Positions 1-64,000 of a DNA stretch of 64,000 nt are shown one piece after another. The translations under genes and the position numbers were made by a program. How positions within the stretch are numbered: position 1 is the stretch's first letter; each line of letters opens with the position of its first letter. Source of the stretch: a virus; the IMG/VR virus record IMGVR_UViG_3300044699_000112, positions 1-64,000 of that record. One strand, written 5' to 3'. The notes beneath the pieces are model-generated. The model searched no databases. It was given only the letters and a program-made list of their open reading frames with translations, and was not told where the DNA came from.

Positions 1-648
1 CCCGTAAGACTCGTTCAAACCAGGGCAGCCCCCCTCGATGAGGGCTTCAGAGAGCTCCTCATCACGGCGTCAGCGAACCGCCTGCGGCGCATCCAGGCCA
101 GGGCGATTCAGCTTGAGGAGGTCCGCTCCGATCGGGCCGCGGCAGCGGACCCGGCGGTCCCCGGCGATCGCACCGGGCTGCTGGTGAAGCGGTACCGCTC
201 GATCAGGACAGGGCCGAAGGAGTGGCGCGAGGTGATCGATGCGGAGCTCGACACCGGGCTGCTGGCGGAGGAGCGAGCCCTGGAGGAGGCCGCGGCGAAG
301 GAGACCGGTGAGTGGCTCGCGCAACACGGTAGAGGTGCCTTCGGAGTGGACGGCAGCAGCGGCCGGGGGCCGCTGGTGGTGGTGCTGAGCTCCGGGCTGC
401 AGCCGCTGCCGGGCCCGGCGCCGGGCGCCGCCCGCCACCGGATCACCGATCCGCGGCGCCTCCGGCCCGCCACGGCGGCCGAGGCGGAGGCAGCGGGGGC
501 AATCCCCCTCTCCCTGGTCGACGTGGAGCAACAACCGGACTACGTCGTTGCTGTGGAGGATACCCGAGAACGAGCATTGTCAGGTGTGGTGGAGGGCCTC
601 GACCTCGACGAGGTCGCTGACCTCGACGACGTCGACGCCTCATCCTAG
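1..648 (+). CDS. Terminase small subunit-like protein (5'-truncated by window edge)
   Basis: Frame 1 is open from base 1. 'NRLRRIQARAIQLEEVRSDRAAAADPAVPGDRTGLLVKRYRSI...ELDTGLLAEERALEEAAAKETGEW' resembles a phage family I recall lying upstream of TerL genes. Followed by palindrome-rich non-coding DNA. Confidence 0.5.
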   Translation, partial: PVRLVQTRAAPLDEGFRELLITASANRLRRIQARAIQLEEVRSDRAAAADPAVPGDRTGLLVKRYRSIRTGPKEWREVIDAELDTGLLAEERALEEAAAKETGEWLAQHGRGAFGVDGSSGRGPLVVVLSSGLQPLPGPAPGAARHRITDPRRLRPATAAEAEAAGAIPLSLVDVEQQPDYVVAVEDTRERALSGVVEGLDLDEVADLDDVDASS

Positions 649-700
649 GCTCGAGCCAGGGCTCGAGCCGTTAGCCTCGTCTACGTCTGCGACGTAGCCT

Positions 701-732
701 CGTGGCATGGGGTACCCCTACCCCATGCCACG
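701..732. repeat. Perfect 14-bp inverted repeat (candidate pac/terminus-associated hairpin)
   Basis: CGTGGCATGGGGTA-cccc-TACCCCATGCCACG, downstream of the TerS-like gene and near where the + strand becomes G-rich. The repeat is certain; the function is inferred. Confidence 0.75.
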
Positions 733-1054
733 CTTCGCGCGGGTCCCCCGCCTGTCCGCCCGAGGGGTGTATCGCGGGACATGTGAGGTTCAGCGCATCG
801 AACCGGGGGAATAGTACTGCTCGATTGGAGGGGACGATCGACACGGGGGCGTGAAATATATTTGGGCGGGGGTGGAAAAAGGGGGAGGCGTGAAACGCAG
901 TAGGGGAGGAACGGAGCTCGGGCGTGCCGCCCTTGCAGGTAGCTCCCCCGGTGAGCTATCCCCCCATAAGAGTTTGAGTGGGGCCCCCCTGAAGAGGGTG
1001 GTAGAAGGTTTTTCTACCAGGGAGAAGAATCAGTGGGGGTAATAGTGCAGCGGA

Positions 1055-1351
1055 TTGATGCAGGATTTGGCGATTTTGCGCAAACCGCGTATTGTGAGGG
1101 TTACGGGGGCGTATATGAACTCGAAGAAGGCGGTCTGCATCCGGTGCCGTGGAATCCATCGAGGGAGTACGTGCGGGCGGCCGCAGGCGGTGGTAAGGTT
1201 GCTCGAGGAGGCAGCGGCCTTGGACGCGGTGCTGGATCCGATCGAAGAAGCGATGTACAACGGGGAGCTCAAGGGGCGTGATGCGGTGAGGGCGTTTCGG
1301 GCGGCCTGGGAGAGCGTGTATGGGCCTCAGAAATGGAAGGTCGCTTTGTGA
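1055..1351 (+). CDS. Hypothetical protein (CxxC..H..C motif)
   Basis: 98-aa ORF with CIRCRGIHRGSTC followed by a helical C-terminus. Confidence 0.5.
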   Translation: MMQDLAILRKPRIVRVTGAYMNSKKAVCIRCRGIHRGSTCGRPQAVVRLLEEAAALDAVLDPIEEAMYNGELKGRDAVRAFRAAWESVYGPQKWKVAL

Positions 1352-1995
1352 GGCGTGCTTCTATAAGTTCTATACAGAATAATAGTGGTGCAACCATTGC
1401 ACCAGACGCGGTGCAACCATTGCACCAGACGGAGCCTTGGAAATCGCTCAAGGGTTTCGTTCAAAAACCGATCAAACTAATTCAGGATCCGACCGTTCAC
1501 CATGCGGCGAAATGTGTGTACGATGCGGTGGCGTATTTGGTGTGGAAGGGGAAGGGCGCGTGTGACGAGCCGGTGGAGGTGATCGCCTCCTGGTGCAATG
1601 TTTCGAGGCGGCAGACGCTGACGGCGCTGCGGGCGCTGACGCAGAAGGGGTATATATGGCGTACGGTCCGGGGTTATATGCAGCCAGACCGTTACACGCT
1701 GCCGGATGCGAAGGCCGAGGCGCCGGTATTGGCACCGGTGGCGAAGGTGCACAAAAAGGCGTGGGCGCCGTGTCAGAAGTGCGGGGCCAAGGCGCCGCCG
1801 TCGAAGTTTGGGTGCTGTCAGGCTGGGATGAGGGCGGAGAACCGGTTCCGGAAGTACCTGGAGGCAAAGAAGGAGCTTGGGACTGGGGCTACTAGGGCGC
1901 TGATCGCGGCGCAGATGAAGGCAAACGAGCCGGAGATGGTGCGGTTTGAGCGGCTGGCGCGGGAGCGGGCAAATTTGCAGGTGAAAACGGCCTGA
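1333..1995 (+). CDS. Winged helix-turn-helix DNA-binding protein with Cys cluster
   Basis: 'VEVIASWCNVSRRQTLTALRALTQKGYIWR' is a typical wHTH. CxxC...CC occurs C-terminally. The true start may be GTG at 1411. Confidence 0.7.
   Translation: MEGRFVRRASISSIQNNSGATIAPDAVQPLHQTEPWKSLKGFVQKPIKLIQDPTVHHAAKCVYDAVAYLVWKGKGACDEPVEVIASWCNVSRRQTLTALRALTQKGYIWRTVRGYMQPDRYTLPDAKAEAPVLAPVAKVHKKAWAPCQKCGAKAPPSKFGCCQAGMRAENRFRKYLEAKKELGTGATRALIAAQMKANEPEMVRFERLARERANLQVKTA
1387..1431. repeat. Tandem 22-bp direct repeat x2, each an internal palindrome (operator-like)
   Basis: GGTGCAA-cca-TTGCACC-agacg at 1387-1408 and 1410-1431. Confidence 0.8.
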
Positions 1996-2164
1996 TTTGT
2001 GATACGCTCGCCTCTGGGTTCAAAAGAGCCGCACGCATTTGCCCTGGGGATCACTCCTCCGGGGCTTTCGTGTTTTTGAGCGGGGTGTGATAGGCTCAAC
2101 GGTGTCTGGTTGGGAACCTCCTGTTAGGTTTGGTTTGTTTGTGGCATTTGGGTATTGGGCCGCA

Positions 2165-2210
2165 TGCGCCCCGGAGTTTACAGCCATTTTCTCCGGGGCG
2201 CACGTGTTTT
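2165..2210 (+). terminator. Rho-independent terminator-like hairpin
   Basis: TGCGCCCCGGAG / CTCCGGGGCGCA stem followed by cgtgtttt. Confidence 0.5.
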
Positions 2211-2257
2211 GGGGGGGATTCCTGGTGTAGAGTGGGGGGCTGAAGGAGAAGCATCCA

Positions 2258-2803
2258 ATGCCTCTTGTCCATGTTTCCGGCTGGTTACAGGCTTCTGAGC
2301 TTGAAGGCGGCCAGATTGACAACACACTTCCCTCGCGGCCTGCGCGGCCGGTGAGACCGGACAATTCCTTACCGGATAATCCCTACTATCCGGACAATTC
2401 CCTGCCTGGGTGGATTCAGAAGCCGATCGGGAAGCCTCCGGGGCGGCCGGTATTGCCGGATAACACGTTACCGCCTCCTGCGGCGCCGCCGCATCCGTGG
2501 CTGCCTGGGGGGTGGGTGCCGGTCGATCCGGGGTTCGGGAAGCCGCCGTTGTGGGGATGGATGCCGGGGCCGGATAACGGGTTACCGGCGCCGCCGGTGG
2601 GGCCTGGGCAGCCTCCGGGCGGTGGTGGCGGTGGTGGGGGCTCGTGGGTGCCGACCGATCCGGATTATGGCAAGCCGGTGCATCCGTGTCCTCCGCAGGC
2701 TGGTACCAAGCCGGTGCCGCCGGTGTGGATCTGGATTCCGGTGCAGCCGCCGGATCTGGCCAAGCCGGTGCCGTCGCCGACGCCCGAGCCCAAGTTGCGG
2801 TAA
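2258..2803 (+). CDS. Proline-rich repeat protein (PDNSLP/PDNTLP and WVPxDPxxGKP repeats)
   Basis: SD AAGGAG upstream, repeated peptide motifs, and a terminator downstream. Confidence 0.75.
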   Translation: MPLVHVSGWLQASELEGGQIDNTLPSRPARPVRPDNSLPDNPYYPDNSLPGWIQKPIGKPPGRPVLPDNTLPPPAAPPHPWLPGGWVPVDPGFGKPPLWGWMPGPDNGLPAPPVGPGQPPGGGGGGGGSWVPTDPDYGKPVHPCPPQAGTKPVPPVWIWIPVQPPDLAKPVPSPTPEPKLR

Positions 2804-2860
2804 GCTCAAGCCAACGACGTTTTCGATCTGTGACAGTCTTGTGATTTGTTATCCAGCGAG

Positions 2861-2898
2861 GCGCCCGCGGAGGAATCCCACACTCCGCGGGCGCTTTT
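2861..2898 (+). terminator. Rho-independent terminator
   Basis: GCGCCCGCGGAG / CTCCGCGGGCGC 12-bp stem plus TTTT. Confidence 0.7.
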
Positions 2899-2916
2899 GC
2901 GTTTCCCGGTGGCGTT

Positions 2917-2951
2917 TGGGGTACATTCTGGGGTACATTCTGGGGTACATT
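2917..2951. repeat. 12-bp tandem repeat x3 (TGGGGTACATTC)
   Basis: Directly visible in intergenic DNA; the third copy lacks the last base. Confidence 0.85.
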
Positions 2952-3015
2952 GATCCACCTGTTGGTGACATGAACGCCACGAAGGGCCCTTGGTGAATCA
3001 GACGCCGGGGCCCGC

Positions 3016-3066
3016 GTGGAACACTCGTGGAACAGTGCCAGTAAAAGCGTGGAACGCTTGTGGAAC
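3016..3066. repeat. GTGGAAC x4 in 11-bp helical phase
   Basis: Copies start at 3016, 3027, 3049 and 3060. Confidence 0.8.
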
Positions 3067-3142
3067 AAGGAGTAAGGCGCAAAAGCAGGAAAATCTGCCG
3101 CGGCGCTTCAGAAATGGCATGAATATCTGTACCGTGCCGGGG

Positions 3143-3328
3143 ATGATCGAGTTGACGCTCGAGTTCTCGCGGTCGACCTCGTGGTTTGTGGCGAAATCGA
3201 TCGTGGCCGTTACGAATTCGACGCGGGTGAGGCGGGGGACGTGCGTGGAAATGGCGGGCGGGGGCCGGTACGAGGTGATGGAGACGCCGCCGGAGGTGAT
3301 GGCGGCGATCGAGGAGGCGCTCAGTTGA
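3143..3328 (+). CDS. FlbD/SwrD-family small protein
   Basis: 'MIELT...WFVAKSIVAV...TCVEMAGGGRYEVMETPPEVMAAIE' follows the FlbD pattern (MIxLT...I..I...T.I.L..G..Y.V.E...EV...I). Confidence 0.6.
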   Translation: MIELTLEFSRSTSWFVAKSIVAVTNSTRVRRGTCVEMAGGGRYEVMETPPEVMAAIEEALS

Positions 3329-3615
3329 CCTCCAAGGCGCTCCAGGAGGCGTTGCGGCCGCGGGCTGAGGGAAATACCCGGCAGAACCTCCACACGTGCC
3401 GCAAGGGGCCCCTGCTGCTCCGGCACGGGGGGCCGTGTGAGCAGTGCGAGGCGGCCAAGTACCTGACCAAGGTGTTTTTCGGGCCGCGGGAGTGCCAGAA
3501 GGGGGTGCCGCACCTCTACGACGGGCCGGTGATCTCCGAGGCCAGCGGTTTGTGGAGCTCGAAGACGTGTTCGCGGTGCGGTAGACTCGCGATCACGGAC
3601 ACGGTATGGGAATGA
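3325..3615 (+). CDS. Hypothetical Cys/His-rich protein
   Basis: TTG start overlapping the previous stop; several CxxC motifs. Confidence 0.45.
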   Translation: MTSKALQEALRPRAEGNTRQNLHTCRKGPLLLRHGGPCEQCEAAKYLTKVFFGPRECQKGVPHLYDGPVISEASGLWSSKTCSRCGRLAITDTVWE

Positions 3616-3869
3616 CCCTCAACGAGGCGCTGGCGGCGGTGGTGGACCGGGTGCGGGCGCGCACTCTCTACACGGCCGACATCGAAACCGACCACGAGGG
3701 GGTACTTCTGGTGCATGTCAACGTGCCGATGGAGGACCACAAAAAGCTCGAGCACAAAAAGACGGGGCCGGTTTTGGCGGCGGCGCGCGAGGCGGCCCAA
3801 GAGCACGGGTTTAAGATTGCGGGGGGGCGGGCGAGTGCCCGCGGCATGGGGCTCCTGGTGGAGGTGTAA
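3606..3869 (+). CDS. Hypothetical protein
   Basis: Translationally coupled ORF with protein-like composition. Confidence 0.5.
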   Translation: MGMTLNEALAAVVDRVRARTLYTADIETDHEGVLLVHVNVPMEDHKKLEHKKTGPVLAAAREAAQEHGFKIAGGRASARGMGLLVEV

Positions 3870-3870
3870 G

Positions 3871-4044
3871 TTGAAAATATCCGAACTGATGGGCATGCTG
3901 CGCGATTACGAGACCAAGTTCGGCGATCAGGAGATCAAGATCCTCAACCTGGACGACGCCGAGAGTAATGCGCTTTTCATTCTCGACCTTGTCCCGGCGG
4001 ACGGGGAAGTAGCGGCGCTGCGCGTGGGTTTATTCGGCAACTAA
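3871..4044 (+). CDS. Hypothetical protein (MKISELMGMLRDYETKFGDQEI..)
   Basis: SD GGAGGTG upstream; N-terminal pattern common in small phage proteins. Confidence 0.55.
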   Translation: MKISELMGMLRDYETKFGDQEIKILNLDDAESNALFILDLVPADGEVAALRVGLFGN

Positions 4045-4481
4045 CCCATGAGGGACTTATTGAGGGCCTTGATGGCCTCAACGTGTTCTTCTTCCTCCTG
4101 GTCGGTACCGGCGGAGTAAGCGGGCACGGGCGGCTTGTGCGCCTGGGCGTATTTCTCCTTGGGCTGGAGCTTGGAGATAATGTCGGCGCGCTCGCGGCGC
4201 TGGGCGAGGATGTTATAGGCGTTGACGCCGCCGATGCGCTCGATCGCCAAATCGCAGGCCGCCTCAAATTCCTCCACAGCAAAGCTGATTTCTTCGTTCA
4301 TGGGTTTTCTCTTCTCCAGGTGGATCATAATGGCGGCGCGGCGGCCGCAGTCGTTGCAGATGCCGTCTTCGTTGATCGATTTGTGCCAGCAGTGCTGCCA
4401 CTCGCCCGGCCGCGGGTCGTCATTCATTTCACGGTCCTCCCTGCGCCATTCCTCGAGACGCTTAGCGAGCGGGTAGCTCAT
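4041..4481 (-). CDS. Hypothetical protein (possibly two coupled small genes)
   Basis: Part of the leftward cluster at 4041-5306; internal M at 4301. Confidence 0.45.
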   Translation of the reverse strand: MSYPLAKRLEEWRREDREMNDDPRPGEWQHCWHKSINEDGICNDCGRRAAIMIHLEKRKPMNEEISFAVEEFEAACDLAIERIGGVNAYNILAQRRERADIISKLQPKEKYAQAHKPPVPAYSAGTDQEEEEHVEAIKALNKSLMG

Positions 4482-4687
4482 AGCACCTTGTCCTCTTCGC
4501 AGAAGGTCGGCTCGGGGGCGGGCGGAGTGTGCATCGCCGCGGGGGCGCGCATCACCTCGCGCACGATCCGCGCGAAGTCGAACGCCTCGTCGAGTGTGAG
4601 CTTGGCCGCGGGCGCCGCGAGCGTCACGAACCACTCACCTTTTTCATCCTGGATAGTATTGAGGTCGATCTGTCCGAATACTTGCAT
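4478..4687 (-). CDS. Hypothetical protein
   Basis: SD GGAG upstream; ATGA-type coupling to the next gene. Confidence 0.5.
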   Translation of the reverse strand: MQVFGQIDLNTIQDEKGEWFVTLAAPAAKLTLDEAFDFARIVREVMRAPAAMHTPPAPEPTFCEEDKVL

Positions 4688-4697
4688 GTAAGTGCTC

Positions 4698-4946
4698 CTA
4701 AGTAATCAGTGGGTATAACTGCGGCGCCGGGTCCTTGCCTTTACGCGCAGCGAGCATACGGCGCCGGGCGGTCAACTTAGACAAAATGCCGCCGGTGTTA
4801 CGAATAGCAAAGACCTTGTAAGGTACTAAGTGCGAAGCCAGCCCGGCCGAGTAGCATTTGGGGCAGGCAAACTCACCGGTGTCCTCGATCAGAGTAACTT
4901 CCAGCAACCTGCACACCGGGCACTGTAAATCAATAATCATACTCAT
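4698..4946 (-). CDS. Zn-ribbon hypothetical protein
   Basis: CPVC...CPKC. Confidence 0.5.
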   Translation of the reverse strand: MSMIIDLQCPVCRLLEVTLIEDTGEFACPKCYSAGLASHLVPYKVFAIRNTGGILSKLTARRRMLAARKGKDPAPQLYPLIT

Positions 4947-5105
4947 TGCTCTTCTTCACCATACTCTCCGGCAGCACGTCCCAGGTCTCGAGCGACTCGT
5001 TCCAGACCATCGGCCGTTTGCAGGTGATGCAGCAGTTGGGGAGGTGGAGCGAGGCGAAGGCGGGCGCGTGGCCGAAGAGGCGGCAGGCTACTTCTTTCCA
5101 CCACT

Positions 5106-5306
5106 TCATTTCTTTTTTCCTTGCGAGCGGGCGAAGTCCATCGCTGCCTTTTGATGCATTTCGAGCAGACTGAAGTCGGTCTTCGACATCATGCCGTGGC
5201 TGGGGTTATACACGTCAACCTCCAGGCGCGGCTTCATCACGCCGAGCGGGTCGACCTTCTGGGGCGTGGGATCAGAATTACGGCAGCCGGGGCAATGTTC
5301 ACTCAT
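5106..5306 (-). CDS. Hypothetical protein
   Basis: First gene of the leftward cluster (MSEHCPGC...). Confidence 0.45.
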   Translation of the reverse strand: MSEHCPGCRNSDPTPQKVDPLGVMKPRLEVDVYNPSHGMMSKTDFSLLEMHQKAAMDFARSQGKKK

Positions 5307-5436
5307 GGGGTTCGCCTTTCCCTTCGGCGGGCACGAGTTGCTAAAAGGAGCCTCCTCCGAAACGCTCCCGCGCGAATCGCGCCCGCAGCAGGAATTCCAG
5401 CGTAAAAGGGGGCGCGGAAAAAAGCAAGGGGAATCT

Positions 5437-5554
5437 TTGCGCAAGCTGTGCTACGCTCAGATTGTCGCTTCACCTCGACATTGGCCGGTGCGGTTGTGGC
5501 GCCAACGCACTGCATCGGCCATCCGTTTCGGCGGGAAGGTGAACGAGGTGAAAG
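5437..5554 (+). promoter_or_regulatory. Extended -10 promoter and structured 5' leader occluding the SD
   Basis: TGTGcTACGCT at 5447-5457. TTCACCTCG (5469-5477) is complementary to CGAGGTGAA (5544-5552, the SD). Internal 13-bp stem and a UUCG-loop hairpin. Confidence 0.5.
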
Positions 5555-5914
5555 ATGGCGAAGATCAAACCGGCCGTAGCGCCGCCCGTGGACAACCTCT
5601 GGCTGCTCGAGCTCGACATGCAGGAGGTCCTGACGTTTGTGGGGCTGATGTCGGCGGCGATGGCCCATGTCCAGCGGATGCTCAACCCGATGACGGCGAG
5701 CTCGGGTTCCAAGTGCGAGGCGGTGAAGTACCTGCTGATGACGGCCGAGGCGGTCGAGAGGGGCGGTGACCTTGTGCGCCGCCTGCCCCCGTCGCAGGCT
5801 CATCCGTTCTACGAGGAGATCGAGACGCGGGTGCTCGCCAATATTGCCGATCTGCTCGAAGCCAACCGGCACGTGCACGACGACGAGGTCGAGGACAGGA
5901 CCAGGGTGAACTGA
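5555..5914 (+). CDS. Hypothetical helical protein
   Basis: SD GAGGTG; high GC3. Confidence 0.6.
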   Translation: MAKIKPAVAPPVDNLWLLELDMQEVLTFVGLMSAAMAHVQRMLNPMTASSGSKCEAVKYLLMTAEAVERGGDLVRRLPPSQAHPFYEEIETRVLANIADLLEANRHVHDDEVEDRTRVN

Positions 5915-6480
5915 TGAGCCCGAGTGATCTGGCGTTCCTCAAGGCGCTCGGCATCAAGGCCGAGGAGGTGCAACCGGCGGCGAAGCAGTGGAACGATGAG
6001 GCGCCGGTGTATGAGACGTGCCCGGAGTGCGGCGGCAAGCGCCACCGCTACCTCTCGGACGGACAGGTGTTCTGCCTCTCGTGCACGAACCGCAAACAGA
6101 GGGAGGCGCGCTACCAGAAGGCCCTGGCGGAGGCCCAGAAGGGCGCCATGATGTCCCGTGACCTCTATCTGGCGCAGCTTGCGTACCAGCGGGCCAAGGA
6201 AGAGTCCGCGGTTCTGAAATACCGGGGCTTCGAGATCTCCCACCTCAACGGCGTGGGCTGGTCCTATCGCCTGCCCAATGACAATGTCTTCGGCCACTGG
6301 ATGAAGGCCCACTCGCTCCAGGATGCCGAGCGCCGGGTCGATCGCGTCTGCGGCCCCGAGATCCGCCATGATGACGACGAGATCGCCTTCCCGCTCCTTG
6401 AAAACCAGTGCCGCGGTTGTGGGGCGCCCTGCGGAGCGCGGCGCTGGTGCCTCTCCTGCGCCAGGGACAAGTTCCTATGA
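5914..6480 (+). CDS. Hypothetical protein with two Zn-finger motifs
   Basis: CPECGG...CLSC and CRGCG...CLSC. Confidence 0.6.
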   Translation: MSPSDLAFLKALGIKAEEVQPAAKQWNDEAPVYETCPECGGKRHRYLSDGQVFCLSCTNRKQREARYQKALAEAQKGAMMSRDLYLAQLAYQRAKEESAVLKYRGFEISHLNGVGWSYRLPNDNVFGHWMKAHSLQDAERRVDRVCGPEIRHDDDEIAFPLLENQCRGCGAPCGARRWCLSCARDKFL

Positions 6481-6494
6481 GAAGGCGGTGAACG

Positions 6495-6914
6495 ATGGCA
6501 GGACGTAACAATGGCCCCAAGACCACCTGGGGCGAGCTTTTAACCCTGGAGGCGGTGGGTCCTGAAAAATGGGCCGAGGGCGTCCACCAGCGCCGGTACT
6601 GGGCGCTGCTCAATGCTCCGTCGAGCGACAAGGCCACTCTGACGGAGCGCATCAAGGACTTGCGCGAGCTCTACGAGCGCGCCAAAGCCGATCCGAATAT
6701 CTTGAAGCCGATGGCTATGTCCCTGGTCGACCTCGAACTGGGGCTGATCAAGAACATCAAGTGGCTGAAGGCGGGCGGCAAAGACTTCGCGGCCAAGTTC
6801 GACGCCCAGGGCGCCGAGATGGCCGAGCGCAAAGGCTTCCTTCACCAGTTCGAGCGGCTCCACCGGGGCTCGGCGCGGGCGGGCGCCCGCGGCCGCCCTT
6901 CAAGGACGCGATGA
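6495..6914 (+). CDS. Hypothetical protein
   Basis: Coupled ORF with high GC3. Confidence 0.55.
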   Translation: MAGRNNGPKTTWGELLTLEAVGPEKWAEGVHQRRYWALLNAPSSDKATLTERIKDLRELYERAKADPNILKPMAMSLVDLELGLIKNIKWLKAGGKDFAAKFDAQGAEMAERKGFLHQFERLHRGSARAGARGRPSRTR

Positions 6915-7220
6915 ATCCTCGCCGCGCAAATCGTAGAGGAACAGCGGCGTCAGTTCGCCCATGTAGGCGCCGGTCACATTGAAGCTGATAAATTCCTCGG
7001 CGTCTTCTTCACTCATGCCGTCGCGCTCCACCAGGATCGCGACGCACTTGCGGTAGTCGTAGCAGACCACCGGCGTGCGGCAGGCCCCGTGCACCATGCC
7101 GATGACGGCTTCGTCGAATCCGTCTGCGAACATCACCTCGTCGTTGTTCTCAGAGAGATACTCGCGAATTTCGCTTCCAGTCATGCTCAAGATGTTACAC
7201 TTCCCCTCGAAGGAGCCCAC
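6900..7220 (-). CDS. Conserved phage hypothetical protein
   Basis: 'FADGFDEAVIG...VVCYDYRKCVAILVERDGMSEEDAEEFISFNVTGAYMGELTPLF' is a widespread phage family of unknown function. The start is probably a downstream Met. Confidence 0.75.
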   Translation of the reverse strand: MGSFEGKCNILSMTGSEIREYLSENNDEVMFADGFDEAVIGMVHGACRTPVVCYDYRKCVAILVERDGMSEEDAEEFISFNVTGAYMGELTPLFLYDLRGEDSSRP

Positions 7221-7225
7221 ACGCT

Positions 7226-7969
7226 TTGAGCCCTACTTACGATCCCAACCCTCGCGTCGTCCGCGATCCCAACGTTGCCTACGATCCTAATTTGGATCTC
7301 GATCCCAACGCCGATCCCAATCTCCCCTACGATTCGCGATTCGACGTTCCGCCGGTTGTCGCGCCGCTCGTGGTCGAGCCGCCCACCGCCGAACAGTTAA
7401 CCGTTTTGCTGACGGCGATCCGGCGCATCGCGCCCCTGAGCGCCCGGCGCGTGGTGGAAATCATCGATGCGTTCGCCCTCCACTATTACCCCGATGGCTG
7501 GCCCGAGCCGGGTCCACCGGAGCCGCCGCCCGATGTGCTCATGAACAATTCGATCAGTTCGGCCACGATCCTCACGCTCTCGACGGTGCCCAAGGAAGTA
7601 GTGCCGTGTTTCCCTCCCGGTACATCGCTCGAATTCCGCGGGTGCGCGGTCACCTTCACGTTCGGCACGCTCCCTTACGTCGATGCCGGAGGCGTGGCCA
7701 TGCTTCAGATGAAGATCGGCGGGGTGGTGGTGTCCGAAGACCTCTCATGCGACTTCATGCTGGGTTCGGCGAACTCAACGGCGTCGTTTGTCGCGCTCCC
7801 CGGCATCGCGCTCCAGCCCGATCTGGGGATCACGCTCGTCATAGTAGGCGGCACGCTGACCGGCGGCGATTCGAACATGGTGCTCGACATCACCTACGGC
7901 AAGCATCCGCCTGCCGACGCCGCGGCGCTCGAACGCTCGCTGCCGCCCTACAAATTCGGAGTTGCCTGA
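7226..7969 (+). CDS. Putative virion decoration protein with N-terminal DPN repeats
   Basis: Five DPN repeats, then a beta-rich domain ('[14 protein letters not shown]...TFGTLPY...[12 protein letters not shown]'). Confidence 0.5.
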
Positions 7970-7979
7970 AGGAGGTATC

Positions 7980-8111
7980 ATGCCGCTGAAATCAGGGTCA
8001 TCCCAGAAGACGATCTCCCAGAACATCAAGACCGAGATGACGCACGGGAAACCGCAGAAGCAAGCCGTGGCGATTGCCCTCTCCAAAGCGGGCAAGTCGA
8101 ACAAGAAATAG
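7980..8111 (+). CDS. Small basic phage protein [43 protein letters not shown] (not in ORF track)
   Basis: Perfect SD AAGGAGGT; 43 aa; the '[11 protein letters not shown]' motif is widespread in phage head modules. Confidence 0.85.
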
Positions 8112-8120
8112 AGGAGAGAA

Positions 8121-8453
8121 ATGCCCGAAGAGACTGTTGAAGAAACCATCGCTCGCGAGCGCGCAGAGCAACTGACCTATCCGGTTCCGGCTCCGGTTCC
8201 GCAAACTGCGCCGCCCACGCTCGAAGGGCTGCACGCCTTCCTCCTCGCGCTGCGGGCGAGCGCGTACGTTTCGGCCCTTACGACCGCCAAGATGATCGAC
8301 GCTTGGCTCGAGAAGTATCCTCTGCCTGAAGAACTGGAAGCTCGCGAAGCCCGCGAGCGCGAAGAGCGAGAAGCCCTCGAAACTCGCGAGGAGCGCGAAG
8401 AGCGAGAAGCCCGCGAGCGCGAAGAGCGCGATCGCGAAGTGGCCGCGGCGTAA
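8121..8453 (+). CDS. Hypothetical protein with E/R-rich repeat (REAREREE)
   Basis: SD GAGGAG; single-alpha-helix-like C-terminus. Confidence 0.7.
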   Translation: MPEETVEETIARERAEQLTYPVPAPVPQTAPPTLEGLHAFLLALRASAYVSALTTAKMIDAWLEKYPLPEELEAREAREREEREALETREEREEREAREREERDREVAAA

Positions 8454-8458
8454 CGATT

Positions 8459-8634
8459 CCGGCCCTTTCAGGTTCCTTTGAGGGCCGGGCCAACAAATAC
8501 GAGGCCGTGGCGGAAGTCCGGACGACTCCGCCACGGTCGTTGGTCTACAATTGGCTTGTCTCTTTCCAAGGAGACGTTCAGGAGCCGCGGGGGCGCGAAA
8601 GTACCTTGACTAAACGGTCGCGCCCCGTGCGGCT
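8459..8634 (+). ncRNA. Candidate structured RNA (four consecutive hairpins) upstream of TerL
   Basis: Stems at 8459-8488, 8489-8545, 8558-8575 and 8583-8634, several with G-U pairs. Confidence 0.3.
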
Positions 8635-8651
8635 TTGTATACTCCCCTTCA

Positions 8652-10631
8652 GTGCCCCGTCCGAATAAGCCCGCCTCTCCCGATTCCTCCGTCCTCCTCA
8701 CGCCCGAGCAGCTTGCCATGTCGGTGGGCGGCTACAACCGCACCAAGTTCATCGCCTCGAATGGTGAGTTGATCTGGCAGGCCAACCCCGGCATGCAGGA
8801 GATGATCTTCTACTGGTCGAATCCGGAGGGCGTCGTCTTCATCGACCCGGCCACACACGCGCCGCTCCCGCCCAACAAGGGATTCATCTGCGATGAAATC
8901 CTCGCCGGTGGACCGCGCGGCGGAGGCAAGACGGCGGCCGGTATCGCCTGGGCCGCGGGCTACGTGAACAACCCGAAGTATGTCGGCACGCTCCTCCGCC
9001 TCTCGAACGAAGCGATGAAGGAAACGATTGAAAAAGCCTGGGCGATTTACCGCATGATGGGCGCCGTCAAGAAGGGCAATCCGGTCTCGTTTTTATTCCC
9101 CACGGGGGCGATGATTTACACCGGATACTTGAAGGACGACGCCTCATTTGAGCAGTACAGAGGGCATGAATACCATAGGATTGTCATTGAGGAAGCCGAG
9201 CAGATTAAAAGCGAAGCCCTCTACGCCGCGATCCTGTCATCGAATCGCACCACGGTGCCGGGATTGCGGCCGCAAATCCTCCTGACGGCCAACCCGGACG
9301 GCCCCGGCGCGCAGTGGCTGAAGGCCCGGTTTGTGAAGGTGCGCCAGCACGCCAACGGCGAGCTCTTCCCGTACGGCACGCCCATGTACGACCCGCATTC
9401 GCGGCGCGTGAAGATCTACCTGCACGGGCCGCTCAAAGACAATCCGCAGTTATTGCAGCAGGACCCGCACTACGCCGATCGCCTCGCCGATCCGGCGCAT
9501 CCCGAGTCCAGGCGCAAGGCGTGGATCGACGGCGATTGGGACATCAGCGCGGGCATGTTCTATCCGAACTTCCGGCCGCGCGGCATTTCCTCAGAGCTTA
9601 AAGAATTCCCCGAGGCGTTCCACGTCATCCCCGCCTACAACCTTCCGCCCTGGTGTCATCGCTGGATGAGTTGTGACTGGGGCCACCAGCATCACACCGC
9701 GGTCTACTGGTACGCCCTGGGCCCGGATAAACGCATCCACGTCGAGGACGAGTTGGTCGTTGCGGGCATGGGCGCCGACGAGCTCGGCGCCGAGATCGCG
9801 CGCCGGTCGCTCGCCAAACTCGAGACGATGCCGGAGCCGCGGCTGCGCTGCTACCTCTCGCCCGATGCGTTTCAAGTGAGAGACAAAGATCACATGATCT
9901 CGGATCAGATCGCGTACGGCGTGCAGCGGATCCTCGGGCCGGGGAGCTCGGTGCTGATGGAGTTCACGCCGGTCGAACTGGCGATGTCGCAGATGGACCT
10001 GCAAGGGGCCCTGCGGCTGCGCGAGGAGCGGCTGGCAGCGAGTGAGCTTGACGGGTCGTCGATCTGGTTCACCAGGGCCAACAACGACCGCAAGGCGGGT
10101 TGGGAATTCATCCGCGGGCTGCTCCGCTTTACACCGCTCCGCAAGAAGGCCGAGCCCGATCACGCCTACGGCGATCAGATCCTGGCCACGCGCGGCATCG
10201 TGGCTTACCAGAAGTACATGGCGATGTTCGCCGAGGAAAAGAACGAGGTGCTGCCGCGGATCCGCATTCACGACAAGTGCCCGATCCTGATTGAGACCTT
10301 CCCCAAACTCATCAGCGATTACCCCAACAATCCCGAGGACGTGAAGAAGTTCGATAGCACCGAGACCACGATCGGTGACGATCCGGCGGACTCGCTCCGC
10401 TACGGCTGCATGGGCTTCAAAGACCATGAGTCGAAGGTCCCGCGCGATGTCTACATCGGCGAGGAAATCGACCGCATTGCCGCGGCCAATCCGCAGGATC
10501 AGGACTTCAACATGAAAATCCTGATCGCTCAGCAGGCGCAGCGAAGGTACGATAAACAAAATAATGAAAACGCGGAGTGCGTTCTGCTGCGTGACGCTAT
10601 GCTAGCCAGGAAAGGTCAGATGAAACAATGA
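8652..10631 (+). CDS. terL: Terminase large subunit
   Basis: Walker A GGPRGGGKT, Walker B IVIEEAEQ, motif III TANP, RNase H-like SCDWG and C-terminal DDPADSLRY. Confidence 0.95.
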   Translation: MPRPNKPASPDSSVLLTPEQLAMSVGGYNRTKFIASNGELIWQANPGMQEMIFYWSNPEGVVFIDPATHAPLPPNKGFICDEILAGGPRGGGKTAAGIAWAAGYVNNPKYVGTLLRLSNEAMKETIEKAWAIYRMMGAVKKGNPVSFLFPTGAMIYTGYLKDDASFEQYRGHEYHRIVIEEAEQIKSEALYAAILSSNRTTVPGLRPQILLTANPDGPGAQWLKARFVKVRQHANGELFPYGTPMYDPHSRRVKIYLHGPLKDNPQLLQQDPHYADRLADPAHPESRRKAWIDGDWDISAGMFYPNFRPRGISSELKEFPEAFHVIPAYNLPPWCHRWMSCDWGHQHHTAVYWYALGPDKRIHVEDELVVAGMGADELGAEIARRSLAKLETMPEPRLRCYLSPDAFQVRDKDHMISDQIAYGVQRILGPGSSVLMEFTPVELAMSQMDLQGALRLREERLAASELDGSSIWFTRANNDRKAGWEFIRGLLRFTPLRKKAEPDHAYGDQILATRGIVAYQKYMAMFAEEKNEVLPRIRIHDKCPILIETFPKLISDYPNNPEDVKKFDSTETTIGDDPADSLRYGCMGFKDHESKVPRDVYIGEEIDRIAAANPQDQDFNMKILIAQQAQRRYDKQNNENAECVLLRDAMLARKGQMKQ

Positions 10632-10990
10632 GCCCAACAATGGATCCCGAGTTAGGCGCACCGCCGCGCTCGCTGGAAGATGTTGCGCCGCCGCCGCCCC
10701 CGGCGCCTAAACGATCCGAGGCCACGGGCCCGGTGAAGAAAGTCGGCGCCACCTCGCCGACTCACGAGTCCGTCAATTATACGAGTGCGGCCGAACGCTG
10801 CGAGACGTGCGAACACTTCAACGAGGAAGAAATGAAGTGCAACAAGCACAACTTTGAAGCTGAGCCCGAGGGCCACTGCGACGACTTCGAGTTGCTGGGC
10901 GCCGGTGAAGGCGGCGGCGAAGCGGTGGGCGAGGTCCCGCTCGAGGAGGGCGGGGAAGAGGAAGAAGATCTCGAAGAAGAAGTGTACTGA
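10628..10990 (+). CDS. HiPIP-like 4-Cys domain protein
   Basis: 'VNY...CETCEHF...C...EPEGHCDDF' follows HiPIP Cys spacing; acidic tail. Confidence 0.55.
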   Translation: MSPTMDPELGAPPRSLEDVAPPPPPAPKRSEATGPVKKVGATSPTHESVNYTSAAERCETCEHFNEEEMKCNKHNFEAEPEGHCDDFELLGAGEGGGEAVGEVPLEEGGEEEEDLEEEVY

Positions 10991-10992
10991 CC

Positions 10993-11394
10993 ATGCGGCC
11001 CGGTTTCTGGACTTCCCTCATCCTGCTCATACCGGGCGTGCGCCGCGCGTTCGACATCGCCGCGGAGAAGTCGCTTGAGGCGGCCCGATTCCAGGGCGAA
11101 ATACTCGCCATGCGCTCACGCATCGACACCCTAGAGACCGAGCGCGCCGACATGAGCCGGGAGAAAGACGCCGCCTACAAGCTGGTGATCAATGTTTTCT
11201 CACAATATGCGTGGGGGACCAAGCAGTTTGCTGAAGCGAGCGGGATGCCGCCGCAGTTCCATCCCCAGGGCGGGGCGATGCCCGCCGATTCCATCAACGC
11301 GAGCGCGCTGATCGAACGGGGCAATAAGCAGGCGATGGAAGACTTCCTCCGCGAAATGGACAATCGGGGATACCAGGAAGCCGGGAGCACTTAA
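10993..11394 (+). CDS. Hypothetical coiled-coil protein
   Basis: In the head operon with tight gene packing. Confidence 0.6.
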   Translation: MRPGFWTSLILLIPGVRRAFDIAAEKSLEAARFQGEILAMRSRIDTLETERADMSREKDAAYKLVINVFSQYAWGTKQFAEASGMPPQFHPQGGAMPADSINASALIERGNKQAMEDFLREMDNRGYQEAGST

Positions 11395-11790
11395 ATGGCT
11401 GAATATAACGGACGGCCGATCACGCGCTACGGTTCACCGGCCACCAAGTTCAACACCAAGCTCTCGTTCGACGAGGAGTTGCGGTTCCAGAAGCACAAGG
11501 CCGTCCACTCGCCGCAAGATTCGGGCGAGGACTACGACGAGCGCGGCGCATGGCTCGCCGGGCAGAAGTCCGATCAGACCAAGGGCGAGCACGGCAACGA
11601 CCTCTGGAAGAAGCCCAACCATCCGACGCAGTCGGACGAAAGCCTCTACGCCGGTCACGGCCCGGCTGGCAAATGGCTCCCCGAGGGCGGCTACGTGCCC
11701 CACGGCGGACTGCTCAAGGCCAAGCTCCAGGATGAGATCAAGGCCGCGCGCCCCAAAGGCAACCGCACCCGGTACTGGGAACAGGAGTAA
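11395..11790 (+). CDS. Conserved phage protein (DYDxRGAW...KKPNHPTxSxESxY motif)
   Basis: Motif recalled from uncharacterised phage proteins. Confidence 0.65.
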   Translation: MAEYNGRPITRYGSPATKFNTKLSFDEELRFQKHKAVHSPQDSGEDYDERGAWLAGQKSDQTKGEHGNDLWKKPNHPTQSDESLYAGHGPAGKWLPEGGYVPHGGLLKAKLQDEIKAARPKGNRTRYWEQE

Positions 11791-11793
11791 ACG

Positions 11794-14082
11794 TTGATCG
11801 CCGATACCGATTCCAAAACAGTCGTAACGCCCGCGGACTTCGTCCAGGTGCACTCGCAGGCCCTCGGCAAGTGGATCATCGAGGATCTCGACCGACCGCT
11901 TTCGGCGGCCCGCTGCGCCCAACTTCTCCGGGCCAAGCGGGCCCTTTTCTACTGGGAGGGGAAGCAGTACGGCCACCTCAAGTGGGACTCGCATCTGGGC
12001 GCGTTCGATTGGGTTCCGATGGATTTTAAAGAGGAAACCCAGCGCGTTTTTGCGAACGTGTACAACATCATCTATAGCGACGGCCAGAAGTTCAACTCGC
12101 TCGTAGGCCAGCGGAGATTGAATCAAAAAGCGGTTCCTGACGACGCGAAGAATTACACCCAGTTGCAGGTGGCCTCGAAGGCCAACACGATGGCGCGGCA
12201 TCTGCTCAGATATTGGAAGCTGCAGCGCCGGGCGCCGAACGAAATCGCCGAGGTCGTCTGGAATACCGGGCCGGTGTTCGGCTTCGTCGATCACGTGGTT
12301 GACGGAAGGAAGCACGGCTTCCATACCGAGCCGGTCTATGGCCTCGAAGAGGTCGAAGGCCCCGGTGAAATGGTCTGCGCAGTGTGCGGCGGCAAGAGCC
12401 CCGAGGGGAGCCCTGCGTGCGAGAACTGCGGCTCGCCGCTTGACCCGATGTCGTCCCCCACGGTCCCCGGCCCGCCGATCCAGCAGACGATCCAGATGGG
12501 CGAGATGGAATACGCCAAGGGCATGCCGGAATTGCAACTGCTCAGTTGCGTCCAGGTGATGGTCCCGTATGACGCCAAGTGGATCGATGACGATTGCGAG
12601 TGGCTCGACTACTCGTTCCCACTCACCAAGCTGAAAGCCAAGCTCGTGCTGCAGCGCCTCAACGCGGCGAAGAAAGACATGTCGCCGCTCGCCGATTGGG
12701 ACACCGACGAGAACGTGGCCGAAGCCGCGCGCATGCTCGAAGAGATTCAGAATCCCAACGACCGGACGATCGATCGCACCGCCGAAACGGTGAGCTACGG
12801 CCGACGCTGGCTGAACCCGAAGGCGTACGACGGGATGCCGCGCGAGATCCGCCGCGCCGCCGAGCGGCTCTACCCCGATGGCTGCCTCATTCATCGCATG
12901 GGCGGGCGCCCGGTAGCGGTGGATGCGGCGAAGATGACCGAGCACTGGAGCGTCTGCAAAAGCGGGACCAATGCGTATATCAATGGGCCAGGGCTCGCGC
13001 ACACCATCATCGGGCAGCAGGACAGCATCAACAATTTTTGGAATATGGCTGATGAAACGGTGATGCGAGGGATCCCCAAGCACATTGTCGACAGTCAGAT
13101 TCTCAATCCGGAGACGGTCAAGAAATCCGGCACAGTGGGCGAGCTCCTGTTCACCAGGACCGGCGGCGTCGACTTGCAAAAAGCGTTTGTCACGATCCCC
13201 ACCGCGGTCCTGCACAACGGGCTGATGCCGGTGGCCGAGGCGATGCGGCAGTACACGCGCGAGGCCGACAACATTCAGCCCGCGTTGTTCGGAGGCGGCG
13301 ATCCGGCGCCGACGTGGCGCCAGGACCAGCAGCAGAAGGCAGGCGCCCTGCAGGGCCTGCAGCTTCCGTTTGAGGGCATGCAGAACTTTGTGTCGGACAT
13401 GCTCGAGGACGGCGTGCGCCTGGGCGCCCGTCACGGCATCGGCGAGGTGACAGTTCCCTCGACCGGCTTCGGCGAGGTGGGCGAATCCATCGATCTCGCC
13501 GAGCTCCAGGAAGAGGGCTGGCATATCGAGGCGGTCGACACCGCGCCGCAGTCCTTCACCGAAAAAGTGACCAAGCTCAGCGGACTCGCGCAGGAGGCGC
13601 CGCAGCTTGCTGCTTCCATCGGCCTGGGTCATCCGATCAACGCCGCGCAAACGAAGGCGTACTTTGGGGTCGATGATTTTTATGCGCCGGGCGAGTTCAT
13701 GTTCTCGATGGTGATGGACCGGATCCAGAAGCTGCTCGGCGAGCCGACGATCCCGCCGCAGATGGATCCGATGACCGGCCAGCCCCTGGTCGACCCGATG
13801 AGCGGGATGCCTGCGGTCGAGACGAGCTCTGTCCCGGTCGATCCATTCCTCGACCAGGACCATACGACGATCGCGACGATCATCCGCGAGTGGTGCATGT
13901 CCCCGGCCGGTCAGCAGGCCGCTGCGGACCCGTCACAGTACTTCCAGAATGTGAAGCTTCACGGCCAGGAACAGGACGCCGCGGCGCAGGCCGCAATGAT
14001 GGCGATGCAGCCCCCGCCCGCCGAAGGCGGCGAAGCACCGCCTGCAGGGCCTCCCGCAGAAACTGCTGCGCCACCACAATAA
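11794..14082 (+). CDS. Portal protein (podovirus/P22-like) with Zn-ribbon insertion
   Basis: 762 aa between TerL and scaffold/MCP; 'IIGQQDSINN' portal-like helix; CAVCGG...CENCG insertion; Q/P-rich tail. Confidence 0.85.
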   Translation: MIADTDSKTVVTPADFVQVHSQALGKWIIEDLDRPLSAARCAQLLRAKRALFYWEGKQYGHLKWDSHLGAFDWVPMDFKEETQRVFANVYNIIYSDGQKFNSLVGQRRLNQKAVPDDAKNYTQLQVASKANTMARHLLRYWKLQRRAPNEIAEVVWNTGPVFGFVDHVVDGRKHGFHTEPVYGLEEVEGPGEMVCAVCGGKSPEGSPACENCGSPLDPMSSPTVPGPPIQQTIQMGEMEYAKGMPELQLLSCVQVMVPYDAKWIDDDCEWLDYSFPLTKLKAKLVLQRLNAAKKDMSPLADWDTDENVAEAARMLEEIQNPNDRTIDRTAETVSYGRRWLNPKAYDGMPREIRRAAERLYPDGCLIHRMGGRPVAVDAAKMTEHWSVCKSGTNAYINGPGLAHTIIGQQDSINNFWNMADETVMRGIPKHIVDSQILNPETVKKSGTVGELLFTRTGGVDLQKAFVTIPTAVLHNGLMPVAEAMRQYTREADNIQPALFGGGDPAPTWRQDQQQKAGALQGLQLPFEGMQNFVSDMLEDGVRLGARHGIGEVTVPSTGFGEVGESIDLAELQEEGWHIEAVDTAPQSFTEKVTKLSGLAQEAPQLAASIGLGHPINAAQTKAYFGVDDFYAPGEFMFSMVMDRIQKLLGEPTIPPQMDPMTGQPLVDPMSGMPAVETSSVPVDPFLDQDHTTIATIIREWCMSPAGQQAAADPSQYFQNVKLHGQEQDAAAQAAMMAMQPPPAEGGEAPPAGPPAETAAPPQ

Positions 14083-14104
14083 ACTCGTGTTATAAATATC
14101 TCCA

Positions 14105-15514
14105 ATGGAAGATCCCGGAGTCGTTGCAGCCTCTTCGACGCCCGCTGCAACAACCGTTAGCGCCGAGCTCGACGCGATGTTCGAAGACGTTTCGAGCGAG
14201 GCGACCGAGACGGAAGCGGCTTCTCCCGAGACGGAAACGACCACAAGCGAGACGATTGCGCAGGACTCCACCGTCCAGCCGCGCTCGCCCGAAAGCGACG
14301 ACGAACCTGCCATAGAAGCAGCCGACACCGACACGACCACCACCGAGGTGGCCAAGGCCCCCCTTGAAGCGACGCCGGTCCCCGAAGATGAGCGCGGCGG
14401 CGAAGAGTACGAGGTCCGCGGCAAGAAGTGGATCCGGTACCCCGAAGCCCGCGGCCGGGAAGTCTACGCCGGGTATCAGGCGGCCAAGAGCTTATCCAGG
14501 GAGCTCGGCCTGCAGGGCCCGGTGACTCCCGAAGCCGTCAAGGCGCTGGCTTCGGACAAGCAACTCCTCGACGCAATCGACTTCGACGTGATGTCGAGCG
14601 ATCCGGTCGATCAGGCCAAGGCGTTCCGTTACCTGTTCACCACCGCCAAGAAGGCGCACGACGCCGGGCACACCGCGCACAACCCGCACGAGACGATGGC
14701 CGACGCCATGCTCCACGCGGCCGCGACCGCGGCGCCCGAGGTGATCCAGGGGATCGAGCAGCGCGTCAACTCCCACACCTTCGACAAGCTCTATCAGAAG
14801 GCCCTGGCGGCCGGGCTGGACACCGAAGCAGGCCGGGACCTGCTCGCCTCGGTGCAGCGCGCCGATCAGGCGCTGACCGGGACCTTCCGCAAGAAGGCCG
14901 AAGTGGCCGCGCAGCAGCAGGCGGCCGATCCGCTCGCCGTCCGAGCCCAGGAGCTCGACAAGCAAGAGAACAGAATCCGACAGTACGAGGCAGAGCAGGC
15001 CGAAGCGGCCCAGCGGCAATGGGACAAGGCGACCAACGCCGCCATCGAGACGGGTGTCTCTGGGTCCATTGCCGCGACGATCAAGCCGGTCGTCGCCTCG
15101 TTGAAGAATTTTCCCCAGACGCAGAAGAACGTGGAAATACGCCTGCGCGAGGAGATTAAAACGGCGTTCCTGTCCGACCCGAAATTTAAGGTCGAGCGGG
15201 ATCGCTATTTCAAGCAAGCTAACATTGCCGGAACTGAACAGATTCGGGATGGGTGGCGAGCGCGCATCGTTCAGCTATACACCTCCAGGGCAGAGCAGGT
15301 GCTTCGAGAGAAGGCTCCTGCCATTCTGTCCGAGTCCGCGATGGCCATTAAAGCCAAAAGCGATAAGACTCACGAGAGGCTCAAAGGTACGCAGCAGCTA
15401 CGCGGGACGCCCGCTGGGGGAAGTTCTCCCAACGGCACGACGGGGCCACCATCCGGCAGCGAAAAGTTCGACAGCAAAAGCTGGGCGCGCGAAATCGACG
15501 CCGCATTCAACTAA
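14105..15514 (+). CDS. Capsid scaffolding protein
   Basis: Acidic disordered N-terminus, coiled coil and short C-terminal helix, directly upstream of the MCP. Confidence 0.7.
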   Translation: MEDPGVVAASSTPAATTVSAELDAMFEDVSSEATETEAASPETETTTSETIAQDSTVQPRSPESDDEPAIEAADTDTTTTEVAKAPLEATPVPEDERGGEEYEVRGKKWIRYPEARGREVYAGYQAAKSLSRELGLQGPVTPEAVKALASDKQLLDAIDFDVMSSDPVDQAKAFRYLFTTAKKAHDAGHTAHNPHETMADAMLHAAATAAPEVIQGIEQRVNSHTFDKLYQKALAAGLDTEAGRDLLASVQRADQALTGTFRKKAEVAAQQQAADPLAVRAQELDKQENRIRQYEAEQAEAAQRQWDKATNAAIETGVSGSIAATIKPVVASLKNFPQTQKNVEIRLREEIKTAFLSDPKFKVERDRYFKQANIAGTEQIRDGWRARIVQLYTSRAEQVLREKAPAILSESAMAIKAKSDKTHERLKGTQQLRGTPAGGSSPNGTTGPPSGSEKFDSKSWAREIDAAFN

Positions 15515-15559
15515 CCGTCACTCCAGGCGTGGCATTGTTCTGACTCAATAGGGAGAACT

Positions 15560-16816
15560 ATGGCCACCGATCTCGTTTTTGCGCAGATGGAAAAAGTCGC
15601 GCCCAAGCTACCGGAATGGTTTGGGAAATTCGACAACGTAGTAAACATGATCAACTCCAAAGCCGACGTGGAGAAGGTCTCAGAGCGCGATTTCCGCGCC
15701 ACTTATTTGACGACCAATGGCGGAAGGGTTGGCACGTACAATCCTGACGGCGGCGGGCTGGGACTGGGCTCGGCGCAGGAAGGCGGCGTGATGATCACGA
15801 CTTACTTCCCTTTCTCGTTTCGTGGTCAGATCACGCAACTGGCGTCCCGTGCTACTGCGGCTGCCGAGCAGAGTCGTTTGCAGGGCTTCAAGAAGCTCCT
15901 CAAAACGATGATCCCGGATTTCTCTGACTTCCTGGACCGCGCGTGGCACATGGGCGACGGCACCGCGGTGCTCGGCACTTCGCTCTCATTCTCGACCGTG
16001 GGCGGCAAGACCGTGTATGTGATGGACACCGCCAACGGCGTCCAGGGCTTTCGCAGGGGCGAATGGTATCAGGTCTACGACACGGCGCTGGCGGCTCCCA
16101 AGGCGGGCGGGCCGTTCAAGCTCCTGACCATCAACTACGCGACTCGCGCGCTGACGTTCGCGGTGACGATCGCGGGCGCGGCCGCCGGAGACAAGATCTG
16201 CTTTGAAGGCACCAGCGGCGCCACGCCAGGGGGTCTGAAGGGTTTGCTCTATCACAACAACATCGCCACTTCGGGCACCACGCACGGTGTGAACCGCGCC
16301 AACGAGCCCGAGATCCTCGTCAACGTGCGCGACGGCGGCAACTCCGTGCCAACCGTGCAGATGGGCATGCAGATCGCTCATCAGATCATCGAGCGGCGCA
16401 AAATTGACCAGGGCACTCCGGCCGGAATGCAGGCCCTGGTGAATCAAAAACAACAAGCGAATATTCGCCAAAACGTGTACGACATGGCCAACTACGATCT
16501 GACCAACGGCAAGGCGAATGCCGACATCGGCGTGAAGGTCGACATGAAGTTCATGTTCGCCGGAGTGCCCGCGCAAGTAGACCCGCATCAGGCCACCAAC
16601 CGCATCGATTACATCACTCCGCAAGACTGGTCGATCGCCGAGATCGACCCAGTCGGATGGTTTGAGATGAACGGCAACAAGCTGTTTCCGCTCTATGCAA
16701 CAGACGGCTCTCCGGCCGCCACGGCGTGGTTCGCGTTGTATGTATTACGCGACTATTTGTGTCAAAATTTTGGCAACGCGGGGGTGATTTACAACCTCGC
16801 GCAACCGACCTACTAG
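15560..16816 (+). CDS. Major capsid protein
   Basis: 418 aa, SD GGGAG, position after the scaffold; HK97-like features ('FSDFLDRAWHMGDGT', 'GLKGLLY', 'GNAGVIYNL'). Confidence 0.85.
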   Translation: MATDLVFAQMEKVAPKLPEWFGKFDNVVNMINSKADVEKVSERDFRATYLTTNGGRVGTYNPDGGGLGLGSAQEGGVMITTYFPFSFRGQITQLASRATAAAEQSRLQGFKKLLKTMIPDFSDFLDRAWHMGDGTAVLGTSLSFSTVGGKTVYVMDTANGVQGFRRGEWYQVYDTALAAPKAGGPFKLLTINYATRALTFAVTIAGAAAGDKICFEGTSGATPGGLKGLLYHNNIATSGTTHGVNRANEPEILVNVRDGGNSVPTVQMGMQIAHQIIERRKIDQGTPAGMQALVNQKQQANIRQNVYDMANYDLTNGKANADIGVKVDMKFMFAGVPAQVDPHQATNRIDYITPQDWSIAEIDPVGWFEMNGNKLFPLYATDGSPAATAWFALYVLRDYLCQNFGNAGVIYNLAQPTY

Positions 16817-16838
16817 CAAGGTCAAATCGGGGCCGGAT

Positions 16839-17468
16839 ATGCCAGCCCGGCCCCGAAAATTATCCACTTACATGGAACAAAAGCTACTTGCCGAGCTCAA
16901 CGGGCGCCTCGCCACGGAGTTCGGGAGGAACCATCTTGGCGAGAACAACTACAAGTGGAGCCTGACCCAGGACCTCTGGGGCTTCGAGCATAAGGGCCAC
17001 TTAGTCCCCCGGCAGATCCTCACGCCGGGCGGTCCCTTGTGGGCGGTCGAGTCGCGCTACGAACGCTTCACAGTGGCGGACATCGTGGGCGCCAACCGCT
17101 GGGCCTTCAGCAAGTGGTCCCACATGCGGCGCGGCGAGTGGATGGCTATCTTCGGCGAGTCCTGGCCGTACCCGGCGCGCGGTGAATATCACCTAGTCGG
17201 CAGCCCGATGCCGGATGGCGAGGAGCCCTGCCACAAGTCGACAGAGACGCTCATCTTCCATCTCCGGATCCATTTGGGGATGACTCTCGAGGATCACGAG
17301 CAGGATCTGCTGGTGAAGCTCGAGGAGAAGCGGCGCATCGAGACCGGCCCGGTGTCCGACGCGATCGACGACGCAATGTTCGCCTTCTCGCATCTGCCCG
17401 GCGCCAAGGATCACGTATCCCTTCCAACGAAAGAATTCCGAGAGAACCAGGAGACATCAGTTGAGTAA
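16839..17468 (+). CDS. Hypothetical virion-module protein
   Basis: Follows the MCP; coupled to the next gene. Confidence 0.6.
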   Translation: MPARPRKLSTYMEQKLLAELNGRLATEFGRNHLGENNYKWSLTQDLWGFEHKGHLVPRQILTPGGPLWAVESRYERFTVADIVGANRWAFSKWSHMRRGEWMAIFGESWPYPARGEYHLVGSPMPDGEEPCHKSTETLIFHLRIHLGMTLEDHEQDLLVKLEEKRRIETGPVSDAIDDAMFAFSHLPGAKDHVSLPTKEFRENQETSVE

Positions 17469-18126
17469 GAGCATCATTTCGATCTGGCCGATGCAGGAGA
17501 CCGCTTACCGTCCGCTGCACATGCCCAAGAATCCGGGCGAGTCGAATCTGTTCATCCTCCAGCCGGGATCGGTCGAGATCCCTTTCGTGCTGAGAGTCCC
17601 CGATTTCGACAATCACATTTACATGGGGAAGGGCGTTTCGCAGACCATTACCATTCCTTCCTACGAGACCGCCAACGATCTTGTGCGCCACTGGCGGGAC
17701 GCCAAGAATTCGCCCGAGGACGGCGGCATTCCCGGCATCTGGCTCTCGCCGGTCGACAACCCGACGATGGAACAGGTGCTCTACTCCGAAGAGTTGGTCG
17801 ACTACAGCGAGAAGCAGGTCATGTTCGCCTCATCGAAGGTGCGCGAGGCCCGGCTCTTCGCCGCCCAGGGCGAGTGGCGGAACATCACCAAGCTGCATTT
17901 GTTTATGGGCAAGCTGCTCAATATCCAGGGCGAGCCGTGGCAGGACTTCGATGCCAAAGCCAAACTCGGGAAGGTGCGCTGCCCTTACTGCGATACGCCC
18001 ATGCCGATCGGCGCCGCCATCTGCGGCACTTGCCGCGAGATCGTGGACATCGAGAAGTACAATCAGATTCGAGCGAGCCAGAATCTTCCTTTGAAGACCG
18101 TGGCCGCTGCTGCGAAGCCGAGCTAA
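17461..18126 (+). CDS. Hypothetical protein with C-terminal Zn ribbon
   Basis: CPYC...CGTC. Confidence 0.65.
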   Translation: MSKSIISIWPMQETAYRPLHMPKNPGESNLFILQPGSVEIPFVLRVPDFDNHIYMGKGVSQTITIPSYETANDLVRHWRDAKNSPEDGGIPGIWLSPVDNPTMEQVLYSEELVDYSEKQVMFASSKVREARLFAAQGEWRNITKLHLFMGKLLNIQGEPWQDFDAKAKLGKVRCPYCDTPMPIGAAICGTCREIVDIEKYNQIRASQNLPLKTVAAAAKPS

Positions 18127-18141
18127 GCGAGGTAACACGCT

Positions 18142-18840
18142 ATGGCCATCCCCACTGTTGAACAAGCGATCGAGGAGGCAGCATTCCACCTCGGAGACAT
18201 CGCCAAGCGCCGGTTTACCATGCCGACGCTTCAGATGGCGGTGGGGCTGGCTTGGCGTGAAGTAATCGACGAGATGGTTAAGTGCCAGGACTCCCAGGTG
18301 GAGCTCCAGACCCTCTACGTGCTGCCTGCCGGTACGTTGACGCTGACGCCGCAGACCGTGGGCATTACCAACTTCGGCCAACTCCTGCGGCTCGAGGAGC
18401 GGCCGAACGGTCAGCAGAACACGGCCTTTTTCCCCGTCGATTACACCGAGGTCATCCCGTTGCCTTGGAGCGCAACCGACAAGCTGGTCTACTACACGTG
18501 GCGCTCGGCAACCTTCACCTTCCCGCCCGCCACGCGCGACATCGAGCTCCGGATCACCTTCTTGCATTCAGGTGACAATCCGGTGACGGGCACGCTGGGG
18601 ATCGACAATTGCCTCACCGTCGTAGGCAAGCTGGCCGCGGCGCTGGCTGGCCCCACCAAGGGCCTCGCGGATATCCCCAAGCGGCTTCGCGACGAGGTGT
18701 ACGTGTTTCCGAACCACATGCAGGCTTTGATCCAGCCCTCGCTGCGCATGCAGCAGGAGCGACGGATTCAACCTGCCGCGTACGCAGTCGGCAGTAACCG
18801 GCGCCGCCCCCGCGGCCAATATCCCTATTTTGGTCCGTAA
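18142..18840 (+). CDS. Head-tail adaptor (tail tubular protein A-like)
   Basis: 'TVEQAIEEAAFHLGD' N-terminal helix, 'FTFPPA...ELRITF', size and position. Confidence 0.6.
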   Translation: MAIPTVEQAIEEAAFHLGDIAKRRFTMPTLQMAVGLAWREVIDEMVKCQDSQVELQTLYVLPAGTLTLTPQTVGITNFGQLLRLEERPNGQQNTAFFPVDYTEVIPLPWSATDKLVYYTWRSATFTFPPATRDIELRITFLHSGDNPVTGTLGIDNCLTVVGKLAAALAGPTKGLADIPKRLRDEVYVFPNHMQALIQPSLRMQQERRIQPAAYAVGSNRRRPRGQYPYFGP

Positions 18841-18876
18841 CGACATTTACCGTACTGGAGAAAATGGAACACCACC

Positions 18877-19292
18877 ATGTCCTTTGCAACTGAAAAGATT
18901 CCCGGCACTTACCTCTACAAATCCCGCACGCCGCAAGTGGCCAACGGGACGCTCACGCTCGCGCAGTTGAATGCGGGCCAGACTATCGTCGCGCCCGAAG
19001 GCCGACAAATTCAGATCACCGGCTTCCTGCTCCACATGAACGGGACGTTTGGGGGCTTGACCGATATGCGCCTGCAGACCACCGAGACCGTGCCCACGCC
19101 GCTGGTGACCGTCGCGGCGGCCGGTATGGGCGACACGATCATTCACACCGAGACGCTCGGCACGCATGTGATCGCTCCGCAGTACTGGACTCCCTGACCA
19201 AAGGCGCGGGCCTTGCGATCGCCAAGACCGGAGCCGCGGCGACCGGCGGCACCTCGATCGACTACACGGTTCACTACGTCAACGAGGGGTAA
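18877..19292 (+). CDS. Virion decoration-type beta protein (one frameshift at ~19193)
   Basis: ORF 18877-19197 continues after a 1-nt shift as LTKGAGLAIAKTGAAATGGTSIDYTVHYVNEG*. Confidence 0.6.
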
Positions 19293-19295
19293 GGG

Positions 19296-21228
19296 TTGAG
19301 CCTTTCTGAACTGAAGCAACGCTCAGTGGCGGATCTGAGGGCTCGTGGGACGCGGGCCCGCACAGATATGCCAGTCGCCTCACGCGCCCAGAACACCTAT
19401 CTCACCAACCGGGCATCGAACGCCATCAATGTCCGGTACGACGGGGGCCGGGTGATCGGCCGCGACGGGTTCCTGCCGGTCTGGCGGCCACCGGCAAGAT
19501 GACCATGATGTACCAGTGGTTCGCCTACTCGACCTCGGTGACGGGGCAGGCGCACCGCAGAACTTCCTGGTCACCTTTGAAAATGGCGCGATCCGCTACC
19601 GCAATCTCTACTTCACTACGAGACGACCGCCGAGGCGATTGCCGGAGCCTACGGCGCCACGGTCGTCGAAGCAGGCGACCGTCTCTACGTTGCGCTGTAC
19701 TCGCCGGCCCGGTCGGCGCCACCGAGACGCGGATCCTCTTCCCCTTCGCAGGCGAGGGCTTCGACAGTATCAGTAATGCGTTCATGGGCCCGATGTCGGA
19801 GGTCCCCACCTTCACTGAACCCTTCGCTGGCCTCGTGACCGCGGGCCTGCACAAGTGGGGCTACATCGTCACTTCGCGCTCCGGCTCGCAACTGAAGCCA
19901 TCGCCCTACAGTGCGGCGATCTTCACGCCGCCTTCGTTCACCGCCGCCGTGATACGACGGTGCAGATGCAGGTCTCGGCGGTCTGGCCCGACGACGCAAT
20001 GTTTGTCTCGCCGATCATGACCACCATCGAGAACCTCGAGAAGTTCTTCATCGTTCCCGGCATGGAGCTCTCCGTCATTCCCGGCATGCTCTACCCGGTG
20101 CAGTTCCAGATCTCGATCACCGACGAGGTGCTCGAAGCCACGGCCACCGAGCTCACCGACAACTTCGGGTACATGACGCAGTACACCGATGGCACCGGCC
20201 CGTTCAAGCCATTCAACCTTGCGCAGCTTGGGCGGCGCATCGCTTACTTCGTCGAGAACAAGGTCTACATCTCGGACCAGGACGACTACGAGCGCGTGAC
20301 CGAGGACCAGCATGTCCTCCAGCTTCCCGGCGAGCGGTACGTGGTGACCGCCTGCCAGATTCGCGGAGTGAACTATTTTTTCGGCCCCAAGTGGACGTAT
20401 GCGGCGGTCGACAACGAGGACGTACCGGTTCTGTGGGCGGCGCCGTACGCGGTCTCGCTGGGGCAGGGCACGAGCGCCGTCCACGGCGTGGTGCGTCAAC
20501 ACGACCGGAGACATGGCCTGGGTAGCGAACGAATACGGGCTCTGGGATTTCGGCGGCGGGTATGACGCCATCCCGGTCAGTGACATGAACGAGCCCGAGT
20601 GGGCGCCGCATCAACTGGGGGCAAGCGCAGACGACCATGTGGATCGTGGACGATCCGATTGCACAGACGGTGATGGTCTTCGCGCCGCTCGACGGCGCCA
20701 CCGAGAACACGCACCGGCTGACGTGGTCCTACTCGCGTGGCCGCGGTCCCACGCAGGTAGACTTCTCGCTCGACACGCTACCGGCCGCGAGTGCGTGCAT
20801 GGTGCGCGAGCAGACCAGCCAACGATCGCGGCTCTGGCTGGGCCCGAACGCCTCGACGACGCCGATCCTCGTCGAGGACTCCGTCGCCTTCGACGACAAC
20901 GGCATAGCCGATCGTGTCGATCTGGGAATCGGGCGAAGTGTTCAAGCGCCGACACGAGGCGTCGTCGATCGACATGAAGGTACATGCGGTCGAGGCCAAG
21001 GCCAAGGGAATCGGCATCCTGCGCACGCGCGTCTATGAGGCGAGCCGGAACCTCTTCGAAGATCTCGCGACGAATGATCTCAAGGAGCTCCCGCGCGACG
21101 CTATCGAGATGGGCTGCGACGTGATGTCGCACGATGCCACGGTCGAGTTCAAGACTACCGGCCTCGGCGAACGCCTGGACCTCAACGACTTCACGGTCTT
21201 TTATATGCCCTGGCTCACGGGCCGTTGA
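19296..21228 (+). CDS. Tail nozzle/DNA-stabilisation beta-propeller protein, broken by multiple frameshifts
   Basis: Successive overlapping ORF fragments join into one beta-rich ~640-aa protein ('RRIAYFVENKVYISD', 'WVANEYGLWDFGG'). Position after the adaptor. Confidence 0.6.
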
Positions 21229-21240
21229 TACTATCCAGAA

Positions 21241-24200
21241 ATGGCTGACAAGCTGAAGCTGATTGTCACGTCGATTCGCCCCGACGTGAATTCGATCCGC
21301 ACGGCTGGCACGTTCAAACTCGTGGCCGAGGCTCTCGACCGGCTCGACGGTAACGTGGGCAGGACCGCGGGATTCGTCAACGACCTGGAGGTGGGAGGGA
21401 CCACCATCATCAATGAGCCCGGCGAGCCGCCGCCACCGGCCGAGCAAAACCGGGCAGATCTCCTACGAACCCTAATGGCCATCATCTATCCGGACTCCAT
21501 CATTCGCGACCCCTGGGTCAAACACGGCGAGCGTGTTTCGGTGAAGGACTTCGGCGCCGTCTCGGACGGCGTGTCCGATTGCAGTGAGGCGTTCCAGGAA
21601 GCCTACGACTCTGTCGTTGGGAAGGGTGGCGGAAGCATCGACATCCCCGGCGTGGGCACGCCCGGCGAAAGCTACAAGCTCAACACGCCGATCGTGCTCG
21701 ACTCCGACGTACCGATCTCCTGGCTCGGGCAGGGCCGGAGCTCAAAGATCACGCGCGGCGCCGCGCTTTCCGCAAACAAGGGCCTCTTCCATCTCGCCAG
21801 CCCCAAGAACCTCATCTTTCGCAATTTCCTGGTGGACGGAGCAGTCACGACCTCGACTGGGCTCCTCTACTCCGAGTTTGCCAGCAACCCGATGCATCCG
21901 CTGCTAACGTTGAACACGACCTTCTGGGCTGAGGGCGGAGAGGATCTCGAGTGGGACGGCGTGCATATCGAGCACACGGGCGGCTACGCGATCCTTCTCG
22001 ATGCGCGTCTCGTCAACGTCAAGCGCGTGAAGATCCACCGCGGCATGCTTCGCAACAACCGGCCGCACACGTTCGGCACCGCGGCCGCCGATATGATGGA
22101 GGCGACGCGGCGGGTCCGCGGCGTCAAGATCGATTGGGAGCGCCACTTCCCCGAGCTCCTCGCGGGCAGCGCCTCGGTCTACGGATCCTGGACCGGCGGC
22201 ATCCTCGCGCAGAACCAAGCGACCGGCGGCTCGTCGACCAAGGTGCAAGACCTCACCGTCGATCACAACCGCTTCGAGCGGAACACCGGCAACTGCGTGT
22301 GGCAGCACGGCTACGGCTTTGACTCGTTCCATCAGCAGATCCACATCGACTACAACTCGTTCCTCGACTGCGGCCTCGACGGCATCCTCTTTGGCAACGT
22401 GATCGGCGGCTCGGCGATCGGCAACTCGTTCCGCAGGATCGGCTACATCTGCTCGGACGACACCTCGCCCGGCATCCCCCGGTGGCTGCCGAATCTCAAC
22501 GCGACGGGCCTCGACACCTCAGGCGTCGTCAAGCTGGTGAACTACGCGAACAACTCGTTCCTCAACGTGAACGGCGGCGCGATCAACGGGGACGGCTTCG
22601 CCTACGGCACGATCAACGGCAACTCGATCCGCGTCTCGCGCCCCGGTGAACCGGAGTTCAGCGAGGACTCAATCGGCTCCGGGTTCGGCCCCGGCGGCGC
22701 CGGGGCGAACTGGTCCCAAGGCATCGTGCTCGGTAACACCGCGGACAAGGAGGGCGGTCTCGGCGTCACCATCTCTGGCAACTTCTTCGACAACCTGGGC
22801 GGCACCGCGATCGGCCTCTACGCCGCACGCAAGTGCCAAGCGCAAAACAACCTGATCATCGCGCCCGACGCCCCCGGCCAGAACCCGATCATGATCGGCG
22901 GTCTGCTCACCGGCTCCAATCAGGTGGCGCGGGACAACCTCGTCACCGAGAACAGTATTCACTTCAATCCGGCCCAACCGGCCCCGGCGATCTTTGAAGA
23001 TCCCACTTACCGCCCGTTCACACCGGCAGATATGAATCGCGTGGTGAAGAACGTCTGCCTCGGCGGCCCGAATGTTTTCGAGTTCAAGCGCGACCCCAAC
23101 ACCGACACCAAGTGCGCGATTCACTTCACCACCGAGGCAGTGGCGAGCTACTCTTCCGGCACGGGATCGCGCGCGAAGGGATCGGCGAAGGCTCCTCGCT
23201 CCGCTTCTACGCGCAGGACTCGGACCCGTGGGGCAACATTCACATGTCCCTGAACATGTACCGCGCGCAGGGCGCCCGCGGTCCCTTGCTGAACGTCTCC
23301 GAAACCGGCCCTGGCCCTCCTGAGGTGGAGGCCGAGGGCGGCTGCATCACCACCGGCAACGTCACGCAATTACCGTTCGGCAACGCGATGGCGACCAGTA
23401 AGCTCTCGGCGAGCGGGTTCCTCGCGCTCGGCGATTCGACGTACTGGGAGGTCGAAGCCGATATGCTGCCGAGCACTCATCCCAATGGCTGGGCGCTCCT
23501 GCGCTGGGACGGCTTGCTCGCCAAGTGGCAACAGTCGGTCGAAGGCGGCGGCGCGGCGGGGCCCAGGATCTGGACCGACTTCTCCGCAGGCGGCGGCGGC
23601 TCGACGGCCAAACCGGCCGATCCAGTGGATTCGGTGCAGTTCAATCGCGCGGGCGCGTTCGGCGGCAGCGCCGATTTTCTCTACACGGAGAGCATCAGGC
23701 GCGTGACCGTGATCTGCGATGCCGCCACTCCCGGCATCAATGTGGCCGGTGGCTACATCTCCTCCGCGCAAGGGTTCGTGGCGATGCCCGCGACCGCCAC
23801 CACCTACAACGCCATCCAGGCTTCCAACGGCGGCGTGTTCGCTCTGTCGGCGACCATCAAAAACTACGTAACCTGGGGCTCAAACGCCGCGCCGGTCCCC
23901 ACGATCAACGACTCGTTCCTGGACAACGGAGTCATTTACTACGACGACCCGAATAAGATCTTCAACTTTCGCACCGGCCAGTACAACCCTACGACGGAGT
24001 ACACCGACCTCGTCGAGGTGAGTTGCTACGCGCTGGGCTTTGCGGCCTCGAGCCCCCAGGTCAATGCGGTTCACGCTCGCAACGGCGGCGTGCAGGCGCA
24101 GTGGCTCGTGGCCGAAGACTCACTGATCTTCATCGGCCGCGGGCAGCCTCCGGTGTCCGGGCCTGGACAGGTGCGGATCTACGCAGCCCCGAGCGGGCAG

Positions 24201-26144
24201 ATGTACGTCTCCTCGAATACCGCCCCGTATGGCCCGTTTGGGAATACGCCCCCCGGCGCCCCGGAGGGCAGCGTTCAGTACAACCGCGGCGGCCAGTTCG
24301 GCGGGAGTGCCAATCTCTTCTGGGACGAGGGGACCAACCGGCTCTACGTCACTTGCGCGTCGACGGCCCCGGCGATCAACGTCGACGGCGGCTGGATTCA
24401 ATCGCAGGGCGGGTTCCTTACTACCAGCGCCGGTCTGGCGGTCCAGGCTCTGAGCGGCGTGATCATCAGCCGGTATCTGGCAACCAACGAGTCGCTCATC
24501 TTCCAGGGACAGGCCACGCCTCCTGGCCTCTCTGACGCCTCCGGCGGGCCCCAGGTGCGCCTCTACGCCAGTTCGGGCGGCGTGATGTACATCTCGAGCA
24601 ATGGGGCGGCGTGGGGACCGCTGATGGGTACCGGGACTCCTCCGGCTGGCGTAAGCGGTCAGATCCAGTTCAATCAGAACGGGGCCTTTGGTGCGCATCC
24701 TTACCTGCTCTGGGATTGGAACAGTTTCATCCTGAATATGTACGGGTACTTTCAGGTCAACAGCGTCAACAACCCGGTCATGTGGGTGATGAATCGCGCG
24801 TACGGCGCGAACCAGACTGTCTGGTATCAGGGCGTCGATGACTCGGCGCGGTTTTTTATCCAGGCGGCTTCGTTCGGCCCCGTGCTGCTCTACCTTACCC
24901 CAAGCGGGGACGGCGCCTTGTCGACCTTATCGACTCCAGGAACAGTGCAGTCGCTCTATGTCAACGCGCTCGGCTCCAGTGCCGTCAGCATTCAGGCGGC
25001 CTATGGCGGCGTGACGGCCCGGTGGATCTGCCCTAACGAATCACTGATCTTCCTTGCAATAGGCCAGCCAGCCCTTTCAAGCCCTGGTCAGGTGCGAATG
25101 TACGCCTCGACGAGCGGAGTCCTGTACGTCTCATCGAACGGTCAAGCCTACGGCCCAATCGGCGGCCAGCCCCCGGCGGGCACCAATCAGCAGGTACAGT
25201 TCAACAACAACGGTCAATTCGGAGCGTCTGCCAACTTCGCTTGGGACAACGTCAACAATGTTCTGGGCATTAATGGCCCCAACGGCTACATGGCAACGAC
25301 CACCTCGAATGACTGTCAGTGGTACATGCACCGCCCCAACGTTTATATCTACTGGGTTGGCATCAATGGTTCGGCGCAGTGGATCGTCAGAGGCATGGAT
25401 GGCTTCACTCAGTTGGCCGTTTCCCCCAATGGCGCATCTGGCATGATCGTCTCTACTCCCGGCACGTTCCAGGGACTCTACGTGAACGCGCTCGGTGGAG
25501 CAGGCCAGTTCATCTATAACGCCATTCAAGCGGCGAGCGGCGGCGTGACCGGCCGATGGCTCGTGGCGAACGAATCGCTGATCCTGAAGCAGGGCGGCGA
25601 ACCGGCACGCTCGAACGGCGGCGAGGTGCGGATGTATGCCAATTACAACGGAGTGGTGTATATTTCGACCGCCGGTCAAGCCTATGGGCCCCTCGGCGGC
25701 GGCGTTCAGTCGACGACGCAGCCCCAGTGGACCGGCTCCAACAGCGGCTATAACTACACGTTCAACAACGCGAATAACTATTTCATCGTAAATGGCAACG
25801 GCGACGTTACTTCGAACGGCGTGATCAGCAGTGTCGGCGGCATCTACACGAGCAATCAGGCGCAGAACGCGATGCAGTCTGCGGGCGGGTTCAACGCCGG
25901 GTACGGCGGCAGCGGCAACGGCGTCTATCAAATCTACGGAAACACCGTCATCAACAACTCCCGTCAGTTTGTTGGTTCTGGCGGTATCAATACGAGCGGC
26001 CACATGATCGCCAGCGGCAATTGCTCGGCGGCTTCCTACCAGATCACCACTGGTTACTATGGGCAGGATGCCATCAACGGAATAGCCGTTGGCAACGGCC
26101 ATGTGCTTTATTTCAAAGGCGGCATTCTGTACGCCTGGAGTTAG
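21241..26144 (+). CDS. Tailspike (pectate-lyase-like beta-helix) fused to repeat-module fibre; frameshift at ~23156
   Basis: 'VSVKDFGAVSDGVSDCSEAFQEAYD' is a Pectate_lyase_3-type start followed by PbH1-like repeats. ORF 23112-26144 continues with four (V/I)Q(F/Y)NxxGxFG repeats. Confidence 0.8.
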
Positions 26145-26152
26145 GAGAACTT

Positions 26153-26575
26153 ATGCAAATTTCAATCCCGATGCGGGCGCGGCTCTATCTGCTCGCGCTG
26201 ATCGGTCAGGACTCGGGCGGCTTGGAAGATGAGAAGCGCCTGCTCTCGTCCGACTTACTAGAAAAGCTCGAAGTCCCGCAGAGCGAACTTATGCTCTACG
26301 AAACGGCGATCCCGAGCGGCGGCGCCTACCTGCACCTCGACCGCATCGCCCAGGCGCCGGTCCTCGAGGTGGACCTTTCACCAGCCGAGCTCCGGCGGGC
26401 CCAGTCGCTCATCACCGAGTGGAAGAACTACCGCCCCGGTGACGATCGGTTCATACGTCCACTCCTCAAAGACATTCGCGCCGCGCTCGATAGCGGGGAG
26501 ACCGGCGGACAGGCCGATGCCCTCCTGCGGGTCACCAATGGCGCACCAGTTCCGCGGCAGAAGGCCGCGAGATAG
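26153..26575 (+). CDS. Putative tail-fibre assembly chaperone
   Basis: SD AGGAG; directly follows the fibre; similar to 46664-47017. Confidence 0.55.
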   Translation: MQISIPMRARLYLLALIGQDSGGLEDEKRLLSSDLLEKLEVPQSELMLYETAIPSGGAYLHLDRIAQAPVLEVDLSPAELRRAQSLITEWKNYRPGDDRFIRPLLKDIRAALDSGETGGQADALLRVTNGAPVPRQKAAR

Positions 26576-26587
26576 AAAGAAGGAACC

Positions 26588-27088
26588 ATGCCAACACCCA
26601 TGCCACCACCTCCGGCTCCCGTGCCGGTACCTGCCGCTCCGAAGACAATTGATCTGTCGAAGGTCCTGGTCCGCGCCATGCCGGGCTACTTATACAGCCC
26701 GTTCACCAAGAAGCTCTACTACACGAACAACCGGCAGGAAGTCGGAGCCTCCACATACGAACGCCCGTGGAGCGTGAGCCCCGGCTACGGCTTTGAGACT
26801 CCCGTTTATCCGCTGAACCCGGTGGACTTTCCCACGGCGGAGACGGCCAACAAGGTTCTCGAACAGGCCCGTGCGTGGTTCCCCACACTGTTGTTCGACG
26901 TGATGGCCCCCAAACCAACCGGGGGCGTCGTCACTCAACTTCAATACTGGTTAATCTGCTGGAACGGCGCCGACCTCTATGAGATCTTCTCGTGCGGCTG
27001 GTGGGCCTTCGACTGCGACAAGGACGGCGAGACCGCTGCGAAACAGCAGCGCACCGCCGAGCTCAAGAGCGCGGGATTCTCCGTATAG
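26588..27088 (+). CDS. Hypothetical protein (Pro-rich N-terminus)
   Basis: SD AAGGA; upstream of a holin-like gene. Confidence 0.65.
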   Translation: MPTPMPPPPAPVPVPAAPKTIDLSKVLVRAMPGYLYSPFTKKLYYTNNRQEVGASTYERPWSVSPGYGFETPVYPLNPVDFPTAETANKVLEQARAWFPTLLFDVMAPKPTGGVVTQLQYWLICWNGADLYEIFSCGWWAFDCDKDGETAAKQQRTAELKSAGFSV

Positions 27089-27200
27089 GGGAGTAAACTT
27101 GGTGCAACTTTGCTGGCTGTTTTCCCAATCTCCGTAACGCATAGCCAGCGAGGCAGGGCGGACGACCCGATGCGGCCGCCCTGTAAAAAAAGGAGTCCGT

Positions 27201-27395
27201 ATGCCAATCATTCAAGTGATCGTCCTGATCGTCGTTGTCGGCGTGATCCTCTATCTGGTCAACACGTACGTCCCGATGGCAGCGCCGATTAAGACGATCC
27301 TCAATATCGTGGTCATTCTCTTCCTGGTTCTCTGGCTGCTCTCAGTCTTCGGTCTACTCCCCGGTGGCACGGTTCCCCGGCTCCGAACTCCGTAG
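27201..27395 (+). CDS. Thivi_2564-family two-TM membrane protein (holin candidate)
   Basis: 'IVVVGVILYLVNTYVPMAAPIKTILNIVVILFLVLWLLSVFG'; SD AAGGAG. Confidence 0.8.
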   Translation: MPIIQVIVLIVVVGVILYLVNTYVPMAAPIKTILNIVVILFLVLWLLSVFGLLPGGTVPRLRTP

Positions 27396-27445
27396 GCGTT
27401 GACAACAAATCGCGGTGGTATTGTAAGCGAAAGGATCTGAGCCTC

Positions 27446-29014
27446 ATGGCGAGCAAGGCAGAACAATACAGTGCTGAAGACCGAGAGCTTGCCAAACGGC
27501 GTGGCGATCGTTTCAACATCGAGGCCGAGCAGCGCGCCACCAACGCGCAGAACCGCCAGAAGTGGGCGCAGGACTATCAGGCCGAACAGTACGACCCGAT
27601 GCTCGCCGGGCGCGGCGGCTACAGCCCCGAGGAAGGCGCCGACATTCGAGGCGACTACGGTGGTCTCGCCGCTACGCCTGAGGAGCTCGAGGGCAACTAC
27701 CGCACCCAGCAAGAGCAGAACGATATCGTTGGGAACCCGTGGGACCGCGCGGCCTACTTCAACCCGGAAGGCATGGAGGCGGCGGGTTATGGCGAGAGCG
27801 ATCGCGTGCGCGGTGCGATGGGCGGTTACCGGAGCGATCTGAACGCCGCGCTCGATCCCTACGGTAAAAATCTGCGCGGCGCGATCGGCGATGAAACGGC
27901 CCAGTCGATAGATCCCGAGTACACCGCCTATCAAAAAGGGGTAGTCGGACGCACCGGCTCAGACCGGCGCGCGGCGGTCGATCCGTCTCTCCTGCGCGCC
28001 GATAAGGCGGCGCTCGACACGATCCGGATGAGCCCCGAGGAATACCAACAAACCCTCACCGGCGCCGGTAACGTGGTCGGCGAAAGCTACCGCGCGGCCG
28101 CCGATGACTCCGCTCGACGCGCCAGGGCTGCGGGCGCGAGCGCGCTCGGCGTAGGCGCCATGCGTGACCGGCTCGAGAGAGGCTCGGCCGTCGACAGGGC
28201 CGATGCGATGCTCAGAGCCAAGATTGCCGCGGGCGCGGCACGTGCAGGCCGGGCGGGGACCGCCGAGGAATTCCGGTTGCGAGGCGAAGAAGGAACCTCT
28301 GACCGTCTCGGCCGCGCGGCGATGGAAGCGGGCGACTTCGAGTTCGGTAACCGCTACCGCCTGGAAGACCAGCGCCTCGCCGCCGAGAAAGCCAAACAGG
28401 GCGCGCGGCTCCAGGTGGAGAGCGAGCTCGGCCGAGCGGGCATGGGCGCGGCTTCCGAGCTTGGCCGCGCGGGGATCGGCGTCGAAGAAGGAGCCGCGCA
28501 GCGCGCCGCGCAGCAGCGCCAATACAACGCGAGCCTCGGCACCGAGATGGCGACCGGGATCGAGCGCGACACGCAGGCTCGCAAGATGTCGAATACGACG
28601 GACCGGCAGGCGGTGCGGCGAGCCAACCAAGCGCAGCGTTTCGGCCAGGGCATGGATGTCCAACAGGCCAAGCGCCAGGGTGCTCAGCAGGTGGCCGATA
28701 AGCGGCTCGAGGCGCAGTACCGCGGACAGGATTACCTGACCCGCGCGGAGGCCGGATCGACTGCCGACAAGAACCAGGAGCTCGAGCGGCAGATGAACGC
28801 TTGGCAGGCGCAGGCGGGTATGCAGCAGAACACCACGCAGCAGCAGTATGCCAAGGAAGCGCAGCCGAAGACTTGGGAGAAGGTTGTGGGCGCCGCATCA
28901 GGAGCCGTGGGCGCCGCGGTCCCGATGATTGGCGCGGGCCAGAAAATCGCCAAAGTGGCAATGAAGCCCAACTACAACTACACAGATCCTTACGGCGCTT
29001 ACGGCGGCGGGTAA
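27446..29014 (+). CDS. Internal virion/ejection (pilot-like) protein
   Basis: Ala/Gly/Gln-rich helical protein with C-terminal 'GAASGAVGAAV' membrane-associating segment. Confidence 0.65.
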   Translation: MASKAEQYSAEDRELAKRRGDRFNIEAEQRATNAQNRQKWAQDYQAEQYDPMLAGRGGYSPEEGADIRGDYGGLAATPEELEGNYRTQQEQNDIVGNPWDRAAYFNPEGMEAAGYGESDRVRGAMGGYRSDLNAALDPYGKNLRGAIGDETAQSIDPEYTAYQKGVVGRTGSDRRAAVDPSLLRADKAALDTIRMSPEEYQQTLTGAGNVVGESYRAAADDSARRARAAGASALGVGAMRDRLERGSAVDRADAMLRAKIAAGAARAGRAGTAEEFRLRGEEGTSDRLGRAAMEAGDFEFGNRYRLEDQRLAAEKAKQGARLQVESELGRAGMGAASELGRAGIGVEEGAAQRAAQQRQYNASLGTEMATGIERDTQARKMSNTTDRQAVRRANQAQRFGQGMDVQQAKRQGAQQVADKRLEAQYRGQDYLTRAEAGSTADKNQELERQMNAWQAQAGMQQNTTQQQYAKEAQPKTWEKVVGAASGAVGAAVPMIGAGQKIAKVAMKPNYNYTDPYGAYGGG

Positions 29015-29028
29015 GAAGGAGACCTTAG

Positions 29029-30042
29029 ATGCCAACTTATTGGGAGAACGATATGCAGCCCGCGGGGGGAGCTCCGGCTCCGGCCGCGGCCCCGAAGCCG
29101 CCAATGGCTGCCCAGCAACCAGCGATGGGCGCCGCGCCTCAGCAGGCCCGGCCGCGAGGGCAACAGCCCCCAGGCGCCCGCTGGTGGCAGAATCCTGGTA
29201 GCGCGGTGCGCCCCCCGATGGCGACACCACCGCCAGCACCGGGCGCTCCTCCTGCACCTTCGTCTCCTCCGGCAGGAGGAGCGCCCCCGGCCCCGTACAA
29301 TGCCGGTGCTCGATTCAACCAGCCCCCTGCTGCGCCTCCAGCCGCCGCGCCAGCCGCGCCACCTCCGGCCGCGGCCGCTGCTCCGTACAATGCGGGCGCC
29401 CGCTTCGCGCAGCCACCTGCTGCGCCTCCTGCGCCAGCCCAGCAACCCGCACCGCCTCCCGGCGCAGTTCCGGCGGGCGGAGGCTACATCCAACCGATCG
29501 CCAGCGAGGGGAACGCCTCTAAGGTCTGGGCAGCCCAGCAGCAGCAGTACGGCGGCGCCGCTGATCGTGCCTCCGGTAGGGCCCGACTGGATCAGATGAG
29601 CCGGGAAGATGCTGCCAGGAATCCGAACGCCAGCATGTATGGGAATCCTGGTGGCGCCGACGTTCCTGGCGGGGAAAGTTATATCCGGGCGATGGATCCA
29701 GGAGAGGCCGGTGATGCGAGGAATCGCATGGCTCAGATGATGGAGGCGTCGAATTTCGACCGCCGGAGCAAAGCCTTTGGACCGCCACCGCCGACCGGCG
29801 TCGCCTCGTACGGAGTAGCTCCGGAGGGCGGCGAGAGCTCTATCCAGGCGATGGAAGATTCGCCCGAGGCCCGCACCAGGATGGAAGAGGCGATGGCCGC
29901 CGCGTCCGATCGCAGCCGCATGGCACCGGCGCCGCCAAGCAGCATTGACCCTGGCCGCGCTGCGATGGGTCTGGGGCGTGGCTTGCCCCCAGGCCGCATG
30001 GGCGGGCGATCACTCGGACGAGGCCGCGGGCCAGTCTACTAA
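29029..30042 (+). CDS. Pro/Ala-rich disordered virion-module protein
   Basis: SD AAGGAG; internal repeats PYNAGARF and GGESxIxAM. Confidence 0.65.
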   Translation: MPTYWENDMQPAGGAPAPAAAPKPPMAAQQPAMGAAPQQARPRGQQPPGARWWQNPGSAVRPPMATPPPAPGAPPAPSSPPAGGAPPAPYNAGARFNQPPAAPPAAAPAAPPPAAAAAPYNAGARFAQPPAAPPAPAQQPAPPPGAVPAGGGYIQPIASEGNASKVWAAQQQQYGGAADRASGRARLDQMSREDAARNPNASMYGNPGGADVPGGESYIRAMDPGEAGDARNRMAQMMEASNFDRRSKAFGPPPPTGVASYGVAPEGGESSIQAMEDSPEARTRMEEAMAAASDRSRMAPAPPSSIDPGRAAMGLGRGLPPGRMGGRSLGRGRGPVY

Positions 30043-30045
30043 GCT

Positions 30046-31632
30046 ATGGCCACCTACCCCGGCCTGAGATACGGCACACCGCCATTCGTGGATCCACGGT
30101 ACAACTGGGAAGACGAGGAAGACCCTCTCGCGCTTCCTGCGCGGGCGCAGTACGGCCCTGGCGCAGGAGCCGCTCCCCCTCCCGTAGATCTGCGTAACCC
30201 GGCGGTGGAGGATACCAATCCTTTCTCGTATGCAAGGCTGGCGGCCCGGAAGTCGGAGCCGTTCCAGATGGCCCCAAAGCCCCCGATGAAACCTCCCGTT
30301 GGCGGATGGTCGAGCGGGCCTCCCCAACTGGGTGCAGCCCTGGAGGGCGCCGGTCCCCTGCCCCAAGTGCCGCAAGGCCCGATTCAGACCATGACCGGCA
30401 AGCCGCCCTCGGTCGAGGAGGACTGGATCAACCCAGGCGCCGACCCGTTCCTCACGGACTGGAATTCAGCCGCCGCGCGGCGGGACGCCCACAAAAGAGA
30501 GAAGCCGCAACTGGGCTCCAAAGAGTACGACCTCCCCGCGTGGCAGAAGGCGCTAATGGTCGGCACCAATGCCGCAGCGGGCTACGTGAATGCCGCGGGC
30601 CGTACCCGCGTCGCTCCGATCGACCAGAAGACTCTGATGCACCGGCCCAAGTACGATCAGGCGATGGATGCCTGGGAGACGGAGGGCAGGGCACTCGACT
30701 CCGAGCTCGGCAGTCTCCAGCAGCAGTATGCGCTGAAGCGCCAGGGCGAACAGGACGAGCGCGCCAACAAGCTCTCCAAGCGTCAGAATATGATCGCCGA
30801 CGCGCAGATCGAAGACCTCACCGCGCGGGCCGAGCAGCGGCGGAAGGCTGCGACGGCGCCTCCTACCAAGCGGACGAATATCTACGCTGCCGATCGCTGG
30901 GGCACAATCAACACCGAGACCGGCGAGTACGTGCAGCCGCCATCCTGGGCGCAGAAGCCGCCGCCGGAGAAGAAGGAGTTCAACCAGACGCTCGAAGACG
31001 CAGCCCTCGAAGGTCTGACCGGAGCGGATCGAGCCGCGGAGGCCAAGAGACTACTGGCCATGAAGCAGGCCAAGAAGGGCGGCGGTGGTGCTGGCGGCCT
31101 GACTCCGGCACAGAAAGCCGACGACGATCGCGCCGATGCCGCCCGTGCCGCGGCGCTCGACCACCAGAACCGCCAGGAAGTGGCCAAGCTCGAAGAGGAA
31201 GAAAACTACCGGATGGGCCAGGGCGCTGATAAGGGGATCCACGAGCGCCTGGGCGAGTTAGGGCCTCTCCTGACGCCGCCCACCGACAAGGACGAGCTCA
31301 AGAACTGGACGCGCGCCGACGCGAATGTGGCCGAGTTCATCCGGCTGAACAACCGGCTCAAGAGCATCTACGGGCGCAAGCTGGAACTGAATGCGCTGAA
31401 GGGCGGCCGGGCCGAGTACGAGGCCATGATCCAGGGGATCAACAAGAACTTGGCGCGGCTGACTCAGCGCGGCGGCACTGCCGCGGAGTCCGCGGGCGCG
31501 GGCCCGACAGCCTCCCAACTAGGCACCTCCCGCGGCGCCGGGCCGACCATTCCTCAGCAGGGAGCATCGAGAGTAACGCCCGGCAAGACGCAGCAAACCC
31601 GTCCACCAATCGGTTCAATCATCACAAGGTAG
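30046..31632 (+). CDS. Internal virion/ejection protein
   Basis: Coiled coil plus 'WQKALMVGTNAAAGY' segment; precedes the giant protein. Confidence 0.65.
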   Translation: MATYPGLRYGTPPFVDPRYNWEDEEDPLALPARAQYGPGAGAAPPPVDLRNPAVEDTNPFSYARLAARKSEPFQMAPKPPMKPPVGGWSSGPPQLGAALEGAGPLPQVPQGPIQTMTGKPPSVEEDWINPGADPFLTDWNSAAARRDAHKREKPQLGSKEYDLPAWQKALMVGTNAAAGYVNAAGRTRVAPIDQKTLMHRPKYDQAMDAWETEGRALDSELGSLQQQYALKRQGEQDERANKLSKRQNMIADAQIEDLTARAEQRRKAATAPPTKRTNIYAADRWGTINTETGEYVQPPSWAQKPPPEKKEFNQTLEDAALEGLTGADRAAEAKRLLAMKQAKKGGGGAGGLTPAQKADDDRADAARAAALDHQNRQEVAKLEEEENYRMGQGADKGIHERLGELGPLLTPPTDKDELKNWTRADANVAEFIRLNNRLKSIYGRKLELNALKGGRAEYEAMIQGINKNLARLTQRGGTAAESAGAGPTASQLGTSRGAGPTIPQQGASRVTPGKTQQTRPPIGSIITR

Positions 31633-31641
31633 GAGCCCGGC

Positions 31642-34600
31642 TTGGCTATAAACGCGAACTCTATCGATCGAGCTCGGCAGGCCGGTTACAACGATGCCGA
31701 GATCATCGACCACATTGCCAGCCTGAAGGGCTACAAGGGCGTGCCCGAAGCACGCTCCGCGGGCTACTCCGACATGGAGATCCTCGGCCACCTGCGGACA
31801 CTCGAAGATCCCGTCAGTACGCCGACAGTGATACCTGGAGCGGAGAAGACCGGCACGCCCGGCATTGCCCCCACAACCCTGCCGAAGGGCCTGGGCGGCG
31901 GACCGGCCGGTTACCAGCCTCCGACCGAGGAGCCCTCGCCCTATGCACTCCCCGGCGCGGGCCTGACCGGCCGCCCCGGCATTCCGGAGGTAGAGCTCCC
32001 GGTGGGCCTCGGCGGCACCAAAGCTCCGTTCTCCACCGCCTACGATCCCTACAAGCGAGTCGGCCGCGCGCTCCCCAATCAGGTGTTCGGGGCGCCGCTG
32101 AAGACCGACGTGGGCGAGCTCGCCAAGCTCAAGGCCAAGGTGGCGCCTGGGTACTTGCCCGACGACGACACCGTTCTGCAAGGGTTCATGGGAGAGCCGA
32201 AGCCGGAGCCCCTATCCGAAGACCCAGGCTACGTAGAACGGATCCAGCACGGGCTTCGCGTAGGCTCCGAAGGAGTCGTATCGAGTGCGCTCAGCGGGGG
32301 CGAGGCCCTGGCCCGCCGCGCCGCCGTAGCACTTCCCAAGAAGTTCAAGCCTATCGCCGAAAGGGCTGAGTGGGAGCTCGCGCAGGCCAATGCCGGTAGA
32401 CCGGAAATGGAGCCAATGCCGGGCTCGAGCGTCCAGGAGCTCGCTGCGGACTCCGATCTCACTCTGAACAAAGTAGGCAAGTACGCTGTGGGATCTACGG
32501 CTCAGGCGATCCCGAGCATCGGGGCCACCGTGATTGCGTCCATGCTGCCGGGCGGCAAGATTGCCGGGCCTGCGCTTTCCTACCTGATGAGCGTGGGCGA
32601 GCTCTACGAGAACAACGTCAACAAGGGAGTCCACCCAGACGAAGCGGCCACGATCGCTGGACTAGGCGGCGGCCCGTCCGCCGCGCTGGACTACCTGGAG
32701 CCGTTCCGCATCAAGGCGGCCCTCACGGGCAAAACAACAAAGGCCCTCATTGAGGAGACGTACAAGAAACTGGGCATCCTGCGGCGGGCCGGTAAGGCGA
32801 CGGCCGAGGGCCTTGTCGAATCCGGCACCGAGATGGGCCAGGAGCTCATTGCGATTCTCTCTGAGTGGTACGGGACCGGGAAAGCCCCAGGCCTCAACGA
32901 GTCGCTCTGGCGGCTCGGCGAGTCTGGCGCCGGAGCGTTTGGCGCGGGCGGCATCGGCGGCGGAGTGCAGCAGGTCAGCGAGGCAAGGCACAACGCCGGT
33001 GCGCGGGCGTGGCAGGACTACCTGGAAAAGGAGAAGGCGGCCAGGGCAGGCGTCGCGCCTATGGCCCCTGGCGGCCCAGTCCCTGCCCCCGGAGCTCCCG
33101 CAGAGGCAGCGCCAGCCGAGGGGGAAGTGCCGCCGCCTGGAGCCGCGCCACCAGGAGCAGCCGCTGCGGGCCCGGCAGCCGATACGGCGCCGCCCAGGCC
33201 GCTCTTCGATAGCCCGGAGGACCTCTACCAGGACGCGACCCAGTTTGCCGGTGGCTTCCGCCAACTCGGCGTGACCGCGCTTTCCCAGAAGTACGGCATC
33301 ACCAAGGACGAGGCACATGCGATCCTCGAGCGTTTTGTTGAGGATGGCCTTTTTGCCGCTAAGCCGCTGAAGGGCGGCGGTGTCAGTTACGTGAACCTCG
33401 CGTTACAGCGCGAAGCCCGCGAGATCGACCCGGCTACCGGCCAGCGTATCCGTTCGCCGATCACCAAGAAGGGGGCCCTCGAAGAAGCAGCCGGGCAGTT
33501 CATCCCTCCAGGCGAGGGCGCGATCGCCCCCGGCGAGGGCCCGGCCGTAGAGGACGAAGAGGCTCCCCTGGCGGCCGCGCCGGTCATCGAGCAGCCGCGG
33601 ACCGAGCCGCCACCACTACCCACTCAACAAGCGCCTCCGCCCGCTCAGCAAGAGGCGCCGCCCCAGGAAGCCGGGCCGCAGCCTGACCAAGCCGACCTGG
33701 ACATGATCTACAGCGCCCCTTTGACCCAGGAGCAACAGGCGTGGGCCGTCGAGTTGCTGGGCCAGGGCCACTCTGTCGAAGACGCGATGGAGATCGCGCA
33801 CCGCGGCGAGGAAGCTCCGGCCGCGCCAGCACCAGTCCAAGCAAAGGAGGAGGCACCACAGAGACCAGAACCACTGCCGTCAGCATCGGAGCAGGCACCT
33901 CCGCCTGCTCCGGCGGCACCAGAGGTCCAGCAGGAACCCCTGGCAGCCGCCAAGCTACCCGAGGAGCAGCAGGCGCCTGCTGCCCAGGCTCCGGCGCCCG
34001 CGGTCCAAGAACCCTTAGAAGCAGCCAAGCCGCCCGAGCAGGCCGCGGCGCCGACAGGTACGCCATTCGACCAAGCGAAAGAGCACGCTAGGGGCAATAA
34101 AGCCATCAAGGCAGATGAGCTTATCCAAGGCTTCGGCCTCACGGCAGACGAGGCCCACAACGTCCTCTGGGATTTGTACCCGGCTCGTATGCGCAAGGAG
34201 AAGGCGAAGGCCATCGCCGCCGAGAGGCGCAGCGCCACCATCGAGGCCAGGAAGGCAAAGGCTGGCCAGCCGGAGCAGAAGCCAGGGCCGACCCCAGCGC
34301 CCTGGGAGATGACTCTGGAAGAGGTAAACCAGACCGGGTACATCGCCCGCGACGTTAACGCCGGGAACATGCCAATCGTGCGGCCCGCCACGATAGATGC
34401 TGGAACCGCGGCGTCGAACGCTTCCGAGCATAAGCGCGTAGTGGCCGAGGCAGTCGCTCAGGGTAAGCCGGTCCCGGCGAAGGTCCTGGCCGAATACCCT
34501 GACTTAGTTGCCATCGATCCGGCAGTTAAGGCCGCCATCAAGAGGCGCGAACGGGAGCGCGCAAAGGCTGCCCAGGCCGCGGCGCCCAAGACTGAACAGC

Positions 34601-37600
34601 AGGAGCCCTTGGCGGCGGCTAAGCCGCCCGAGCAGCAGCAGGCGCCACCTCCCCCAACAACCCAGGTTGCGGCCCCGTCAACTCAGGTTGAGCAGCCATT
34701 GGCTGCCGCCAAACCGATCGAGAAGGAGGCACCAAGTGGCACAGAAGCCAAAGCCGAGGAAGATTTTGCCCTCCCCGCCGGGGATGAGTCGACAGGCGGT
34801 CAAGCACTTCAACGTGGCCCAACTGGCGGCCGAGAAGGCGCGCCTGGAGGGGAAAGACGAGAAGGAGGCGTTCAAGGCCGCACTGCGGAAGCAGTGGAAG
34901 GAAAAGGCGAACTAGACTTCAGCGACGTACCTCTGAAGGCGGTCGCCAAGCCGAGCAGGGAAGGCTTCCTCGAACGGCTGAAGGCGGGCGATGTCAGGGG
35001 TATGTCGGTCGAGGTAATGGGCGCCGTCGCCAGGGGCCTCGTTAAAGCGGAGGACGCCGCGGCTCACATGGTCAAGACCTACGGCGCCAAGGCGAAGGCT
35101 TACGCCAAAGACGTTGCCGCCCAGGTCCAGGAGTGGGAGCAGAACCCGGCGCGCCTCGAAGAGATGGAGGCGTCGACCGCCCTGCCGAAGGGCAAGAACA
35201 AGACGGTTGACCCGATCACCGGCCTCGCCGTTACCGGCTACAACAACGCCATCAAGGACCCGAGCGCCTTTGCCAAGGCGATCGCCCTGATGAACAAGTA
35301 TGTGAACTTCGCCGACATTAACGAGGCGACGCCCGAGGCGACGGCCGAGAAGATGATCCAGCGGATCGTCGACAATCTGCTGTTCCTCCACGACAAGTAC
35401 AAGGAGCTCGGCTTCTCCGAGCGGGCACGTCTCTGGTACGACGGCGGGCGCAAGAAGGTCCTGGCGAACGCCGAAGAGTATGGCATCAACGAATTCCAGT
35501 CCGCCGCGGTGTTAGCCGTGTTCTCGCCGGAGAAGGACTGGTTCCAGAACGTCGACATGGCGCGGCGCATGCTCGAGTGGTGGAAGAACCGCAAGACGTT
35601 GAAGTGGACTCCGCAGATGGACGCCATCTACGTCAACAAGATCCTGCCAGCCAAGAGGAATCAGGACAAGAACACCGCCAAGAAGCGCGAGGCCAAGTAC
35701 CTGAAGGACCGCGCCGAGTTCCCGGCCAAGGTGGCCGAGTGGCGCAAAGCCAATCGCGAGGCGAGGCTCGCCGGGACCGCGAGACCGAAGAGGCCGAAGA
35801 GGCCGGAGCGGAAGCCGTTCGAGCCCAGCACCAAGGTCACCGATGCGCTCGCCGCCATCCAGGGCAAGGGCGCCAGCGAAATCAAGAGCACCTACCAGCA
35901 GGCCGTCTGGTTCCGGCTCTGGGACGAAGCGCATAACAGCCGGAACTACCAGATCATCAGCCCCGAGGGCGAGTACACCGGCCTCGCCATGACCGAGGCG
36001 AAAGAGGGCAAGGTCGGCAAGGGCGGCAAGATCGGCAAGGCGAAGGAAGCTAAGCCTGCCAAGGTGGCATGGTCGAGCTACAACCCGATGGTCAAGGCCC
36101 TGATGGTCCTCAAGGACGGCTCCTTTGAGAACATCAGCAGGCAGGTCGGCCAGCGGCACAAGGTCCGGAACTTTTACAACAACCTCCTCGACCCTGAGAA
36201 CCCCAACGGACACGTCACCTCCGACACACATGCCGTAGCGGCTGGCCTGATGCGGCCGCTGGGCGGCTCGGCGCTCGAGGTCGAGCACAATCTCGGCAAG
36301 GGCGTGGCCTCGGCCCGGACCGGCGAATCGGGCACCTACTGGATGTTCGCCGAAGCCTACCGGCGCGCCGCGCGCGAGCGCCATCTCCTGCCGCGGGAGA
36401 TGCAGTCGATCACCTGGGAAGCGGTGCGCGGGCTCTACAAAAATCTGAAGAGTAAGGCCAATAAAGATCGCGTTGTCGAGATCTGGAATGAAGTGAATAG
36501 TGGTAAAATTACTCCAGGTGAAGCACGTGAAAAGATCTATAAAGAGTTCAACGGAATCGACACGCCAGCCTGGGCCGGAAGCGGAACGGGACGAGGGCGG
36601 GATACTGCAGTTGATGAGGGAAGAGGGGGCGCCAAGGACGAGGAAGGAGTTCTTCGCTTACGCCTACCCGGACCTGGATCCGGAGGAGCCTCTGTCGGTG
36701 GAGGAGGAGGCGGATCTCCCCGAGGACTTGCAGCACGAGTCAATGAGGGAATCCGAAAAGTAGGCGATGCGCTCCGCGCGAGGCATCCGGCCAGTACGAA
36801 TGCCGCTATCGGCGCTTCCCTGGCTGGCTCGGATTACACGTTCAAGACCGGCCCCGGCCAGACCGGCACGGTGTACGCAAACCCGGCGGGCATCGAGTTC
36901 ATCGGCCACCTCACCAACGATCCGCATATCGGCGGAATAAACCTACCGGGCAAATCAGTCGATAACGTTCTCACCTTCATCGACAGCTTCGTCAACGGCC
37001 CGAACCCGAACCGGGCCCAGCTTGCCAAGCTGCAGCCGCTCTACGAGGGGATGGAGAAGTGGCGGCAGGCGAACCCTGGAACAGATGTCTCGCTGAACTT
37101 CGCCGTCCTCGACAATAAGCGCCCCTTCGCCTGGACCCGCCAGACCGCACGCGAAGAGCTCATCCACGGCTTCCAGCGCCTCAAGCAGGTCACCCGTGCC
37201 GCCCGCGAGACCATCCTGAAGACGCCGGTGTTTGAGAAAGCCCGCCTGGATCTGATCCGGCAGGGGTACGGTGACGACGTTGAGATCCGGCCCGGCGACA
37301 CCGCCGACGAGAAGGCCCAGAAGCACTTCATCGCCTGGATGGAGATCACCGCCAAGGTGCTCTCCGGGGACACGCTGGGGCTCACCATCTCCGAGCGCGA
37401 GGACGTGGCCTATGCGTACCGGGAGGCGCTGATCGCCGAGCATGGTGATGACGCCGTTCTCGTTTTCCGCTACCTGAAAGCCGGGTCCGTGAAGGATGTT
37501 TTCCTCGGCAAGAAGCTGCCGGGAGAGGGACTGCAGCGGGCACAGGCTGACCTGCAAGAGGGAGAGGCTGAACTGCAGCGGCTGCTGAAAGAACTACAGC

Positions 37601-40600
37601 AGATACTGGATGAGGAGAAGGCGAAGGGGGGTCCGCTGGCCGACCTCGACTTCGCCGAAGTCGACCTGCCTCACCTGACTGAGCCGGAAGGAGCCCTGAG
37701 GGCCCGCCAGCCCCAGCAGCCCCCGCAGCAGCCACAGACCACCCAGGCCCTGGCCACCACCACCCAGCAGCAGCAAGGCCAGCAGCAGAGCCAGCAGGGG
37801 CCGCAGCAGCCGCGAGGCGCCGGGCCCGGCGGCACCGGCCCCACTGTCGCCCAACGCTTCGACCAGACCAACGCGGCGGCGGAGCACGCGCGCCAGTCTG
37901 ACGAGAAGACGCGCATGGAAAAGTTCAAGGAGGGCATGAAGTTCATTGGCACGGCCTTCACGCGGCAGTTCCACCATATCCCCGCCGGTGCACTCTATGC
38001 CGAGTTCAAGCAGAAGCTGAACTTCGTTTCGAAGAGCCAGGGCAACGCGATCCACAAGGCGGCCCAGGCCATCATCGACCAGTTAGAGAAGCTCGACCCG
38101 GACGAGTACACTCAGTTCCTCCACGTGGTCCTCTACGACGATCTGGCCGCGCGCGTGATCCAGTCGATCAAAGAGAAAAAGCCGATACTCGCCAAGGACC
38201 TGCCGTTGGGCATCCAGGATGCCCGCGAGGTCATCAACTTCAAGACCGAGGCCCGCAACCGCGTCCGCGGCAATCCCAAGATCGTCGAGGCGCTCCGGCA
38301 GCGCAAGGCCATGTGGGACAAGATCAAGCCCGAGTACGTCGCGGCCATGCGCAGGGCTGGCGTCGACGTGTCCAAGGCCGTGGCGCGCAAGGACTACTTC
38401 CGCCATCGCGTGATCAAGCACCAGAAGGCCAAGGAACTGATCGGCGGAGGCGGCACCGGCGCCGGTCAACGCTTCAAGCTGCCCACGGCGCGTAGCTGGA
38501 TGAAGAAGGCCGAGGTCAACGCGAACACCTACTCGCTCGACTACATCCGCTCGGAGTTTGAAGTGCTCTCGGAGATGATGTACGACACCGAGCGCGCCAA
38601 CTTCATCGGCTGGCTCAAGAACGACTCCGGGCACAACATCTCTTCGCAACTGAAGCGGATGGCAGCGGCGCACAACAAGGCCGAAATCATGCCGACCTTC
38701 GCCCGCATGGCGCGCCACTACAACCAGAAGAATCCCCGCGCCCCCAGGATGACCGCCGAGATGGCCTACCAGAAGGTCATGAAGATGCGGCCGCGGGATC
38801 CAAGCTGGCGCACGCGCGTCACCAAGCGGATGGCAGGCGCCGAGTACGTGGGGAGCCTCGAGGCGGCGTATAACAAACTGACGCTGCCCAACGGCAACAA
38901 GGCGCTCGATACCCACGCCCTCTATCAGGCCAACGAGAAGGACCACTTCTTCCTGGCCGCGACCATCCCCGATTCGCTGGCGGCGGCGATCGAGGCCAAC
39001 GGCCAGGGGCGGGTCACGGCCGACAAGATCCGGAAGATCAAAGCCAAGGGCGCCCGCCAGGGGCAGATGGTGCTGCCGCGCGAAGTCATCGAGACCATGA
39101 AGGAGTTCATGCAGCCCCCGAGCACCAAGTGGGGGCAGTTTGTCGACAAGTGGAGCCGCAAGCCGCTGGCGTGGTGGAAGCAGTCCAAGCTAATCCATCC
39201 GGTGGCGGTGATCAAGTACAACCTGCGGAACCTCTCAGGCGACCTCGAGCGCGTGCTGATCACCAACCCGTACGCCCTGAAGCACGTGGGGCGGTCGATG
39301 GATGAGATTCGCAAGTTCATGAAGACCGGCCACCCGCCGAGCCCGGAGTTCGAGGCATGGTGGGAGCGCGGCGGCATGGACGCCAACCTCCAAGTGGCCG
39401 AGATCGGCGAGGTCAACCGGCTGCAGAAGCTCGTCCACCTCAAACTGAAGGATCCGAAACTGGGGCGGACCGAGAAGGGATTCGACAAGGCTGGTAAAGC
39501 CTGGGACGCCGTATGGAATACCACGAGGAAGATGACCGACTTCCGCGAAGGGATCCTGCGCTACGCCACGTTCCTGGAATATCAGAAGCAGATCGCGGCC
39601 AGCGGGACCGGCAAGCCGAACAACTTCGGGGCCTCGATCCGCGAGGAAGTGATGGCGCTCCGGAACATGGACGACCGGGCGTACAAACTCTCGAACGACC
39701 TGATGCTCGCCTACGACGAGGTGAGCGTGGCCGGTCAGACGCTGCGCCGTCACTTCATCCCCTTCTGGTCGTTCCAGGAGAAGAACCTCGGGGCCTACAA
39801 GCGCATGGTGGTCAACTCCTACAAGGACGGGAGGACTTCGGCGGCGATCGGCTATGCCGCGCTCGGCGCCAGCGCCTCGGCCCTGCGCGTGGGCCTCTGG
39901 ACCGCGGCGAAGATCGGCAAAACCCTGACCCTGGCGATGGCGCTCAAGGCACTCACCGAGATCTGGAACAACTATGTGATGGACGACGAGGAGGAGGATC
40001 TCCCCGAGGGCGTCAAGAAGTCGACCCACCTCATCCTGGGCCGGGACTCCAACGGCAAGGTGATCGCGTTCACACGCCTGGGCACGGCCGACGACATCCT
40101 CGAATGGGGCGGCCTCGAAGCGGCGCCCTACTACGTCAGGGAATTCCTCAACAACCGCATGACCTACGAGGATCTGGCCAAGGAGATCGCGCTCCGGCCG
40201 TTTGGCATCCCGCTGCCAATCAAACCGGCCATCAACAAGGTTGCGCAGAGCATCCATCCGGGGATCAAGACCACCGCCGAGTACGTCAGCGGCCGCGCTT
40301 GGTTCCCGAACGTCTTCGATCAGCGCGAGATTCGCGATCGCTACGAGTACATCGCCCGCGAGCTCGGCATGACCGCCGTCTACAAGGCAGCCGCCAGGAA
40401 GCCGCAGCCGAAGTTCTGGACGCCCGAGCGGGTCCTCGACCTGATGGTCTACCGCTACGATCCCAAGGAAACGCACTACAACTCCTTCAAGTACGACAAG
40501 GTGGCCAAGTGGGGCGCCGAGCATGGCGCCGACCCAGGAGGGGGCCTCTCGCAGAAGAAGGCGGCCGCGGCGCTCTACGACCTCCGCATGGCCGTCCGGT

Positions 40601-40878
40601 ACAACGATGACCGGGCGCGCGATGCGGCCCTCGTTGCGTACGGGGAGGCGGGCGGCACCCAGCAGAACCTGAAGAAGTCGATCGAGCGGCTCCATCCGCT
40701 CGGGACGTTGAAGAAGGCTCTGTGGAAGGACTTCGAGAAGTCGCTGAGCAAACCGGAAGCCGCTCAATTGAAAAAGGCTATACAGTTCTGGGAGGAAAAC
40801 TTCCACTCCAAGGTGGCGCAGATTGAAGGCGCCGCTTCCCGGCAAGGTCTGCCGGAGAAAAGAAAGCGAGGAAAGTGA
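31642..40878 (+). CDS. Giant (3078 aa) polyvalent ejection protein
   Basis: N-terminal ARxAGYxDxEI repeats; Gly/Ala membrane region; FtsK-gamma-like wHTH; HhH-GPD-like domain (KVRNF...SDTH); zincin-like EELIH; helical C-terminal region of the large-polyvalent-protein type. Confidence 0.85.
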   Translation: MAINANSIDRARQAGYNDAEIIDHIASLKGYKGVPEARSAGYSDMEILGHLRTLEDPVSTPTVIPGAEKTGTPGIAPTTLPKGLGGGPAGYQPPTEEPSPYALPGAGLTGRPGIPEVELPVGLGGTKAPFSTAYDPYKRVGRALPNQVFGAPLKTDVGELAKLKAKVAPGYLPDDDTVLQGFMGEPKPEPLSEDPGYVERIQHGLRVGSEGVVSSALSGGEALARRAAVALPKKFKPIAERAEWELAQANAGRPEMEPMPGSSVQELAADSDLTLNKVGKYAVGSTAQAIPSIGATVIASMLPGGKIAGPALSYLMSVGELYENNVNKGVHPDEAATIAGLGGGPSAALDYLEPFRIKAALTGKTTKALIEETYKKLGILRRAGKATAEGLVESGTEMGQELIAILSEWYGTGKAPGLNESLWRLGESGAGAFGAGGIGGGVQQVSEARHNAGARAWQDYLEKEKAARAGVAPMAPGGPVPAPGAPAEAAPAEGEVPPPGAAPPGAAAAGPAADTAPPRPLFDSPEDLYQDATQFAGGFRQLGVTALSQKYGITKDEAHAILERFVEDGLFAAKPLKGGGVSYVNLALQREAREIDPATGQRIRSPITKKGALEEAAGQFIPPGEGAIAPGEGPAVEDEEAPLAAAPVIEQPRTEPPPLPTQQAPPPAQQEAPPQEAGPQPDQADLDMIYSAPLTQEQQAWAVELLGQGHSVEDAMEIAHRGEEAPAAPAPVQAKEEAPQRPEPLPSASEQAPPPAPAAPEVQQEPLAAAKLPEEQQAPAAQAPAPAVQEPLEAAKPPEQAAAPTGTPFDQAKEHARGNKAIKADELIQGFGLTADEAHNVLWDLYPARMRKEKAKAIAAERRSATIEARKAKAGQPEQKPGPTPAPWEMTLEEVNQTGYIARDVNAGNMPIVRPATIDAGTAASNASEHKRVVAEAVAQGKPVPAKVLAEYPDLVAIDPAVKAAIKRRERERAKAAQAAAPKTEQQEPLAAAKPPEQQQAPPPPTTQVAAPSTQVEQPLAAAKPIEKEAPSGTEAKAEEDFALPAGDESTGGQALQRGPTGGREGAPGGERREGGVQGRTAEAVEGKGELDFSDVPLKAVAKPSREGFLERLKAGDVRGMSVEVMGAVARGLVKAEDAAAHMVKTYGAKAKAYAKDVAAQVQEWEQNPARLEEMEASTALPKGKNKTVDPITGLAVTGYNNAIKDPSAFAKAIALMNKYVNFADINEATPEATAEKMIQRIVDNLLFLHDKYKELGFSERARLWYDGGRKKVLANAEEYGINEFQSAAVLAVFSPEKDWFQNVDMARRMLEWWKNRKTLKWTPQMDAIYVNKILPAKRNQDKNTAKKREAKYLKDRAEFPAKVAEWRKANREARLAGTARPKRPKRPERKPFEPSTKVTDALAAIQGKGASEIKSTYQQAVWFRLWDEAHNSRNYQIISPEGEYTGLAMTEAKEGKVGKGGKIGKAKEAKPAKVAWSSYNPMVKALMVLKDGSFENISRQVGQRHKVRNFYNNLLDPENPNGHVTSDTHAVAAGLMRPLGGSALEVEHNLGKGVASARTGESGTYWMFAEAYRRAARERHLLPREMQSITWEAVRGLYKNLKSKANKDRVVEIWNEVNSGKITPGEAREKIYKEFNGIDTPAWAGSGTGRGRDTAVDEGRGGAKDEEGVLRLRLPGPGSGGASVGGGGGGSPRGLAARVNEGIRKVGDALRARHPASTNAAIGASLAGSDYTFKTGPGQTGTVYANPAGIEFIGHLTNDPHIGGINLPGKSVDNVLTFIDSFVNGPNPNRAQLAKLQPLYEGMEKWRQANPGTDVSLNFAVLDNKRPFAWTRQTAREELIHGFQRLKQVTRAARETILKTPVFEKARLDLIRQGYGDDVEIRPGDTADEKAQKHFIAWMEITAKVLSGDTLGLTISEREDVAYAYREALIAEHGDDAVLVFRYLKAGSVKDVFLGKKLPGEGLQRAQADLQEGEAELQRLLKELQQILDEEKAKGGPLADLDFAEVDLPHLTEPEGALRARQPQQPPQQPQTTQALATTTQQQQGQQQSQQGPQQPRGAGPGGTGPTVAQRFDQTNAAAEHARQSDEKTRMEKFKEGMKFIGTAFTRQFHHIPAGALYAEFKQKLNFVSKSQGNAIHKAAQAIIDQLEKLDPDEYTQFLHVVLYDDLAARVIQSIKEKKPILAKDLPLGIQDAREVINFKTEARNRVRGNPKIVEALRQRKAMWDKIKPEYVAAMRRAGVDVSKAVARKDYFRHRVIKHQKAKELIGGGGTGAGQRFKLPTARSWMKKAEVNANTYSLDYIRSEFEVLSEMMYDTERANFIGWLKNDSGHNISSQLKRMAAAHNKAEIMPTFARMARHYNQKNPRAPRMTAEMAYQKVMKMRPRDPSWRTRVTKRMAGAEYVGSLEAAYNKLTLPNGNKALDTHALYQANEKDHFFLAATIPDSLAAAIEANGQGRVTADKIRKIKAKGARQGQMVLPREVIETMKEFMQPPSTKWGQFVDKWSRKPLAWWKQSKLIHPVAVIKYNLRNLSGDLERVLITNPYALKHVGRSMDEIRKFMKTGHPPSPEFEAWWERGGMDANLQVAEIGEVNRLQKLVHLKLKDPKLGRTEKGFDKAGKAWDAVWNTTRKMTDFREGILRYATFLEYQKQIAASGTGKPNNFGASIREEVMALRNMDDRAYKLSNDLMLAYDEVSVAGQTLRRHFIPFWSFQEKNLGAYKRMVVNSYKDGRTSAAIGYAALGASASALRVGLWTAAKIGKTLTLAMALKALTEIWNNYVMDDEEEDLPEGVKKSTHLILGRDSNGKVIAFTRLGTADDILEWGGLEAAPYYVREFLNNRMTYEDLAKEIALRPFGIPLPIKPAINKVAQSIHPGIKTTAEYVSGRAWFPNVFDQREIRDRYEYIARELGMTAVYKAAARKPQPKFWTPERVLDLMVYRYDPKETHYNSFKYDKVAKWGAEHGADPGGGLSQKKAAAALYDLRMAVRYNDDRARDAALVAYGEAGGTQQNLKKSIERLHPLGTLKKALWKDFEKSLSKPEAAQLKKAIQFWEENFHSKVAQIEGAASRQGLPEKRKRGK
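34736..34915 (+). CDS. Nested +1-frame gene A inside the giant protein (59 aa, basic helical)
   Basis: SD AAGGAGG (34723-34729) 6 nt before GTG. Codon bias moves to the +1 frame while the outer frame becomes a Gly-rich linker. Confidence 0.65.
   Translation: MAQKPKPRKILPSPPGMSRQAVKHFNVAQLAAEKARLEGKDEKEAFKAALRKQWKEKAN
36527..36763 (+). CDS. Nested +1-frame gene B inside the giant protein (78 aa, acidic C-terminal half)
   Basis: Extended -10 TGGTAAAAT (36501-36509), SD AGGTGA (36516-36521), GTG at 36527, high-GC3 codons in the +1 frame. Confidence 0.7.
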   Translation: MKRSIKSSTESTRQPGPEAERDEGGILQLMREEGAPRTRKEFFAYAYPDLDPEEPLSVEEEADLPEDLQHESMRESEK

Positions 40879-40881
40879 AAG

Positions 40882-41112
40882 ATGGTACAAGGTCCCTACA
40901 AGCGCGTAACGGTGATCACGCCGCATGACACCAATCCGATCAATGTGCCCTGCGAGGCCCTGATCGCCGACACCGGGGGCACCGTGAACGTCGTCGACTG
41001 GGGCGGTGTTACCTCCACGATCACACTCGCCACGGGCGTGCCGTTTGAGTTTGCGCCGCGCATCGTAAAAACCGGGGGAGCGGCCATCGGAATCAAGGCT
41101 TTGTGCAGGTAA
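40882..41112 (+). CDS. Head spike base protein (RcGTA Rcc01079-like)
   Basis: 'VITPHDTNPI...ALIADTGGTVNVV..GG.T.TI...G......RIVKTG..A.GIKAL' follows the family pattern. Confidence 0.7.
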   Translation: MVQGPYKRVTVITPHDTNPINVPCEALIADTGGTVNVVDWGGVTSTITLATGVPFEFAPRIVKTGGAAIGIKALCR

Positions 41113-41120
41113 GATAAGCC

Positions 41121-41468
41121 ATGCCCATGCTCAGCGAGGACCTGGAAATCTACCAGGGCGACGATTACGTGGTGACTGTCACGGTCAAAAACGCAGACGG
41201 CACGGCCGCGAATCTGGCGGGCTACACCGCCAAGGCCGAGGTGCGCCGTACGCCCGCCGATAACGGTCCGGTGATGGCGGCGTTCACCGCCGTGATCCAG
41301 ACGCCGAACCTCGTTGTGCTGACGCTTTCGAATGCGCAGACGCTCCTCCTCGCGGGCACCTTCTTCTGGGACGTGCAGATCAAGAGCCCGGCCGGTGGAG
41401 TAACGACGCTCGCCAAGGGGCGGGTCCTGGCGACGCCTGAGATCACGCGCGAGGTGGTGATGACGTGA
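41121..41468 (+). CDS. Ig-like fibre-anchor protein (BppU N-terminal-like)
   Basis: 'IYQGDDY...[13 protein letters not shown]...LTLSNAQT..L...FWDVQI....TTLAKG'. Confidence 0.7.
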
Positions 41469-44400
41469 CAAGGATCATCGAGCTCGAGGCGACGATCCAA
41501 AAGCCGAACCTGATCGTCACTCTCGCCCCGGCGAACGGGTACACGGTTTCGCTCGCCGCGGGTACGCCGATTCCAGGCCCTCCCGGTCCCCAGGGCCCGC
41601 AAGGGATACCCGGTCCGGTCGGTCCAAAAGGTGATACCGGCGATACCGGTTCGACAGGTCCACCCGGTCCGACCGGAAGTACCGGAGCCACCGGGAGTGT
41701 CGGTCCCCAGGGCCCGAAAGGCGATACCGGGAGCACCGGAGCGACCGGCGCCACTGGTAGTACCGGAGCTCAAGGTGTCCCCGGTCCCCCTGGCAGTCAG
41801 GGCCCTGCCGGAAGTGCCGGTCCACAAGGTATCCCCGGTGTTCCAGGTGAGGTCGGTCCAGTCGGCCCGGCCGGAGCGACCGGAGCCCAGGGCCTCAAAG
41901 GTGATCAAGGCGATCAAGGTATCCCAGGGACTCCTGGTATCACCGGCCCGCAGGGCCCGATCGGAGCCACCGGCGCGACCGGCGCGACCGGCGCCACGGG
42001 CAGTCCCGGCGCCCCCGGTGCGATCTCGATCGTGCAGGACGAGGGCGTGGCCCTCGCGGTCCAGAACACGCTGAACTTTGTCGGAGCAGGCGTTGTGGCC
42101 GCCGACGATTCGGCGAACGGCAGAACCACGATTACCATCTCCGGCGGCAGCGCCGGTCACGTCATCCAGGAGGAAGGTACACCTCTCATCGCCAGGGCTG
42201 CCCTGAACTTCACCGGCCCCGGCGTCATTGCCACCGACGACGTAGCCAATAGCCGCACCAATGTCACCATCACGGGCGTCCCTCAGACGCCGTGGCTCCA
42301 GAACATCAACGCCGCGGGCTTCACTCTCGGCCGTGTCGCGGCGATCGGTGTCGGCCCCTCTGCCGACGCTATAGCGAGCATCGGCATCTTCATCGACGGC
42401 ACTGGTTTCTTCGACGGTCTCAAACAAATCAACTCCAGCCCCACCGGCTGGGCGGGCTGCCAGTTACAGAACGACGCCGGGTCCACTATCACCATGCGCG
42501 TCTACGGGACTGGCCGGTCACCGTCGAACCTCGCGCGCATCGAAACGAGCGGGCCGCTTTCCTTCACTGTCCAAAGCGTCGAGGTGGTGCGCCTGTCGCT
42601 CGATGGCAAAGTAGGCATCCGCAAAGCGCCGACCACTTACTCGCTGGAGGTCTCCGGGGACTGCGATATTACAGGCGTCTACAGGGTTAACGGTGTCCCA
42701 TTCACCTCTGGTCAACCCCAAACGCCTTGGGCGCAGCATGTCAGCGCCGCCAACTTCAACCTTACTAACCTCGCCTCCCTGATGATGGATCACCCTACCA
42801 ATCAGGTGTACATGGACATCCGCACCAACGGCGTAACCGGCTTCACGTTTGCGCGGTACACCGGAATCGCTGGTGTCAACGGCGATACCGAGATGATCCA
42901 CTGGGGGACCGGGGTACTCACACTCGAAACCGCTGATGCCGCTTCCAAGCTGAAACTCAGGTCCAATACTGTCCAGGTCATTGGCACCGCTGCCACCACC
43001 GACCTCGTTATCGACACCACCACCGCTGGCACACCTTACCTCAACTTTAAATCGGCTGGTTTCGTCAAAGGGCAAATCATGGCTACCAACGGCGGGTCCA
43101 TGAACCATATCACCGACGTTGGCGTCATCGCCATCACCATCGTGTCTGACGGCAGGGTAGGGATAGGCAAGACCCCTGCCTCGTTCAAGCTGGACGTGAA
43201 TGGCAGCGTGAATGTCCCAACGGGCAGCACCTATAACATTAACGGCGTGCCACTCACCAGCGGCCAACCGCAGACACCGTGGGCGCAGAACATCGACGCC
43301 GCCACCTTCACCCTGTCCAACGTTGGCGCTATCGGCGTAGGAACCGGGGCTGGCCCAGCAGCGTCCTATAACTCCGTCAGTGCCACTGTTAGCGATGGGT
43401 TCCGCCATACCTGCACTGCCGCTGCCGCATTCTCTGGCGTCAGGCTCCTCAACGACATTGGCACCACTCTCCAAGTGCGAATGTATGGGTCTACGCAGGG
43501 GCTTTTTCCCGACATTGCCGTGATCAACAGCGATAAGATCCTGGTCCTGGCAACAGCGAATACTGATCGTCTGCGGATCACTGCGGATGGCAACGTGGGC
43601 ATCGGCAACACCGGTGTACCACCACATAGCGCCGCAGGGTTTCAGCACCTCATATTTGGTCCCGCCTCACCCGTATCCACCGTCTCCCCAATGCTCACCA
43701 TCGCCGGTGATGGGGCTACCCTCGCCTTTGCCAACTACAAGATCACCGCCACCGAGAAGCGTATAACGCAGATTGTGTGCTCTGCCAGTGGAGTCAACGG
43801 TGACAGCGGCAGCTTTGTCTTCTACACATGGAATGCCGGGGCCGCTGTCGGTGGGATGACCATCGACCCGTCTGGCAAAGTTCAGGTAGGCCCAGGCGCG
43901 ACAGCCACGTACCCACTCAACGTTGCGGGGGATTGCAACGTGACCGGCGTATACCGGATCAACGGTGTCCCACTTAGTACGGGCGGCGGCTCGCAGACGC
44001 CGTGGCTCACTGACATCGACGGCGGTGGCAAATCCCTGACGAATTGCTCTTCGATCACACTCGTGGGTGGCGTTGCTCTAACTCTCTTCGGGCCGACTTC
44101 GGTGGGTGTGGCGCAAATAGAACTTCAAAACCAAGGCGCAGCCAGATGGGCATTTGGGCGCGGCCCAGGCGATGGGTCAGACAACTTCAATTTCTATAGC
44201 TATGTCACCAGCGGCATCATTATGCGGATTTCGCCGACCGCCGCCGCCAACCGATTGAACATAACAGGCAACAATGTCGGCATTGGTACAGCCACTCCCC
44301 CATTGCCTCTGAGCGTGATGGGAGGGTATGCCGATCCCGTCCTGGGTACAGGATACAAGGGTACTCTGGCCGTCCTCCCGAGCGACACCACCTGGGGGAT

Positions 44401-45831
44401 GCTCTTCGGCGCCCGCGCTGATGGGACCGGCTGGATTCAAATGCAGCGCACAGATGCCACCGCTGCCTCTTACCCACTGGCGCTGAACCCGCTGGGCGGC
44501 AGCCCGGTCGGCATTGGCTGCATTGCCCCCAATCTCTACACGGGCGCTGGGTTGGTTGTCGTCAGCGGAACTGCGGGTAAGCAAATTCAAGTCATAGAAC
44601 CGGGCGGCAATGCTCAATACCGCCTGGAAGTGGGTTACGCCGTCCTTGCCGGGAACTGGGCCGGCCGCATCCAGGCCCTAGTGACGGAGACGCCCTACCA
44701 ACTGCACTTGAACCCGCTGGGCGGTGGCGTGAGCATTGGTCCCTCTACTACTATTCCAGCCGTTGGGTTACAACTTGTGGGGACTGGGCAAGCAACTACT
44801 ACGCCGACTTTTCCAGGGGGGGCTCATGGATGCACTCTATTAATAGCTGATACTAACCCGCCGGGGGCTGCGGGTGGGATGCTGGCCTTTGGAGGCCGCG
44901 GTTCGGATGGCAGCGCCTTCGCCGCAATCAAGGGCTACTACAGTAATGGCGGGGGCAACACTGCCGGGTGGCTGATGTTCCTCACTCGCCGTAGTGTCGA
45001 TTCCGCAACCCTCACTCCTGCGATGACGATTGTAGAGAACGGCTCAGTCGGCATCGATTGTCTGCCGGGATGTACTCTCTCAACTGGCAGTACTCTTGCT
45101 ACCTGTAAGATCGCCACCTACGAACTGTCAAATGGGTTCTTCGGCATCGGTGTTCAGAACGGCGTCCTGACCTTCGCGCTGGCATCGTTGGGGTCGATGC
45201 CGCGGCCACGATGAACCTGTCCTCGGCCGGTAAGTTGGCAATCGGCAACGGCAATACTGCTAGCCCTGCCTGTACCATCCATGTTGCATCTGGAGGAATA
45301 TATGCTGGGCCATCAGGTCTCTTTATAGAAGGTGCAGATATGACCAGCCTTGTCAATGGCGCACCTTACTATGGAGTTGGGAGAAACAATGCCACTGGTG
45401 GGACGCAGGTAGCTGGGTATAACTATGTTCATCTTCAGACTAGTGGGTTTCAAACGATCCAATATGGTAACAGGATGCATTTTGTCCCAACTGCTGTGGT
45501 GAACACCTTCGCGCAAGCATCCCAGCACCTTAAGATCTGTGAGCCGTCCAATGCCGCTGGCTATGGCATGACTCTTGGGTATGGGATTCCAAGTGCCAGA
45601 TACGGCGGCATGATCCAGGCATGGGACAACGGTGCGCCGGGAACATTGTACCTGAATCCTGGCGGCGGCAATATCGTCATGGCGAATTCGGCAGCCTGGG
45701 GAGCAGACACCGCGAATATGCCGCTTGGGACGATGATGATCTACTACAATCATACGGACGGTCGATTGTACTTCTACGTTAAGAGAACTGATTCCCAAAC
45801 AATAAGACAGACTAACTTGTTATTGTCATAG
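41465..45831 (+). CDS. Collagen-repeat fibre protein with repeated QTPW modules (frameshift at ~45176)
   Basis: Long Gly-X-Y run at ~41575-42020; four QTPW..(N/H/D)I/V modules; 'GNVGIG' fibre motifs. ORF 45211-45831 is the continuation. Confidence 0.8.
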
Positions 45832-45846
45832 AGAAAAGAGGTTCCA

Positions 45847-46134
45847 ATGACTTACACAGAGAGCGCCGCGCTGATGAGCGACCAGACGTTCAGAGGGCGC
45901 GTCCAGGTGGCCGTCCTGAAGTACGCTGACTCGATCATGATCGAGGCTTCGAGCGTGCCAGCGCATAACACGCGCGAGCGGTGGGCGCTGCAAGCGATGC
46001 AGAACCCGTCGATGGTGGCCTCGCAGATTCAGCCGCCCACGGTGATGGACCCAGCAGTGCAAGCGGCGGGCGCTGCCGTCGAAGATCTCGCGTTGCAGGG
46101 GGCCGTTGAGTCGGTTGTGAATAAGCTCCTTTGA
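45847..46134 (+). CDS. Small fibre-associated protein
   Basis: SD GAGG; follows the fibre gene. Confidence 0.65.
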   Translation: MTYTESAALMSDQTFRGRVQVAVLKYADSIMIEASSVPAHNTRERWALQAMQNPSMVASQIQPPTVMDPAVQAAGAAVEDLALQGAVESVVNKLL

Positions 46135-46135
46135 C

Positions 46136-46582
46136 CTATGAGGCTTTCTTTCGATGCAAATAGGCAAGCGTACGCTGGCGTCCACATTCCCGGCAGAAAT
46201 ATCCCTTTTTGCCGATGTAGGTGTTGGCGGCATCGTAGGGGTGGCCATGAATGCAGTGGGTCCGTTTCTGGTAATAGCTCTTGCCACGGCGCATATTCTC
46301 CGCATGTGTAACCGGTTCCAAGTGAGCGGGGTTGACGCAGTGCCGCGTTCTGCACAGGTGGTCGATTTCCAAGCCCTTGGGGATAGCGCCGATGAGATGC
46401 TCATAAATCAACCGGTGGGCCAAATAGCGTTTATACTGCCAGCCACAAAGGCCATAACCATTTGGCATGATCGTTCCAGTCCAGAGCCAACATTGGCCCG
46501 GTTGTCTGTCTGGGATACGTTTATCCAGCAGTTCCTCAATCGTCTTAAACTTGGGGCGGCGGATAGAATTGATTCGTGGCAT
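46136..46582 (-). CDS. HNH homing-type endonuclease (antisense insertion)
   Basis: CWLWTG...GYG...AHRLIY...IDHLCRTRHCVNPAHLEPVTHAEN, plus THCIHGH..CREC; lower GC. Confidence 0.92.
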   Translation of the reverse strand: MPRINSIRRPKFKTIEELLDKRIPDRQPGQCWLWTGTIMPNGYGLCGWQYKRYLAHRLIYEHLIGAIPKGLEIDHLCRTRHCVNPAHLEPVTHAENMRRGKSYYQKRTHCIHGHPYDAANTYIGKKGYFCRECGRQRTLAYLHRKKAS

Positions 46583-46663
46583 TCGGGAAACCTCAACTTT
46601 CCTGGTGTCGGGCGGGGGACGTTACTAGCGTCTACCCGCCCACTCATTTAACCATAGGAAAGT

Positions 46664-47017
46664 GTGATGCAAAGTCTGACCTTACCCTTCTACCAACGAA
46701 TCCTCCTTTGGAATATCGTTGGTAATCACGCCGCCCCCAACCTCAAGGAGGCCAGCGTGGGTCTGCGCGTCATCGAGAAGCTCAGGCTCACCGACGAGGA
46801 GCAGTTGGAAAGCGAGTTCTCCGTCAACGGCCAGCAGTACGGCTGGAAGCTGCCAGACCCAGACTACGGGACCAAGACCGTGGACCTGGAGACGGACGAG
46901 GGAAAGTCGCTGGCGGCGGCGATTGAGGCCGCGCCGACGCGCGTGATGGACGCCGTCTGGCTGCAACCGATCGTCGACAAGCTGACCGCTTCCCCGAACG
47001 GCGCCAAGCCCTCCTAA
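46664..47017 (+). CDS. Putative fibre assembly chaperone
   Basis: Similar to 26153-26575; last gene of the late operon. Confidence 0.55.
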   Translation: MMQSLTLPFYQRILLWNIVGNHAAPNLKEASVGLRVIEKLRLTDEEQLESEFSVNGQQYGWKLPDPDYGTKTVDLETDEGKSLAAAIEAAPTRVMDAVWLQPIVDKLTASPNGAKPS

Positions 47018-47095
47018 TCCTCCGGGTCCAAGCCAGGGGTAAGGGCGTACTCGTAGACGCTGGCTTCTTTTCACTGGAGCGCCGCCCGGAATACC

Positions 47096-47135
47096 TTGCG
47101 CAAAGAGTCAACTTGCCTCATACTTGACTCTGCGT
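47096..47135. promoter_or_regulatory. Operator/promoter region ahead of the early operon
   Basis: TTGCGCAA palindrome and inverted repeat AGAGTCAA-N12-TTGACTCT upstream of an HTH gene. Confidence 0.55.
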
Positions 47136-47140
47136 TAAGT

Positions 47141-47353
47141 ATGGACACCATCAATGGCTTCGGCTCCGATTCCGAGCGTGCCGCATTCCTCAAGACTCAC
47201 CGCGGCATTCTGAGCCGCATCGCCGAGCGGCTCCACATGTCGACGGCGGCCGTCTCGAGGACGTATCACGGCATCACCAGGGAGACCAATCCCCACATTG
47301 TCGAAGCCATCGCTGAAGCCATCGCTGAAACGCGGAAAGCAAAGAAGAGGTGA
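47141..47353 (+). CDS. Cro-like HTH transcriptional regulator
   Basis: 'LSRIAERLHMSTAAVSRTYHG'. Confidence 0.75.
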   Translation: MDTINGFGSDSERAAFLKTHRGILSRIAERLHMSTAAVSRTYHGITRETNPHIVEAIAEAIAETRKAKKR

Positions 47354-47359
47354 GGTTGA

Positions 47360-48616
47360 ATGGCTGATCAAGAACAAGCCCTGGTGCGCTCCGGCGGAGA
47401 CGTGACGCGCAACCAGATGGGGGAAGTGACCCAGCGTACCGCGGTGGACGTTGCGGCCGCGACCCAGGTGGCGCATGCCCAGGCGGTGGTGCAGGCCCGG
47501 TACGTGATGGCGATCCAGCGGCCGCGCAACGAGGCGCAGTTCCGCTCGAAGCTGATGGAGGCCGTGGCCGATCCCGAGTTTGCGGCGCTCTGTGAGTACC
47601 GCAGACCCGTGGGGAAAGAGAAGAACGCGCAGGGCAAGTGGGTGGATAAGATTGCCACGGGGCCCACGATCCACCTGCTGCGGTGCGCGTTGAGATTGTT
47701 CGGCAACAACTCCAGCGAGCCCGCGATCATCACCGAGACGCCCGACCTGCGGATCGGCGCCGTCACGATCTCCGACTATGAGACGAATTTTCACGTGGTG
47801 AGGACGTACTCGATCGAGAAGCGGATCGAGAAGCGCGGCTACGAGAACCGGCAGACCCACAAGCTCGAGCCGCCCGCGGGCCGCGAGATCCTGGGTACGC
47901 GCCTGAACACCGAGGGCGAGGAAGTCTACGTCGTCCGCATGACGCTCGACGAGCTCAGGAAAGAAGAGCTCCGGCAGACGGCCCTGGCCAAGCGCGCCGC
48001 GGCCGAGGAGTTCCTGCCCAGGCATACCATCCGGGCGGCCCTGCTGCGGGCGGTGCAGATCACCAAGGAAGCCGACGCCAAGGACCCGCAGGGCGCCAAG
48101 AACAAACTGATCGACGCCTTTGCCGAGCTCCGCATCATGGCGCTCGACCTCGAACAGTACCTGGGGCATACCCTCGACCGGCTCTCCACCGAGGAGCTCG
48201 GCGACCTCCGCGGCGTCTGGACGCGCCTCAGCAATGAGGAGGCGACCTGGGAGGAGTGCCTCCGCGAGCGCAATCCCACCGGCACCAGCGAGGACGCTGA
48301 GAAGGTGAAGGCCGAGAAGCTCGCCGCACTGCGCGCCGGGACGCCGGAGAAGCCTGAGCCGAAGTCGGCCGAGCAGGCGGCGACCGGAACGGTAGTTGCG
48401 CCGGTGGACGCCCCCGCTGGCGATCCCCGCTTCATCACCGTCGATCAGGCGCAGGAGTTCGCCCAGATCATCCACGCTAACAACCTCGACGACGAGCAGA
48501 TCCAGAAGCTCGTGAAGGCCGGGGGCGCCGATCGCTACGACCGGATGAAGCCGGAGCTCTACCCGGCCGTGCTGCTCATGGCCAAGGGCACCAAGGGCAA
48601 AGGGGGGAAGAAATGA
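47360..48616 (+). CDS. Single-strand annealing/recombination protein
   Basis: 'AIQRPRNE...FAALCEY.RP.G...ATGPTIHL..ALRLFGN' matches a phage SSAP family; adjacent to an SMC-like ATPase. Confidence 0.65.
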   Translation: MADQEQALVRSGGDVTRNQMGEVTQRTAVDVAAATQVAHAQAVVQARYVMAIQRPRNEAQFRSKLMEAVADPEFAALCEYRRPVGKEKNAQGKWVDKIATGPTIHLLRCALRLFGNNSSEPAIITETPDLRIGAVTISDYETNFHVVRTYSIEKRIEKRGYENRQTHKLEPPAGREILGTRLNTEGEEVYVVRMTLDELRKEELRQTALAKRAAAEEFLPRHTIRAALLRAVQITKEADAKDPQGAKNKLIDAFAELRIMALDLEQYLGHTLDRLSTEELGDLRGVWTRLSNEEATWEECLRERNPTGTSEDAEKVKAEKLAALRAGTPEKPEPKSAEQAATGTVVAPVDAPAGDPRFITVDQAQEFAQIIHANNLDDEQIQKLVKAGGADRYDRMKPELYPAVLLMAKGTKGKGGKK

Positions 48617-49953
48617 CCCGGCGCCTGAAGAGTGTTCAAATCAAGAACATCAAGGGCATCGAATCGCTCGCCTTTGAGACCGGCGCTGTTACCATCCTGC
48701 GGGGGAGGAATGGCGCCGGGAAAACCTCTGTGGTCGATGCGCTCCTGGCCGTGTTCGAAGGGGGCCACGACCCGGACCTGATCCGCCGCGGAACCAAGGA
48801 GGGCTCAGTCCTCCTCTCTTTGGACGACGGCGTGACGATCAAGAAGACAATCAAGCCCGAACGGTCTACACTTGAAGTCCGCACGGCTGATTCCGGCAAA
48901 GTCAACGCGGAAGCGACCTACGTCAAAAAACTCACCAGCGGCCTCCGCTTCAACCCGGCCGCGTTCATCTCAATGTCAGGGCGGGAGCGGGCCGCAGAGC
49001 TCGCCAAGGCCATGCCAGTCCAGTTCCAGGGGACCGAGGTGAACGCGGCCGCGAACGAGGCCATCCTGGCCGACCAGGAGGTGATCGACCAGCGGCGCCT
49101 CGACGAGATCCGCAACGGGCGCTACGCCTCCAGGACCGACGTACGGCGCGAGCAGGACGCCGCCGAGGGATTCATTATCGAGACCGAGCGGAACCTGCCC
49201 ACGGGCACGCCAGCGTCCTGGGCGGGCGTCGTAGAGATGCTCCGGGTCCAGGTGGGCGATGCCAAGGCCGCCCTGGAGAAGGAGCTCGCCGAGGTGGAGC
49301 GCAAGGCAATCGGTGTCGTCAACGGGATGCGCGACACCCTGGACGAGAACCTCGCCGTGCTGAAGAAGCAGTACGACGAGGCGGTCGCCACGCTCAACTG
49401 GAACTACAACTCCGGCCAAGCAGAAGTGGTCAAGAGCATGGAGGCCGAGAAGCACGATCTCCGGGCCTCCGCCGCTGCCCAACTCGAGGACCTGACCCAG
49501 AGCTTGGGCCAAGCCGAGGCTTCCCTGGCCGAGCAGAACCGGGTCGAAGGCCAGCGCGCCCAACTCGAGAAAATGCGTGTCTCGGCTCAGAAGCTAAACA
49601 AACGCTGGAACCAACTCGACACCGCGGTCAAGGGCCTGGACCGCCTGAAGTCCGAGAAGCTCGCGACACTTCCCATTCCTGGCATCGAAGTGCGGCTGGA
49701 CGAAAAGAACATGCCCGAGGTCTACATCGATAACGTGCCCTGGCCGCATGTGAATAAATCCATGCAGTGCAAAGTCGCGATCACGATCGCCGCGCAGGCC
49801 CTCGGCGAGCTCCCGCTCATGGTGTTAGATGAGTCCGAGGTGCTCGACGCCGAGAATATGATGTTACTAACAGCCTCGGCGAAGGATCTGGGCATGCAGA
49901 TCATCCTGGCGCGCGTAGAAAGCGGCGCTGAGTTACAGGCGGTGGAGGCTTGA
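48613..49953 (+). CDS. SMC/Rad50-like AAA ATPase
   Basis: 'IKNIKGI', Walker A GRNGAGKTS, long coiled coil, Walker B MVLDESEVLD. Confidence 0.9.
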   Translation: MTRRLKSVQIKNIKGIESLAFETGAVTILRGRNGAGKTSVVDALLAVFEGGHDPDLIRRGTKEGSVLLSLDDGVTIKKTIKPERSTLEVRTADSGKVNAEATYVKKLTSGLRFNPAAFISMSGRERAAELAKAMPVQFQGTEVNAAANEAILADQEVIDQRRLDEIRNGRYASRTDVRREQDAAEGFIIETERNLPTGTPASWAGVVEMLRVQVGDAKAALEKELAEVERKAIGVVNGMRDTLDENLAVLKKQYDEAVATLNWNYNSGQAEVVKSMEAEKHDLRASAAAQLEDLTQSLGQAEASLAEQNRVEGQRAQLEKMRVSAQKLNKRWNQLDTAVKGLDRLKSEKLATLPIPGIEVRLDEKNMPEVYIDNVPWPHVNKSMQCKVAITIAAQALGELPLMVLDESEVLDAENMMLLTASAKDLGMQIILARVESGAELQAVEA

Positions 49954-50387
49954 AAGCTATAACTTTGCATCAGCCTTTTGCGACCCTAGTTAGTATAGGT
50001 GCGAAGAAATACGAAACCCGCACGTGGGCCCCCGAGGACTATCGGGGGCCGCTCGCCATCCACGCCGGAAAGAAGACCGACGAGCTCCCGCTGTTCTGGG
50101 ATGAGTCGTTCTGCGAGGTGCTCCAACCGGCAGGCTACGAGGGTCCGGAGACGCTGCCGCTCGGCGCCGTCGTCTGCATCGCCACGCTCGCCGAGTGCAT
50201 CTCCACCAATCACACTCAATTCCCCGAGGACTCGCCGAAAGACTGGCTGGCCTTCGGGGACTTCGGGCCTGACCGCTGGGCCTGGAAACTTACCAACATC
50301 AAGCGCCTGGATCCGCCAATCCCGGCGCGCGGCTATCAGAACTTATGGGACTGGGATGCGCCGCCGGAGGTGCTGGCGCTTCTGTAA
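49950..50387 (+). CDS. ASCH domain protein
   Basis: 'KAITLHQPFATLV..GAKKYETRTW...YRGPLAIHAGK'. Confidence 0.92.
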   Translation: MKAITLHQPFATLVSIGAKKYETRTWAPEDYRGPLAIHAGKKTDELPLFWDESFCEVLQPAGYEGPETLPLGAVVCIATLAECISTNHTQFPEDSPKDWLAFGDFGPDRWAWKLTNIKRLDPPIPARGYQNLWDWDAPPEVLALL

Positions 50388-50404
50388 CCACGGGGGTTCA
50401 ACCG

Positions 50405-50752
50405 ATGGCGATCAACCGGAAACGATTCCAGGAGTTAGATGCCCTGATCCGGGGCGGCTACGGTGACATGAAGCAGGACGACATTCCGGACGAGGTGCTC
50501 GATGCCGTCGAGGCCGGTGAGGAAGTCCCCTTCCGCGGGCCTAACCGGGACACAAATTTCTGGCGCCCGATCGACGCGGCGCCGGTCCGTCCCCCGCCCA
50601 AGCGGCGCTCCCATGAGAAAAAAAAACGAGTGATCACCCAGTCCCAGCGCGACCGGATTAACGCCCGCGCCAGGGCCCGGTGGAACTACCGACCGCCCCG
50701 AAAGATAGAAAGGAACCCAGAACAATGCCCGTCCTTACCGTGCTCGGAGTAA
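50405..50752 (+). CDS. Hypothetical basic protein
   Basis: ORF within the operon. Confidence 0.45.
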   Translation: MAINRKRFQELDALIRGGYGDMKQDDIPDEVLDAVEAGEEVPFRGPNRDTNFWRPIDAAPVRPPPKRRSHEKKKRVITQSQRDRINARARARWNYRPPRKIERNPEQCPSLPCSE

Positions 50753-51243
50753 CTCCCGAGACACTTACTCTCAGAGGCAAGAAGAACGCCTTCATGCTGA
50801 CAATGACGGCCAGCGGAGACATCTCCGCCAAGCTCGCCGAGATCATGGGTTGGGAGAGCCTGCTCTATGACGACGGCACGCTCCGCGAGAACTGGGATTC
50901 GATCGAGCTCGAAAGCTCGGTCGGCTCCGGAGAGATGGTACTTACTCCCAACGGCAGGGACGGCAAGAGCCGCGCACTTACTATCAACATCAGCGGCGCC
51001 GAGAACTTTAAGGCCGTCCGCAAGGGTGGTGATAACGGCGATCAAACGCGGCTCACCTTAAGATCAAGACCGCGGTCGAGAACGGCGAGGCCGTCCTGGG
51101 CGCCTTCTGGCGGGAGAATCAGAACGTCGTTTGCCGGATGCGGATCTCTTACGCCGTCCAGGCCTAAGTTATTCGAGCCGCCGACAGACGAAGAAGGCCA
51201 GTCGGCAGATGAAGATACCGGGGACCGAGGAGGAGTAAGTTGA
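50725..51243 (+). CDS. Hypothetical protein (internal compensating frameshifts likely)
   Basis: SD AAGGA; codon bias leaves the frame at ~51060-51155. Confidence 0.5.
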   Translation: MPVLTVLGVTPETLTLRGKKNAFMLTMTASGDISAKLAEIMGWESLLYDDGTLRENWDSIELESSVGSGEMVLTPNGRDGKSRALTINISGAENFKAVRKGGDNGDQTRLTLRSRPRSRTARPSWAPSGGRIRTSFAGCGSLTPSRPKLFEPPTDEEGQSADEDTGDRGGVS

Positions 51244-51458
51244 ACTCCTGGAAGGTCGAAGTAATCGCCGACGACAGTGATGTCTGGTGCACGAATGCCA
51301 TGCGCTACGCTACCGAGGTGTCCGCCCTCGCGGCGGGCACGAGTCTGGCGAACCGCTGGACGCTCGTCAGGGCGTGGCGCGTGGTCGAGAGCGAGGACAT
51401 GCCCAATGAGGTGGATCCTCTGGCTGCTGCTGCTGAAGCTGACGTGCCGACTGAATAA
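51240..51458 (+). CDS. Conserved small phage protein
   Basis: SD GAGGAG; 'SWKVEVIADDS..W.TNAMRYAT...L..RWTLVR.WRVVES.D..N'. Confidence 0.7.
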   Translation: MNSWKVEVIADDSDVWCTNAMRYATEVSALAAGTSLANRWTLVRAWRVVESEDMPNEVDPLAAAAEADVPTE

Positions 51459-51477
51459 GAGGCTACAAGGAAAATAA

Positions 51478-51680
51478 ATGGAACCAATCATGCAGTTCTT
51501 CGCCTACGAGCACTTACCCGCTGCCCTTCAGGAGGTAAGTGCTCCCTTCGGCAAGCTCGCCGAGGCGATCCGTTATAACCTTGCCGCGGAACCCGGAGCG
51601 CACCGTGGCCCTGCGTAAGTTGCTCGAGAGTAAGGGACGCGGCTGTTCGTGCCAAACTCTACCAAGATCCCCAAGGCTAA
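51478..51680 (+). CDS. Small helical-hairpin protein, Acb2/Tad1-like candidate (two 1-nt insertions; not in ORF track)
   Basis: Removing one base at ~51570 and one at ~51634 gives MEPIMQFFAYEHLPAALQEVSAPFGKLAEAIVITLPRNPERTVALRKLLESKDAAVRAKLYQDPQG, a conserved phage family. Confidence 0.65.
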
Positions 51681-52042
51681 GTCCGAGCCCGAGGAAAGGT
51701 TCAATATCGCTTGGCGATCGCTTGGCGGCCCGAAGCCCGAGCGGGAGTACCGATTCTGCGAGCGTAAGTGGCGCTTTGACTTCGCGTGGCCGGAGGTGCG
51801 GATCGCGGTGGAGATCGAGGGCGGGATCAACGAAGGGAAGCGCCGCGGCTACCACATGCGCAAGGAAGGGTTCCTCAAGGACCGCCGCCAAGTACAACCG
51901 CGCAAGCATCCTGGGCTGGAGGGTATTTCGATTGGCGCCTTCCCAGATCCAACCGGCGGCGCTCGAGGAAATCATTACCGAGGTGAGGCGTTCCCGTGCC
52001 GCAGGCTCACCGGCCGCGTGGTGGGCCGAAAAGACGCCCTGA
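51649..52042 (+). CDS. Vsr/DUF559-like PD-(D/E)XK endonuclease (frameshift at ~51882)
   Basis: 'PEREYRF..RKWRFDFAWPEVRIAVEIEGG...GFLKD/..KYNRASILGWRVFR'. Confidence 0.85.
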
Positions 52043-52060
52043 CAACGACAGGTTGACACT

Positions 52061-52267
52061 ATGGTATTCCCAAGAATCGTGACCGATCCAACGACCTCCT
52101 CGAACAAGCTCTACTTCATGCCGCAAGACGTGGCGGCGGCGCTGGGCCGACTCTACCTTAAGCTGTACTGGGGCGAGATCACCCAGAGCGAATACGATGA
52201 GAAGGCCCAGATCATCGTCGACGGCGCCAGAACCCGGATCGGTGTGATCCGGAACATAGGTGGATGA
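52061..52267 (+). CDS. Hypothetical protein
   Basis: Coupled ORF with high GC3. Confidence 0.5.
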   Translation: MVFPRIVTDPTTSSNKLYFMPQDVAAALGRLYLKLYWGEITQSEYDEKAQIIVDGARTRIGVIRNIGG

Positions 52268-52482
52268 TGGAAGACAAAGAGATACTTGAGCGGGTCCGCG
52301 AGGCCATCGCCTGCCTGGACGAGGCCGCCTGGGCCACCCAGATGAACACGCGCGAGCAGCGCAAGCTGCACACCCGCATCCAGGACGCTGGCGACCGGCT
52401 GGTCGAGGTGCGCGAAGAGCTCCAGGTGCGGATCCAGGCCAGGGAAGACCTCCTCCGTGTGCTTGATCGTAAATCGCCGTAA
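52264..52482 (+). CDS. Hypothetical coiled-coil protein
   Basis: SD AGGTGG; coupled. Confidence 0.55.
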   Translation: MMEDKEILERVREAIACLDEAAWATQMNTREQRKLHTRIQDAGDRLVEVREELQVRIQAREDLLRVLDRKSP

Positions 52483-52635
52483 ACCTCTTGCGCAACGTTG
52501 AGCTAAGATGGTAGTGTAGATCGTCGACTCAAGCGGCTCGGACTGATCCCCAAGCCGTGTCGATGGAATTAGCCGGGGTTCCACGGCGGTGCTGCCCTTA
52601 ACAGCGCCGCCCCCGGTGAGCCTTAAGGGGGCACT

Positions 52636-53388
52636 ATGAAAGCATCGAACGGCGCGTCGTCTGACGGGCCAACCATCAAACCAATCGAGACCGTCTACCG
52701 CGGGCACAGAATGCGCTCGCGCCTGGAGGCCCGCTGGGCCGTCTTCATGGACTGCCTCGGCATCGAGTGGGAGTACGAGAAAGAGGGCTATGACCTCGAT
52801 GGCGTCTGGTATCTGCCCGACTTCTGGCTCCCGAAGCAGGGCATGTGGATGGAGGTCAAAGGTTCCGAGACTGGCGACTGGAAAAACAAAGCTGAGAGGT
52901 TGTCTTTACTAAGTGGGCATCCTGTAGCGGTGTTCATAGGTGACTGCGCTCCAGTTAGTCATGCTTCTCCAGGGTTCAGGAATACGGCTAGGATCGCGCG
53001 GGATGGCGTGTGGCAACACCACGCGGGCTGCTGGGTGATGTGCGAAAACTGCAGCCACTGCGAGATCAACGGGCACCGTGATGGCGCATGCCCAGGGCAA
53101 TTCTGCTCTGGGAATATAACTTACTTCTTCTCTTTCGATGGACACTCCCCCAGGATACTAACCGCGTTTGCTATAGCGAAGCATGTTAGATTGGACGACC
53201 GTGAATTCATGGAGAAACTAAGTCCAGCGGCACTTACAGACTACACGGCGAGCGCCGCCGCGAACAAGATGATAGAGATTCTCTCATCCGACTTCGCCAG
53301 GGCGAAGTTCTCCTCCTGCGCAGAGTCCCTCTATGAGGACGTGAACGAGGAAGGGCCGAATTCATTTAACCCAGCCATAGCAGATTAG
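52636..53388 (+). CDS. PD-(D/E)XK nuclease-family protein
   Basis: 'IETVYRGHRMRSRLEARWAVFMDCLGIEWEYEKEGY...YLPDFWLP...MEVKG'. Confidence 0.85.
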   Translation: MKASNGASSDGPTIKPIETVYRGHRMRSRLEARWAVFMDCLGIEWEYEKEGYDLDGVWYLPDFWLPKQGMWMEVKGSETGDWKNKAERLSLLSGHPVAVFIGDCAPVSHASPGFRNTARIARDGVWQHHAGCWVMCENCSHCEINGHRDGACPGQFCSGNITYFFSFDGHSPRILTAFAIAKHVRLDDREFMEKLSPAALTDYTASAAANKMIEILSSDFARAKFSSCAESLYEDVNEEGPNSFNPAIAD

Positions 53389-53397
53389 GCCACCGAA

Positions 53398-54303
53398 GTG
53401 AACGAAGACAATCTGTCTCGCGGCTACGTCGCTCTGTACCGGAGCGTCATCGACAACCCGTTCTACACCCAACTCCCAGGCGATTACTTCAAAGTCTTCA
53501 TCTTCTGCCTCGTCCGGGCCGCCTATAAGCCGCGCCAATACTGGAACGGCCACGCTATGGCGGACCTCCCGATCGGGGCGTTTGTCGCCACGGTAGGCGA
53601 AATAGCGGCGAAAACTGGGGTTTCACAATCGACAGTCAGGAGGGCACTCCAGGCGCTTGAAAACAGCCAGATGGTCGTCACCAAATCGACAAACAAATTT
53701 TCCCTGTATACCGTTGTGAACTTTGAGGCTTACCAGAACGGCAGTCTCATGACCGACAAACAAACGGCAAACAACTGGGCAGACAAACGGCAAACAAGTG
53801 AGCAAACAACTGAGCAGTCCACCGACAAACCACCGACAAACCACCGACAAACATCTGTAATAAGGGAAGAAGGGAAGAAGAAGCTACAGCCGGTTCCTGC
53901 GGACCCGGCGGCAGTTGAGGCGGAGCCCTCCCTTCCCAAGTTCGATAGCGACAAGTTCTTCATGGAGCAGTGGTGGCCGATCGTCTGGTCGAAAGCAAAT
54001 GCCAAGAAAGCGGCAAGGAAGGCTTGGAACCGGATCGTCAAGGACGAAGCCAAGGCCAACTTCCTCACCGAAAGGGCCAAGCTGCTAGGCCCCCGTTACC
54101 TCGCGACTGCCGAAAAAACCGGAAGTACACCGCTATACCCGAGCACATGGCTTAACGACGAGCGGTTCGAAGACGAGCCCTTGCTGCCGGGGTTCGACCC
54201 GCCCCCCGATCCGGCCGAGGAAGCCGCCAAGCAGAAGCGAATCCTGGCCGCGATCAATCGTGACCTCGAAGAGCGCGGACTCCCCCCGCAAGAAAGTTTA
54301 TGA
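53398..54303 (+). CDS. Replication initiator (replisome organiser, lambda-O-like position)
   Basis: 'GYVALYRSVID', wHTH 'EIAAKTGVSQSTVRRAL..LE', internal iterons, C-terminal 'YPSTWLNDERFED'; coupled to DnaB. Confidence 0.85.
   Translation: MNEDNLSRGYVALYRSVIDNPFYTQLPGDYFKVFIFCLVRAAYKPRQYWNGHAMADLPIGAFVATVGEIAAKTGVSQSTVRRALQALENSQMVVTKSTNKFSLYTVVNFEAYQNGSLMTDKQTANNWADKRQTSEQTTEQSTDKPPTNHRQTSVIREEGKKKLQPVPADPAAVEAEPSLPKFDSDKFFMEQWWPIVWSKANAKKAARKAWNRIVKDEAKANFLTERAKLLGPRYLATAEKTGSTPLYPSTWLNDERFEDEPLLPGFDPPPDPAEEAAKQKRILAAINRDLEERGLPPQESL
53751..53852. repeat. Iteron array / probable replication origin
   Basis: CCACCGACAAA x3 in tandem (53819-53851) plus degenerate GACAAAC/GCAAAC copies inside the initiator gene. 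Confidence 0.75.
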
Positions 54304-55637
54304 CAGAGCAAACCCTCCGAACCCTAAACCAACTGCTTCCCAATTTGCCCGAGGCCGTTGAAACCGAGAAGCTGGTACTTGGAGTCCTCCTGGACGATCC
54401 GGACGCCACCAGCGCCATCCTGGCGCTAGAGCGGGACGATCTATACCTCGAGCAGCACAAGCGAATCCTCGATGCCGCCCGCTGGTGCGCCGACAACGGC
54501 CAAGAGGTCTCGCTCACCTCGGTCAGCCAGCGGCTCAGCGACATGCGCCACCTCGAAAGCGTGGGCGGCCTCTCCTACCTGAGCGGGCTGGTGATCGTGC
54601 CGAAGGTACTCGACCTCGAAAGCTACCTCGGCCACCTGCGGCTCAAGTCCACGCTCCGGCGGGCCGCGATCGCCCATGCCAAGTTCGCCGAGGAGTGTTG
54701 CATGCCGGGCGCCGGTGCGGAAGTCCTGGCCTCGGCCGAGGTGTTTATGAGGGATCTCGGCTCTCGCGCCAGGACAAGGCCCGGCCCGCGCGGGTTTGAA
54801 GAGCTCCTCGACGCTGAGTATGGCGGCAGTTTTGCAAAATTCCTGGAGGCTCCCAAGCGTGCAGCCGTGCCGACTCCCTGGAAAAGTCTCAACAAGTTGC
54901 TGACCGGCGGCGGGTTCATGCCCGGCCAGTTGGTGGTGATCGGGGCCCTGCCGGGCCTGGGCAAGAGCGCCGCGGCGGCAATGATCGCCCGCTTCGCCGC
55001 CAGCCAGGGCGTGATCATCTTCTCGCTCGAGATGGACGCTCGGGACATCTGGCTCCGCATGATTGCCTCGCACGCCGAAGTCCCCTTGCAACCGCTCAGC
55101 GAGGGCGTGAAATTCGAGGACGAGGCCGCCCGGCGCCGGATCGCGGCGGCCGGGAGCGAACTGTCCAAGTTCCCCCTGCGGATCGACGACTGGAGCGGAT
55201 CGAACGTGGCGGCGATCATCGCGGCGGTCAAGCGGGTCAAGGAGGTCAAGCTCGTCATCGTCGACTACCTGCAACTCCTCAAGCCGCTGCACAAGGTGAG
55301 CAACCGCGTCGAAGCCGTGGGCGAGCTCAGCCGCGGCCTGAAGCTGGCCGCCAACGAGTTGAAGCTCCCGTTCGTGGTCCTCTCCCAACTCAACCGGGAG
55401 ACCGCCAAGAACGACCGGCCACCGGAGCTCTACGACCTGCGCGAATCTGGCTCCATCGAGCAGGACGCCAATACCGTGATGTTCCTGCACGCCAACCAGA
55501 AGGAGTTGCGTGCGGCGATCGACAACCACCGGCCCAACGAGATAGACCTGATTGTCCGCAAGCAGCGCAATGGCAGGACGGGGACCGTGAAACTTGTGTT
55601 CACGCCGTCCACGATGCGGATTGTAGAGGGGGCGTAG
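54300..55637 (+). CDS. dnaB: Replicative DNA helicase DnaB
   Basis: GALPGLGKS, FSLEM, IVDYLQL, LSQLNR, DLRESGSIEQDA, KQRNG. Confidence 0.97.
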   Translation: MTEQTLRTLNQLLPNLPEAVETEKLVLGVLLDDPDATSAILALERDDLYLEQHKRILDAARWCADNGQEVSLTSVSQRLSDMRHLESVGGLSYLSGLVIVPKVLDLESYLGHLRLKSTLRRAAIAHAKFAEECCMPGAGAEVLASAEVFMRDLGSRARTRPGPRGFEELLDAEYGGSFAKFLEAPKRAAVPTPWKSLNKLLTGGGFMPGQLVVIGALPGLGKSAAAAMIARFAASQGVIIFSLEMDARDIWLRMIASHAEVPLQPLSEGVKFEDEAARRRIAAAGSELSKFPLRIDDWSGSNVAAIIAAVKRVKEVKLVIVDYLQLLKPLHKVSNRVEAVGELSRGLKLAANELKLPFVVLSQLNRETAKNDRPPELYDLRESGSIEQDANTVMFLHANQKELRAAIDNHRPNEIDLIVRKQRNGRTGTVKLVFTPSTMRIVEGA

Positions 55638-55672
55638 GCCCCCATTTTTGATGGAAAAAGAAAGGAACCAAA

Positions 55673-56047
55673 ATGAGCAAGAGTTTTCCGAACTTGAATG
55701 AACTGTGGGAGAGGACGTACGAGGCGGAGCCGCCGACGCAATGGGCGTTCGATGGCGGATTCTGGAAGGTCTCCCCGGACGGGGAGGCCCTTATGCTGTA
55801 CCTCCAGAAGACGGCGGAGAGCGAGCCGTACGAGATGTACGACATCGAGCTCAGCCGCTGCCAGACGGTCGCCGGGCTACTGGACGCGGTCGTCCAGCTA
55901 CACAACAAAACCTGGATTGCAGAAGACAACCTGAGCGCCTTCCTGCGGGCAGTCGCTTACGTGGTGGTCAACCAGCAGCGGACGATGGTCAGCTTCGCCG
56001 AGCCGCGGCCGGGCAAGATAAACCGGATGCTCGCGAACACGCGGTAA
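55673..56047 (+). CDS. Hypothetical protein
   Basis: SD AAGGA; 'YDIELSRC.T...LLD..VQL..KTW'. Confidence 0.65.
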   Translation: MSKSFPNLNELWERTYEAEPPTQWAFDGGFWKVSPDGEALMLYLQKTAESEPYEMYDIELSRCQTVAGLLDAVVQLHNKTWIAEDNLSAFLRAVAYVVVNQQRTMVSFAEPRPGKINRMLANTR

Positions 56048-56052
56048 GGACC

Positions 56053-56301
56053 ATGAGCAGGCCGCTGGAGGTTAAACTCATCCGCTTCGAGAAGAACGTG
56101 ATGGCGGCGCTGATCGGCCTTGCTATCAGCAACGTTCTGCCTCCGGCCAACATGACCGCCGAGCAGGTACTGGAGATGATCGGTCCCGAGGGCAGCACTC
56201 GCTGCCTTCGGGCCGCCGAGGCGGTCAAGAAGTACGTCTTCGCAGTGCTGAACGAGGAGTTCGGGGACCTGACGGCGATGATCAAGCCGGAGGTCCACTA
56301 G
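56053..56301 (+). CDS. Hypothetical protein
   Basis: SD TAAGGA. Confidence 0.55.
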   Translation: MSRPLEVKLIRFEKNVMAALIGLAISNVLPPANMTAEQVLEMIGPEGSTRCLRAAEAVKKYVFAVLNEEFGDLTAMIKPEVH

Positions 56302-56402
56302 GTTCAGGGGAGGCGGGCCACTGGCAGGTCATTTTTGATGAGGTCCGCCATCGATGGTGCGGCCGCCTCCCCCCGCTCACAAATCTACCGCAGGGAGGGA
56401 AG

Positions 56403-56786
56403 ATGCACGACCTGGGCGACGGCGAAGAGATGGAGCAGTACTCCTTCGACTGGGACGCACTGGACGCTCCCGAGCCTCCCGATCCGGAGTCTCCGGCCCT
56501 GGGCCGCGGGTCGATCCAGCAAGCCTTCCTCGACTTCGACGAGGCGCATCCGGAGGTCTACGAGTACCTGATGCAGTTGACCCGCGAGGTGCAGCAGCGC
56601 GGGTTCCGCCACTACGGGATCGGCGCCATGTGGGAGCGCATGCGCTGGCACTTTCAGATTGAGAAGGGGATGGACGAGGAGTTCAAGCTGAACAACAATT
56701 TCCGCAGCCGCTACGCCAGGAAGATCATGAAGGCGCATCCGGATCTTGAGGACTTCTTTGAACTCCGCATCCTGCGTGCCGACTAG
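56403..56786 (+). CDS. Conserved phage wHTH-like protein
   Basis: 'FDEAHPEVY...HYGIGAMWERMRWH...FKLNNNFRSRYARKIM...P.L..FFELR'. Confidence 0.75.
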   Translation: MHDLGDGEEMEQYSFDWDALDAPEPPDPESPALGRGSIQQAFLDFDEAHPEVYEYLMQLTREVQQRGFRHYGIGAMWERMRWHFQIEKGMDEEFKLNNNFRSRYARKIMKAHPDLEDFFELRILRAD

Positions 56787-57061
56787 GGCTTGGCTTTGCG
56801 CGGCGGCGGCTTGGGTTTCGGGCTGATGCAGATCTCCGTGCCGTACTCCCCGATGTCCGACTCCTCGGTCACGAACCAGACCGCCCGCCCGTCGTCTAGC
56901 GTCAGCGTGGGCTGATGAATCCACCGCTTCCGCGTGTCGTCCCAGTGGGCCTCGCCTTCCACTGCCGTGATGGTGCGCCCGACGAGATCCCGCCTTTTGG
57001 CGGCGAGAGGGCTGGCGCTCACACGGGACCGCGGAATGGGTTTTGCCTCTTCGCTTTTCAT
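56783..57061 (-). CDS. Hypothetical protein
   Basis: Last gene of the leftward operon; 'LVGRTITAV...LTLDDG'. Confidence 0.55.
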   Translation of the reverse strand: MKSEEAKPIPRSRVSASPLAAKRRDLVGRTITAVEGEAHWDDTRKRWIHQPTLTLDDGRAVWFVTEESDIGEYGTEICISPKPKPPPRKAKP

Positions 57062-57399
57062 GGTTTCCGCCAATACTCCTGGGCGTGATACTGGCAGAGC
57101 AGGAAGACGCAGTTGTTCTCGCCATCCCAGTCGACTCCCCGCAGCCCGCCTACGCAGTCCTTGTTGCGGTGCTGGCAACCGGCCGCGCCCACCGGCTGGC
57201 GCGGCTCGGTCAGCTTGAGCTTCTCGAAGAGCTCGAGGTTGTACTCCTCGCACCCGTTCAGCGACTCGCGGATGTAGGTCTCGACCTCGGCGGGCGTGAG
57301 TTTGGTCTGCTCAACGATCTCGGCGATCGTCCTCCCGGCCCGGAAGTGGCGGAGGGCGAAGCGGCGGGTGAGATCCTGCGTGTTAGGGCCCCGTGTCAT
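57058..57399 (-). CDS. HTH plus Cys-rich hypothetical protein
   Basis: 'FRAGRTIAEIVEQTKLTPAEVETYIRE'. Confidence 0.55.
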   Translation of the reverse strand: MTRGPNTQDLTRRFALRHFRAGRTIAEIVEQTKLTPAEVETYIRESLNGCEEYNLELFEKLKLTEPRQPVGAAGCQHRNKDCVGGLRGVDWDGENNCVFLLCQYHAQEYWRKP

Positions 57400-57668
57400 G
57401 AGGGAGCCCCCGCCTTCTCGGCCCGGTCGAGCATGATCAGTCCATCGCACCGGCCGTCATGCTCCACGACTTGCGCCTCAACGAGCATCTCGTCAGCCTC
57501 GGCGGGAGTCATCCCGATGCCCGCCATTTCGAACCCGCAGGTCTGGCACGTCCAGACGAACCGCAGCGGCTCGCCCGGTGCGGCCCCGGCATCGGCCCGC
57601 AGCGCGTCGAGGAACTTGCGCTCGATGGCGTCGAGCTTGTTCTGCACTTCCTTGGGCAGGATCGTCAT
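57396..57668 (-). CDS. Hypothetical protein (CxxC)
   Basis: ATGA-coupled chain. Confidence 0.5.
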   Translation of the reverse strand: MTILPKEVQNKLDAIERKFLDALRADAGAAPGEPLRFVWTCQTCGFEMAGIGMTPAEADEMLVEAQVVEHDGRCDGLIMLDRAEKAGAPS

Positions 57669-58303
57669 AGCGGCAGCCACTTCTCGAACCGCTTCACGGC
57701 CTTGTGCAGCGCCTCCAGCCCTCCCGCTTCGGTCCTCGCCACGGCTTCCAAAATGGGAAGTCCACTATCGATCGATGCCTGGACCTCGGCCCTGGTAGCC
57801 TCCCGTCCCTCGCAGATCCAGTCCACCGAAGAGGGCTCGCCCATCTGGATCAGCGGCCCCGTCTCCGTTTTGAAGACCTCGTACTCGCGGGTCAGCCAGA
57901 GCATGGCCACACCGGGGTTGCGGGCGATGACCATACCGGCCGTGCCCTCGCGCAGCGTGTCGTTGTTGATCCGCTCGTCCTCGCGGCGCACCATCTTCGG
58001 GTTCGACAGGAACGGGCAGTTCTTCGCGCTCCAGGTGGCGCACTCGTAGTGCGAGGGCGGCTCGGACGAGGTGCGGTTGACGCCGCACATCGGCCCGGCC
58101 ACGAAGACCTTCCAGATGCCCAGGCGCTCGCCGCAGACCCAGCAGAGCTTCTGCTTGATCGCGGCGACGAGCTTGTAGGGGTCCATCCCCCGGAACTCTG
58201 GTTTGCCGTCGAGATAGGGGACGAACCAGGGAATGGGCAGCCCCGAGTCGGTGAGCTTGAGCGAGCGCATGCGCGCCGGTAGCGTTTCCATGTTGACGGT
58301 CAT
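57665..58303 (-). CDS. Conserved phage Zn-binding hypothetical protein
   Basis: 'GLPIPWFV...CWVCG...GPMC..NR.SSEPPSH.EC..WS...CPFL'. Confidence 0.75.
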   Translation of the reverse strand: MTVNMETLPARMRSLKLTDSGLPIPWFVPYLDGKPEFRGMDPYKLVAAIKQKLCWVCGERLGIWKVFVAGPMCGVNRTSSEPPSHYECATWSAKNCPFLSNPKMVRREDERINNDTLREGTAGMVIARNPGVAMLWLTREYEVFKTETGPLIQMGEPSSVDWICEGREATRAEVQASIDSGLPILEAVARTEAGGLEALHKAVKRFEKWLPL

Positions 58304-59112
58304 AACTTGATGTAGTCTCCTGCCGGATCCATCAGCAGGTCCACTGCCGACAGGTACCGGGACGTGGTCTGAATGCTGGCGTGTCCCAGGAACGCCTGGA
58401 TGCCCTGGAGCTTGGCGCCGCCCTTGTGCGAGAGCGCGGCAGCCGTCCGCCGCAAGTCATGCGGAGCGAGCCGTGGCACGCCGATCCGCGCTCCCGCTGC
58501 CTTCACGATGGCATGCACGTGGTCAGCCGACAATGCCTCCTCCATGACGTGGCCCCGGTAGGTGCGGCGCCAGACGGGCCCGGTGCGGATCGCGCCCGCG
58601 GCGAGCCACTCCTCGAGGAGCCCGGCCGTCCATGAGTTGAGCGCGAGCGACCGCAGGCGGCGCCCTTTGCCCGTCAGGTCGGTGATGCAGAGGCGCCCTT
58701 CGAGCGTCTGCAGGTGCGAGCAGTCGAGCGAGACGAGCTCGGCCCGGCGGAGCGCGGCGCCGCAGAGCATCCCGAGCAGCGCGCGGTTGCGCAGGCCCAC
58801 CAGCGGCTCGCCGGGCTGGCGTTCGACGAGGGCCGACACCTGGGCCGCCGAGAGCCACGTGCCCAGACGCACGCCGCGGATCGGCATCGACTTGAGCTCC
58901 TGGATCTTCGGGTCGGCCTCCTCTGCCCTGGCCTTGAACTTCAACGCGCTGAGCTTGACGTTGCACGTGCTCGGAGCGGCGCCGTTGTCCCTGTAGTTGG
59001 CGATGTAGGCCCGCACGCCCTCGGCGGTCAGCGGGCCGTCGAAGTCGCGATAGACGGCCGCGTAGCGCGCCCGCGAGTGCGGACTGTTGAGGCTATCGAG
59101 ATTTGCGTACAC
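58300..59112 (-). CDS. Tyrosine recombinase/integrase
   Basis: Catalytic R (LRRAEL), K (GKG), HDLRR, LGH and Y (TTSRY). Confidence 0.93.
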   Translation of the reverse strand: MYANLDSLNSPHSRARYAAVYRDFDGPLTAEGVRAYIANYRDNGAAPSTCNVKLSALKFKARAEEADPKIQELKSMPIRGVRLGTWLSAAQVSALVERQPGEPLVGLRNRALLGMLCGAALRRAELVSLDCSHLQTLEGRLCITDLTGKGRRLRSLALNSWTAGLLEEWLAAGAIRTGPVWRRTYRGHVMEEALSADHVHAIVKAAGARIGVPRLAPHDLRRTAAALSHKGGAKLQGIQAFLGHASIQTTSRYLSAVDLLMDPAGDYIKL

Positions 59113-59300
59113 GTTTCACCTTCGGTTCCTTGGGCCCGCATTCGCTGGTGAAGAGGCCAGCCTCGGCCTCGGAGATCTCGTCGAGGTCGGCGGCGGCATG
59201 GCGCAAGCCGATATAGCTGTTCACGCCGAGCGGGTTCCGGCGCTTTACCTCGGCCCAGATCTGTTTGGTAAGGACGGCCATCTCGGCATACGTCATGGTT

Positions 59301-59522
59301 TCAAGGCTTGAGGAAGGCATCGGTATACTCCTTCTGCGCCACGCGCAGCGCAAGCTGGGCCTGCGCCCAGGTGGGTCCAATGTCCTGGCACTTGAACTCC
59401 TTGATGTCAAACAAGTTCCAGGCGCTCGACATTTCGAGGATCTCGGGATGATCCGGGATGAGCGCCTTGATGCGATCGACCAGTGTGTCGGCGGTCTGCT
59501 GGTAATTCTCGGAGGGCGTCAT
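59301..59522 (-). CDS. Hypothetical protein
   Basis: SD GGAGG; coupled. Confidence 0.5.
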   Translation of the reverse strand: MTPSENYQQTADTLVDRIKALIPDHPEILEMSSAWNLFDIKEFKCQDIGPTWAQAQLALRVAQKEYTDAFLKP

Positions 59523-59836
59523 GCCGCCCTCCTGCGCTTGCGCATCACGTGCACCTCGGCTGGTTTCTTGAGCCCGTAGGCGGTCTCGTCGAAGTAGGCC
59601 GTCAGCGGCAGCAACGGGTTCTTCCTGGCGATGTCGGTGTGCATGAAGATCTCGTACGCATCGCGGCCCGCCTCGGTGATCTTGAAGCCGCGGCCCGGCC
59701 TGTAGTTGATCCACTTGCGGATCAACATACTGCGGAACGGGCGCTGGTCGTAATGCTTGGCCGTCTCGATCGACAGGTACTCGCCGCCGATGAAGAGCTC
59801 CAGCATGGGAAGCTGGCGGTTCGATAGGCGGATCAT
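59519..59836 (-). CDS. wHTH-like hypothetical protein
   Basis: 'FRSMLIRKWI...FKITEAGRDAY'. Confidence 0.6.
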   Translation of the reverse strand: MIRLSNRQLPMLELFIGGEYLSIETAKHYDQRPFRSMLIRKWINYRPGRGFKITEAGRDAYEIFMHTDIARKNPLLPLTAYFDETAYGLKKPAEVHVMRKRRRAA

Positions 59837-60120
59837 GCTGCCACCGCCTTTGCCTCAGCCCGCCGCCTCTTCGCCGCTACCCGCATCCGGCGCCGCATCT
59901 CCTGGCTGCGCGCTTCCGGGTCATCGGGCCAGCCCCGGTTCTGGCTCTTCGGCTCGCCGGGAGCCTTCGGCGGACGCCCCAGCTTCTTGCGTCCCTGGAG
60001 CCCGGCCAGTTGCTCGCGTAACCCTTCGACCTCGCGCTGCACGATATCGAGTATGTGCACCATGCCTGGGAGTAGGGCTGCCATACCCATCTGCGTATAC
60101 GTTGACTCGTTCGTCTTCAT
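59833..60120 (-). CDS. Basic protein with AT-hook-like KKLGRPPK
   Basis: Coiled coil plus GRP motif; SD GAGGTG. Confidence 0.6.
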   Translation of the reverse strand: MKTNESTYTQMGMAALLPGMVHILDIVQREVEGLREQLAGLQGRKKLGRPPKAPGEPKSQNRGWPDDPEARSQEMRRRMRVAAKRRRAEAKAVAA

Positions 60121-60377
60121 TTGCCCTTCACCTCTTTCTCCTCGTCCGCGCGCCGTACGCTGCGGATCGTGATCTCCTTGTGGAATTCTTTAAGCTCAAG
60201 CGCGGCCGCGGCGCGATCCTCAGCGGTGTCCTGCAACGCTTGGTGCGAGCGGGCGCCTGCCATGAACGTCAGCCGCAGCAGTTCCAGGCCGAAGCCGTCC
60301 TCGAAGTGCGGGGGCATCTTGCCGTGGAAGACGCTCTCCAGGTAGCCCCGGAAGTACTGGTGGAGTGGTCCTCTCAT
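60117..60377 (-). CDS. Hypothetical protein
   Basis: Coupled chain. Confidence 0.5.
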   Translation of the reverse strand: MRGPLHQYFRGYLESVFHGKMPPHFEDGFGLELLRLTFMAGARSHQALQDTAEDRAAAALELKEFHKEITIRSVRRADEEKEVKGK

Positions 60378-60571
60378 CGGCGCTTGGCCGCCATCCGGAT
60401 TGCTAGGCTCATCGCGATGCGCGCGAGGATCTGTTCCGGCCTCGACAGTTCCTCGGTCAGGATCACGGGAACGCCGTAGCGGCCTTTCTGAATCGCAATC
60501 GAACCGTCCTCCTGGAGTGCTGCCTCCAGCGATGGCATGCGGGTCTCTTCTGGAATGGTCAAGATAACCAT
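60374..60571 (-). CDS. Hypothetical protein (first gene of the leftward operon)
   Basis: SD GAGGTG. Confidence 0.55.
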   Translation of the reverse strand: MVILTIPEETRMPSLEAALQEDGSIAIQKGRYGVPVILTEELSRPEQILARIAMSLAIRMAAKRR

Positions 60572-60584
60572 GTGGCGTTCACCT

Positions 60585-60646
60585 CAAAGCAATTTTACGA
60601 CTAATCGTTATTGTGCCGCAATACAATATTGCATTATAATGGGGTT
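60585..60646. promoter_or_regulatory. AT-rich divergent promoter/operator region
   Basis: TTGTGC-18-TATAAT (60611-60640). Overlapping palindromes TATTG-N5-CAATA and GCAATA-N3-TATTGC. Confidence 0.7.
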
Positions 60647-60883
60647 ATGCCCCAAGTGGTTATGAAGTTGAGCGACGAAGAACTCGAGCAGCTACGCGAC
60701 AAAGCCCAGGAGATTGCTCTATCGATGAGTGACTTCCTGCGCAAGAGGTCCGGATTCCGCCCGCTCCACCGCGGAGTCGGCAGGCCAGCCTTCCAGGTCA
60801 CCTGCCCCGTCCCCGGCTGCAAGGCCGTGGTCGGCGCCTCGGCCTATGCCAAGCACGTGCGGAACAACCATCCCAATGGGTGA
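60647..60883 (+). CDS. Ribbon-helix-helix (CopG/MobC-like) regulator with C2H2-like finger, probably leaderless
   Basis: 'VVMKLSDEELEQLRDKAQEIALSMSDFLR' plus CPVPGC..H...H. ATG lies 6 nt after TATAAT. Confidence 0.75.
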   Translation: MPQVVMKLSDEELEQLRDKAQEIALSMSDFLRKRSGFRPLHRGVGRPAFQVTCPVPGCKAVVGASAYAKHVRNNHPNG

Positions 60884-61016
60884 GCACAGCATCCGCACGC
60901 GCCGCGGGCAGTACGTCCGCTCGGATGAGTACTGCAAGCCGGAGTGCCGCGGCTCTTCGTTCAGCCACTGCGACATCTGCCTCAACACCGGATTTATTTA
61001 CGTACGAAAGGACCTC

Positions 61017-61334
61017 ATGGACACCAGCATCCTCAAGAGCCTCGACACCTCGCGCTTCAACCTCGACGAGGTGATCGAGCTCTCCTGCGCAGCCAGCGTG
61101 CTCACCGCCCACTATGCCGCGCACGAGATCGAGCCGCCCGTCTGGCTCGCCGCCGCCAATGACAAACTCGCCGCGGCCATCAGCGAAAAGTACAAGCTGC
61201 GGCTGATCGAGAAGGCGCGCCAGATGCAGGCCGAGATCGACGAGCTCATGCCGCGGGACGAGAAGCGCAACAGGCTCAAGAAGGATCTGGCGAAGCTGAA
61301 GACGAAGGTCGGCAATGGAACAGCAGCCGCCTGA
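61017..61334 (+). CDS. Hypothetical coiled-coil protein
   Basis: SD AAGGA. Confidence 0.6.
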   Translation: MDTSILKSLDTSRFNLDEVIELSCAASVLTAHYAAHEIEPPVWLAAANDKLAAAISEKYKLRLIEKARQMQAEIDELMPRDEKRNRLKKDLAKLKTKVGNGTAAA

Positions 61335-61698
61335 AACCGAGCAGATCACGCCGCAGCACGAAGCCTTCGACGCAATCTGGACGACGGTCTGCGCGATTGC
61401 CATGAAGGTCGGCGCCGCTCCGCTCAACCAGTGGCCGGGCCTCTGGCGGTTCGACGTGGACGAGCACTGGAAGATCGCGGTGAACGCGCACGACGAAGAG
61501 ATCGAGGGCATCCCGAAGTTCCGCCTGTACGCCGAGTGGAACGGCTGGCCCGCGGGCATGCTCTCGCCGACCGGCGGAGAGATCGCGGCCGGTACGCTGG
61601 CGAACATCTTCACGCTGCGCGAGGCGCTCGATCGGAAGCTGATTGCGATAGCAGTCTTCACGCTGGATGCTGAAAATATCGACCCTAGCCACGTCTAG
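61315..61698 (+). CDS. Hypothetical protein
   Basis: 'AEWNGWPAGMLSPTGGEIAAG'. Confidence 0.65.
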   Translation: MEQQPPETEQITPQHEAFDAIWTTVCAIAMKVGAAPLNQWPGLWRFDVDEHWKIAVNAHDEEIEGIPKFRLYAEWNGWPAGMLSPTGGEIAAGTLANIFTLREALDRKLIAIAVFTLDAENIDPSHV

Positions 61699-62479
61699 CG
61701 CCGGGAACTGCTCGTTCGTCAGCGATGGCACAACGCGCATCCTGATCGATGCGGGCCTCTGCCTCGCCGAAACCTTCCAGCGCCTGCGCTCGATCAACGA
61801 GGACCCGGACACGATCGACGCGGTGCTCCTCACGCATCCGCATGGCGATCACTCCGATGGCCTCGCGGTCATGCTGCGCTACTGGCGCCGCGCCGGTGGC
61901 GTTGTGCCGGTCTACTGCTCCCAGGCCACCTACGACGCGCTGCCAAATGCCATTCCGCCGCCCTGGTTCCGGCCCGTGGGCCAGTTGTCCTACTGGAGTG
62001 TGGGTTGTCTTGAATGCGAGACGTTTGCCGTTGAGCACGACACCGGCGAGCCGCTCGGCTTCACCGTGACCTCGGGTTCGTACCGGGCCTCGTTTGCGCT
62101 CGACCTGGGCACCATCCCTCCGGCGCTGGGCCAGCATCTGGCTGGCTCGGACTTCCTCCTGCTCGAAGCCAATCACGATCCGGATATGCTGCGCGCCGGG
62201 CCTTACTCGCACAAGCTCAAGGAGCGGATCGCGCGCACGCACCTGTCGAACGAAGCCGCCTGCCGGTGGATCGAAGAGTATATGAATGCGAGGACGAAAC
62301 ACCTCTGGCTCGGCCATCTGTCGATGACAACGAACGATCACGAGATCGTGCGCCTGATGGCAGCCCAGGCAATCGCGCACCGCAAGCTCGAGCCGGAGCT
62401 CGAGGTTATTTGGCCTGCGGCGCTGCAGCCTTCGCGAGTGGTGCTTGAGCCTTCGCGGGATCCGGACAAGGAGTTGTAG
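61667..62479 (+). CDS. MBL-fold metallo-hydrolase (YycJ/WalJ-like exonuclease)
   Basis: SSAGN, LIDAG, THPHGDH, EHD, LEANHD, HLSN, GHLS. Confidence 0.92.
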   Translation: MLKISTLATSSAGNCSFVSDGTTRILIDAGLCLAETFQRLRSINEDPDTIDAVLLTHPHGDHSDGLAVMLRYWRRAGGVVPVYCSQATYDALPNAIPPPWFRPVGQLSYWSVGCLECETFAVEHDTGEPLGFTVTSGSYRASFALDLGTIPPALGQHLAGSDFLLLEANHDPDMLRAGPYSHKLKERIARTHLSNEAACRWIEEYMNARTKHLWLGHLSMTTNDHEIVRLMAAQAIAHRKLEPELEVIWPAALQPSRVVLEPSRDPDKEL

Positions 62480-62717
62480 ACGTGCCGCCGGGCGCTGCAC
62501 CGTCGACCACCGTCGCGGTGTAGTAATTGCCCATCACGAACGTGTCGGAGGCGATCGGGAGCGTGACCGAAAGGGACGAGCGCGGCTGTATGCCAAGGGC
62601 CGCCACTTCCTGGAGGTTGACCGAGACGCCGTCCGTCGCGGGCGTTTCGCCGGTGGCGGGGATCGTCGCGAGGTTCTTGTTCTGACACCGGAAGTTGATC
62701 GTGAGACTCGTGGCCAT
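62406..62717 (-). CDS. Hypothetical protein
   Basis: Small beta-rich ORF. Confidence 0.55.
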   Translation of the reverse strand: MATSLTINFRCQNKNLATIPATGETPATDGVSVNLQEVAALGIQPRSSLSVTLPIASDTFVMGNYYTATVVDGAAPGGTSTTPCPDPAKAQAPLAKAAAPQAK

Positions 62718-62859
62718 GCCGTCTATCGTACATGCCAGCCGCCCGTGACCCAGAAGATAATTGCGAGCGAGATGATGTAGTAGACCGCCACTGCCAGCCA
62801 GATGAACAGCTTCCTGGCCGTCTGGGCTCTCTCAGGGGTGTAGGTCCACCACGGCAGCT

Positions 62860-63246
62860 TCATCGATTGCACTCGCAGTCATCCTTGCGCCGGGCGCACA
62901 CCGGGCAGAAAATCTCCCAGGCCGAGCCCAGGTGCTCGGTCGGCCCAACGTAGACAATCACCGGCAACGGCTTCGGCGCCTCGTTAGCCGTCTGTACGTC
63001 AGCCGTCCGTTCGGCGTCCCTGTCGTCAGCAGCTTCCTGCTCCTCGATGGCCTCGAAGGTTCGCCCCTCGGCGAACCTCTCGAATGGATCGTCAGCCGTC
63101 TGTGGGTCAGCCGTCTGTAGGTGCAGCGGCGGCTCCGGCGCCCGAGCCGCCCCGGCGGCGGCCGCGGCCGCCGCCTTCCTGGCCGCCGCCGCCTTCCTGG
63201 CGTTAGCCGCCTGCCGCTCGAGAGCCGCGCGCTGCGCGTCCGTCAT
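62860..63246 (-). CDS. Hypothetical protein with QTAD repeats
   Basis: Ala-rich, QTAD repeats, C-terminal Cys cluster. Confidence 0.5.
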   Translation of the reverse strand: MTDAQRAALERQAANARKAAAARKAAAAAAAGAARAPEPPLHLQTADPQTADDPFERFAEGRTFEAIEEQEAADDRDAERTADVQTANEAPKPLPVIVYVGPTEHLGSAWEIFCPVCARRKDDCECNR

Positions 63247-63431
63247 CGCTTGCCCCCCTTCTTTTTGGGACGCCGCGGGCACTTCATCCAGTGCTCGCGG
63301 AGGATCCCGTGGTAGACCGTGGCGCCGCAGCCCCACCAGCACGGGACCGTCAGCTTCGGCTTCGACCCGCCCCTGTTCTTCACGGGCAGGTCCGGGTCAG
63401 CCGTCTGTCCTGGCAGTTCAAGCGTCGTCAT
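63243..63431 (-). CDS. Small Zn-finger protein
   Basis: CWWGC...H..KCPRRP; SD GAGGAG. Confidence 0.55.
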   Translation of the reverse strand: MTTLELPGQTADPDLPVKNRGGSKPKLTVPCWWGCGATVYHGILREHWMKCPRRPKKKGGKR

Positions 63432-64000
63432 CGTTCTCCTCCTCTTCCGCAGCCTCGCGCCGCTTCTCAATCTCGTCCCGGTACTGGCCCTCGGTGAACT
63501 CGACCGAGTGCAGTCCCTGCTCGCCGGTCTCGGGGTTCTGCGCCCAAGTGTCGATCACCTTGCCGCAGCCGCACTTCATGCACACCTCGTGCATGCGCAC
63601 TCCGCAGCCATGCCCTTCGACGCCAGGGCTCTCTTCGCAGCCGCCTACAATCTCAATGGGGTCGTCCCACTCGTGATGCTCTTCGCCTTTGAGGCAGGCG
63701 GGTTCGATCGCCTCGATCGTCACCGTGTGCGCCTCGCGATCGACATGCACGATATCGCCATCCGCATCGATCCCGTAGAGCCAAGTCCAAACCGTGACCC
63801 AGCCGGTCTCGTTGCGCTCGCCCCACTCGCCCCCTTCGACGTACTCTTCCGCCGCTTCCTGGGCGGAGTCGGCTTCGATCTCAATCTCGGCGTTGCCATC
63901 ATCCGCGGCCCAGGTGCTGGGTTTCTCTACCAAGCAGTCGTCGATGATATGCCAGCCAGTCCGCACCGCCGCGGTGTAGATCGTCTCCTGACCGCGGGCA
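63418..64000 (-). CDS. Acidic hypothetical protein (may begin beyond the window)
   Basis: 182-aa ORF with CMKCG; protein-like composition. Confidence 0.55.
   Translation of the reverse strand, partial: ARGQETIYTAAVRTGWHIIDDCLVEKPSTWAADDGNAEIEIEADSAQEAAEEYVEGGEWGERNETGWVTVWTWLYGIDADGDIVHVDREAHTVTIEAIEPACLKGEEHHEWDDPIEIVGGCEESPGVEGHGCGVRMHEVCMKCGCGKVIDTWAQNPETGEQGLHSVEFTEGQYRDEIEKRREAAEEEENDDDA

What the first reader, a model, noticed from the sequence alone, without database searches (positions are those of the whole stretch)
35400..36763. Injected DNA-glycosylase-like domain with a nested, separately promoted acidic gene: candidate effector/immunity pair hidden inside one ORF
Seen in sequence: the giant ejection protein contains 'WYDGG...SAAVLAVFSPEKDWFQN...HKVRNFYNNL...VTSDTHAVA...YRRAA...PREMQSITW'. 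Where this domain ends, the DNA turns AT-rich (~36440-36545). It shows an extended -10 box TGGTAAAAT (36501-36509), SD AGGTGA (36516-36521) and a +1-frame GTG at 36527 opening a 78-aa ORF ending ...ILQLMREEGAPRTRKEFFAYAYPDLDPEEPLSVEEEADLPEDLQHESMRESEK. Over this stretch the genome's G/C-ending codons are in the +1 frame (gag ttc ttc gct tac gcc tac ccg gac ctg). The outer frame stays open but degrades to a Gly-rich linker with rare codons (gga gtt ctt cgc tta). Established knowledge: K...DTH is the catalytic arrangement of HhH-GPD/EndoIII glycosylases, and small acidic proteins such as Ugi are DNA-mimic glycosylase inhibitors. Inference: the phage injects a DNA-attacking or base-removing enzyme and encodes its inhibitor overprinted directly behind it, so enzyme and antidote move as one cassette and the antidote can be expressed independently (for example in a lysogen). 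Standard gene callers would miss it.
Basis: partly seen in the sequence, partly recalled or inferred. Interest (0 to 1): 0.9.

Follow-up and report, generated by a model that had tools for sequence, protein, structure and literature searches.

The report
Partner gene nested behind glycosylase-like domain
Inside a 3078-codon phage gene, a domain with the fold of DNA base-excision enzymes is followed by a real, conserved 78-codon gene written one base out of frame, whose small acidic protein is predicted to sit in that domain's active-site cleft.

Summary
The giant ORF (31642-40878) carries a ~445-aa conserved module (35257-36591; Pfam sees only DUF7178). Its AlphaFold model (pLDDT 88.8) matches HhH-GPD DNA glycosylases best (Z 9.2; 16 of the top 20 rows). 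An invariant Lys and an Asp-Thr-His lie in the endonuclease III arrangement.

The +1 ORF (GTG 36527 to stop 36763) is a real gene:
- An HMM finds it once in each of 80 related phage loci (GC 0.40-0.65).
- dN/dS is 0.19 in its frame and 2.5 in the outer frame.
- All 48 distinct relatives have an SD and ATG at the same place.
- One relative has it as a separate gene, which rules out a frameshift tail.
- An independent soil-metagenome contig reproduces the stretch without indels.

Co-folding supports binding (ipSAE 0.74, best control 0.03; the mark was reached by 58 of 80 solved complexes and 2 of 110 mismatched pairs). The interface includes the putative catalytic Lys and Asp.

Inhibitor function, enzyme activity, the separate promoter and lysogen expression are not shown. 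The small gene is the evolutionary constant and the outer read-through is labile, so this is an embedded/overlapped/separated layout like Rz/Rz1. The scan's earlier notes describe the same layout on other DNA (unchecked AI notes).

The parts
31642..40878 (+). Giant outer ORF (3078 aa), a polyvalent-type protein of a phage structural module
   Evidence: ORF list and translation. The only Pfam hit is DUF7178. There are 1374 giant homologues, many also carrying ART-PolyVal, LPD22, LPD38, SLT or glucosaminidase domains. Tail-fibre genes lie just downstream.
35257..36591 (+). Conserved HhH-GPD-like module (aa 1206-1650 of the giant protein); the Pfam DUF7178 matches at 35416-35589 and 36082-36432 lie inside it
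   Evidence: Alignment A3 of 40 sequences. AF2 model with pLDDT 88.8 and pTM 0.86. VIA-align best hits are HhH-GPD glycosylases: 3n0u Z 9.2, rmsd 3.9, 185 aligned; 16 of the top 20 rows. DUF7178 stretches.
36160..36162 (+). Codon of the invariant Lys (aa 1507; K302 of the model) in ..HKVRNFYNN..
   Evidence: Invariant in 40 sequences. Corresponds to K of GRKTAN in endonuclease III. Part of the predicted interface.
36223..36231 (+). Codons of the invariant Asp-Thr-His (aa 1528-1530; D323 T324 H325 of the model)
   Evidence: Invariant in 40 sequences. Same triplet as VDTH of endonuclease III. D323 and T324 are in the predicted interface.
36430..36550 (+). AT-rich tract that still encodes the last helices of the module in the outer frame and holds the translation-initiation region of the nested gene
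   Evidence: GC 0.40-0.48. Outer GC3 is 0.40-0.47 here. In 20 high-GC relatives outer GC3 falls from ~0.78 to 0.34 just upstream of the nested start.
36501..36509 (+). TGGTAAAAT, an extended -10-like motif (function not shown)
   Evidence: Read. GGTAAAAT from rare codons is shared with L006 and L009. The two-hexamer promoter scan found nothing in 36000-37100.
36516..36521 (+). Shine-Dalgarno-like AGGTGA, 5 nt before the GTG
   Evidence: Read. Relatives have GAGG(A/G)G 6-8 nt before their ATG.
36527..36763 (+). Nested +1-frame gene, 78 aa plus stop; acidic (pI 4.49, net charge -10), no Cys
   Evidence: HMM hit E 1.5e-21, the only one in the 64-kb window. Start is homologous to the ATG of 48 relatives at +118..+148 nt from the Q codon of QSITW; the window's is at +124. 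dN/dS 0.19. Family of 1797 clusters at 50% identity. AF2 model has four short helices and a disordered N-terminus.
36560..36790 (+). Outer-frame Gly/Arg/Ser-rich linker read across the nested gene (dual-coding stretch)
   Evidence: Outer GC3 0.30-0.50. Outer-frame dN/dS 2.5 and amino-acid identity 0.39, against 0.61 in the +1 frame. The outer frame still aligns weakly with homologues and stays open.

Best explanation
The giant structural-module protein carries a divergent HhH-GPD-type (endonuclease III / OGG-like) module, probably a base-excision or related nucleic-acid enzyme with a Lys and an Asp in the catalytic positions. The 3' end of the module's coding region contains the ribosome-binding site and start of a separate small gene in the +1 frame (36527-36763). 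In this phage the giant ORF reads straight through that gene, using its nucleotides as a floppy Gly/Arg/Ser linker to the C-terminal half. The 78-aa acidic, helical product is made as its own polypeptide, translationally linked to the enzyme. It binds in the cleft between the module's lobes, over the Lys and Asp. The most likely role is a built-in keeper or inhibitor that holds the enzyme inactive in the producing cell. Shown: the gene is real, and it always accompanies the module in this subfamily. Supported in silico only: the fold and the binding. Inferred: enzyme activity, inhibition, virion packaging and ejection.
For: Gene reality:
- The +1 ORF is found by HMM in 80 of 80 related loci with enough sequence, once each, at GC 0.40-0.65.
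- In a 29-codon core, dN/dS is 0.19 in the +1 frame and 2.5 in the outer frame; nucleotide differences at +1 positions 1/2/3 are 0.30/0.23/0.52.
- The per-site entropy table shows the selected frame switching at about +186 nt.
- All 48 distinct relatives have an ATG at +118..+148, created by a T-ending outer codon (AAT 28, GAT 15, TAT 4, CAT 1). Upstream N/D codons in 19 high-GC loci end in T only 21% of the time.
- A GAGG-type SD lies upstream.
- In L008 the gene is fully separate; in 9 loci it is only partly overlapped.
- All of the 150 best hits listed, out of 1797 clusters with E <= 0.001, are small proteins of 42-315 aa; none is a giant fusion.

Fold:
- Model pLDDT 88.8.
- Best structural matches are Tm1821 OGG (Z 9.2), QNG1 (8.1), Pa-AGOG (7.3), EndoIII, Mag1, OGG1, MagIII, MutY and MIG.
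- K..N...N....P....DTH is in register with endonuclease III.

Binding:
- ipSAE 0.74 in three runs against a best control of 0.03. The mark was reached by 58 of 80 solved complexes and 2 of 110 mismatched pairs.
- The runs agree in at least 73% of contacts; partner pLDDT is at least 71.
- The interface includes module residues 302-303 and 323-324 and the conserved residues 22-29, 43-49 and 57-63 of the small protein.
- Family median pI is 4.4.
Against: - No sequence-level link to HhH-GPD: Pfam PF00730 is not hit even at E<=10; hhalign against endonuclease III gives E 0.18-0.38; Foldseek finds nothing.
- Z 6-9 is modest for an all-helical model, and the tool warns of this.
- QNG1, a nucleoside rather than DNA glycosylase, scores as well as most DNA glycosylases.
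- The more distant DUF7178 protein of roseophage CRP-738 has no such partner gene, so the enzyme can exist without it.
- A few family members are basic, with pI up to 10.2.
- Co-folding cannot tell an inhibitor from an activating subunit or chaperone.
- Virion or ejection status rests only on gene context.
Confidence: 0.6

Rival explanations
1. The nested gene is real and its product binds the module, but as an obligate subunit, folding or packaging chaperone, or activator (an Rz/Rz1-like two-component machine) rather than an inhibitor.
For: Same evidence for gene reality and binding. Strict co-occurrence and translational linkage fit any stoichiometric partner. Some members are not acidic.
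Against: The predicted seat covers the putative catalytic Lys and Asp, which suits occlusion better than activation. Distant DUF7178 proteins do without it.
Confidence: 0.28
2. The module is not a DNA glycosylase. It uses the HhH-GPD scaffold for something else, such as non-catalytic DNA binding or protection of the entering genome, or hydrolysis of a nucleoside or nucleotide as QNG1 does. The small protein then regulates that function.
For: QNG1/DUF2419 scores Z 8.1 with 214-215 residues aligned, the longest alignments in the list. There is no significant sequence match to PF00730.
Against: Most top hits are DNA glycosylases. The Lys and the Asp-Thr-His are invariant and spaced as in endonuclease III.
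Confidence: 0.3
3. The +1 peptide is not a separate protein but a C-terminal extension added to the module by programmed +1 (or -2) ribosomal frameshifting.
For: The +1 frame opens within the last codons of the module. Co-folding would also score high for a cis-attached tail.
Against: An ATG with an SD is present in all 48 distinct relatives, often as the first codon after a stop. In L008 the small ORF starts 5 nt after the outer stop, in another frame, with no overlap. None of the 150 best database hits is a long fusion. No conserved slippery site was seen.
Confidence: 0.03
4. There is no nested gene. The pattern is a by-product of a Gly-rich (GGA) linker patch acquired from a low-GC donor, which reads as Glu-rich in +1, or of compensating indel errors in the assembly.
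For: GGA GGA reads GAG GAG in +1. The preceding 120 nt are AT-rich in all codon positions.
Against: The +1 product is conserved with conservative substitutions at 30-45% identity across loci of GC 0.40-0.65, with dN/dS 0.19. An independent metagenome contig is identical over 36200-36878.
Confidence: 0.02

Closest known systems
Rz/Rz1 two-component spanin genes of phage lambda and relatives (Kongari et al. 2018, PMC6139136, read)
   Same: A small gene lies in the +1 frame inside a larger gene. One family occurs in embedded, overlapped and separated architectures: spanins 182/228/118; here 56/9/1 of 66 distinct loci. The part of the outer protein that overlaps is variable and disorder-prone. The two products are thought to bind each other. 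Gene callers often miss the small gene.
   Different: No membrane or lipoprotein signals (the window's small protein has no Cys), and the gene is not in a lysis cassette. The outer gene is a giant multi-domain structural-module protein. The partner is predicted to sit in an enzyme cleft, not to form a periplasm-spanning complex.
HhH-GPD superfamily DNA glycosylases (endonuclease III, Tm1821 OGG, Pa-AGOG, OGG1, MutY, AlkA/Mag) and QNG1/DUF2419
   Same: Two-lobed helical fold (Z 6-9.2). A hairpin with an invariant Lys is followed by a Pro/Gly-rich loop and an invariant Asp-Thr-His, as in GRKTAN...VDTH of endonuclease III.
   Different: No significant sequence or profile similarity. About 375-445 aa, with extra N-terminal helices and, in this phage, a long helical insert. 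Embedded in a giant phage protein. No Fe-S cluster motif seen. Activity unknown.
Protein inhibitors of DNA glycosylases: Ugi (phage PBS1/2), p56 (phi29), SAUGI (from my own knowledge, not re-read here)
   Same: Small, acidic, phage-encoded proteins that would block the DNA-binding cleft of a base-excision enzyme.
   Different: Those inhibit the host's family-1 uracil-DNA glycosylase and are alpha/beta or beta-rich. Here the target would be the phage's own HhH-GPD-like module, and the protein is all-helical with no structural match. I know of no protein inhibitor of an HhH-GPD enzyme.
Toxin-immunity cassettes (colicin/Im, CdiA-CT/CdiI, polymorphic toxins) and polyvalent proteins of phages and conjugative elements (Iyer et al. 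2017, PMC5512222)
   Same: The effector domain is followed immediately by a small cognate binder gene. Homologues are giant multi-effector proteins with ART-PolyVal and LPD domains.
   Different: The partner is encoded inside the effector's own ORF in another frame. The polyvalent-protein paper mentions no glycosylase domain, overlapping gene or frameshift. Toxicity of the module is not shown.

Membership tests
Pfam DUF7178 (PF23802) | Score above the curated gathering threshold (27 bits) | tested here: met
   66 bits for the whole protein and 73.5 bits for the module. All 40 members of A3 match.
HhH-GPD superfamily | Two-lobed all-helical glycosylase fold | tested here: met
   VIA-align wide search: 3n0u Z 9.2 (rmsd 3.9, 185 of 209 aligned); 16 of the top 20 rows are HhH-GPD members or QNG1. 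Caveats: Z is modest for a helical model, and Foldseek found nothing.
HhH-GPD superfamily | Helix-hairpin-helix followed by a Gly/Pro-rich loop and an invariant catalytic Asp; Lys in the hairpin for bifunctional enzymes | tested here: met
   G298, K302, N305, N309, P313, D323, T324 and H325 are invariant in 40 sequences. Same order and similar spacing (K to D is 21, against 18) as [10 protein letters not shown]...P...VDTH of E. coli Nth. The best, though non-significant, hhalign path puts K on K and DTH on DTH. A residue-level structural superposition could not be obtained.
HhH-GPD superfamily | Significant sequence or profile match to PF00730 or a member | tested here: not met
   No PF00730 hit at E<=10 in any of 40 members. 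hhalign against Nth and an Nth alignment gives E 0.18-0.38. PDB sequence search gives only noise.
HhH-GPD superfamily | N-glycosylase or AP-lyase activity | not testable with these tools
   Needs enzyme assays.
Polyvalent proteins (Iyer et al. 2017) | Several unrelated effector domains in one very large phage or plasmid polypeptide | tested here: inconclusive
   At 3078 aa, only DUF7178 is recognised by Pfam in this copy. Homologues carry ART-PolyVal, LPD22, LPD38, SLT, glucosaminidase and GNAT domains.
Embedded gene pairs of the Rz/Rz1 (spanin) kind | Small gene in an alternative frame inside a larger one; the family is also found overlapped and separated | tested here: met
   56 embedded, 9 partly overlapped and 1 separate among 66 distinct loci, compared with PMC6139136.
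Embedded gene pairs of the Rz/Rz1 (spanin) kind | Lipoprotein signal (lipobox Cys) in the small protein; transmembrane partner; lysis cassette | tested here: not met
   The window's 78-aa product has no Cys. Its neighbours are tail-fibre genes. It works like such a pair but is not a spanin.
Ugi/p56/SAUGI-type glycosylase inhibitors | Small acidic protein | tested here: met
   pI 4.49, net charge -10; family median pI 4.4.
Ugi/p56/SAUGI-type glycosylase inhibitors | Characteristic alpha/beta fold and family-1 UDG as target | tested here: not met
   The AF2 model is all-helical. No structural match in PDB or BFVD. The predicted target is an HhH-GPD-like module.
Toxin-immunity / effector-inhibitor cassettes | Cognate small protein binds the effector domain | tested here: inconclusive
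   Co-folding supports binding (0.74 against best control 0.03; the mark was reached by 58 of 80 solved and 2 of 110 mismatched pairs). It does not show binding, and neither toxicity nor neutralisation has been tested.

The most novel reading that the evidence does not exclude
A large, unnamed family of small proteins (at least 1797 clusters at 50% identity) are dedicated protein inhibitors of an HhH-GPD-type base-excision enzyme that phages deliver with their DNA. This would be the first protein inhibitor known for that superfamily. More generally, giant polyvalent phage proteins would carry a keeper gene hidden in the +1 frame of the linker behind each effector domain; a second conserved nested ORF lies at 34784-34915 in this same gene.
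Probability: 0.35. Interest if true: 0.85.

Novelty: new variant of a known kind. Interest (0 to 1): 0.7.

Why it matters
- It assigns a fold, and candidate catalytic residues, to DUF7178, a domain found in more than a thousand giant phage proteins.
- It adds a large protein family to phage gene catalogues. The family has no Pfam or PHROG entry, and annotation misses it whenever it is embedded.
- It gives a clean natural example of dual coding: purifying selection visibly jumps from one frame to the other within a few codons.
- It makes a concrete hypothesis testable, namely that a phage enzyme is packaged with a built-in removable inhibitor.
- If the small protein does block an HhH-GPD enzyme, it would be a new type of glycosylase inhibitor, as useful a tool as Ugi has been.

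Tried and rejected
DNA of relatives was obtained with the search for related loci instead.
- blastn of the region against the phage collection found nothing. tblastn found three distant roseophage records.
- First working idea: a Gly-rich GGA linker patch from a low-GC donor that mimics a +1 coding signal. Rejected.
- Programmed frameshift was rejected.
- Assembly indels were rejected.
- The sigma-70 promoter scan of 36000-37100 gave 0 sites.
- The small protein has no family in Pfam or PHROGs, and its model has no fold match in PDB or BFVD.
- Foldseek of the module against PDB gave nothing with E<=0.001.
- The PDB sequence search gave only noise.
- hhalign against endonuclease III was not significant. 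The third homologue search returned only 86-99% identical Nth proteins, so that profile was shallow.
- The genome search could not reach diverse HhH-GPD genes from a W handle.
- No RNA holder was listed among the public runs, so expression and a transcription start could not be examined.
- Pfam and PHROGs on upstream neighbours gave nothing useful.
- The careful tree did not finish, so a quick unrooted tree was used and the ancestral architecture is not resolved.
- Literature searches for DUF7178 and for HhH-GPD protein inhibitors in phages found nothing relevant.
Full report
**What is there.**
The window belongs to a 74,233-bp viral record rated complete. ORF 31642-40878 (+) encodes 3078 aa. 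Pfam recognises only DUF7178, in two stretches at 35416-35589 and 36082-36432. PHROGs gives an unnamed family.
- Every sequence detail in the finding is correct: the peptide motifs, the GC dip to 0.40-0.48 at 36400-36549, TGGTAAAAT at 36501-36509, AGGTGA at 36516-36521, and GTG 36527 opening a 78-codon +1 ORF that ends at 36763.
- The giant ORF has GC1/2/3 = 0.66/0.46/0.81. Over 36427-36786 its GC3 is 0.30-0.50. Over 36562-36786 its first position, which is the third position of the +1 frame, is 0.77-0.87.

**Is the +1 ORF a gene?**
My first idea was a compositional artefact: a GGA-rich Gly linker from a low-GC donor, which reads as Glu in +1. Comparative data reject this.
- The giant protein has 1374 large homologues, whose outer frame runs through a similar low-complexity linker.
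- L006 is only ~43% identical in protein here. It shows the same fall of outer GC3 and a +1 ORF whose product aligns with the window's, with conservative substitutions.
- An HMM of the small protein finds it exactly once in each of 80 loci with enough sequence (the two loci without a hit are cut short), and once in the whole 64-kb window. The loci span GC 0.40-0.65.
- In a 29-codon ungapped core of 48 sequences, NG86 dN/dS is 0.19 in the +1 frame and 2.5 in the outer frame. Amino-acid identity is 0.61 against 0.39. Nucleotide differences fall at +1 positions 1/2/3 as 0.30/0.23/0.52. The upstream module shows the opposite, ordinary pattern in the outer frame.
- A per-site table for 14 loci shows outer third positions varying freely up to about +180 nt. 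After that they are frozen, while outer first positions vary.

**Separate polypeptide, not a frameshift tail.**
- All 48 distinct relatives have an ATG in the +1 frame at +118..+148 nt from the Q codon of QSITW. The window's GTG 36527 is at +124.
- The ATG is made by a T-ending outer codon (AAT 28, GAT 15, TAT 4, CAT 1), although in 19 high-GC loci only 21% of upstream N/D codons end in T.
- A GAGG-type Shine-Dalgarno lies 6-8 nt upstream.
- Among 66 distinct loci the gene is embedded in 56. In 41 of these the outer stop lies within 60 nt after it, and in 15 the outer ORF runs on, as here. It is partly overlapped in 9 and separate in 1 (L008, where it starts 5 nt after the outer stop in another frame).
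- A profile search of 1.84 billion representatives finds 1797 clusters. The best 150 are all 42-315 aa, with no giant fusions. In the 90% identity database, 381 called proteins exist, all listed as 'hypothetical'.
- There is no Pfam or PHROG family.
- On a quick unrooted tree of the module, the architecture changed at least 8 times while the small gene stayed. So the small gene is the constant, and the read-through of the outer ORF is the labile feature.
- The window's sequence is reproduced with 0 differences and 0 gaps over 36200-36878 by a contig from another soil-metagenome run.

**What the upstream domain is.**
- The conserved module is larger than the Pfam model: ~375 aa in relatives and 445 aa here (35257-36591) because of a helical insert.
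- With a 40-sequence alignment, AlphaFold2 gives pLDDT 88.8 and pTM 0.86.
- Foldseek finds nothing in the PDB.
- The exhaustive VIA-align search puts HhH-GPD enzymes on top: Tm1821 8-oxoG glycosylase (Z 9.2, rmsd 3.9, 185 aligned), QNG1/DUF2419 (8.1), Pa-AGOG (7.3), then endonuclease III, Mag1, OGG1, MagIII, NTHL1, MutY, MIG and ROS1. That is 16 of the top 20 rows; the rest match only the long-helix insert.
- Z is modest for a helical protein, but the family consistency is strong.
- Invariant residues G298, K302, N305, N309, P313 and D323-T324-H325 follow the order of [10 protein letters not shown]...P...VDTH in E. coli endonuclease III.
- Sequence methods do not reach significance, although the best hhalign path puts Lys on Lys and DTH on DTH.
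- I therefore file the module as HhH-GPD-like in fold and motif. Its activity is unknown, and a QNG1-like or non-catalytic role is not excluded.

**Do the two bind?**
- Co-folding the module (A3) with the small protein (A2) gave ipSAE 0.74, 0.73 and 0.74, against a best control of 0.03.
- The mark was reached by 58 of 80 solved complexes and 2 of 110 mismatched pairs. The runs share at least 73% of contacts, and partner pLDDT is at least 71.
- This supports binding but does not show it.
- The interface includes module residues 302-303 and 323-324 (the Lys and Asp) and the helices around them. On the small protein it includes the conserved segments 22-29, 43-49 and 57-63.
- Alone, the small protein models as four short helices after a disordered N-terminus (pLDDT 72), with no structural match.
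- It is acidic (pI 4.49, net -10; family median pI 4.4), though a few members are basic.

**Promoter.**
- The two-hexamer scan finds no promoter.
- In 14 related loci the synonymous sites of (C/T)TA CAA TAT are frozen. They form TACAAT 36 nt before the ATG, from rare codons in 55-65% GC genomes.
- The window, L006 and L009 share GGTAAAAT, also from rare codons.
- This fits either an internal -10 element or selection for an unstructured initiation region. No RNA data were available.

**Limits.**
- The distant DUF7178 gene of roseophage CRP-738 has no such partner.
- Virion or ejection status is inferred from tail-fibre neighbours and from the domain company kept by homologues.

**Comparison.**
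- The layout is the Rz/Rz1 situation: embedded, overlapped and separated architectures with a +1 frame (PMC6139136). Here, however, it applies to an enzyme module and a soluble acidic binder, so it is not a spanin.
- Functionally it resembles effector-immunity cassettes and phage glycosylase inhibitors such as Ugi, but the fold and the target differ.
- The polyvalent-protein paper (PMC5512222) mentions no glycosylase domain or overlapping gene, and no paper holds 'DUF7178'.
- Earlier notes of this scan describe the same layout in other phage genomes. They are unchecked AI notes, and I count them only as agreement.

**Verdict.**
- The nested gene is real (about 0.95).
- The fold is HhH-GPD-like (about 0.75).
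- The two proteins bind (about 0.6).
- The small protein has an inhibitor or keeper role (about 0.4).
- A separate promoter is present (about 0.3).

Noticed in passing
window 34784-34915 (dip of outer GC3 over 34642-34971): A second +1-frame ORF lies in the same giant gene: 43 aa from an ATG, helical-looking, inside a Gly-rich outer linker. tblastn finds it at 59-64% identity in L004, L005 and L006, each time in the +1 frame of the giant ORF. It is probably another real nested gene.
   Followed up: partly
window 33772-33981 and 33052-33171: Further stretches of the giant ORF where outer GC3 drops below 0.6 while outer position 1 is 0.8-0.97. They may be only Ala/Pro/Glu-rich repeats or further dual-coding segments.
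   Followed up: no
L011-type loci, +90..+98 nt from the Q codon of QSITW (e.g. L011 about 1933-1941): Three consecutive synonymous sites are frozen at rare codons (C/T)TA CAA TAT in 14 distinct loci of 55-65% GC. They form TACAAT 36 nt upstream of the nested gene's ATG. This is a candidate internal -10 element.
   Followed up: partly
L008 (IMGVR_UViG_3300030329_001031), about 2020-2621: An extra ~145-aa segment is inserted between the end of the module and the stop of the outer ORF. The small gene follows as a separate gene 5 nt after the stop. L008's nearest relative L010 has the partly overlapped layout.
   Followed up: partly
L091 = Roseobacter phage CRP-738 MZ892992.1, gp40 (locus 1187-3694): A cultured phage with a DUF7178 protein of 835 aa, lying two genes after the portal gene and before the coat gene. 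It has no detectable partner ORF in any frame. It could serve as a natural partner-free control.
   Followed up: partly
H3, Rhodobacteraceae phage LS06-2018-MD07 OP947163.1, 2322-2972: Here the DUF7178-like match lies under a CDS annotated 'methyltransferase', which suggests fusion of the module to a methyltransferase domain in that phage.
   Followed up: no
window 36000-37000: The stretch, or most of it, is held by contigs of soil-metagenome runs from several different studies. Eight runs hold at least half of the sampled words. The three laid runs with a share of 0.81-0.86 (X5, X6, X7) have identical contigs here. The phage therefore seems widespread in soil.
   Followed up: partly

Follow-up and report, generated by a model that had tools for sequence, protein, structure and literature searches.

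A probable small gene nested out of frame in an inter-domain linker of a giant phage gene

We analysed a window of 64,000 nucleotides (positions 1 to 64,000 of IMG/VR record IMGVR_UViG_3300044699_000112), which belongs to the 74,233-bp genome of an uncultured soil phage. Its structural module includes a giant gene, with unassigned structural-region ORFs on one side and a tail fibre gene on the other. The product is presumed to be a virion or ejection protein, and the modules of the gene are shuffled between relatives. An earlier note on this DNA had proposed that a second, much smaller protein is encoded within the giant gene, opened by a Shine-Dalgarno (SD) sequence, AAGGAGG, six nucleotides ahead of a GTG codon. 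These elements are present, and the translation of the 59-codon ORF matches the peptide given there. The ORF lies wholly inside the giant ORF, on the same strand and in the +1 frame relative to it, and occurs once in the genome. The features of the locus are collected in Table 1.

Table 1. Features of the giant gene and of the putative genes nested in it (window coordinates)
Feature	Coordinates	Strand	Details
Giant host gene	31642..40878	+	3078-codon ORF, TTG start, AGGAG upstream
Two CAAC-N4-GTTG palindromes	34658-34669 and 34679-34690	+	21 bp apart
Shine-Dalgarno sequence AAGGAGG	34723..34729	+	6 nt (CACCAA) ahead of GTG 34736
Putative nested +1-frame gene	34736..34915	+	59 codons, GTG start, TAG stop 34913-34915
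Outer-frame reading of the nested DNA	34735..34917	+	giant-protein residues 1032-1092, Gly/Arg/Glu/Pro-rich
DUF7178 / phrog_3842-containing downstream module	34918..36558	+	54-55% identical in L001/L007
Second putative nested +1 ORF, acidic	36527..36763	+	start uncertain: GTG 36527, TTG 36611 or ATG 36614
'EExxH' domain (VYAN)	36835..37581	+	giant-protein residues ~1732-1980

In the outer frame, the nested region reads ...GGQALQRGPTGGREGAPGGERREGG..., a stretch that joins an upstream linker region to the DUF7178 module, stays in phase with the coding domains on both sides and evolves faster than the nested frame. The AAGGAGG element itself falls within outer-frame codons E-K-E-A. Across positions 34500-35100, contigs from four independent soil metagenomes are identical wherever they cover the region (no base differences, no indels), which excludes an assembly error as the source of the frame structure. 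Other genes of the phage have GGAG-type SDs, and their second codon often encodes Ala. The motif AAGGAGG-N5-8-DTG was found three times in the 64 kb against 1.17 expected, and at least three copies were reached in 15 of 100 shuffles, so the motif alone is not significant; its conservation in relatives is.

Codon statistics distinguish the two frames. When positions 34740-34915 are read in the +1 frame, the GC content at the three codon positions is 0.65/0.40/0.88, near the values for the whole giant ORF (0.66/0.46/0.81), whereas the third-position GC of the outer frame drops to 0.33-0.45 over the nested region. Scanned by codon log-likelihood, the giant ORF shows two strong +1 stretches, 34732-34941 and 36562-36786, with scores up to 28-30, in addition to weaker blips (up to ~10) near 33052-33186. 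The shift of codon bias to the +1 frame, which the earlier note had described, is thus confirmed by both measures and coincides exactly with the ORF. By codon usage, the nested small gene appears to be the older frame and the outer linker the newer one, and the giant protein therefore looks as if it had been joined across a small gene that was retained.

We compared the window with nine related lineages (L001, L002, L005, L011, L017, L020, L021, L022 and L033). All ten carry a homologous ORF that lies within the giant gene in its +1 frame, is devoid of internal stops and keeps its length and stop position. The start codon occupies an identical position throughout; L017 has TTG there, L021 has ATG and the other eight lineages have GTG, and the codon that follows it is GCA or GCG in every lineage; the outer-frame codon at the same position encodes variously Arg, Ser, Phe or Tyr. 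An (A/G)GGAG(G/A) sequence is found 6-9 nt upstream of the start in all ten, though part of this conservation could belong to the outer frame, where the SD overlaps a conserved peptide motif, V-K-E-A-F. The nucleotide similarity between the window and L001 starts at GAAGGAGGCA, that is, at the SD; the domain that precedes the nested gene in relatives is missing from this place in the window, yet the likeness to those relatives resumes at the SD. The expectation of a genuine gene with its own SD and start is thus borne out in every lineage, and no lineage has stops in the +1 frame with the outer frame kept, the pattern that the earlier note had named as evidence to the contrary.

The pattern of substitutions assigns this conservation to the nested frame. 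The count of synonymous codon differences is 2-8 for the nested frame and 0-3 for the outer one, and every pair shows the higher amino-acid identity in the nested frame. In two close pairs, the ratios of synonymous to non-synonymous changes are 5:2 and 4:1 in the nested frame versus 1:6 and 0:4, respectively, in the outer frame. The nested protein also exceeds the adjacent outer domain in conservation in each of the 36 pairs (mean 56% versus 40%), although the lineages are related and the comparisons are therefore not fully independent trials. Identity of the adjacent domain among the ten lineages spans 27-75%, and in those where it is 27-40% the nested protein retains 41-64%. On these comparisons, the nested frame is evidently under purifying selection. 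For the outer frame, we resampled synonymous codons with the nested protein and the phage codon usage held fixed, in ten cases (six lineages for this gene, three for a second nested gene and one for a third, described below). Only 5-16% of resamples were free of outer-frame stops, versus an open outer frame in 10 of 10 actual cases. Conservation of the nested frame, together with an outer frame open beyond expectation, therefore indicates that both frames are selected.

The best-surviving alternative is a programmed +1 frameshift near the AAGGAGG, which would yield a truncated giant protein with the peptide as its C-terminus, ending at 34913. The recoding sites of prfB (+1) and dnaX (-1) have an SD-like stimulator upstream, and the locus resembles them in having a strong SD-like sequence inside coding DNA, immediately ahead of a frame change; moreover, the +1 frame of the window is open for 76 codons ahead of the GTG, and U-runs on which tRNA-Phe could slip occur in L017 (GCA UUU UUU G) and L005 (GCA UUU C). 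Unlike in prfB and dnaX, however, no slippery site is conserved, the corresponding sequence being GCA CCA AGU in the window, GCA UUC CGU in L001 and L002, and UUC CAA CGU in L011. In at least four relatives (L001, L002, L005 and L017) a +1 TGA or TAA lies inside the SD, four codons before the start, leaving ~12 nt for a shift, and the start codon, needless at a shift site, is kept through its GTG/TTG/ATG changes. Given the missing slippery site and the upstream stops, we consider frameshifting improbable.

Selection at the level of the nucleotides, for instance on a structured or regulatory RNA element or a recombination junction, with the open +1 frame incidental, would account for the fact that the region is a conserved nucleotide island with more divergent flanks, situated at a junction where modules are exchanged or deleted. 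It would not account for changes that are codon-periodic and mostly synonymous in +1, for a likeness of the nested proteins that outlasts that of the adjacent domain, or for the preservation of ORF length and stop. There is no Rfam match in 34300-35100, and the leader (34640-34770) folds no better than shuffled sequences (z = -0.66). This explanation is very improbable.

Hardly credible, in our judgement, is the proposal that the palindromes are operators of an internal promoter for the nested gene, which the earlier note had suggested by calling them operator-like. Their location and pairing are as described there: they are the only two copies in the whole genome, spaced by 21 bp, i.e. two helical turns, and the pair ends 46 nt ahead of the GTG start and 33 nt from the SD. 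They are spelled with rare codons (xCA and GTT), and the CAAC/GTTG half-sites are retained with such codons in two other lineages. The operator role was not borne out, however. The pair is a 21-bp tandem repeat that encodes, in the outer frame, a tandem heptad, TTQVAAP/STQVEQP, of the (S/T)TxV type (in L002 the two repeat copies are identical), and no promoter-like site was found in 33800-35400. The relatives L001/L007 and L002 carry the same pair, but ~2.4 kb ahead of the nested gene, and it is absent from the related genomes G002, G004, G005 and G008, all of which have the nested gene; this patchiness argues against a general operator role.

Least credible of all is a decaying, unexpressed relic of a small gene swallowed by fusion, with only the outer linker of importance, since, for all the ancestral look of its codon bias and the absence of a known function or family, a relic would have gathered stops and indels, whereas this ORF is intact, with SD and start, in ten lineages whose adjacent domain has diverged further than the ORF in every pair.

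We assign a probability of about 0.8 to the remaining reading, that the ORF is a genuine protein-coding gene, overprinted in +1 on a stretch of the giant gene that links two domains, and we infer that it is translated; the phage is present in many soil metagenomes, and no RNA runs containing its sequence were present among the sequencing runs listed. Ribosomes would load at the internal AAGGAGG on the late structural mRNA, initiate at the GTG and terminate at the TAG, releasing a free protein. Ribosomes coming from the weak TTG start of the giant gene would read the same 180 nt one base earlier, as a presumed flexible linker, before going on to the next domain; the weakness of the outer start presumably leaves the internal SD accessible. 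The nested frame would then be selected for its amino-acid sequence and the outer frame mainly for staying open and in phase.

The small protein models as a disordered, basic N-terminal tail followed by a helical hairpin (AF2, pLDDT 77; helices at residues 19-38 and 42-58). It has no Pfam or PHROG match and no usable match in the ESM Atlas, and a Foldseek search with the hairpin model gave only generic helical matches, none with E <= 0.001. A profile search of 1.84 billion representatives recovered only the small proteins of this phage group and one borderline repeat match (P0009, E 9e-4). A scan of genome contigs revealed no prophage copy, a cultured-phage collection contained neither DNA nor peptide matches, and a free-standing version of the small gene did not turn up. 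In-frame fused forms were likewise missing among proteins of 112-2000 aa, which counts as weak evidence.

As possible partners of the small protein, the earlier note had named an upstream GKPVPAKVLAEYPDL module and the downstream domain, here the DUF7178 module. The conserved neighbour is instead the 'EExxH' domain, which directly precedes the nested gene in nine of the ten lineages and ends at the SD, its C-terminal V-K-E-A-F codons containing the SD in all nine. In L001, for example, the domain and the nested gene occupy 5146-5755 and 5756-5947. In the window, the only copy of this domain lies 2.1 kb downstream, and the window has lost the copy adjoining the nested gene. The DUF7178 module has no match in L011 or L017, both of which still have the nested gene. 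In the cultured-phage collection, this module has only distant relatives; they occur in three marine Rhodobacteraceae-type phages, show 31-34% identity and lie in an ordinary separate gene. The small gene that precedes it in one of them, CRP-738 gp41, showed no evident similarity to the nested gene. Literature searches found no papers mentioning DUF7178.

The invariant residues of the 'EExxH' domain are Y, N, EE..H..Q, D and E.TAK, and its motif is EExxHxxQ, not the zincin-type HExxH. There is no Pfam or PDB sequence match. The AF2 model (pLDDT 80) gave only weak structural matches, to anthrax lethal factor domains, the N-terminal region of edema factor and the Certhrax N-domain (Z 4.1-4.8 over 133-152 residues). 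The in-frame tail that follows the window's copy (KKLPGEGLQRAQADLQ...) was considered as a homologue of the nested peptide and rejected (hhalign probability 0.1%); L007 and L002 each have a second copy of the domain, followed by an unrelated tail. We tentatively suggest that the small protein acts with the 'EExxH' domain that precedes it in nine of the ten lineages, for example as a chaperone or regulator of it. If so, the hairpin would be the partner of this domain, and the ratio of the two would be set by the strong internal SD versus the weak TTG start. Co-folding of the small protein with the window's domain (8-row alignments, without controls) scored 0.00 and counts neither way.

The arrangement recurs within the giant gene. 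The second nested ORF sits at the next domain junction and has +1 homologues at the same junction in L007 and L002; in L002 a third nested ORF is also present. That nested genes lie at inter-domain junctions, as the earlier note had proposed from two cases, is thus upheld, with at least two in the giant ORF of the window and likewise in L007 and L002. For the second nested protein, the database search found three small proteins and no other relatives; two of the three have the lengths of the L007 and L002 versions. Its 'G.PLTR..Y' motif had been tentatively linked to a widespread small-protein family; the search recovered only the copies of this phage group.

Several known systems share parts of this arrangement. 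Rz1 of phage lambda is embedded in the +1 frame of Rz, and both spanin products are functional. As with Rz/Rz1, the present small gene lies wholly within a larger phage gene, in +1, with its own ribosome-binding site and start. Rz1-type o-spanins are Pro-rich outer-membrane lipoproteins with a signal peptide and a lipobox Cys. The product of the present gene has no Cys, hydrophobic N-terminus, signal peptide or lipobox, and hence is not an o-spanin; unlike the i-spanin gene, the host is a 3078-codon gene for a presumed virion protein, and a single host gene harbours two or three nested genes, all of them at domain junctions. Phages have polyvalent, multi-domain virion or ejection proteins, and the giant multi-domain host protein, encoded in the structural module, resembles these. 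To our knowledge, conserved out-of-frame genes at the domain junctions of giant virion proteins have not been reported; a literature search for nested genes in giant phage virion proteins found only general work on overlapping genes.

Among overprinted phage genes, B in A and E in D of PhiX174 (refs 11-12 of PMC8227390) likewise show out-of-frame internal overlap with independent initiation. They belong to a very small ssDNA genome under size pressure, and its nested genes are usually regarded as the more recent frames; in the present phage, the nested frame looks like the older one. The nearest model that we found is, by analogy, the proposed origin of the spacer of hepatitis B virus polymerase, which overlaps preS/S. 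This modular-overprinting model starts from a short gene flanked by two domain genes; a new frame arising inside the short gene became the spacer that links the domains into one multi-domain protein, with the short gene kept (PMC8227390, section 8). The phage locus agrees with it in the genome-like codon usage of the nested frame and in an outer frame that is atypical, fast-evolving, of low complexity and domain-joining. It differs in that the phage, which is tailed and has a dsDNA genome, is not short of coding space, and in that several junctions of a single protein show the pattern. An unfused ancestor did not come to light, so that the order of events is read from codon usage.

A nested gene at a linker is a new form of overprinting. 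Ten lineages, a fixed start position, the higher conservation of the nested frame and an open outer frame make the case unusually clean for sequence data, and the repetition of the architecture, in which one giant protein has two or three nested genes at its domain junctions, suggests a way to fuse genes into a polyprotein while keeping the intervening genes. Here it occurs in a tailed dsDNA phage without obvious pressure for genome compression. It is possible, although we would not favour it, that the giant multi-domain virion proteins of this phage group were built by read-through of small genes, which become out-of-frame linkers, and that the small proteins are dedicated partners of the domains, for instance chaperones or inhibitors. 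Should the small proteins indeed partner injected or virion domains, they would offer a handle on the folding, inactivity or loading of giant cargo proteins. Gene finders reject out-of-frame nested genes, and the nested protein family is therefore essentially unannotated. The protein came to light solely on short contigs that truncate the giant ORF, and there gene finders called the same small protein as P0004-P0008 (for P0006, the search for related loci returned no viral contig).

The 59-codon ORF nested in the +1 frame of the giant ORF is probably (about 0.8) a real, deeply conserved overlapping gene. The earlier note's description of its opening, an AAGGAGG SD six bases ahead of a GTG codon, is exact on the sequence, and the shift of codon bias to +1 that it reported is borne out by frame-specific G+C and by a codon scan. 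In the +1 reading of positions 34740–34915, G+C by codon position is 0.65/0.40/0.88 (0.66/0.46/0.81 for the whole giant ORF), while third-position G+C of the outer frame, which encodes a Gly/Arg/Glu/Pro-rich stretch across the nested gene, drops to 0.33–0.45. A codon log-likelihood scan along the 9.2-kb giant ORF, for which 13 of the window's other genes served as training set, revealed two strong stretches with another frame ahead (34732–34941 and 36562–36786, both +1, with scores up to 28–30) and far weaker blips, up to ~10, near 33052–33186. Wherever covered, positions 34500–35100 are identical in contigs of four independent metagenomes, with 0 base differences and 0 indels, and the frame structure is therefore real.

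Features of the giant gene and its surroundings (window positions unless a related locus, L, is named)
Feature	Position	Remarks
Giant ORF	31642–40878	3078 codons, TTG start
SD AAGGAGG	34723–34729	
Nested gene	34736–34915	59 codons; GTG start, TAG 34913–34915; one base right of the giant frame
CAAC-N4-GTTG pair	34658–34690; L001 3230–3262; L002 2565–2597	
Second nested ORF	36527/36611/36614–36763	+1 of the giant ORF; candidate starts GTG 36527, TTG 36611, ATG 36614; acidic; ends ...EEEADLPEDLQHESMRESEK
Third nested ORF	L002 3705–3872	+1, 56 aa, +1 codon-bias signal; other junction; L002 only
EExxH domain, single copy in the window	36835–37581	After the DUF7178 module
Terminase large subunit	8652	Structural block
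Tail-spike-like gene	21241	Structural block
Tail fibre gene	41465	Structural block
Further lineages with a homologue of the nested gene		L001 (also L004, L007); L002 (also L003, L006); L005 (also L008); L011 (also L010, L012); L017 (also L018); L020; L021; L022; L033

When viral and metagenome contigs and two protein libraries were searched, nine lineages beyond the window's proved to carry homologues of the 59-aa protein, and several of these turned up repeatedly; nothing close was found in the cultured phages searched. The earlier note had allowed that relatives might carry stops in +1 while keeping the outer frame; in every lineage, the nested ORF is intact and in +1 relative to a giant ORF whose own frame is open there. 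The position of the start codon is constant (eight lineages have GTG, L017 has TTG and L021 ATG), the second codon is always GCA or GCG, and all lineages have (A/G)GGAG(G/A) 6–9 nt before the start. The outer codon that provides the first two start-codon bases varies (Arg, Ser, Phe, Tyr). This pattern is what would be expected of an initiation codon and not of passenger sequence.

To compare the two frames, a 34-codon core that aligns without gaps was taken from six sequences of five lineages. There the nested frame shows 2–8 synonymous codon differences and the outer frame 0–3; for the two closest pairs, the ratios of synonymous to non-synonymous differences are 5 to 2 and 4 to 1 in the nested frame versus 1 to 6 and 0 to 4 in the outer frame. 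Amino-acid identity in this core is higher for the nested frame in every pair. Nine lineages possess the adjacent domain, and in all 36 pairs of them the small protein exceeds it in conservation (mean 56% vs 40%). When the synonymous codons of each nested protein were redrawn according to the phage's codon usage, the outer frame was stop-free in just 5–16% of trials, whereas it is open in all ten cases resampled (the nested gene in six lineages, the second nested gene in three and a third in one). The outer frame is thus under selection as well; it also keeps phase with the clearly coding domains on either side, and the stretch shows true dual coding.

An SD-like element within a gene can also stimulate frameshifting, as in prfB and dnaX, and the SD here could in principle direct ribosomes into +1 in this manner instead of supporting independent initiation. 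We disfavour this explanation: the bases between the SD and the start vary among lineages and include no common shift-prone codon, L001, L002, L005 and L017 have a +1-frame TGA or TAA within the SD, four codons before the start, and a start codon is kept at that position. These features, along with the GGAG-type SDs and frequent Ala second codons of the phage's other genes, favour independent initiation of the nested gene. With its weak TTG start, the giant gene might send few ribosomes across the internal SD.

The paired palindromes, which the earlier note took for operator-like sites, are not the nested gene's operator, as they form a 21-bp tandem repeat encoding a heptad (TTQVAAP/STQVEQP in the window, EPSTPVV twice in L002), sit ~2.4 kb 5′ of that gene in L001/L007 and L002, are absent from four related genomes that all carry it, and have no promoter-like site nearby. 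Rfam searches and folding yielded nothing. CAAC-N4-GTTG occurs just twice in the complete genome of the virus, 21 bp apart; in the likewise complete 73-kb L002 genome its sole occurrence is the same pair at the same spacing, and the pair is also present in L001/L007. It stands as a conserved island of ~30 nt in otherwise unalignable flanks. All six half-site pairs use rare codons, xCA (6–8% among codons for Thr/Ser) and GTT (11% among those for Val), a hint of constraint on the nucleotides themselves or of recent common descent. The pair may be an element acting at the nucleotide level or a repeat that the genomes have come to share recently.

The placement of nested genes at inter-domain junctions, proposed earlier, is upheld by further examples. 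The second nested ORF has +1 homologues at the same domain junction in L007 (5765–6004) and L002 (6774/6831–7043), which share with it a G.P.TR..(F/Y) motif, and L002 contains the third. In L017, one junction is a plain stop and restart between two genes, so that fused and unfused states both occur in this phage group.

As to a partner, the earlier note had hesitated between the upstream module and the downstream domain; synteny suggests a third candidate, the preceding domain with an EExxH motif, which is the conserved neighbour. In nine of ten lineages the SD falls in the codons V-K-E-A-F (or R-E-V-F, V-R-E-A-F, V-K-E-T-F) that end this ~230-residue domain, in which Y, N, EE..H..Q, D and E.TAK are invariant. 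The window departs from this pattern: it lacks the copy ahead of the nested gene, and its nucleotide similarity to L001 resumes at GAAGGAGGCA. The domain, with its invariant EExxHxxQ and E.TAK motifs (alignment A6), is present once in the window and twice each in L007 and L002. What follows the nested gene varies: the window, L001 and L002 have the DUF7178 module there, and L011, L017 and L033 have one without detectable similarity to it. The L033 module (~1750–1800; ~27900 in genome G004) begins ...GGSQAQLVQASNGKYYVVKFADNPQ..., unlike the window's, and shows module swapping directly 3′ of the nested gene. The EExxH domain has no sequence match in Pfam or PDB. On the question of a possible zincin-like fold, its AF2 model (pLDDT 80) gave only weak structural matches (Z 4.1–4.8 over 133–152 residues) to anthrax lethal factor domains, the edema factor N-terminal region and the Certhrax N-domain.

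The small protein itself is predicted by AF2 (8-row alignment, pLDDT 77) to have a disordered Lys/Pro/Arg-rich N-terminus and helices at 19–38 and 42–58; in two lineages, a long Pro/Gln-rich segment is inserted after the conserved N-terminal MA, ahead of the hairpin. The gene is single-copy in the genome. Family, fold and Atlas searches gave no match, and a profile search of 1.84 billion representatives returned four small proteins, all of this phage group, and one borderline match (E 9e-4), which lies in a repeat of an unrelated protein of 380 aa.

Out-of-frame embedded phage genes with their own start are a known kind, exemplified by lambda Rz/Rz1. They also occur in phiX174 (PMC8227390, refs 11–12). 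Our literature search found no paper on genes nested in this way within those for giant phage virion proteins. As to the history suggested here, the closest model we came across is the one reviewed for the hepatitis B virus polymerase, in which two domain genes flanked a short gene and a new frame within the latter became the spacer joining them (PMC8227390, section 8). By the codon-usage criterion (PMC8227390), the nested frame would be ancestral and the outer linker newer.

The virus record, of which the window is part, comprises 74,233 bp with 63% G+C, and near-identical sequence is found in soil metagenomes of many studies. The giant ORF is set in a structural gene block, and its protein matches a described family only at residues 1482–1597 (DUF7178/phrog_3842). 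In the distant cultured relative Roseobacter phage CRP-738 (L009, 6598–9320), the DUF7178 module resides in an ordinary 835-aa gp40, adjoining the portal gene; a separate gene ahead of it encodes gp41 (71 aa), which does not evidently resemble the nested protein. Variant forms of EPLAAAKPPE occur five times between modules of the window's giant protein (e.g., residues ~700–1030), with PG(K/E)VTSPE in their place in L001; these repeats may be lineage-specific linker or processing motifs.
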